Below the pieces are notes generated by a model. That model saw only the letters and a list, made by a program, of their open reading frames with translations. It ran no database searches and had not been told where the DNA came from. The position numbers and the translations under genes are program-made. Positions 1-29,596 of a DNA stretch of 29,596 bases are shown in pieces. How positions within the stretch are numbered: position 1 is the first letter of the stretch; each line of letters starts with the position of its first letter. This stretch comes from Pyrobaculum sp. (GTDB lineage Archaea; Thermoproteota; Thermoprotei; Thermoproteales; Thermoproteaceae): positions 13,134 to 42,729 of the forward strand of contig JBKBOT010000013.1 in assembly GCA_046293555.1 (NCBI GenBank), given 5' to 3'.

Positions 1-2
1 AA

Positions 3-1061
3 ATGTTAATACTGGTGGCAGCTATAGTTATAGTTCTGGCAGTAGTTCTACTTCTCCAGTTTCAGACACCTCCACAGACCCCCACGCCAACTCCCACACC
101 TCCACCCACGCCACCTCCACAGACCCCGGCGCCAACTCCAGCGCCTCCCCCCGCGCCGCCGGCGTATAAGTTTATAATCTATACGGGCGGCACAGGTGGC
201 ACCTATTACCCCGTCGGCACGAGGCTTGGAGAGCTTGTCAACAAGTACGCGTCGCCGATGTCTGCAGACGTGCGGACTAGCGGCGCCTCTGTGGCTAACG
301 CCAACGCGCTGGCGGCTGGCGACGGCAATATCGCCTTTATACAAAACGACATTGCCTACTACGCCTACCACGGGCTGTACATGTTTGAAGGGAGGAAGAT
401 AGGCCTCGCGGGCGTGGTGTCGTTATATCCAGAGACCATCCAGATTGTAGTCCTAGCCGACAGCCCCATCAAGTCGGTATATGACCTCGCCGGCAGGAAG
501 GTGGCGGTAGGCGCCACTGGCTCCGGCACCGCGGTAAACGCAGAGCAGATCCTCAAGGCGGCTGGCGTTTGGGACAGGGTGGAGAAAGTCTACGCTGCAT
601 TCACCGAGGCCGCCCAGATGCTTAAATTGAGGCAGGTGGACGCAGCCTTTATTGTGGCTGGGTACCCCACCTCCGCTGTGGTAGAGCTAGCCACCACGAC
701 GCCAGTACGTCTAGTAGAGGTGCCAGATGACGTCTACCAGAAGCTCCGCCAGGAGGGCTACCTCTTTTTTGTCCGCCAGACGGTGCCAAAAGGTACCTAC
801 AACGGCCTTGATAGCGACGTGAAGACCCTGGCGGTGATGGCAATCATAGTGGTGAGAAGCGACGTGCCTGAAGATGCCGTCTACCACCTCCTGAAGACTC
901 TAGATACAAATCTTGCCGAGTTTAGAAACGCCCACGCCAGGGTGTCTAACTTCGCCATAGAGAAGGCGCTAGAGGGCATGTCCATACCACTCCACCCAGG
1001 CGCCGTGAGGTTCTATAGAGAGAAGGGGATATCTATACCCAGTGAACTTCTGCCGCGGTGA
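3..1061 (+). CDS. TAXI-family TRAP transporter solute-binding subunit (N-terminal membrane anchor and Pro/Thr linker; true start may lie upstream of the window)
   Basis: Motifs TGGTGGTYYP, TSGASVAN, AFIQND, LYPETIQIVV, VAVGATGSGT and IPLHPGAVRFYRE are typical of TAXI receptors; lies upstream of a fused TRAP permease. Confidence 0.93.
   Translation: MLILVAAIVIVLAVVLLLQFQTPPQTPTPTPTPPPTPPPQTPAPTPAPPPAPPAYKFIIYTGGTGGTYYPVGTRLGELVNKYASPMSADVRTSGASVANANALAAGDGNIAFIQNDIAYYAYHGLYMFEGRKIGLAGVVSLYPETIQIVVLADSPIKSVYDLAGRKVAVGATGSGTAVNAEQILKAAGVWDRVEKVYAAFTEAAQMLKLRQVDAAFIVAGYPTSAVVELATTTPVRLVEVPDDVYQKLRQEGYLFFVRQTVPKGTYNGLDSDVKTLAVMAIIVVRSDVPEDAVYHLLKTLDTNLAEFRNAHARVSNFAIEKALEGMSIPLHPGAVRFYREKGISIPSELLPR
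66..164 (+). repeat. Low-complexity Pro/Thr/Ala linker within the TAXI gene
   Basis: TPPQTPTPTPTPPPTPPPQTPAPTPAPPPAPPA; the nucleotide unit CACCTCCACAGACCCC occurs twice. Confidence 0.8.
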
Positions 1062-1404
1062 CCTACTGGCGGTAGTGGCTATAATCATGTCTCTCTTTTT
1101 CCCCGTGTCATATGTAGAGATCTCTATAGACGGCGTGGAGAGAGTATACCCACCTGGAGTTAACTTCACCATTACGTATATCCACAGCATAGAGAAGACG
1201 GCCGTGGTGGAGCGCTATATCGCCACGGCGGGGGGCATATATCTCGACGGCAGGCTTCATGTAGGCAGGCGGATACATTACTACTTCATCCCAGCCAACA
1301 GGGCGGCCGTCGTGCTAGAAAGGCCACACGACGTGGCGAAAGACCTGGCGATAGAGATAAAGACGGCCCCCCTGGCGGAATACGTCACACACGTCTTCCG
1401 ATGA
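1042..1404 (+). CDS. DUF1850-like small protein of TAXI-TRAP operons
   Basis: F(T)ITYIHSIEKTAVVERY matches the DUF1850 'YxHSVE' pattern; sits between receptor and permease; ATGA overlap with the next gene. Start codon uncertain (1042, 1075 or 1087). Confidence 0.7.
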   Translation: MNFCRGDLLAVVAIIMSLFFPVSYVEISIDGVERVYPPGVNFTITYIHSIEKTAVVERYIATAGGIYLDGRLHVGRRIHYYFIPANRAAVVLERPHDVAKDLAIEIKTAPLAEYVTHVFR

Positions 1405-3500
1405 GGTGGATAATCTACACGGCCGCCATCGCCATCGCGGTCTTTGAGCTAGGCTTCCAGATGGGGTTTTTCTACTATCTCTACACCCTGGGCGTGCCCT
1501 ATCTCCCGGCTACACTCGACGTACAGCAAGTCCAAGCTGCAGTCATGGCGTTAACGCTAGTGATAATCTTCTTGACGAAACCCCTAAGAGGCCGCCCCCT
1601 CTACGGCGGGGTGCTAGCCGCGCTGGGCTTCACCTCTTTTATCTACATCTTTGTAGTATTTCAAGAACTTATATACAGGGTGGGGCTCCCCACCCCCCTC
1701 GACCTGGCCATGGGCATACTCGCCATAGCCCTAATGCTCGAGGCCACCAGGAGGGCGGCAGGGCCCGTCTTGCCGCTAGTGGCGCTAGCCTTTTTGACAT
1801 ATGGCCTGTGGTACGGCGTCGCCACTTACTCACATACAGAAAACCCCCTAGCCAGAGCCGTGGCGGTATTAATTAACCACCTCTACCTAGCCAAAGAGGG
1901 GATATTCGGCACCCCCCTATTCGTAATGGTGACCTACGTCTACGCCTTCGTCCTCTTCGGCGCCTTTCTCGAAAAGCTGGGCATAGGGAGCTACATCACC
2001 AACTTCGTGTTGTCACTCCTCGGCAGGAAGCCAGGTGGGCCCGCCAAGGTGGCCGTGGTCTCCAGCGCACTTATGGGCACGGTAAGCGGCTCTTCTGTAG
2101 CCAACGTGTTGACTACAGGCACCTTCACCATCCCCATGATGAAAAAGGCAAAAATGCCCCCAGAGATGGCCGGCGGCGTCGAGGCGTCAGCCTCTACCGG
2201 CGGCCAGCTCATGCCCCCCATCATGGGCGCCGCCGCCTTCGTGATGGCAGAATTTCTAGGCAGGCCATATAGAGACGTAATGATATCTGGCTTCCTCCCC
2301 GCGGCACTCTATTTCTTCAGCATGTATCTATTCATAGACTTCTTCGTGAAGAAGCTAGGGATAAAGCCCCTCCCACAAGAAGAACTCCCCGTAGCCCGCA
2401 GGCTGGCACGACAGCTCTACCTATTTGCCCCCATACCGCTTATAGCCTACCTACTGATTGTAGGAATCCCCCCACAACACTCCGCCATCGCCGCATTGAC
2501 CGTAGCGATAGTGGCCTCCATAGCCGCCAAGCCGCTCTCCAGAGGCACAAAGGCGGTCATAACCACCACAGTTGCGGCCATAGGGCTCGCCCTAGCCGCC
2601 ACAGGCGTCAACATCTACACCGTCATCTTACTACTCGGCGTCTTGACCATAATAGCCGTGGCGGCCGTGGGGCTACTATATAGAAAAGCCAGAGACCTCG
2701 CCAGACTGGCCTTCGACGCAGTTGTCTCGGCAGGCGTGACAGTGTCTACAGTCTTTCTCGCAGCCAGCGTCGCCGGCGTCATACAAGGCGTCCTGACATA
2801 CACAGGGCTAGTCACCTCCATAGGCGACATGTTGATCAGATGGACTGGAGGAAACCCCCTGGCCCTACTATTCGTCACCATGGCCATCAGCCTCGTCCTC
2901 GGCATGGGCGTACCCACCACCGCCAACTACATAATCACCTCCCTAGTCTCAGCCAGCGCCGTGGCATACGCCATCTCCAACCTAGGCTACGACTACGCCA
3001 GCGCGCTACTTGCTGCACACTTCTTTGTCTTCTACTTCGGCATACTGGCTGACGTCACGCCGCCAGTAGCCCTAGCGGCATACGCCGCCTCCACTCTTGC
3101 AGGCAGCCACTTCTTCCGCACGGCGCTATACGCCACAAGATTCGCACTAGCCGGCTACCTGGTGCCCTACATGTTTGCCCTACATCCACCCATGTTGGCA
3201 GCCACAGTGACACAATGGACAGCCGACACCATCCTCTCCATAGCACTAAACACCACCTCAGCCATCGTGGGGATATACCTACTCGCAGGAGGGGTAGTAG
3301 GCCATCTAGGCGGCCCCCTCCCCACCTGGATAAGAACGGCACTAGTAGCCACAGCCGTGCTAACAATCATAACAAACCCCTACGAAACGCCAGCAATACT
3401 AGCCATAGCCACAACAGCCCTAATCGCCACCCACCTCAAATACCGCACACAAAAAACCACAACACCACAACCACCCACCAACACAATAAAACAATCTTAA
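1401..3500 (+). CDS. TRAP transporter fused 4TM/12TM permease (DctQM, TAXI type)
   Basis: LEATRR, EGIFG, GGPAKVAVVSSALMGTVSGSSVANV, ASTGGQLMPPIMGAAAFVMAE, LGMGVPTTANY and ADVTPPVALAAYAA; many hydrophobic helices. Confidence 0.95.
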   Translation: MRWIIYTAAIAIAVFELGFQMGFFYYLYTLGVPYLPATLDVQQVQAAVMALTLVIIFLTKPLRGRPLYGGVLAALGFTSFIYIFVVFQELIYRVGLPTPLDLAMGILAIALMLEATRRAAGPVLPLVALAFLTYGLWYGVATYSHTENPLARAVAVLINHLYLAKEGIFGTPLFVMVTYVYAFVLFGAFLEKLGIGSYITNFVLSLLGRKPGGPAKVAVVSSALMGTVSGSSVANVLTTGTFTIPMMKKAKMPPEMAGGVEASASTGGQLMPPIMGAAAFVMAEFLGRPYRDVMISGFLPAALYFFSMYLFIDFFVKKLGIKPLPQEELPVARRLARQLYLFAPIPLIAYLLIVGIPPQHSAIAALTVAIVASIAAKPLSRGTKAVITTTVAAIGLALAATGVNIYTVILLLGVLTIIAVAAVGLLYRKARDLARLAFDAVVSAGVTVSTVFLAASVAGVIQGVLTYTGLVTSIGDMLIRWTGGNPLALLFVTMAISLVLGMGVPTTANYIITSLVSASAVAYAISNLGYDYASALLAAHFFVFYFGILADVTPPVALAAYAASTLAGSHFFRTALYATRFALAGYLVPYMFALHPPMLAATVTQWTADTILSIALNTTSAIVGIYLLAGGVVGHLGGPLPTWIRTALVATAVLTIITNPYETPAILAIATTALIATHLKYRTQKTTTPQPPTNTIKQS

Positions 3501-3520
3501 AGCCGCCATTAAATGTAGAG

Positions 3521-3528
3521 TTAATAAA
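3521..3528 (+). promoter_or_regulatory. Putative TATA box for the leaderless R-M transcript
   Basis: TTAATAAA about 21-28 nt upstream of ATG 3549. Confidence 0.5.
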
Positions 3529-3548
3529 CTAAAGATGCGGTGTTATAA

Positions 3549-4013
3549 ATGACGCGTGAGGCCCAGATACAAGACGAGCTTATCTACCTCATAAAGACTG
3601 TGATCAAAAAATTCAGGTTTTACGGACTCGAGTTTTCTAAAGTGGAGAGAGACTACCCCATAGATAGAAAGAAGGCAGACGTCGTCGTGTTTAAAAAGGG
3701 CGAGGGGCCCTTCCTCTTCATAGAGACAAAAAGAGGGGGCCGACGCGGCAGGCTTTTCGACCCTCTAGACGTCTCTGTGGTGGGGCAGGTGATGGGCTAT
3801 GCGGCGTTGTATAAAAAGAAGCACGGCTATTTAGTGCCATACGTCGCCACGACAAATGGAGAACGTATAGTTGTTTTTAAAACACCAGAAGACGTGGAAA
3901 ACTACATAGACCTCGACGCGGTGGAACGAGGAGAATACCAAAAAGCCTTCAAACCCGGAATGTACCAACAACTCATACAGAAATACATAATTAAAGACGA
4001 GGAGTGGATATGA
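3549..4013 (+). CDS. PD-(D/E)XK restriction endonuclease domain (HsdR_N / type IIG N-terminal-like)
   Basis: E..(VERDYPI)..KADVVVF..FLFIETKR catalytic pattern, a QxxxY helix (QVMGYA) and 'ATTNG'; directly coupled to an MTase ORF. Confidence 0.8.
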   Translation: MTREAQIQDELIYLIKTVIKKFRFYGLEFSKVERDYPIDRKKADVVVFKKGEGPFLFIETKRGGRRGRLFDPLDVSVVGQVMGYAALYKKKHGYLVPYVATTNGERIVVFKTPEDVENYIDLDAVERGEYQKAFKPGMYQQLIQKYIIKDEEWI

Positions 4014-6580
4014 AAAAAGAATACATCCGGTCTTTACTAGAAGACATAGCTGAGGATTTTTGGAAGGGGAGGACACTTGTGGTAGAGCCCACAGAGGCGT
4101 TACGAGAGAGATTTAGAAGTTTTGTAGATGAGGTGGCAGCTGCTATTAAGCCACGCCTAGGAGAAGAGGCGAAGAAAGAGCCGCTAAGGGGGGAGCTTGA
4201 ACGTGCTGGCTACAACCCAGAGGATGAGACAGCGTTGAGAAACTTGGCGCGGATGATGGCATATGTTTTCTTAAACAAGCTGGTGTTCTACAAAGTGTTA
4301 GAAAAAAGCTACAAGCTGCCGTCCCTAACTCTAGACACCACCTCTGCCGCCAAGTTTAGAGAACAGCTAGACTACTTCTTCCAGAAGGCCGTGGAGGTGA
4401 CCAACGACTTCGAGCCAATTTTCAGCACCGGGCTGTACGACAAAATACCAATTCCAGACAGCCGCGAGTTTTTAGAATATGTTGACGACTTTGTCGCCAC
4501 GTTAGACAATGTGGACTTAATAAAGCTGGGGGAGCAGATTGGCTATATCTACGAGGAGTTAATACCGCCAGAGGAGAGACACCAGTTGGGGCAGTTCTAC
4601 ACGCCGCCTTGGGTTTGTGAGCTTATCGTGAGGTGGGCTGTGAGAAGTGGGGACGACGTGGTGTTAGACCCCGGCGTTGGCAGCGGCGGGTTTTTACTTA
4701 AGGCATACCAGCGGCTTGTAGAACTGAAGATAGGCCACACACGCTACGTCCCAGAAGACGTCCACAAAAAGGTGTTGCATCAATTATACGCCGTCGACAT
4801 AAACCCCTTTGCGGCACACCTAACGGCGGTAAATCTCTCTATGAGAAACGTCAGGGCACCCACCACAGAGCTAAACGTAATATATAGAGACTTTTTCTCT
4901 CTCCCCCCTGGCGAAGAGGTTTTAGCGCCTTACGTCATAAAGACGCCGGCAGGCGAGATAAGGCGGAGTTTCGACATACCTGCGGTAGATGCGGTAGTGG
5001 GAAACCCGCCCTACACCAGATGGACAGAAATACCGCAGACAACACGTGATTTGATAACAAAACAGCTAAAAGAAGCCATGAAGAAATACAACCTCACGCC
5101 ACAAGTGGGCAGAGGGGCGGAGATCGGGATATATATCTATTGGATTATACATGCCACACGCTTCTTGAAGAACGGCGGCCGGCTGGGGATGATAATCTCA
5201 AACACATGGCTCCAGACAGACTACGGCATTAGGTTCGGGAAATTCCTACTTGACCACTACAGGATAAAGGCTGTAATCGATTTTTCGGCCAGGCTTTTTA
5301 AAGACGCACTAGTGACCACGTGTATAATATTGGCAGAGAGAGAAAGCGACGAGAAAAAGAGGGCGGAAAACACAGTGGCCTTTATACACATCCCTGGAGA
5401 AGTGGAGATACTAAAAAACGAAGACATAGACGAGCTGCTAAAAGCGGTAGAAACGGGCCAGTCTGAGAAATACCGCGTAAGGCTTGTAAGGCAGGGAGAC
5501 ATACCGCGAGACCAAAAATGGATAACTCTATTCTTCAAGACAGCCGAAGTTTACAGCCATCCTTTGTTGGTCAAATTTGACGAGTTATTTGAGCCGTCGT
5601 ATGGAAATGTGACGTATCTCTACCTAGCCTCCACAGGCAAAATCAGGGGTGTGAGAAACCCAGGCGCCGGCGAGTTCCACTACCTTACTCCCTCTAAGGC
5701 CAGGGGGTTTAACCTAGATATGTGGGCCTACCCCAACAAGCCGTTGGAAGAGGCCTTAGTCTATCCGGCAATAACAAACGCCAGACAGGTCAGATATTTC
5801 ACCTTTGGGGAAGAAGACTGGGAAGAGCTCTGCAAAGCCGACGAGAGGTGTTACATGTTTATAGGCCACATGCCGAGACATCAACTCCCAAAGGACGTGG
5901 AGGGGTATGTCAAATGGGGTGAAACAAAGTGTAGAACAAAAATTAGAGGAAGTAGAGGCGGGGGGAAGTTATGTAGTCAGACAGAAGCGGCGAAAGCTAG
6001 GTCAAAAACAAGCCAGTTTTATGGATGGTATGACCTCGGCGGGGTGATAAAAACGCCGATTATCGCCATACGTCAGGCCTGGCACAAGAGCAGGTTTATC
6101 TGGTGTAAATTCCCCGTAGCGACCTACGACGCAATAATAACACTAATGCCAAAAATCCCCCTAGACGAGCTTCAAATCAAGGCTCTTTTGGCATATCTAA
6201 ACTCGAGCTTTGTACAACATTACATTGAAACTCGCGGCAGAAAAAGCCCAGGCGGAATAATCGCACTTGAACTAAACATAGCCGGAGAAATGCCTATCCT
6301 CGACGTGAGGCGGCTGGATAGACAATGGCTGGAAAAACTCGCCAGGTTGTTCGACGAGTTGGAGGCAGAGGCTAGAAAAATCGGCGGCGCCTCTGAGAGA
6401 GAGCAGTTGGAAAAACTCAAGCCGGCGATATACCGGATAGACGACGTCATAGCCGAGATGTTAAACATCAGCAGGGAGGAGGTAGAGAGGATACAGAAAG
6501 AAGTAGAACAGCTGATAGAAAGAAGAGTCAGCAGAAAGAAGAAAGAAGGGAGCCGGTTTACACTCCTCTCCTTCTTCTAA
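4010..6580 (+). CDS. N6-adenine DNA methyltransferase with C-terminal target-recognition region (type IIG-like M-S portion)
   Basis: LGQFYTP (motif X), VLDPGVGSGGF (motif I), VVGNPPY (motif IV), LAYLNSS and a helical tail. ATG 4010 overlaps the upstream TGA (ATGA) after GAGGAG; alternative GTG start at 4004. Confidence 0.92.
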   Translation: MKKEYIRSLLEDIAEDFWKGRTLVVEPTEALRERFRSFVDEVAAAIKPRLGEEAKKEPLRGELERAGYNPEDETALRNLARMMAYVFLNKLVFYKVLEKSYKLPSLTLDTTSAAKFREQLDYFFQKAVEVTNDFEPIFSTGLYDKIPIPDSREFLEYVDDFVATLDNVDLIKLGEQIGYIYEELIPPEERHQLGQFYTPPWVCELIVRWAVRSGDDVVLDPGVGSGGFLLKAYQRLVELKIGHTRYVPEDVHKKVLHQLYAVDINPFAAHLTAVNLSMRNVRAPTTELNVIYRDFFSLPPGEEVLAPYVIKTPAGEIRRSFDIPAVDAVVGNPPYTRWTEIPQTTRDLITKQLKEAMKKYNLTPQVGRGAEIGIYIYWIIHATRFLKNGGRLGMIISNTWLQTDYGIRFGKFLLDHYRIKAVIDFSARLFKDALVTTCIILAERESDEKKRAENTVAFIHIPGEVEILKNEDIDELLKAVETGQSEKYRVRLVRQGDIPRDQKWITLFFKTAEVYSHPLLVKFDELFEPSYGNVTYLYLASTGKIRGVRNPGAGEFHYLTPSKARGFNLDMWAYPNKPLEEALVYPAITNARQVRYFTFGEEDWEELCKADERCYMFIGHMPRHQLPKDVEGYVKWGETKCRTKIRGSRGGGKLCSQTEAAKARSKTSQFYGWYDLGGVIKTPIIAIRQAWHKSRFIWCKFPVATYDAIITLMPKIPLDELQIKALLAYLNSSFVQHYIETRGRKSPGGIIALELNIAGEMPILDVRRLDRQWLEKLARLFDELEAEARKIGGASEREQLEKLKPAIYRIDDVIAEMLNISREEVERIQKEVEQLIERRVSRKKKEGSRFTLLSFF

Positions 6581-6690
6581 GCCGGGCGGCAGCTACGACA
6601 TATTGCCCGCCGCCTTTAGACGTTTTGCAGCCAGATCGGTTAAGGCAAAGTAGGCTACATAAAGATATTTGAATTCCCTACCTTTTTTAT

Positions 6691-6715
6691 GTTTCCACCC
6701 CCTTTTCAATTCTGG
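6691..6715 (-). CRISPR. Solitary degenerate CRISPR repeat (no array)
   Basis: Minus strand reads CCAGAATTGAAAAGGGGGTGGAAAC (25 nt), 19/25 identical to the Pyrobaculum repeat as I recall it (CCAGAAATCAAAAGATAGTTGAAAC), with a GAAAC 3' end; about 700 bp from cas6. No second copy was seen. Confidence 0.65.
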
Positions 6716-7065
6716 GGGTTGTGGAGTATTGTGTGTTTTCTTGTGTGTTTTTGTGCTTTTCATGTCGTGTAGCTTTTTTGTGTCTGTCTAGCTTCAACGT
6801 TTTTCTAACCTTTGCTTTCTCACGTTGTGACAGTGGTCTCGGTGTCTGTGTTGTGGTTTGGGCTACAGTAGAGAGATTGCCGGATTTAGGTATATGTCTA
6901 CTAGAGGAGTTAGACATCTCTTTGTACGGACGGCATTGGCCCCTATTGCCGTGTCTATTGTCCTTTCTGTGTAGAGAAAAGGAGTGACGAGTTTGAAACA
7001 GATAGGTTGAGCGGTTTTAGCTAAAGTATTTCTAAAAAATAAAACCCATAACATTTCTCACAGTT
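6716..7065 (-). promoter_or_regulatory. CRISPR leader-like AT-rich non-coding region
   Basis: About 350 bp, lower GC, no credible ORF, abuts the 5' end of the repeat, divergent from the cas genes, and contains several inverted repeats. Confidence 0.55.
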
Positions 7066-7069
7066 AATG

Positions 7070-7077
7070 TTTAAATA
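7070..7077 (+). promoter_or_regulatory. Putative TATA box for the csa5-like/cas6 unit
   Basis: TTTAAATA 19-26 nt upstream of ATG 7096. Confidence 0.6.
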
Positions 7078-7095
7078 TTTGTTGAAGTATTGCAT

Positions 7096-7419
7096 ATGGC
7101 ACAGACAAAAAGTGACGCCACAAAGGGAGATCTTATAGTTGACGCACCTGATACATTTCGTCCAACGGTACAACTGAAGATAGCTTACGACGTAGTTGAT
7201 GAGCTTGCCAGCTCTCCAGAGAAGTATTTAACAGCTTTGTATAAACCAACTCGACTGGCGGAAAAAGTCTATAGGCAGCTCTTCGGCAGCGATTATTATA
7301 GGGTGGTGCGTGAGTTTGTGCGTCTGGCTAACAACCCCAACAGGGTTGGAGATAGTTGTGAGGTGGATAAAGTTGCGGAGGTTTTGATTGGGTGGCGGCG
7401 TCGTGGTGGCTCTAGTTAG
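7096..7419 (+). CDS. Small helical protein, Csa5/Cas11-like (possibly a csa5'-'cas8a deletion chimera)
   Basis: YDVVDELASSPEKYLTALYK resembles the type I-A small-subunit pattern YxxVDxLAx..ALY; first gene after the leader; overlaps the cas6 start. Confidence 0.45.
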   Translation: MAQTKSDATKGDLIVDAPDTFRPTVQLKIAYDVVDELASSPEKYLTALYKPTRLAEKVYRQLFGSDYYRVVREFVRLANNPNRVGDSCEVDKVAEVLIGWRRRGGSS

Positions 7420-8200
7420 GGTTGCCTATAGGGTTGGGGAGGCTGTGGTGTTTACTGGTTTTTCTGGCACTATTGTGGAGTCTCTGGTGGTGAAGATTCT
7501 TGGCCCGGATCTACATAACGCTAGCCTTAAGCCTGTCTCTATTACCCCTTTTTTCTACAACGGGAGGCCCGTCGTGGGTAGGGCCGCTATACCTCCTGGC
7601 GGGCGTCTGGAGTTTAGAGTTGGCGTGGCGTATCCCAGCCTCGCCGAGAGGTTTTTGAAGGGGGTTGCAGACGTGGAGCTTTTTGGCAGGAGGCTTTTGC
7701 TTGAAGAGGTGGAGTTTAGAGAGGTGTTTGACGGCCCCATGCCTGACAGCAGGTGTTTTAAGGTGGAGTTTTTGACGCCTGTTAGGTTTGCCGTGCGTCC
7801 ATACATGCGGCGGAGGAGGGCCCTTTTTGACTTTTTCCCCAGGCCTTTTACCCTCTTTAAGTCCGCCGTGGCGCATGGGAGGGGGCTGGGCCTATTGAGG
7901 CTGGGGGCGCCGTTTTTGAGGTGGGTATATACCTACGTGGCTTTGACCGACTTTGGCTGTGGTAGCTGTAGATGTGTGAATAACGTATGTAGGTATAGAT
8001 GTGTCAGGACTGTGGGGCTGCCTAATGGCGGGGTGGCGAGGGGGTTTGTCGGCTGGGCTCTCTATAGGGCTTTTGGGAGGAGGAGGCTGGGGGACATGTG
8101 GAAAGTGTTGAGACTTATGGAGGTTTTTAACGTGGGGACTGGCCGGGGGATGGGCCTCGGCGTCGTGAGGGTAACTCCGCTTGATTGTGGCGTCTCGTGA
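7403..8200 (+). CDS. cas6: CRISPR pre-crRNA endoribonuclease Cas6 (RAMP)
   Basis: N-terminal FTGFSG..LHN..KPVSITP, central VEFLTPVRF, RGFVGW and the C-terminal glycine loop NVGTGRGMGLGVV. Start probably GTG 7403 or 7406 after GGGTGG (the track gives TTG 7388). Confidence 0.9.
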   Translation: MVALVRVAYRVGEAVVFTGFSGTIVESLVVKILGPDLHNASLKPVSITPFFYNGRPVVGRAAIPPGGRLEFRVGVAYPSLAERFLKGVADVELFGRRLLLEEVEFREVFDGPMPDSRCFKVEFLTPVRFAVRPYMRRRRALFDFFPRPFTLFKSAVAHGRGLGLLRLGAPFLRWVYTYVALTDFGCGSCRCVNNVCRYRCVRTVGLPNGGVARGFVGWALYRAFGRRRLGDMWKVLRLMEVFNVGTGRGMGLGVVRVTPLDCGVS

Positions 8201-8609
8201 TTGCCGCGCCTGCCGCCACGGCGGCTAGCCCAACGGCGGCTATTATCGCCAGGTAGGTGGGTGTGGACTCTATTGTCTCTAGGGCGGCGTGGGCCGCGTC
8301 GCCTATTTCTCTTAGTTGTCTCATGAAGGTGGCGGCTTGTGGTATGTAGTTTATATATGTGGCTAGGTCTTGAAGTCCCAGGGCTGCCTGGAGTAGGTCT
8401 GCCAGCCTCGTTATGTATGGCGCCGCGGCTTCTATCGTCTTTATTGCCTCTGTGTATTGGGGGGAGTGGGTGACCTCTCTTAGGGCTTCTACCTTCGCCT
8501 TGTAGCTCGCAATGGTGGGTTGGTACTGTAGATATAGCACATATCCGAGGAGCGCCAGCAGGAGAAACGCCGTGCCGAACCCCATCAGGAAGCCACCTAG
8601 GGCCTTCAT
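8127..8609 (-). CDS. Hypothetical membrane protein (N- and C-terminal TM helices around a helical region)
   Basis: Two hydrophobic segments; TATATATA at 8621-8628 upstream; 3' tail overlaps cas6 convergently by 74 bp. Confidence 0.7.
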   Translation of the reverse strand: MKALGGFLMGFGTAFLLLALLGYVLYLQYQPTIASYKAKVEALREVTHSPQYTEAIKTIEAAAPYITRLADLLQAALGLQDLATYINYIPQAATFMRQLREIGDAAHAALETIESTPTYLAIIAAVGLAAVAAGAAITRRHNQAELPSRRRGPSPGQSPR

Positions 8610-8858
8610 GGAGGTGTATACTCCGCAGTATATATACCTGTGGGGATGCCCACGTGGCCTGTGGAGTGGCCGGGGTTGGACACGGCGCCTCCTGGCTGCC
8701 GTCGTGGGCGTCGTGGGGGTCGCCGGCTGTTATTATTTCTGTAATATGGGGCCGGTGTTTTATCTACATGTGTTGAGAGCCACATGGCTAGGGGTAGCTG
8801 CAAGAAGGGGGGGAAGCGGGAGAAGTCTGGCTAGGTTTGTGGTGAGTTGGGTAAGAGG

Positions 8859-8902
8859 GAGTGGGTGTGGCTACAAGCCGCCTCCCGAGTGGGTGTGGCT
8901 AC
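8859..8902. repeat. 16-bp perfect direct repeat, period 28
   Basis: GAGTGGGTGTGGCTAC at 8859-8874 and 8887-8902. Confidence 0.85.
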
Positions 8903-9012
8903 TTGGACGTCGGTGGCTTGGGTGGCTGTGTGGTGGGCGCCGTGGTGTAACGCGGGGGCGGTGGTGGGGGCTGGCTTGGGGGTGGACTTGTTGTAGGTCT
9001 TGTGCCGGCGGG

Positions 9013-10827
9013 CTAGGGGAGTTCGAGGGTGGCGACCTCCTGGAGGGTGTCGGTGTACATCTTTATGGAGTTGGGGGAGATGGTGTATATCCTCTCTCCT
9101 ATGTATATAGCCCGCGTGGCGTGGGGGTGGTTTAGCACCGTCTTTAGGGCTATCTTGCCTCCTGTGAGGTCTATTGCGGCGATGCCGTCTGTATGTGGCG
9201 TGTGTATTGGGATTAGCAGCATGCCGGCGGGGTGTAGCGTCACTGCGTGGTGGTCGTAGAGGGCGGGGCTGTGGGCTTGGCTTAGCTTTAGGGAGGCTTT
9301 TTCCGACATGTCTGTGGGGTTTTTGACGTCAAAGAGGGATATCTTCAGCCCGCCGTCTTCCACGCCGATGGCCAGGAGGGTGTCTTCTGTAAGTGGGTGT
9401 AGGTACTCGCCGTAGCCGGGGGTTTTGACGTAGCCGAGGACTTTTGGCTGTCTTACGTCGGAGATATCTATGGCGTAGAGGGGGTCCACCTGCCTGTAGG
9501 TCACCAGGTAGAGGATGTGGTCTACAAGCCGCGCGGCGTAGATCCTCTCCCCCCTCGCCAGCCCCGTGAGGGAGCTCGCTATCTTTAGCTCTGGAGATAT
9601 GACGTAGACGTTGTTGGAGGTCTCCCCCACGGCCTGCAGCTCTAGGGAGAGGTGGGGTATGGACGCCGTGGTGCAGTTGTTAGGGCTGGTGCACGTCACT
9701 ACCTCTATCTGCCGTGTTGTCAACCTCGCCGTGTGGTTCACCGCGGTGGTGGCCACCACGAGGTGCCGCCGGTGTTCCTCTATTGAGAACTGGTCGAGGA
9801 TCTGTCCGGGCACCTTGACGCCTCCCGCGTACCGCAGCTGGGGTATGTCGAAGGCGTGTATGTTTGAGTGGTCTAGAAAGCTGGCCGTGGAGATATTTAC
9901 CGCCGTCAGGCTGTCGGGAGAGGCGGCGAGTAGGCGCTCTACTAGCGACAGCGCCGTGTGGTACCTCCCCTCTTCTACCAGCTGGAGGACCTCCGCGTGG
10001 CTGGCGAAGGCCTGGAGGGTTTTGGCTAGGGCGCTCTCGTAGGCCGTCTCTGTGGACACCACGTAGAGCCGCCTGTGGCTCATGTAGATCCAGCTGCTAG
10101 AAGACATGAGGAGGGAGAGCTCCCTATGTGCCCCCGTGGCGAGATCTATGGCGGCCACCGTGGCGAAGACGTGGGGGATCTTGTCGACTAGGTAGACCCT
10201 CCCGGGGTCTATGGGAACCCCGTCGACTTTAGGCGCCGTGTGGGGCGCTGCGGGCATGGTGGCGACGAGGTAGACAACGCCGTCTGCCAGCCTGGCGCCG
10301 GCGAGAAGGCCCGTGTAGTTAACCACCGCCACGAGCCGGGCGGAGGCGTCGTAAATATAGACGGTGGTGTTGCCAGAGGTGGGTAGGAGGGCGCGGGGAC
10401 GCCCGGCGGCGGGGAGGACGGGCCAGAATTGGGTGGTTATTACCACAAGTCTGTCTTTCCACAGGAAGACCCCGGCGGCGCCTCTGGCTGGAATTGAGGC
10501 GAGGATCGTGAAGTTCGCCGCGTCGACTATGTACACCCCGCCGCCGGCAGCCGCCGCGATTATTCTGCCGTCTGTCTTCACGACGTCGAGCTCGTCGACT
10601 CCCGCCACCTGGATGTTCGTGGTGGAGAAGCCCACCTGCGTGGGCACCTCCCTGGCCAGCGGCACCACGCCGGAGAGACGCCGGGACTCTTCTAGAAGTC
10701 TCCAGATCTCCTCATAGCTGGAGAAATTTCTGGGGGGCGCCGGAGCCGCAGCGGCGTCTGGCGCCGTCTTTAGGCACAGTAGGGCTAGGGCGAGTAGGGC
10801 CAGGGCGGCCAGGTGGAGGGGCCTCAT
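9013..10827 (-). CDS. Secreted beta-propeller domain protein (Beta_propel / COG4880-like)
   Basis: Signal peptide; FSTTNIQVAGVDELDVVKTDG, GQILDQFSIEEH, GERIYAAR, YLVTYRQVDPLYAID and KTPGYGEYLHP. Start MRPLH at 10827 (track: 10839). Confidence 0.88.
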   Translation of the reverse strand: MRPLHLAALALLALALLCLKTAPDAAAAPAPPRNFSSYEEIWRLLEESRRLSGVVPLAREVPTQVGFSTTNIQVAGVDELDVVKTDGRIIAAAAGGGVYIVDAANFTILASIPARGAAGVFLWKDRLVVITTQFWPVLPAAGRPRALLPTSGNTTVYIYDASARLVAVVNYTGLLAGARLADGVVYLVATMPAAPHTAPKVDGVPIDPGRVYLVDKIPHVFATVAAIDLATGAHRELSLLMSSSSWIYMSHRRLYVVSTETAYESALAKTLQAFASHAEVLQLVEEGRYHTALSLVERLLAASPDSLTAVNISTASFLDHSNIHAFDIPQLRYAGGVKVPGQILDQFSIEEHRRHLVVATTAVNHTARLTTRQIEVVTCTSPNNCTTASIPHLSLELQAVGETSNNVYVISPELKIASSLTGLARGERIYAARLVDHILYLVTYRQVDPLYAIDISDVRQPKVLGYVKTPGYGEYLHPLTEDTLLAIGVEDGGLKISLFDVKNPTDMSEKASLKLSQAHSPALYDHHAVTLHPAGMLLIPIHTPHTDGIAAIDLTGGKIALKTVLNHPHATRAIYIGERIYTISPNSIKMYTDTLQEVATLELP

Positions 10828-10893
10828 GGCTGTACCCACGTCTCTATTTATATGTTATGGAGAAAGTTTTTATCTCTGTGAGGTCTGCCCCCC

Positions 10894-11325
10894 ATGGACG
10901 TAAGGCACTACGCGGTGCTTGAAGCTCTCTCCACTGGGGTGAAGACGGCAGAGGAGCTGGCGGGGGAGGTGGACATGGAGCCACATGAGGTGGAGATTAT
11001 TCTCAACGCCCTTTTGGCACAAGGGCTTGTGGAGAGGCGGGAGAGGGGGCTTTTGTTCAAAAGGGAGGCTTACGGCATTTCTGAAAAAGGCTGGCATGCT
11101 TTAACCCAGTGGCGGGAGGAGGTGAAGAAAGCTGTGGAGAAAGCCGCCGAGCTTAGGCGGGAGGGGAGAGACGAGGAGGCAGACCGGCTTCTCGCCCCCC
11201 TACAGCCCGTCATCCCCTTCCTTCTCGCCAGTGGGGTAATTGAGATGGCCCTCTGGAGTGCCGCCCTTGGGCAGCTCCTCGGCGGGTTGGAAGAAGGGGA
11301 AGGGGGGGATTCGTTAGAGCTCTAG
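10894..11325 (+). CDS. Winged helix-turn-helix domain protein of unknown function
   Basis: TAEELAGEVDM..EVEIILNALLAQGLVER..YGISEKG wHTH pattern; abuts an EamA gene. Confidence 0.7.
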   Translation: MDVRHYAVLEALSTGVKTAEELAGEVDMEPHEVEIILNALLAQGLVERRERGLLFKREAYGISEKGWHALTQWREEVKKAVEKAAELRREGRDEEADRLLAPLQPVIPFLLASGVIEMALWSAALGQLLGGLEEGEGGDSLEL

Positions 11326-12120
11326 ATGTGGCCATATCTCAAGATTTTTTCTGCGGCTTTTCTCTGGTCTACCATTGGCCTCGCCGCCCATTTCGGCCGG
11401 GATTACGTCTGGATGTCTCTAGTGAGGATGTTTGCCGCCGCCTTTTTCGCCCTGGCGGCCAGAGCCCCTCTGACTAGACGGGGCCTTGTGCCAGGCCTCC
11501 TGTTGGGCGGCCTCAGCCTTTCTTATCTCGCCGCAGCGGTTTATGCGGGAGTGGGGCCTGCGGCTTATCTTCTCTACACCGCCCCCCTTTGGACTTTCCT
11601 CCTGTCTTACATATGGGGCGAGAGGGCGACGTTAACAGATGTGGCTGGCGGGGGGCTTATAGTGGCGGCGGTATTCGTAATGTACTTAGCGTCTACAGCA
11701 GGCGAGATAAAACTGATAGGCCTTTTGGCCGGCCTCGCCGCCGGTATTTTTTACGGCGGGTATATAGCTGTGGCTAGACGGTATGCAAAAGAGGGGAGAG
11801 AGATAGAGGCGTCGCTAGGCGCCATGCCGTATACGCCCCTCCCCCTCCTCCCGCTGATGGCTTTAAGCCAACTGCCCAGCCTGGAGGCCGTGTTGGCAGG
11901 TATATACCTCGCCGTTTTTGCCACCATTATTCCATACCTCCTTTTCACCTCCGCCGTGACTAAAGTAAGCGGCCCTAAGGCCTCTGTGTTGGCCTCTATA
12001 GAGGCCGTGTTGGCCGCCATATGGGGCCTCTTGTTGTTAGGCCAAACTCCCGGCGTCTATACAATAACTGCGTATGTTTTAATCACAATTGCAGTGACCA
12101 TCTCTATATTTAAACGGTGA
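11326..12120 (+). CDS. EamA/DMT-family transporter (paralog 1)
   Basis: About 10 TM helices; LLYTAPLW..GER and KASVLASIEAVLAAIWG. Confidence 0.88.
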   Translation: MWPYLKIFSAAFLWSTIGLAAHFGRDYVWMSLVRMFAAAFFALAARAPLTRRGLVPGLLLGGLSLSYLAAAVYAGVGPAAYLLYTAPLWTFLLSYIWGERATLTDVAGGGLIVAAVFVMYLASTAGEIKLIGLLAGLAAGIFYGGYIAVARRYAKEGREIEASLGAMPYTPLPLLPLMALSQLPSLEAVLAGIYLAVFATIIPYLLFTSAVTKVSGPKASVLASIEAVLAAIWGLLLLGQTPGVYTITAYVLITIAVTISIFKR

Positions 12121-12132
12121 GTATTTTTTTTC

Positions 12133-12930
12133 ATGCTTAAAGTGGCACACTCTCCAGACGCCGACGACGCCTATATGTTTTACGGCATAGCCGCCGGGGC
12201 GGTCAAAATGCCGGGGCCTCACGTGGAGTTTCTAGCAGACATAGAGACGTTAAACAGACTGGCGTTAGAGGAGCTGTTAGATGCCTCTGCCGTTAGCGTA
12301 CACGCCTATGCTCATCTCTGCGGGAAGTATTATGTACTAAAAGTGGGGGCCTCTATGGGGGATGGCTACGGCCCTGTGGTAGTGACGCGGGGGGAGACGC
12401 CGAGAGTGGTGGCAGTGCCCGGCCGCCTCACTACGGCGGCTCTCCTCCTCCGTCTAGCCATGCCGCAAGTTAGGACTGTGGAAATGCCTTTCGACAAAAT
12501 ACTCGAGGCGGTGGCCGTCGGCGTGGTGGATGGCGGCGTTTTAATACACGAGGGGCAGATCACGTTCCACAAGATGGGGTTGAGGAAGGTAATTGACTTG
12601 GGGGAGTGGTGGAGAGATGAGACAAGCCTCCCCACGCCTCTTGGCGTAAACGTAGTGCGGACGGCGCTTGGCCGTGAGGCGGCTGTGGCTATAGAGAGGG
12701 CGCTAGAGGCTTCTATCAGATATGCCGATCAACATAGAGAAGAGGCGTTAAGATACGCCCAGAGGTTCGCCAGGGGGCTTTCCCTAGAGGAAACAGCCAG
12801 GTTTGTAGACATGTACGTAAATCAATACACTAGAGACATGGGGGCCAGGGGGCGGAGGGCAATAGACGAGCTCCTCCAAAGGGCGTTTGAAGCCGGCTTG
12901 ACGCCGCCTTGTACGCCACAATTTGTTTAA
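12133..12930 (+). CDS. mqnD: 1,4-dihydroxy-6-naphthoate synthase (futalosine menaquinone pathway)
   Basis: AHSPDADDAYMFY, DIETLN, GASMGDGYGP, IHEGQ, DLGEWW..LPTPLG and MYVN motifs. Confidence 0.88.
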   Translation: MLKVAHSPDADDAYMFYGIAAGAVKMPGPHVEFLADIETLNRLALEELLDASAVSVHAYAHLCGKYYVLKVGASMGDGYGPVVVTRGETPRVVAVPGRLTTAALLLRLAMPQVRTVEMPFDKILEAVAVGVVDGGVLIHEGQITFHKMGLRKVIDLGEWWRDETSLPTPLGVNVVRTALGREAAVAIERALEASIRYADQHREEALRYAQRFARGLSLEETARFVDMYVNQYTRDMGARGRRAIDELLQRAFEAGLTPPCTPQFV

Positions 12931-12949
12931 TATACACCCTCTATAACAC

Positions 12950-15301
12950 GTGGATTTCATCCGGGAGGAGGTCAGAAGGGCTAAATCGGCTAATCACAGA
13001 CGGCTTGTAGCACTAGTGGGACTAGACGAGAGGAAACTAGCAGAGACGGCAGCAGTTGTGCTTAAAGAATTCGAGGCGGCAGGAGGCAACGGGACTGGGC
13101 TCTACATGTTTCAGCCGGAGTTTGCAGACGCCAACAGGAGGATGAACTACTTCCGTGACGCCATGGAGGGATCGACGTTAGAGGTAGAGTTTAGGCCCTA
13201 TAAGGACACGCCGAAAATTCTCGGCACTACTTATAATTTCGCAGTGCTTGACCTCATAAACGACCTTAAGCCTAACGACGTGGGGAGATTAGGCGGAGTG
13301 GTGAGAGGCGGCGGGCTGTACGTCCTTCTGGTGCCGCCGCTGGATTGGTGGAAACAATACGTCACCAAGTTTCAATCCACACTACTGGTGCCGCAATTTG
13401 GCCCCCAGCATTTAAGACATAAACTTAAGGAGAGGTTTTGGCGTAGTCTATACAGCCACAGGGGGGTGATAATATACGACGTGGAGAGAGGCCTCTTGTT
13501 GAAATCTTCCGGCGTGGAGGAGGTGGAGCCCCACCAGCCCAGAAAGCCCGAGCCGCCGGAGAAAGCGGTGTTGCCGCTAAAGGTGTACCGCCTCGCCGCG
13601 ACGCAAGACCAGGTGGAGGTTTTGAGGCGGTTTGAGGCTTTTTACCAGAGGCCCAGGGGGAAGGTGGCTCTTGTGGTTATTGCAGATAGGGGCAGGGGGA
13701 AGAGCGCGGCGCTGGGGCTGGGGCTCGCCGGCATGGGCCACAGGCTTAGGAAGGCCAAGTCTAGAGTGCAGATTGTTGTAAGCGCCATGGAGTACTCCAA
13801 CTTGGAGACACTTGTGGAGTTTGCCATCAGGGGGCTAGAGGCCTTGGGCTACAAGCCTGGGGTGGAGAGGGAGGGGGGCGAGGTGAGGGCGATAAAAGCC
13901 AAGGGCATCTTTATCGACGTGGTTACGCCCTACATGCTTCTAAAGAGGGAGAATGCAGACATCGTGGCTATAGACGAGGCAGCCGCCGTGCCGCTTCCCG
14001 TGTTATATGGAGTCCACAAGAAGTTCGACAGGCTGGTTTTCGCCACCACGATACATGGCTACGAGGGGGCGGGGAGGGGGTTCTCCATAAGGTTTCTAAA
14101 ATATCTGAGGGAGTCTAGAGACACCGAGGTGCTTCTCTACGAGATGGGGGAGCCCATCCGCTACGGCCGGGGGGACCCAGTGGAGGGGTGGCTGTTTGAC
14201 GTCTTTCTCCTCAACGCGGAGCCCGCCAGGGTGGAGGGGGGAGATCTGGAGTACGTCGAGAGGGGGGAGGTGGCGTATCTAGGAGATGTGGAGGGCGAGG
14301 AGGCGTTGAGGCAGTTTTTCGGCATATATGTGCAGGCTCACTACCGGAACGAGCCTGACGACCTCGGCATGTTGTTAGAGGCGCCTCACCACTTCGCCAG
14401 GGCTTTGGCGCTGCCTAGCGGCAAGGTGGTGGTATCGGTAGAGCTGGCCTTCGAGGGGGCTCTAGACGACCTCTCCATAGACCAGGCCTTGAGGGGGCTT
14501 AAGCTCCCTGGCAACATAATTCCAGACCGTTTCCTCAAGTACTGGAGGGCGCCCGAGTTCGCAAAGCTGAGGGGGTGGCGTATTGTCCGTATTGCCACAC
14601 ACCCCGAGCTTCAAGGCAGGGGGCTGGGCAGCGCCATGCTTAGAAAAATCGAGGAGGAGGCCGCCGGGGCGGGGGTGGACTGGGTGGGGGTGGGGTTTGG
14701 CCTATACGGCCGGCTGTTGAGATTCTGGATTAAAAACGGCTATGTGCCTATCCACCTATCGCCAGAGAGAAACCCCACGTCGGGGGAGTACAGCGTCTTG
14801 TTGGTAAAACCTCTAAGCAAGAAGGCGGAGGAGTTTGTGAGGTATGCCAACGTGGAGTTTAGGAGGAGGCTGGTTCACTCCCTCATGGGGCCCTACGGCG
14901 ACATCACGCCGGAGGAGGCGGAGCTGTTGTTGACAGACTGGGGGTGGGATGTAGACAGCCCGCCGGCCCTCTCTAGGAACCAGATAGAGAGGCTGGTGGC
15001 CTACGCCTACGGCCCCATGACTTATGAAAACGTCACAGACGCCATATATATGTTGGCAGTTCGGTATTTCTACAGCTCCAAGAGGCCCAGGCTGCCCGAC
15101 GTAGCCATCAGGGCGTTGATAGGCAAGGTCCTCGAGGCCAAGCCCTGGAGGGATGCGGCGGAGGCTGCCGGCATCCGGCGGGGCGACCTCATGTTGATAC
15201 TTAGAGAGGTGGCGAAGGTACTCCTCTTCTACTTCTACGGCGGCCAGTTCCAAGTGCCGATATTTGTGGTGGGGACAGTCAGGGGGAGAAGTTATATATA
15301 A
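12950..15301 (+). CDS. tmcA: RNA cytidine acetyltransferase TmcA/Nat10 (helicase + GNAT)
   Basis: [36 protein letters not shown] and [18 protein letters not shown]; GTG start after a TTTAATAT box. Confidence 0.93.
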
Positions 15302-15317
15302 CGGCCCCCTCACCGCC

Positions 15318-15722
15318 ATGGATGAGGAATATCTCTCACTACTGGAGAGAGCCTATAGGGTGATCACCCCAAAGGCCCAGAGGAGGGCGGAGATACCAAA
15401 GATAGAGGTAGAGAGCCAGCCCAGAAAGACTATTGTGAAAAACCTCGGCCCAATCGCCAGGAGGCTAAACCGCGATGTCTACCTAGTGGCCAAGTTTTTC
15501 CAAAAGGAGCTGGCGGTCCCCGGCACGATAGATGGCGACATCTTTATCCTCCACGGCGAGAAGTCATCCAAGGTGGTGGAGGCAGTCTACGAGAGGTTTA
15601 TTAAATACTATGTGGTATGTCCAGTATGTAACTCTATAGATACAGAACTTAGGCGTGAGGGGCGCATATTTACAATAAGATGTCTAGCCTGCGGCGCCTC
15701 TACGCCAGTCAGGCCGCTTTGA
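15318..15722 (+). CDS. eif2b: Translation initiation factor 2 beta subunit (aIF-2beta)
   Basis: [22 protein letters not shown] and zinc ribbon [23 protein letters not shown] 15318 lies about 20-25 nt after TTATATATA inside the tmcA 3' end. Confidence 0.95.
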
Positions 15723-15772
15723 TGAAACTCCAACCTATCCTCACGGCGATGTGACAAAACTTCCGTAATAAC

Positions 15773-16603
15773 ATGCAGCTCTTTAGCCTCTTGGGTATAG
15801 CTGCGGCGTTTACTGCGGCGGTCATATGGGCGCTGGTTATATTTCTTTATAAGAAACACATGGCTGCGGCAAGCCCTCTTTCTGTCAACTTCTCCCGCGT
15901 GGTCTACGTCTCTCTCATCATGTGGCCTGTCTTAACCACCACAGAGCTCACGCCAGCTCTCTTGGCCGCGGTGTTAAGCGGCGTCGTTACTCTGGTGGTG
16001 GGAGACAGCATGTATCTCTACGCCATATCTAAAGTCGGCGGCTCTGTAGCCGCTCCCGTGGCCTATACATACATCGTGGCGACACAATACTTTGCCCTTG
16101 CCCTAGGGGAGGGGGTAACCACAAGCCTCCTCGCCTCCGCCGTGTTGGTAGTATTAGGCGTCGCGCTACTTTCTCAAGGGGAAGAAAGACAGCTGAGCCC
16201 CCTAGGCCTTGCGGCGGCTGTGGGCGCTGCAGCTAGTTGGTCTTTGGGAGTTACTGCGATAAAAATAGCTACCTTGGGTGGGGTACCCCCGCTGGCGGTG
16301 GCATATGTGAGAGCCCTCTCGGCCGCCCTCACGCTGGGGATATATAGGATTTTTAAAAAAGTTGAGATTATAAAATCCCCCCTCCTTGCTGCGGCGTCTG
16401 TGGCAGACCTGGGGCTTGGCGCCGCTTTGTTTGTCTTTTCTATTGAAAAACTTGGGCTTTCTCTAGCTACAGTGTTGGTGGCCACCTCGCCGCTGGTGAC
16501 TCAGCTCTACGCAGCGGCGTCGGGGGCGGAGCGGGTTACTGCCATACGGGCGGCGGGCGGCGTGACTATCTTTGTGGCTGTGGTGCTGGCGTTAAGTCAC
16601 TAG
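15773..16603 (+). CDS. EamA/DMT-family transporter (divergent paralog)
   Basis: About 10 TM helices in two repeats; GDSMYLYAI..VAAP, LGE and ATSPLVT..GAER. Confidence 0.85.
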   Translation: MQLFSLLGIAAAFTAAVIWALVIFLYKKHMAAASPLSVNFSRVVYVSLIMWPVLTTTELTPALLAAVLSGVVTLVVGDSMYLYAISKVGGSVAAPVAYTYIVATQYFALALGEGVTTSLLASAVLVVLGVALLSQGEERQLSPLGLAAAVGAAASWSLGVTAIKIATLGGVPPLAVAYVRALSAALTLGIYRIFKKVEIIKSPLLAAASVADLGLGAALFVFSIEKLGLSLATVLVATSPLVTQLYAAASGAERVTAIRAAGGVTIFVAVVLALSH

Positions 16604-17824
16604 TTTTGCCACCTCGTCTGGTATCTGCCCCTTCTCCTTTAGTATCCTCACCAGCTGGCGGTAGGCAACCAGCTTCTGTATGTTGTTAGCGCCTTCATAT
16701 ATCTGGGTGATCTTCACGTCTCTGAGGAAACGCTCCACGCCGGTCTCCACGACTACCCCCACGCCGCCGTGGAGGTTTATGGCCTCCGAGATGACCTCCT
16801 CTGCGGCCTCCGTGGCGTAGAGCTTAGCTAGCGAGGCTACAAAGGTGTATTCCTTCCTCCCCTCGTCTGCCAGCCTGGCGGCTAGATATGTCAAAAGCCG
16901 GGCGGTGAGGATCTTTGCCAGCATCTCCACGAGGCTGAACTGGATGGCCTGGAAGTAGGCTATGGGGTAGCCGAAGGCCTGCCGCTGGTGGGCGTACTGG
17001 AAGGCCTTCTCGTAGGCGCCCTGGGCCATGCCCACCGCCTGTGCCGCCACGCCGATTCTAGTCCTGTCGAATGTCTCCATGGCGTAGAGGAAGCCCATCC
17101 CCTCGTCTCCCACCCTGTTTTCATCCGGCACCTCTACCCCCTCTAGCGACAGCTCGCAGGTGTGGCTGCCGTGTAGCCCCATCTTGTGGTAACACTGCTC
17201 CACCTTAAACCCCGGCGTCTCTCTCTCCACGACGAAAAAGGTGAGGCCTAGGTATCTCAGCCTCCTGTCTGGCGGGGGGTAGGACCTGGCCAGCACCATG
17301 AAGTAATCCGCCACGTCTGCAGTACTTATGAAGGCCTTCCTGCCGGTGATAACCCACCTGTCTCCCACCCTCTCCGCCCTGGTCTGTATCGCCGCCACGT
17401 CTGACCCACAGCAGGGCTCCGTTACGGCAAATGCGCCAAACTTCTCGCCCCGGGCGATGGGGGGTAGGTACCTCGCCCTCTGGCTCTCGTCTCCAAACAG
17501 GAGGAGGGGGGTGGAGAAAAGCTCGTTTGTGCCAAAGTAGACGCTTAGCCCCGGCAAGACGCGGCAAAGCTCTTCACTCAAGATGACGGCCATCCTGTGG
17601 TCGCCCCCCTGGCCGCCATATCTCTCGGGGATGCCGACCCCGAGGAGGCCCAGCTCGGCGGCTTTCTTCAGGAGGTCCCGGGGCACCTCATCTCTCTCCT
17701 CCACCTCAGCCACACGGGGCGCCACCTCCCTCTCTACAAACTCCCTCACGGCCTTTCTAAACATCTCGTGTTCTGGCGTCAACACGATAGAGAAGTCTTC
17801 TACCGAATCTAGTGGAAACACCAT
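16592..17824 (-). CDS. Acyl-CoA dehydrogenase
   Basis: AFAVTEPCCGSD, GRKAFIS, KMG, RQAFG..FQAIQF, HGGVG and IYEGANNIQ. Confidence 0.95.
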   Translation of the reverse strand: MVFPLDSVEDFSIVLTPEHEMFRKAVREFVEREVAPRVAEVEERDEVPRDLLKKAAELGLLGVGIPERYGGQGGDHRMAVILSEELCRVLPGLSVYFGTNELFSTPLLLFGDESQRARYLPPIARGEKFGAFAVTEPCCGSDVAAIQTRAERVGDRWVITGRKAFISTADVADYFMVLARSYPPPDRRLRYLGLTFFVVERETPGFKVEQCYHKMGLHGSHTCELSLEGVEVPDENRVGDEGMGFLYAMETFDRTRIGVAAQAVGMAQGAYEKAFQYAHQRQAFGYPIAYFQAIQFSLVEMLAKILTARLLTYLAARLADEGRKEYTFVASLAKLYATEAAEEVISEAINLHGGVGVVVETGVERFLRDVKITQIYEGANNIQKLVAYRQLVRILKEKGQIPDEVAKLVT

Positions 17825-17885
17825 GGCTAAACATCAGGCTATAAATAAATATTTAAGGTATATATGTTGGGTTGAGTTATCTCTC

Positions 17886-19562
17886 ATGTTGTCTAAAGTC
17901 TGGGTTAAAAACTACGACGAGGGCGTGCCCCCCGAGGTAGACATCAGGCCCGCCCCCCTCTTCCAGTATCTAGACGCGCAGGTCTCTAAAGGTGGCGACG
18001 CGGCGGCGTATATATACTTCGGCCGTGAGACTACCTTCAGGACTGTGGGTAACCACAGCGACCGGGTGGCCGCCGCGTTGAGGGAATGGGGCATATCTAA
18101 GGGAGATGTGGTGGCTCTCTACATGCCCAACACCCCCGCCTTCCCCATTATTTACTACGGCGTCTTGAAGGTAGGCGCCGCCGTGACGCCCATGAACCCG
18201 CTGTATACCGCCAGGGAGGTGATGTACCAGGTTAGAGACTCCGGCGCCAAGATTCTCTTCACTGCAGATATTTTGTACAAAAATGTGGAGGGCGTGGTGG
18301 ACAAGGTCGTGGTGGTAGAGATTACGGAATACATGCCCCCCTTGGTGAAGCCGCTGGCTCGCCTCAAGGTCAAGCCCCCCAAGATAAAATACGGCGGCGG
18401 GGTGACGCCCTACAGGTCGGTGCTGGAGTACAGCCCCACCTCCCAGAGGGCATCTATAAACCCGCTGGAAGACACGGCGGCGGTTATGTACACTGGGGGC
18501 ACCACGGGGGTGCCCAAAGGCGCCGTCATCACCCACGGAAATATCTCCGCCAACCTCCAGCAGCTGAAGCCGCTGTACGACTTGGTGAAAAGAAGGCGGG
18601 GTATCGACAGATTTGTGATGATGGGCCTCCTGCCGTGGTACCACATATATGGCCAGGTGGCGGTGATGCACTACGGAATTTTTGACGGCGCCACCGTGGT
18701 GGCAATGCCGAGGCCAGACATAGAGCAGTTAATGAAGTTGGTACAGAAATACCGCGTCCACGTCCTCCACGGCGTCCCCACGTTATACAACATGGTGGTA
18801 AACCACCCCAAGGCCAGGCGGTTCGACCTCTCCAGTCTCGCCTTCTGTATCTCCGGCGCGGCCCCACTGCCGGTAGAGGTGGCCAAGAGGTTTGAAGAGC
18901 TGACAGGCGCCGTGTTGCGAGAGGGCTACGGCCTCACCGAGACGGCCGTGGTGACACACGTCAACCCCCTCTACGGCAGGGCCAAGCTGGGGTCAATTGG
19001 CGTGCCCATACCCTCCACCCACGCGGCAGTGGCCGACCTGGAGAAGCCGGCGCTGCTGCCCCCAGGCCAGGTGGGGGAAATCGTCATCTCGGGCCCCCAG
19101 GTCTTCAGGGGGTATCACAACAGGCCTGAAGAAAACGCCGCCGCCTTTTTTGAGTGCTGCGGCTTGAGGTGGTTTAGAACCGGCGACCTTGGCTACATGG
19201 ACGAAGAGGGCTACTTCTACGTGGTGGACAGGAAGAAAGACTTGATAAAATACAAGGGCTATTCGGTATTTAGCAGAGAGATTGAGGAGCTGTTGTATCA
19301 ACACCCCTGTGTAAAAGAGGCGGCGGTGATCGGCGTCCCGCATCCAGAGGCCGGCGAGATACCCAAGGCATACATAGTGCTAAGGGAGGAATGCCGCAAC
19401 AAAGTCACGGCGGAGGAGATAATCAGGTGGACAGAAGACAAGCTAGCTCCCTACAAGAGGCCTAGGGCTGTGGAGTTTAGAGACAATCTGCCCAAATCTG
19501 CGGTAGGCAAGATACTAAAGAGGGAGCTAAGAGAAGAGGAGCTAAAAAAGGCCGCCGGATGA
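17886..19562 (+). CDS. Long-chain fatty acid--CoA ligase (AMP-binding)
   Basis: YTGGTTGVPKG, EGYGLTET, RTGDLG, DRKKDLIK and LPKSAVGKILKR. Start ATG 17886; the track's 17583 extension overlaps the ACAD gene. Confidence 0.95.
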   Translation: MLSKVWVKNYDEGVPPEVDIRPAPLFQYLDAQVSKGGDAAAYIYFGRETTFRTVGNHSDRVAAALREWGISKGDVVALYMPNTPAFPIIYYGVLKVGAAVTPMNPLYTAREVMYQVRDSGAKILFTADILYKNVEGVVDKVVVVEITEYMPPLVKPLARLKVKPPKIKYGGGVTPYRSVLEYSPTSQRASINPLEDTAAVMYTGGTTGVPKGAVITHGNISANLQQLKPLYDLVKRRRGIDRFVMMGLLPWYHIYGQVAVMHYGIFDGATVVAMPRPDIEQLMKLVQKYRVHVLHGVPTLYNMVVNHPKARRFDLSSLAFCISGAAPLPVEVAKRFEELTGAVLREGYGLTETAVVTHVNPLYGRAKLGSIGVPIPSTHAAVADLEKPALLPPGQVGEIVISGPQVFRGYHNRPEENAAAFFECCGLRWFRTGDLGYMDEEGYFYVVDRKKDLIKYKGYSVFSREIEELLYQHPCVKEAAVIGVPHPEAGEIPKAYIVLREECRNKVTAEEIIRWTEDKLAPYKRPRAVEFRDNLPKSAVGKILKRELREEELKKAAG

Positions 19563-19616
19563 CGCCCACACGGCGGGGGGCACCCTCGTGCCTACGTCGG
19601 TAAAGAGAGGTTTTTG

Positions 19617-20417
19617 ATGTGGCCCTACCTCAAGATCTTCTCGGCGGCGCTCCTGTGGTCTACTATCGGCCTTGCCGCACATTTTAGCGGCGATTACGTC
19701 TGGACGGCAATCTTGAGGATGGGTATAGTGGCCGTATTTACGATAGCGGCGTGGGGGCCTCCCCGCAGGGGCGGGCTTCTGCCCGGCTTGTTGCTAGGAG
19801 GCCTTTGTACTTCCTATCTAGCCGCGGCGATTTACGCCGGGGTGGGGCCTGCGGCCTATCTTCTCTACACCGCCCCCCTCTGGGCGACGGCTATTCTCTA
19901 CACGTGGGGCGAGAGGCCCTCTAGGCTAGATGTGTTGGGAGTTGTCCTCATACTCGTGGCGGTAGTCATAATGTGGACGGCGTCTGCCACCGGCGAGATA
20001 AAGCCGGTGGGCTTCACAGCCGGCCTCGCCGCTGGGTTTTTCTACGGCGCCTATATAGCTGTGGCGAGGCGGTATGCAAAAATGGGGAGAGAGGCAGAGG
20101 CGTCGCTAGGCGCCATGCCGTATACGCCCCTGGCCGTGTTGCCACTATTTGCCATAATTGAAAACCCCCTGCCCACACTAAAGGCCACGCTGGCCGGCAT
20201 CTACCTCGCCATATTTGCCACGTTGATTCCCTACAGGCTGTTTACCTCCGCCGTGACGAAGGTAAGTGGCCCCAAGGCCTCTGTGTTGGCCTCCATGGAG
20301 GCCGTCCTAGCCGCCCTATGGGGCGCGTTAATCCTCGGCCAGACCCCCGGCATATACACCACAGCCGCCTACATGTTGATAACCACTGCAGTACTCCTCT
20401 CCATATTTAAAAAATAG
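19617..20417 (+). CDS. EamA/DMT-family transporter (paralog 2, close relative of 11326..12120)
   Basis: Same MWPYLKIFSA start and SIFK end as paralog 1, with long identical blocks. Confidence 0.88.
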   Translation: MWPYLKIFSAALLWSTIGLAAHFSGDYVWTAILRMGIVAVFTIAAWGPPRRGGLLPGLLLGGLCTSYLAAAIYAGVGPAAYLLYTAPLWATAILYTWGERPSRLDVLGVVLILVAVVIMWTASATGEIKPVGFTAGLAAGFFYGAYIAVARRYAKMGREAEASLGAMPYTPLAVLPLFAIIENPLPTLKATLAGIYLAIFATLIPYRLFTSAVTKVSGPKASVLASMEAVLAALWGALILGQTPGIYTTAAYMLITTAVLLSIFKK

Positions 20418-20521
20418 CCCCACGTAAAGCCAGCGCCGAGGGGGACGACGTCTGGCAACACTGCAGCCCCCTGCCGCCTTTCAAGCAAGAGTAAAGTTTA
20501 AATATTGCCTTTTTTTTTGAC

Positions 20522-21157
20522 ATGGCGAAATCCCCCAAATGGGGGTATAAAAAGGCGTTACCTAAAGCGTTGTTATTAGCTGTAGTTATGTCAGCAGCCA
20601 TTATAGCCTATGCCGCAGGCACATGCGATACAGAAGACTTCTACCCCTCAAATTACTATATCGATAAAGTGTACGACAGCATTAATAACATAGATACAAT
20701 AATCTCTTTCTATCTCTGGTCTAAACGTTCACAATACTTCCAGCAGGGATACTACCTATCCTTTGATTACTATAGAACTGTTAGCTGTACAGACGGAACA
20801 GATAAAGATGTATATGATTATATTGTTAAAGGTACTTCATTTACAAATTTACCACAACCTACTCGGGAGGATGTAGAGGAGTGGAGGCCTTGTTCATGGG
20901 ACCCCTTTTCGTGGATATGTTGTATATCGCCAAGGTCCTGCAATGAAGAGGTTGAATTGGGAACTAAAAGTCCGCACTTGATAGAACTTAACAAATGGTA
21001 CTATATATATGCGGATTTTACTGTGAAGTCTAGAGATTATTACGCTATGAGGATCGAGCCGGAAGTCGAGCCAGCTACTACCATCACTCTCCCTCCGCGG
21101 GAGGAGTGGTGTTTGTTATTCTGTAGGGAAACAATGTCAGGTAAGAGCGGGTGGTGA
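20522..21157 (+). CDS. Hypothetical secreted Cys/Tyr/Trp-rich protein (AT-rich gene)
   Basis: Basic n-region, hydrophobic h-region and an AYA/A cleavage-like site; 8 Cys in the mature part; TTTAAATA box at 20497-20504. Confidence 0.75.
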   Translation: MAKSPKWGYKKALPKALLLAVVMSAAIIAYAAGTCDTEDFYPSNYYIDKVYDSINNIDTIISFYLWSKRSQYFQQGYYLSFDYYRTVSCTDGTDKDVYDYIVKGTSFTNLPQPTREDVEEWRPCSWDPFSWICCISPRSCNEEVELGTKSPHLIELNKWYYIYADFTVKSRDYYAMRIEPEVEPATTITLPPREEWCLLFCRETMSGKSGW

Positions 21158-21903
21158 TGTCTAGGAGAATTCTTATAGCTCTTGTTACTGTCTTAATAAT
21201 CGCCGTGGCTGTCCTATCTGTACTACATCCACGGGCTGAAAGAAAATACGTGGTGGACGAATTTGGCGAGAGGCATGAAGTAATTGAGGGGGTCTTACTC
21301 TCATATGTCCTCATAAAATATGAGCCATCTAGATACGCGTGGAGTGAGGACTCTTGGCGTGGTTACATCCGGGGTAAATACGCCGCTTGGGATAAGTGGA
21401 GGAAGTTAGTGGATAAATATGGCGACGAGAGATATCCGGCATACGTAATGCCATGTAGACTATTGACATTTGAGGAATTCTTGCAATTAGTAGAAAAACA
21501 CAAACTTCATAAGAGTGTAGTCACAATCTACACCGATGTCTATCTCGCAAACGGCACTTGGTTTGGACATGGTAGAGCTGGCGTTTCAGATAGTGTCGAG
21601 AAAACACTTGAGTATATTAGAGACCGTGCGGAATTTGTGGTAAAGGATTTCTATAGGAGACTTTATGGCCTCAATATCTCTAGTGACGAAATTGTTGTGT
21701 ACGTGGAGGCTTTTTTAGTTAACGCCACGCTTAGAGAACTCGACGCCCTTAGGAAGTCAGAAGACATACTTATGGTAGACCTCCCACTGGATTTAATATG
21801 GCGATATAGAGAGCGGGGAAAGATTGTAGAAGTTAGAAGACTAACTTTCGGCACGCGGTTCTTAACTAGAGAAGACAGCTGTTGGATAAAGAAGGCAGGA
21901 TAA
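21157..21903 (+). CDS. Hypothetical N-terminally membrane-anchored protein (AT-rich gene)
   Basis: MSRRILIALVTVLIIAVAVLSVL anchor; TGATG overlap with the upstream gene; NGT, NIS and NAT sequons. Confidence 0.75.
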   Translation: MSRRILIALVTVLIIAVAVLSVLHPRAERKYVVDEFGERHEVIEGVLLSYVLIKYEPSRYAWSEDSWRGYIRGKYAAWDKWRKLVDKYGDERYPAYVMPCRLLTFEEFLQLVEKHKLHKSVVTIYTDVYLANGTWFGHGRAGVSDSVEKTLEYIRDRAEFVVKDFYRRLYGLNISSDEIVVYVEAFLVNATLRELDALRKSEDILMVDLPLDLIWRYRERGKIVEVRRLTFGTRFLTREDSCWIKKAG

Positions 21904-22100
21904 AGGGGAAATCCCCCCAGTTTTTTCTCATCGGCGTTACTCAAGTCGGCCGGCGTCTGTTCTGCGTTTCTCTACTGGCGTGTCTGGAAGGCGACGGGGG
22001 ATGTCGTGGCGGCTAGTGGCGTGTCTGGGGCGGCTGGCGGGGTGACGTGTGTAGAGAGGGAGATCGAAAGGTTAATATTGGGTGGGGTTTGTGGGGTTTG

Positions 22101-23045
22101 GTGAGGATTGGGGGTCTTGAGGTTGGGCGTGTTGGCGTTGGCGCCTGGCAGGCGGGCGGCGGGGCGTGGGTTGTGGACTTTGGGGAGTTGGAGAGGGCGT
22201 ATTCCTATCTTTTTGACCGCGGGGTCAGGTTTGTGGATACTGCCGAGGTGTATGGCTGGGGGAGGAGTGAGGAGTTTGTGGGGAGGCTTGTGAGGGGTAG
22301 GCCTGAGGTGGTGGTTGCCACGAAGGTGGCTGGCTTCCACTGGGGGCGGGTGTTGAAAAGCGCCGAGGCTAGCAGGAGGCGGCTGGGCCGTGTGGACTTG
22401 TTACAACTCCACTGGCCTCCCCCCGTATATGTGCCGTTGTGTAAGCCGTTACGTGAGTTGGAGAAAGCTGTAGGGCTCGGGCTGGCCTCTGAGGTTGGCG
22501 TCAGTAATTTTGACGTGAGGCTTATGGAGGAGGCTGTCTACTGTATGAAGAGACGTGAGATTGTGTCTGACCAAGTGGTGTATAACCCGCTGCATAGGGC
22601 GGCGGAGGGCCTCGTCGCGTTGGGCCGAGAGAGGAAGTTTGTAGTTATTTCGTGGAGCCCCCTGGCAAAGGGGGCTGTGGTTAAAGACAAGTGGGGGGAT
22701 GACCCGGCCAGACGGCTAGATCCCTCGGCGAGGCGGGCGTCGACGCCCCAGGGGCGGGCTGTGGTAGAGACCATAAAGAAGATTGCAGAGAGGCGGGGCG
22801 TCACGCCGGCGGTGGTGGTGTTGGCTTGGCACGTGGCGAAGGGCGTCTTCCCCATACCTGGCGTGAAGGATGTACGCCAGGCTCAAGACGTGGTGGCGGC
22901 GCTGGGGTTTTCACTTAGCGAAGAGGAGGTGGGGGAGATAGATAGAGTCTCCCAGCCCTTTGTCCAGGGGGGGCTGTGGCCGGGGGTCATGAGGGCGATA
23001 CCTGGCTTCCTTCAGAAATTTGCCTTCCGTCTGGTAAAGATCTAG
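22101..23045 (+). CDS. Aldo/keto reductase
   Basis: GVGAWQAG, VDTAEVYG.G.SE, VATK, DLLQLHWP, GVSNF, WSPLAKG and PIPG. GTG 22101 follows TTAATATT. Confidence 0.93.
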   Translation: MRIGGLEVGRVGVGAWQAGGGAWVVDFGELERAYSYLFDRGVRFVDTAEVYGWGRSEEFVGRLVRGRPEVVVATKVAGFHWGRVLKSAEASRRRLGRVDLLQLHWPPPVYVPLCKPLRELEKAVGLGLASEVGVSNFDVRLMEEAVYCMKRREIVSDQVVYNPLHRAAEGLVALGRERKFVVISWSPLAKGAVVKDKWGDDPARRLDPSARRASTPQGRAVVETIKKIAERRGVTPAVVVLAWHVAKGVFPIPGVKDVRQAQDVVAALGFSLSEEEVGEIDRVSQPFVQGGLWPGVMRAIPGFLQKFAFRLVKI

Positions 23046-23083
23046 CGGCGGTATTGTATATATACTGCCCGATATTATGACAT

Positions 23084-25060
23084 ATGGCGAGAGTTGCGGT
23101 AATTGGGGCTGGCACCATGGGGCACGGCATCGCCGAGCTTTTCGCAATAGCTGGCTACGAGGTGGCTTTGGTGGACATCGCCGAGGAGTTCCTAAAGAGG
23201 GCCCTCCAGAACGTCGAGTGGTCGTTAAAGAAGCTCGCCGAGAGGGGACAGCTGAGAGAAGACCCCCACGCCGTCTTGGCTAGAATCAGGGCTGTAGTTG
23301 GCGACGTGTGTAAAGCCGTGGAGGGGGTAGAGCTGATGGTGGAGGCCGTGGTGGAGGACCTGGAGGTAAAGAAGAAGGTCTTCGCCGAGGCTGACCGCTG
23401 TGCGCCGCCGGGGGCCATACTGGCTACCAACACCTCGTCGCTCCCCATTACGGAGATCGCCGAGGCTGTAAGGCCCGAGAGGAGGCCGGCGGTTGTGGGG
23501 ATGCATTTCTTCAACCCCCCCGTCTTGATGCCTCTGGTGGAGGTGATCAAGGGGGCATACACGGGCGAGGAGGTTGTGAAAAGGGTTGTGGAATACGCCA
23601 GGGGGTTGGGGAAGGAGACCGTGGTGGTGAATCGAGATGTGCCGGGCTTTATTGTCAACAGGATTTTCGCCAGGCTGAACGAGGCTGCCTGCTGGACTGT
23701 CGCCTCTGGGCGGGCCACAGTGCAGGAGGTAGACTCGGCGCTGATCTACAAGGCGGGGCTGCCCATGGGGGCATTTCTCCTGATGGACTACACGGGGCTT
23801 GACGTGATTTGCTATGTGGGTAGCGCCATGGCGCAGAGGGGCTACAAGACGCGCCCCTGTCCGCCAATAGTGGAGAAATGCGGCCAGAAGAAACTTGGCG
23901 TGAAGACAGGGGAGGGGTTTTACACATATCCAGCCCCCGGCAAGTTCCAGTGGCCCGAGATCCCCAAGGCGGCGGGAGATAGGGTAGACGTCGTCGCCCT
24001 TCTGGCGCCAGCTATAAACGAGGCTGCCTACCTGCTGAGAGAGGGGGTAGCCACAAGGGAGGATGTAGACAAGGCAGTGAGGCTAGGCCTCAACTGGCCC
24101 AAGGGGCCGCTACAATATGCAGACGAGTTCGGCATAGACGCCGTGGTGAAGGCGCTGGAGGGGTGGGGGTTTGAGGAGTATAGGCCAGACCCACTCCTGC
24201 TGGAGATGGCCAGGTCGGGGAGGTTGGGGAAGAGGGCGGGGGAGGGGTTTTACACATACGTCAAGGCTGAGGAGAGGAGGCTGGAGACGCTGGTTGTGAG
24301 GTATGAGCCATATGTGGCGTGGATTGTTCTCAACAGGCCGGAGAGGCTAAACGCCATAAACCCCAAGATGGTGGAGGAGCTGTGGGGGGTGCTAGACGAG
24401 ATCGAGAGGGCAGATTACGACAGGGTTAGGGTGGTGGTGATAACTGGCGCCGGCAGGGCCTTCTCCGCCGGGGCGGACGTCACCGCCTTTATGGGCGCCA
24501 CCCCCGTGGCTATCTTCAAGACGTCTAGAAAGCTACAGATGCTCTTCGAGCGGCTGGAGTCGCTAGACCGGCCGGTGGTGTGTGGCATAAATGGCTACGC
24601 CCTCGGCGGCGGGCTAGAGCTAGCCATGGCCTGCGACTTCCGTATAGCTGCCGAAACCGCGGAGCTGGGTCAGCCGGAGATAAACCTGGGCTTTATCCCA
24701 GGCGCCGGGGGGACCCAGAGGCTGGCTAGACACATAGGTCGCGATAAGGCAAAAGAGCTTATCTTTACTGGCGATAGAATCCCGGCGAGGGAGGCAGAGA
24801 GGCTGGGGCTAGTCAACAAGGTGGTGCCTCCAGACAGGTTAGAACAGGAGCTGAGGGCCCTCGCCGGCAGGCTGGCAGAAAGGCCCCCCATAGCGCTGGC
24901 GATGGCTAAATACGCCATAAACTACGGCCTAGAGGCGCCGCAGTGGGTCGGCATGGTGCTAGAGGCGTCGCAATTCGGCCTACTTTTCTCCACAGAAGAC
25001 GTGGTAGAGGGGGTCTCCTCGTTCCTACAGAAAAAGAGGCCCCAGTTTAGAGGCAGGTAA
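23084..25060 (+). CDS. Bifunctional 3-hydroxyacyl-CoA dehydrogenase / enoyl-CoA hydratase (archaeal HAD-ECH order)
   Basis: GAGTMGHGIA, TNTSSL, GMHFFNP and PGFIVNR; C-terminal crotonase with AFSAGAD, GGGLELAMACD and PEINLGFIPGAGGTQRL. Confidence 0.95.
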   Translation: MARVAVIGAGTMGHGIAELFAIAGYEVALVDIAEEFLKRALQNVEWSLKKLAERGQLREDPHAVLARIRAVVGDVCKAVEGVELMVEAVVEDLEVKKKVFAEADRCAPPGAILATNTSSLPITEIAEAVRPERRPAVVGMHFFNPPVLMPLVEVIKGAYTGEEVVKRVVEYARGLGKETVVVNRDVPGFIVNRIFARLNEAACWTVASGRATVQEVDSALIYKAGLPMGAFLLMDYTGLDVICYVGSAMAQRGYKTRPCPPIVEKCGQKKLGVKTGEGFYTYPAPGKFQWPEIPKAAGDRVDVVALLAPAINEAAYLLREGVATREDVDKAVRLGLNWPKGPLQYADEFGIDAVVKALEGWGFEEYRPDPLLLEMARSGRLGKRAGEGFYTYVKAEERRLETLVVRYEPYVAWIVLNRPERLNAINPKMVEELWGVLDEIERADYDRVRVVVITGAGRAFSAGADVTAFMGATPVAIFKTSRKLQMLFERLESLDRPVVCGINGYALGGGLELAMACDFRIAAETAELGQPEINLGFIPGAGGTQRLARHIGRDKAKELIFTGDRIPAREAERLGLVNKVVPPDRLEQELRALAGRLAERPPIALAMAKYAINYGLEAPQWVGMVLEASQFGLLFSTEDVVEGVSSFLQKKRPQFRGR

Positions 25061-25069
25061 CTCCGCCTT

Positions 25070-27133
25070 TTAACGCCTCTGTTTTTTCCTGGCTACATAC
25101 CAGAGGCCCCCGGCGGCCGCCGCGCCCGCGGCTGCCACCACCCCGGCGGCTATGGCGTATTGCGCCTGTGGCTGCCGCTGCATGTCGGCAGGTGCCGTTG
25201 TGCCGTTTGTCACAACTATGGTGACATTGCGGACGACGGCATGGCGATTGCCGTAGGGGTCTGTATAAGTCACTACTAGCCTCAACTGGTGGGCGCCGGG
25301 GGATGTGGCGTTGAAGCTCATGGGTATCGAGGCGCTTTGCTGTGCGTCAAGCTGCCCGGCGAAATATGTGGGGGTGACGGCCTTGACTCCAGGCGGCGTC
25401 TGGGCCTCCACCTGGAGGCTAGCCACCGGGGAGTAGCCCTTGTTTACCACAGTCACAGAGATGAAGAAGGTCTTGTATAGCTCCGGCGTCTGGGGCACCA
25501 CCGCCACGTTTGTCACCTCCACCGCGGGGACCTGGAGCGCCTGTATGTAGAAAGTGCCCTGGGCCGTGCCGACTGTGCCCAGCTCCGTGGTGTAGACAAT
25601 ACTGTAGACAAAGGGCACCGCCCCGCTGAGAGTGGCCGGGGCGATGAAGGAAATGGGGAGGCTGACTTGCTGCAATGGGGCGAGCCTCTCGACCTGGTAG
25701 CTATATGTGGGGGCCACCACGGTGTGGACCCCCGGCGAGATGGTCACAACGGCCTTTTGTACCACAAAGTCGCCGCTGTTGACTATATTCGCGGCGATGG
25801 TGCGGTTGCCGCCCGTGTGGATCACAGACGGCGTCGCCGTTATGGTGAATATGCTGGAAGAAGAGACGGGGAGGGTGGCCACGTACTGCTCGACGCCGCC
25901 GCCGTGGTAAATACTGACAGTAAAGACCACGGGCTGTGTGGAAAGCGGCGTTATCAACATCTGGACGGCCGCCCTATCTCTCCCACTGAAGAAATACGGC
26001 GTGGCTTTATCCACCGCGGCGTTGGAGACAGAGATAGAGGCGTTGAAGACCCCCGGCGCCGCGACGGCCAGCGTGACGTTATTCACCACGCCGGCAATCA
26101 GCCTGGAGGGCCTTACCTCCACTTGAGCCACCCCGCCGAGGCCTTGCTGTACTGCAGCAGACACCGCGGCGGCGTCGGTTTTGACAACCCCGGCGACGCT
26201 GTAGGACAGCTGGACGTTAAATGTCACCACGGGAGAGGTTGGGTAGACCTCCACCGTGGCGGCGCCGCGGCCACCTCTAATGGGGATAGAGACGCTGGAT
26301 TGAGACATGGCGCCGCCGGAGGTGGTGACCACAGCCTCCCCGTCGACAGCCAGCGGGAGGAGGACCGACAGGTTCACCCTGTTGTACCTATTGCCGTACA
26401 AGACGCCGGGGGTCACCACGACGAGGGGGCTGGGGGCAGGCGCGGTGGCGACAGGCGTGAGGAAGCTAAGCGTCACGGGGCTGCCCAGCCAGTCTCTAGA
26501 CTGTATTGTAACTCTCAGAGCCGGCGTCGGGGTGTCGGCAATTAGGGCCACCGGTATTTCCACATGGCTGCCGTTTAGCGCCACCGGGCCCCGGGGCTGT
26601 AACACCCTGGCCCCCTGCCCCTCTACGGCCAGAACTCCGGCTAGCCCATATGGCGACCGTATCGCCAACGTGACATTTGTAGGAAGGCCCAAATGGGCCA
26701 CGCCTCTTACATAAACCTCCGCCGTGGGGTAAGGCGGGATATATATCTCCACGGCCTCCCACTTGGAGATGCCGTCTACAAGCGAGCCTCCCGACAGTCT
26801 GTACCTTGCGTCAAGCGTCACCACGGCGGGGCACATCACGTCGAGTGCGGAGGCCCTCACCTTGATGTTTGCCGAGAAGACTCCAGGCCCTGCGGCGGGG
26901 AGCCGCGCCTCGTCGAGAGGGGTCAGCTCCAGGCACCGCGGCGTGAGTGAAATAGTGACGTCTACATACTGGCTAGAGAGGTAGAAAGAAAGCCGCAGCA
27001 CCCCCACGTCCCCCGGAAATTTCGGCAGTTCTACCCACTGGGCGCCAAGCCAGAGGTAATCCACGGCGTAGCCCCAGCTCTGGGCCAACAGGACTGTGGT
27101 CAACAATATCGCTAACATCCACACAAAGGTCAT
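25070..27133 (-). CDS. Cell-surface protein with Ig-like repeats (COG1361 / S-layer-domain-like) and C-terminal TM anchor
   Basis: Signal peptide, beta-rich V/T/P composition, VVNKG..YTDPYGN CARDB-like module, TM helix followed by a basic tail; divergent from an ABC pair. Confidence 0.75.
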   Translation of the reverse strand: MTFVWMLAILLTTVLLAQSWGYAVDYLWLGAQWVELPKFPGDVGVLRLSFYLSSQYVDVTISLTPRCLELTPLDEARLPAAGPGVFSANIKVRASALDVMCPAVVTLDARYRLSGGSLVDGISKWEAVEIYIPPYPTAEVYVRGVAHLGLPTNVTLAIRSPYGLAGVLAVEGQGARVLQPRGPVALNGSHVEIPVALIADTPTPALRVTIQSRDWLGSPVTLSFLTPVATAPAPSPLVVVTPGVLYGNRYNRVNLSVLLPLAVDGEAVVTTSGGAMSQSSVSIPIRGGRGAATVEVYPTSPVVTFNVQLSYSVAGVVKTDAAAVSAAVQQGLGGVAQVEVRPSRLIAGVVNNVTLAVAAPGVFNASISVSNAAVDKATPYFFSGRDRAAVQMLITPLSTQPVVFTVSIYHGGGVEQYVATLPVSSSSIFTITATPSVIHTGGNRTIAANIVNSGDFVVQKAVVTISPGVHTVVAPTYSYQVERLAPLQQVSLPISFIAPATLSGAVPFVYSIVYTTELGTVGTAQGTFYIQALQVPAVEVTNVAVVPQTPELYKTFFISVTVVNKGYSPVASLQVEAQTPPGVKAVTPTYFAGQLDAQQSASIPMSFNATSPGAHQLRLVVTYTDPYGNRHAVVRNVTIVVTNGTTAPADMQRQPQAQYAIAAGVVAAAGAAAAGGLWYVARKKQRR

Positions 27134-27163
27134 AAAATATATTTTTCTTTAATAATTATTTCT
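27134..27163. promoter_or_regulatory. Compact bidirectional promoter
   Basis: Only 30 bp, almost all A/T, between two divergent ATGs. Confidence 0.6.
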
Positions 27164-28327
27164 ATGGAGTTGTTAAGGCTGGCGTGGCGGGCCTTGTGGG
27201 AAAGGAAGGGGCGGACTGTCGGCGCCATTATAGGCGTCGTCATAGCCTTTACGGCGTTGAGCTTCTCCCTGACGTTAGGCCAGACCTATAGAGATGCCGT
27301 GGTGGAGTTTTTTACTTCTAGCTTCCGGGTTAACACCCTGTTTGTTACAGGCATCCCATTTACAGAGGGCGACGTGGCTGCGCTGTCCTCCATACGGGGG
27401 GTAACTGCAGCCATCCCCATGGCCACGGCTAGAGGCGTGGCCATTACGCCAGGCGGCACTCAGACCTCTGTTACAGTTCTTGGCGTCAGCCCAGCCCTGT
27501 TGGATCGCCTCATGGCTCAGACTGTCCTCCACCAGGGGGAGATGTTTATTACGTCTACCTTCGTGCTGGTGGGACATCTGGTGGCTTTTGACAGCTCTAC
27601 GGGCCGGCAGGTGGTGACCGTAAATTCCCCCCTCTCCCTCATGGTGGGCAGGAAGTCAGCCGAGGTGATGGCCTCCGGCATCCTGTCTGCCGGAAATATT
27701 GGCTTTTTCGACACGTCGCGGGCTGTGGTTATGGACATCAGCCTCTTTAGGCAGCTAACTGGCGTAAGTACATACAGCGTAATCTTGGTAGAACTACAGG
27801 ACTTGACGTATGAAAAGGCTGTGAGCAGGGAGATCCGGGCCCGCTTCCCCAACGTAGAGGTTCTCTCCCCCCAGGCCTTAATGCAGACGTTAGATACCTT
27901 CTTTGCCGGCATGCAGCTATTTCTGGGCACTATCGCTGGGGTGAGTACCGTAATTACAGCCCTCTGGCTTTACGACACCATGTCTATAAGTACAATCCAG
28001 CGGACTAAAGAAATTGGCATAATGCGGGCGCTGGGGTTCAGACGGCGGCAGATAATGGCCATGTTTCTAGGCGAGGCTTTAATAATCGCGATGATAGGCG
28101 TCGCCGTGGGGGTAGCCGTATTGGCGGCACTGATGGGGGTACTCAACCTCACTGGGTGGCAGACCTTCGGCCCACGGGGGACCAGCTTGAACCTAACCCC
28201 GTCTATACACCCAGAGATAGCCGCCGTCACCGCCCTGCTCGTAGTTTTGGTAAACCTCGCCGGCGCCTTTCTCCCAGCCTACCGCGCCAGTCGGATCAAC
28301 GTGGTGGAGGCCTTGAGGTACGAGTAG
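27164..28327 (+). CDS. MacB/FtsX-like ABC transporter permease
   Basis: LAWRALWERKGRT, QRTKEIGIMRALG and PAYRASRINVVEALRYE. Confidence 0.92.
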   Translation: MELLRLAWRALWERKGRTVGAIIGVVIAFTALSFSLTLGQTYRDAVVEFFTSSFRVNTLFVTGIPFTEGDVAALSSIRGVTAAIPMATARGVAITPGGTQTSVTVLGVSPALLDRLMAQTVLHQGEMFITSTFVLVGHLVAFDSSTGRQVVTVNSPLSLMVGRKSAEVMASGILSAGNIGFFDTSRAVVMDISLFRQLTGVSTYSVILVELQDLTYEKAVSREIRARFPNVEVLSPQALMQTLDTFFAGMQLFLGTIAGVSTVITALWLYDTMSISTIQRTKEIGIMRALGFRRRQIMAMFLGEALIIAMIGVAVGVAVLAALMGVLNLTGWQTFGPRGTSLNLTPSIHPEIAAVTALLVVLVNLAGAFLPAYRASRINVVEALRYE

Positions 28328-28328
28328 C

Positions 28329-28985
28329 ATGATTGTTGTTAACAACGTGGTTAAGTACTACGGGCGGTACCCCGCGCTGAGGGGAATCTCGCTGTCTGTA
28401 CCCAAAGGCGTCTTCCAGTGCGTCACGGGGCCGTCTGGCTCGGGGAAGTCCACACTTCTACACATAATCGGCGGCTTGGACAAGCCCACAGAGGGGGAGG
28501 TCCACGTGGCTGGAGTTAGGCTAAACGACCTAAGTGACGACGAGCTTTCAGACTTTAGAAACAAAAACGTGGGGTTTGTCTTCCAGCTTTTCTACCTGAT
28601 CTCCAGGATGTCTATTATAGAAAACGTGGAGCTCCCCCTCGTACTAAGGGGAATCCCCAAAGCCAGACGCCGCGAGATGGCGCTAGAGGCCTTAAGGCTT
28701 GTGGGGCTAGGCCACGTGGATCCACACAAAAGCCCCACGAAGCTGTCTGGAGGAGAACAACAGAGGGTAGCCATCGCCAGGGCTATAGCCACAAGGCCTA
28801 GAGTACTGCTGGCAGACGAGCCGACAGGCAATTTAGACAGCGCCACGGCGGAGGTGATAATGGAGACATTTCAAAACTTGAGGAAAGAGCTAGGCACCAC
28901 CATCGTCATGGTGACACACAACCTGGAGCTCCTCCCCCACTGCGACAGACACGTAAAGATGAGAGACGGAAAAATCGTGGAATAA
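28329..28985 (+). CDS. LolD/MacB-type ABC ATP-binding protein
   Basis: GPSGSGKST, LSGGEQQRVAIARA, LLADEPTGNLD and VTH. Confidence 0.95.
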   Translation: MIVVNNVVKYYGRYPALRGISLSVPKGVFQCVTGPSGSGKSTLLHIIGGLDKPTEGEVHVAGVRLNDLSDDELSDFRNKNVGFVFQLFYLISRMSIIENVELPLVLRGIPKARRREMALEALRLVGLGHVDPHKSPTKLSGGEQQRVAIARAIATRPRVLLADEPTGNLDSATAEVIMETFQNLRKELGTTIVMVTHNLELLPHCDRHVKMRDGKIVE

Positions 28986-29194
28986 CACACAGCCGGTTAC
29001 CGTCGTTTGGGAGGTAGACGGCGTAAGACGGCAGTGACTTCAAGCTTCCAACAGGGGCTGTCGAGAGGGGGCTTCCGGCCTGTGATCCCAGCGGCCGCGA
29101 GGCCCCTTAGAGGCCGGTGGGCGCCATACGGCTGAAGGCATGGGTGTGGCGGGACGTTTTGCCATGTTTTTATACTGGTGTTTGTTGGCTCCCT

Positions 29195-29596
29195 ATGGAG
29201 GGGTTTGTGTCCTTGTTGAAAAGGTTGTCTGAAGCGCGGGGGCCGTCTGGCTTTGAGGATGAGGTGAGGGACGTCGTCGTGGGGGAGATGGAGCCATATG
29301 TAGATGAGGTTTATGTAGACAGGTGGGGTAACGTCATCGGCGTGAAGAAAGGCGGTTCTAACTATCGCGCCATGGTGGCGGCCCACATCGACGAGATAGG
29401 CCTCGTGGTGGACCACGTCGAGAAGGGGGGTTTTCTCCGCTTTAGGCCTATTGGCGGCTGGAACGAGGTGACGTTAGTGGGGCAGCGGGTGTGGGTCAAG
29501 ACTAGAGACGGCCGGTGGGTTAGAGGCGTGGTGGGCTCAACGCCGCCTCACGTCACACCTCCAGGCAAGGAGAGAGAGGCGCCGGAGGTTAAGGAC
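29195..29596 (+). CDS. M42-family (TET-like) aminopeptidase, 5' part; runs off the window and is absent from the ORF track
   Basis: MEGFVSLLKRLSEARGPSGFEDEVR..DRWGNVI..AAHIDEIG..GFLRFRPIGG..GVVGSTPPH; TTTTTATA box at 29167-29174. Confidence 0.92.
   Translation, partial: MEGFVSLLKRLSEARGPSGFEDEVRDVVVGEMEPYVDEVYVDRWGNVIGVKKGGSNYRAMVAAHIDEIGLVVDHVEKGGFLRFRPIGGWNEVTLVGQRVWVKTRDGRWVRGVVGSTPPHVTPPGKEREAPEVKD

Follow-up and report, generated by a model that had tools for sequence, protein, structure and literature searches.

CRISPR-Cas loci that lack effector genes can be minimal working modules or the remains of larger systems, and a locus of Pyrobaculum sp. raises this question. In it, an intact cas6 lies beside a repeat-like element, a leader-like region and a 107-aa open reading frame (ORF) resembling Csa5. 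We analyzed a stretch of 29,596 nt (contig JBKBOT010000013.1, positions 13,134 to 42,729), here called the window, together with the rest of the Pyrobaculum genome (G000, its contigs labeled with C numbers) and relatives labeled with G numbers. We conclude that positions 6593 to 8200 (Table 1) are probably a decayed type I-A CRISPR-Cas locus that was reduced by deletions, not a new minimal module. The case is of an ordinary kind with an unusually legible deletion history, and no new kind of system is implied. The G000 assembly is a draft of 145 contigs with shattered CRISPR regions, and a further cas6 could sit in a gap.

Table 1. Features of the reduced locus (positions in the window)
Feature	Position	Strand	Remarks
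3' stub of an unknown gene, ~25 codons	6593..6670	-	outer boundary of the relic, restriction-modification side
Degenerate CRISPR repeat relic	6692..6714	-	23 nt, abuts leader end
Decayed CRISPR leader	6715..6865	-	homology to G000 leaders
cas4 5' stub, ~17 codons	6866..6917	-	indels; start codon 6917-6915; alignment to C57
cas2 3' stub, ~16 codons	6918..6965	-	5-nt deletion; alignment to C57
TATA-like box TTTAAATA	7070..7077	+	csa5-type, leaderless layout
107-aa csa5'::'cas8a2 fusion ORF	7096..7419	+	matches to Csa5/Cas11a and Cas8a2
Intact cas6, 265 aa, GTG start	7403..8200	+	TIGR01877, PF10040, PADLOC; start by alignment with G001

Gene content of the locus and the genome

No intact cas7, cas5, cas3, cas8 or cas1 was found in the window by Pfam search of its 26 ORFs or by tblastn with references for Csa1, Csa3, Csa5, Cas1, the Cas4 N terminus, Cas7, Cas8a2 and Cas6 (for Cas2, the reference sequence was not in frame); for Cas5 and Cas3, neither of which was in the tblastn set, this is a Pfam result. 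The locus thus has none of the cas7, cas5, cas3 and cas8a genes of a type I-A system. The original prediction had stated the absence of all these genes, which is correct for intact copies, but cas2, cas4, csa5 and cas8a2 each survive as a fragment. Its term "effector-less" likewise suits the locus but not the genome. Elsewhere in G000 we found type I-A effector genes (Cas7 on C57 and C100, cas8a-cas3'-cas3'' on C62, Cas8a2 matches on five contigs), cas1 on C57, Cmr2 on C46 and CRISPR arrays on 20 contigs, so the suggested genome-wide search for arrays and effectors was positive for both. The operon csa5-cas7-cas5-cas3'-cas3''-cas8a2 is found on C57 and in the relatives G002 and G012; we take this to be the order of the type I-A operon of Thermoproteus tenax as well.

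The 107-aa ORF

The predicted 107-aa ORF is present and, judged from its matches, is a deletion fusion of the 5' half of csa5 (cas11a) in frame with the last ~40 codons of cas8a2 (csa4). Residues 10 to 62 share 62% identity with the Csa5-like protein P0002 (E = 5e-22), and the N-terminal part is 49% identical to the Csa5 encoded between csa3 and cas7 on C57 of the same genome. The PADLOC Cas11a model (PDLC01395) matches residues 10 to 61 with an E value of 5.2e-15 at profile positions 3 to 54, which is 52 of its 121 positions, while the C57 Csa5 covers positions 7 to 121. The C-terminal part is 41% identical to residues 208 to 258 of the 259-residue Cas8a2 of C52 (E = 1e-11), and the matches (residues ~51/62 to 101) extend to Cas8a2 of C50, C79 and C124, proteins that match PF09703. 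Its LFG.DYY motif stands at the same C-terminal place in the full-length cas8a2 of four metagenome loci, within cas7...cas8a2 operons. "Csa5-like" is therefore apt for the N-terminal half but not for the rest, which is made of Cas8a2 C-terminal residues. The junction lies within codons 51 to 63 (7246 to 7284), and the ORF ends with a read-on of seven codons that overlaps the start of cas6 by 17 nt. Since an N-terminal half of Csa5 is followed by a C-terminal end of Cas8a2, an in-frame deletion took cas7, cas5, cas3', cas3'' and the greater part of cas8a2, and with all these genes missing no Cascade can be built from the window locus.

Neither family profile describes the ORF in full. It has no Pfam family, PF09703 included, and the gene that follows it is cas6 instead of the cas7 expected directly downstream of csa5, with no Cas7 match anywhere in the window. 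PF09702 also gave no match, but it was equally silent in all 14 control genomes and is uninformative.

The fusion ORF, or at least its cas8a2 3' stub, might still be functional, either as a shortened Cas11-like small subunit or as a coupling frame for cas6; we consider this unlikely. In its favor, the in-frame junction retains the native csa5 start and promoter, but a deletion stays in frame with a chance of one in three. Three of the 16 Csa5 positions that are invariant in seven homologues are changed (H24Q, L49P and N58R, the second a Leu-to-Pro exchange), as is the second glycine of the GGD motif that is otherwise invariant in Cas8a2. In the ESM Atlas, the ORF is modeled with low confidence (mean pLDDT, 0.45), and its structure matches were unrelated, with no usable feature match. 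The chimera was seen nowhere else: one of six candidates from a word-index search was the fusion ORF itself, none of seven matches among 1.84 billion representatives was chimeric, metagenome contigs gave no relatives, and no description of a csa5'::'cas8a2 fusion was found in the searched portions of the literature. We also considered that Csa5 and the Cas8a2 C terminus might be joined at homologous positions, as MAFFT aligned the two; the hhalign probability of profile similarity was 0.05, so the junction does not connect corresponding positions of a shared fold. A search of the Csa5 profile against PDB gave a weak match to Cas11a of 7r21 (E = 0.027), which ranked below designed coiled coils. 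Most likely, the ORF is a scar and has no independent function.

Gene stubs, leader and repeat on the minus strand

The minus strand of 6866 to 6965 matches the junction of the cas2 3' end and the cas4 5' end on C57 with 78% identity over 118 nt (blastn, E = 8.9e-19). Compared with C57, the cas4 stub lacks 5 nt and has 1 nt inserted, and its homology stops at ...TCTCTACTG, the point where leader homology starts. The cas2 stub translates to ...TERTIDTAIGANAVRTKR, and the C57 Cas2 reads ...DRRTIETAIRIGPTPPARR. At the outer boundary, 6593 to 6670 (minus strand) is 77% identical over 56 nt to the 3' end of a 256-aa ORF (C51:4664-5431, minus strand), with which it has the peptide KYLYVAYFALT.LA.K in common; the full-length paralogue on C51 matched no Pfam or PADLOC family.

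A leader-like region had been proposed, and a real leader homologue exists at 6715 to 6865 (minus strand, 43% GC), but it is not the most AT-rich stretch of the locus. That stretch is 6966 to 7095 (31% GC), for which no homologue was found and which would be promoter or spacer DNA. The homologue shares 67% identity with the leader of C26, 64% with those of C34 and C4, and 57% with that of C99. Its local alignment score is 35, compared with 11.9 ± 2.1 and a maximum of 25 for shuffled sequences, and blastn against the C26 leader gave an E value of 3.3e-5. Both conserved leader blocks are absent. Bernick et al. (2012, PMC3396285) describe a promoter-like AAAAACTTAAAAA near the first repeat as conserved in all 37 Pyrobaculum arrays studied. 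With up to two mismatches, this motif is absent from 6690 to 6900, and its only match in the window is inside cas6. The alignment has a gap of ~17 columns at the AAAAACTTAAAAA block and a second gap in the middle of the leader, and the upstream TTTATAAAACGTCGTGCA block is missing. The relic therefore lacks the AAAAACTTAAAAA mark of a functional Pyrobaculum-type leader.

Live arrays have GAATCTCAAAGAGAGGATTGAAAG immediately after the leader end ...CCCCCA; at this place, the minus strand of the locus reads GAATTGAAAAGGGGGTGGAAACA. The repeat-like 25-mer of the original prediction reduces to this weak 23-nt element, which agrees with the live repeat at 15 of 24 positions with gaps and is recognizable only because it adjoins the leader end. 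A parse as GAAT+TGAAAAG with an internal deletion of 14 nt is equally possible. The best ungapped match to the 24-nt repeat of the genome in the window also reaches 15 of 24, at four sites elsewhere. CRISPR-DR45 of Rfam had no match in 6550 to 7120 at E values up to 10, where Rfam as a whole gave only chance-level matches, and nothing in the entire window reached a gathering threshold. As a control, the model found seven repeats of a live array at 20 to 41 bits, with the degenerate last repeat at 20.3 bits; the relic is more degenerate than this terminal repeat. A CRISPR array would have at least two repeats matching a family, with a spacer, and here there is one degenerate element.

The original prediction had also offered a minimal module of Cas6 and a single-repeat regulatory RNA. 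In such a reading, the leader and the single repeat would be a working unit, whose CRISPR-like RNA would be processed by Cas6 and guide an effector to a cas promoter. Shmakov et al. (2023, PMC10120712) provide precedent: of 139 type I-A loci, 43% had repeat-like sequences and 6% had mini-arrays, and in type I-B, mini-arrays were reported to lie upstream of cas6. The repeat relic adjoins a leader homologue and is near cas6. However, the 8 nt of its handle region are GTGGAAAC(A), where the canonical handle is ATTGAAAG. Regulatory mini-arrays are marked by conservation and by a partial match of at least 10 bp to a cas promoter, but the longest exact matches of the 42-nt flank to 6900 to 7120 or to the cas promoters of C57 were 6 to 9 nt, with shuffle maxima of 11 to 12 nt, and the element is not conserved in G001. 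A search for regulatory targets of both spacers of the G001 mini-array was negative. With the degenerate repeat and the missing leader blocks, these results count against a single-repeat regulatory RNA module, which we regard as very improbable. The leader and repeat relic are in all likelihood dead.

The cas6 gene

The prediction of an intact cas6 with a His-containing motif and a G-loop was confirmed. The reading frame at 7388/7403 to 8200 (plus strand) matches TIGR01877 with 73.9 bits (cutoff, 58.65) over profile positions 2 to 200 of 200, PF10040 with 43.5 bits (cutoff, 25) and the PADLOC Cas6 model with an E value of 6.5e-48 over positions 4 to 222 of 223. The G-rich loop GTGRGMGLG and the histidine of an LH..K motif are invariant in nine of nine aligned homologues (L37, H38, K43, G245, G247, R248, G249, M250, G251, L252 and G253), and H38 is the putative catalytic residue. 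Searches of PDB with the single sequence or with a profile of nine sequences gave no match.

The gene is under purifying selection. It is 64 to 68% identical to the cas6 genes of eight relatives, with pN of 0.21 to 0.27 and pS of 0.69 to 0.82; dN/dS was 0.13 to 0.16 in the six pairs with computable dS, and the frame is intact. The proposed dN/dS check therefore showed no relaxed selection. In a second assembly of the sample, the gene has three synonymous and two conservative changes. It was the only match of three Cas6 models in the G000 assembly and the only complete cas6 found in the draft; a second copy on C62, behind cas8a-cas3'-cas3'', is truncated where the contig stops and, as assembled, requires at least two changes of frame. 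The suggested search for other cas6 genes thus yielded no other complete copy. These features make it likely that cas6 is the functional survivor of the locus, probably serving the many arrays elsewhere in the genome.

Upstream context of cas6 and comparison with relatives

The box TTTAAATA stands 26 nt before the ATG of the 107-aa ORF, and the csa5 genes of C57, G012 and G002 carry TTTAAAAA, ATATATAA and ATTAAAAA, respectively, at -25 to -29, which points to a csa5-type promoter. Of the cas6 genes of relatives, 11 of 18 were judged to have a clear T/A box of their own at -24 to -28, whereas that of the window lies behind the fusion ORF. Such a box is missing from cas6 of both the window genome and G001, which have only ATAAAGTT at -36 and AAAGTTTT at -28.

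In G001, a mini-array of three repeats without a canonical leader is combined with a longer cas8a2 stub and cas6. The G001 and window states cannot be derived from each other and are therefore parallel, independent collapses. A stub directly upstream of cas6 was found at two of 24 cas6 places in 20 genomes. G002 carries csa3-csa5-cas7...cas8a2 and then cas6, in the order and direction proposed below for the ancestral locus, and G019 carries cas4, then a leader, then an array, in the direction seen in the window. In none of the relatives did we see cas6 directly adjoin an intact cas8a2, so the ancestral operon is one that we infer and did not observe.

The two collapses bear on the coupling version of a functional stub, in which ribosomes that translate the upstream frame would go on to start cas6 at its internal GTG. 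The window ORF is an open frame with a native start, and the extent of its overlap with cas6 fits the requirement for translational coupling; in G001, a 39-aa ORF started by GTG ends 11 nt upstream of cas6. Each genome thus retains an open frame that runs up to, or almost up to, the start of cas6, and in both the cas6 lacks a clear box of its own. The stubs share 58% protein identity with a coding-type pattern: identity by codon position is 0.74/0.76/0.45, and that of cas6 is 0.72/0.82/0.38, with synonymous sites saturated between the genomes. However, this pattern fits two recent deletions and a translated stub under constraint equally well, and the Trp conserved in the W(K/R)P end is replaced by a stop codon in G001. 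The cas8a2 deletion end points of the two genomes are only ~17 codons apart. We see a small chance that the last ~40 cas8a2 codons are a required upstream reading frame for cas6 in both diverged genomes. If so, cas6 expression would depend on translation of the preceding cistron, which would constrain how CRISPR-Cas operons decay. 

Synteny with the relatives does not extend to the flanking genes. The DctM neighbor has homologues in two of 20 relatives, and the beta-propeller neighbor is far from cas6 in complete genomes, for instance, at 684 kb versus 973 kb in G002. Searching genome contigs with the single Cas6 protein for close relatives of the chimera gave none, and searching with a Cas6 alignment gave six loci, mostly in genomes already compared. 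The exact layout was unique to G000 in all searches. Of the findings named as marks of simple decay, uniqueness of the layout was observed, and one relative (G002), where the flanking genes are not syntenic, has a full cascade next to cas6; selection on cas6 itself is not relaxed.

Integrity of the assembly

In a metagenome bin, the layout could also be an artefact of chimeric joins at repeated cas sequences or of collapsed arrays. The fragmentation of the draft would allow this, and the picture resembles assembler collapse in that C4, C17, C26 and C37 carry a leader with exactly one perfect repeat and many short contigs are pure array. However, a separate assembly of run X1 covers 6555 to 8037 with one contig of 1482 nt that crosses every junction, with nine single-letter differences and one gap. 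X1 may be the source sample of the genome, which makes this an independent assembly but not independent data; the nine differences imply a second strain variant with an identical layout. Moreover, the relic repeat and leader are diverged, unlike the perfect copies on which an assembler would collapse, and the cas stubs are well short of identity with the C57 copy. An artefact is extremely unlikely.

Proposed deletion history

We propose that the ancestral locus carried an array, leader, cas4, cas2, cas1 and csa1 on the minus strand and (csa3,) csa5, cas7, cas5, cas3', cas3'', cas8a2 and cas6 on the plus strand, and that at least four deletions reduced it. In our numbering, the first would have cut the array to one degenerate repeat, the second would have taken the cas4 body and the upstream part of the leader, and the third would have removed the 5' part of cas2 and all genes between it and csa5. 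The fourth would have taken the stretch between the middle of csa5 and the final ~40 codons of cas8a2, by chance in frame, creating the 107-aa ORF and placing cas6 ~300 nt behind the old csa5 promoter. Today, this promoter would most likely drive a leaderless bicistronic RNA that carries the fusion ORF and cas6. Acting in trans on pre-crRNAs of the other arrays, Cas6 would cut the GAATCTCAAAGAGAGGATTGAAAG repeat 8 nt before its 3' end, and the resulting crRNAs would supply effectors of types I-A and III-B whose genes lie elsewhere in the genome.

The original prediction had offered a collapsed type I-A locus with a retained cas6 as one of two readings, and this is the one borne out by the stubs, the decayed leader, the degenerate repeat, the fusion ORF and the arrays elsewhere. 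The locus is a readable record of decay, in which four gene stubs, a dead leader and an in-frame fusion mark the deletions, and the gene that was spared is the one that the other arrays of the genome appear to need. Together with the collapse in G001, this suggests that cas6 outlasts the other genes of a type I-A locus that is being lost. Selection seems to act on the promoter and 5' context of cas6, not on the locus as a whole. In annotation, caution is due because a small ORF beside cas6 that looks "Csa5-like" can be the scar of a deletion, and a lone cas6 does not equal an effector-less system.

Comparison with known systems

The fusion ORF resembles a type I-A interference operon in keeping the promoter, start and N-terminal half of its first gene and the ~40 C-terminal residues of its last. 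With Cas11a it shares the N-terminal block ..HLEIAYD..DELASSPEKY.., and it differs in the Cas8a2 sequence of its C-terminal half, in the partial coverage of the model and in the three changed invariant positions. Like the regulatory mini-arrays and standalone repeats described in PMC10120712, the repeat-like element is intergenic, in a cas locus and near cas6; it differs from them in having no second repeat, promoter motif, partial match to a cas promoter or conservation in the related locus.

Further close counterparts are the stand-alone or relocated cas6 genes and degenerate arrays of Pyrobaculum itself. Bernick et al. (2012, PMC3396285) describe the CRISPR submodules of the genus as cas4'-1-2-4 and cas6-7-5-3'-3''-8a2, report that cas6 is sometimes relocated and that several cas6 genes are separate from those of effectors, and include "degenerate arrays" among their entries. 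The window locus shares with these the genus-level architecture, the 24-nt repeat family and the leader motif family, and compared with the stand-alone cas6 loci as described there, it differs in that its loss can be read gene by gene from the stubs.

A csa5-cas8a2 deletion fusion upstream of cas6

For the 107-aa ORF, which the original prediction had called Csa5-like, no Pfam or NCBIfam family was found. Its residues 10 to 62 share 62% identity with a 141-aa Csa5-like protein (E 5e-22), and residues 7 to 78 share 49% identity with the genome's own Csa5, encoded on contig C57; PADLOC Cas11a aligns with the ORF over model positions 3 to 54 of 121 only, and with the C57 Csa5 over 7 to 121. Over residues 51/62 to 101 the ORF aligns at 41% identity with the final 51 residues of a Cas8a2 paralogue (E 1e-11). 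The C-terminal part also matches the C-termini of three further Cas8a2 paralogues (PF09703 proteins), and the same LFG.DYY... sequence closes full-length cas8a2 genes in cas7...cas8a2 operons at four metagenome loci. Because the two ranges of similarity overlap at codons 51 to 63, the junction lies within 7246-7284. The ORF is a deletion fusion of the N-terminal part of Csa5 with the C-terminal end of Cas8a2: one deletion, starting in the middle of csa5 and reaching the 3' end of cas8a2, removed cas7, cas5, cas3', cas3'', and most of cas8a2. The frame left behind stays open for 7 codons past the usual W(K/R)P terminus, which gives it a 17-nt overlap with cas6.

The DNA preceding the ORF includes a stretch of 31% GC in which TTTAAATA occupies 7070-7077, 26 nt from the ATG. 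The csa5 genes of C57 and of relatives G012 and G002 are preceded, like the ORF, by T/A boxes at -25 to -29, so that cas6 now sits some 300 nt downstream of a putative csa5-type promoter. When we surveyed the DNA in front of cas6, a clear T/A box stood at -24 to -28 in 11 of 18 relatives' genes; cas6 in the window and in relative G001 has weak A/T octamers only (at -36 and -28), which fits cas6 having been, and still being, an internal cistron.

Features of the collapsed locus (window coordinates)
Feature	Position	Strand	Evidence
3' stub of a gene	6593-6670	-	Full-length paralogue on C51
Repeat relic	6714-6692	-	GAATTGAAAAGGGGGTGGAAACA right after leader end ...CCCCCA, the repeat position of live arrays
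CRISPR leader homologue	6865-6715	-	57-67% identity to leaders of C26, C34, C4, and C99
cas2 and cas4 stubs	6965-6866	-	78% identity to C57 cas2-3'/cas4-5' junction; blastn E 8.9e-19
107-aa ORF (deletion fusion)	7096-7419	+	csa5 5' part joined to cas8a2 3' end
cas6	7388/7403-8200	+	TIGR01877 73.9 bits (cut-off 58.65); PF10040 43.5 bits; PADLOC Cas6 E 6.5e-48

Relics of cas2, cas4, leader, and repeat

The minus-strand relics emerged when window 6581-7095 was compared with the whole genome by blastn and the matches were then aligned directly. Relative to C57, the cas2 and cas4 stubs carry two 5-nt deletions and one 1-nt insertion. The leader relic has a local score of 35, compared with 11.9 ± 2.1 (maximum, 25) for shuffled sequences. 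In the alignment it is without the block holding AAAAACTTAAAAA, for which no match allowing up to 2 mismatches was found in the relic; Bernick et al. 2012 (PMC3396285) describe this motif as conserved, showing only three polymorphisms across all 37 arrays from six Pyrobaculum species. The upstream leader block TTTATAAAACGTCGTGCA is gone too, replaced at the junction with the cas4 stub. The same direction, from cas4 through leader to array, is found in relative G019.

The repeat relic had no CRISPR-DR match at E values up to 10, while the CRISPR-DR model recovers 7 repeats (20.3-41.1 bits) when run on a control array from this genome. A likeness of 15 of 24 positions to the repeat is by itself at chance level within the window; the relic owes its identification to where it lies and not to how it scores.

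cas6 and the stub preceding it

Alignment with the closest relative puts the cas6 start at the GTG at 7403. Against eight relatives, pN is 0.21-0.27 and pS 0.69-0.82; dN/dS is 0.13-0.16 in the six pairs with computable dS (the remaining two are saturated), an average over long branches from which the period since the collapse is not separable. By this substitution pattern, cas6 is evidently under constraint. A Cys-rich loop of its product contains nine extra residues, RCVNNVCRY, inserted in frame (27 nt, window 7955-7990, codons ~186-196) and absent from the eight relatives; the inserted DNA resembles a partial tandem duplication (GTAGATGTGT ... TATAGATGTGT).

A cas8a2 stub also lies directly upstream of cas6 in G001, where a 39-aa GTG-started frame stops 11 nt upstream of cas6. 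The two stubs share 58% protein identity, and their identity by codon position is 0.74/0.76/0.45, compared with 0.72/0.82/0.38 for cas6, with synonymous sites saturated. These features would suit a stub needed for cas6 translation. We nevertheless consider such a role unlikely: the ORF is altered at 3 of the 16 positions invariant in seven Csa5 homologues, Leu to Pro among them, and at the second G of the invariant Cas8a2 GGD motif; the parent families share no profile similarity; the ESM Atlas model is poor (pLDDT 0.45); and the architecture is unique within the libraries searched. A stub precedes cas6 at 2 of the 24 cas6 places in 20 of 29 family genomes, and we take its conservation to reflect two deletions of fairly recent date. 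The G001 stub extends ~17 codons further upstream than that of the window and adjoins a 3-repeat mini-array without a canonical leader. Neither state can be derived from the other, so these are independent collapses of a similar ancestral layout.

In G001 as a whole (its locus being L022, 9132-10898), the 24-nt repeat of the present genome occurs 53 times and cas6 is intact. Models for Cas7 (TIGR02583), Cas8a2 (PF09703), and Cmr2 (TIGR02577) matched nothing in this 96%-complete, 20-contig assembly; G001 may be without known effectors or may have a type missed by these three models. Among other relatives, G002 keeps csa3-csa5-cas7...cas8a2 followed after 3 kb by cas6, with order and direction unchanged, G012 has csa5 and cas6 divergent, and in G019, G017, and G005 cas6 stands alone beside csa3/csa1/cas1/cas4.

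CRISPR-Cas elsewhere in the genome

The draft genome comprises 1.75 Mb in 145 contigs (estimated 96% complete), and the window corresponds to 13134-42729 of contig C13. A k-mer scan found arrays of repeat GAATCTCAAAGAGAGGATTGAAAG and close variants on 20 contigs. About 15 short contigs are pure arrays, and a canonical leader with exactly one perfect repeat occurs inside long contigs (C4:21440, C17:9623, C26:12560, and C37). This pattern most likely reflects collapse of arrays during assembly, which makes array counts and positions in this genome unreliable.

The original description as effector-less holds for the locus, where effector genes were deleted, and fails for the genome, with Cas7/Csa2 on C57 and C100, 10 Cas8a2 (PF09703) matches over five contigs, and a Cmr2-type Cas10 on C46. 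C57 is arranged in textbook fashion: one strand encodes cas7, csa5, and csa3, the other csa1, cas1, cas2, and cas4. Cas8a2/Csa4 paralogues are unusually numerous (C35, C50, C52, with a tandem pair, C79, C93, and C124, the last a C-terminal fragment additional to the PF09703 matches).

Three Cas6 models match the window gene only. Protein search revealed a second cas6 copy at the end of C62 (locus L030, 3263-3825), behind cas8a-cas3'-cas3''. Reading through this copy takes at least two changes of frame, and the contig breaks off within it; the 3.2 kb upstream is intact. The effector-attached cas6 thus looks broken and that of the collapsed locus whole.

Neighboring genes and assembly

A separate assembly of X1, a public hot-spring metagenome run that may be the genome's source sample, contains a single 1482-nt contig equivalent to 6555-8037, with 9 single-letter differences and one gap, which crosses all four junctions. 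Five differences fall within cas6 (three synonymous, A61V, and S188N) and none in the 107-aa ORF, where ~2 would be expected, a difference that is not significant.

Left of the relics, an HSDR_N-like ORF and an 858-aa N6-methyltransferase with type II/IIG matches (Pfam, PADLOC) form a pair of restriction-modification type; no separate nuclease gene was recognized. The pair (3549-6580) has a paralogue at C51:3-642, with ~50 nt of 3' flank in common (88%, blastn). Beside that paralogue is a convergent 256-aa gene, for which no family was found and which is reduced in the window to the 25-codon stub at 6593-6670. Convergent with cas6, and overlapping its 3' end by ~70 nt, is an ORF (8127-8609, minus strand) for a 160-aa protein with hydrophobic ends and no family, whose sole homologue among the eight relatives' loci adjoins the G001 stub-cas6 locus on the opposite side (46% identity). 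The wider surroundings are housekeeping genes; two EamA-family transporter genes (11325-12114 and 19616-20411), 8.3 kb apart, share 73-76% DNA identity.

Comparison with known systems

With cas2 and cas4 stubs, leader and repeat relics, a csa5/cas8a2 fusion, and a constrained cas6, the first of two readings originally proposed, a collapsed type I-A locus with cas6 retained, is borne out: a paralogous type I-A locus has decayed here and retained nothing but cas6, whose survival is most likely due to Cas6 processing the other arrays of the genome in trans. The second, Cas6 with a single-repeat regulatory RNA, is disfavored, as the relic shows none of the characters by which Shmakov et al. 2023 (PMC10120712) recognize regulatory mini-arrays. 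Submodules, relocated cas6 genes, and degenerate arrays are already described in Pyrobaculum by Bernick et al. 2012; the kind of locus is therefore known, and the present instance is an unusually informative one.
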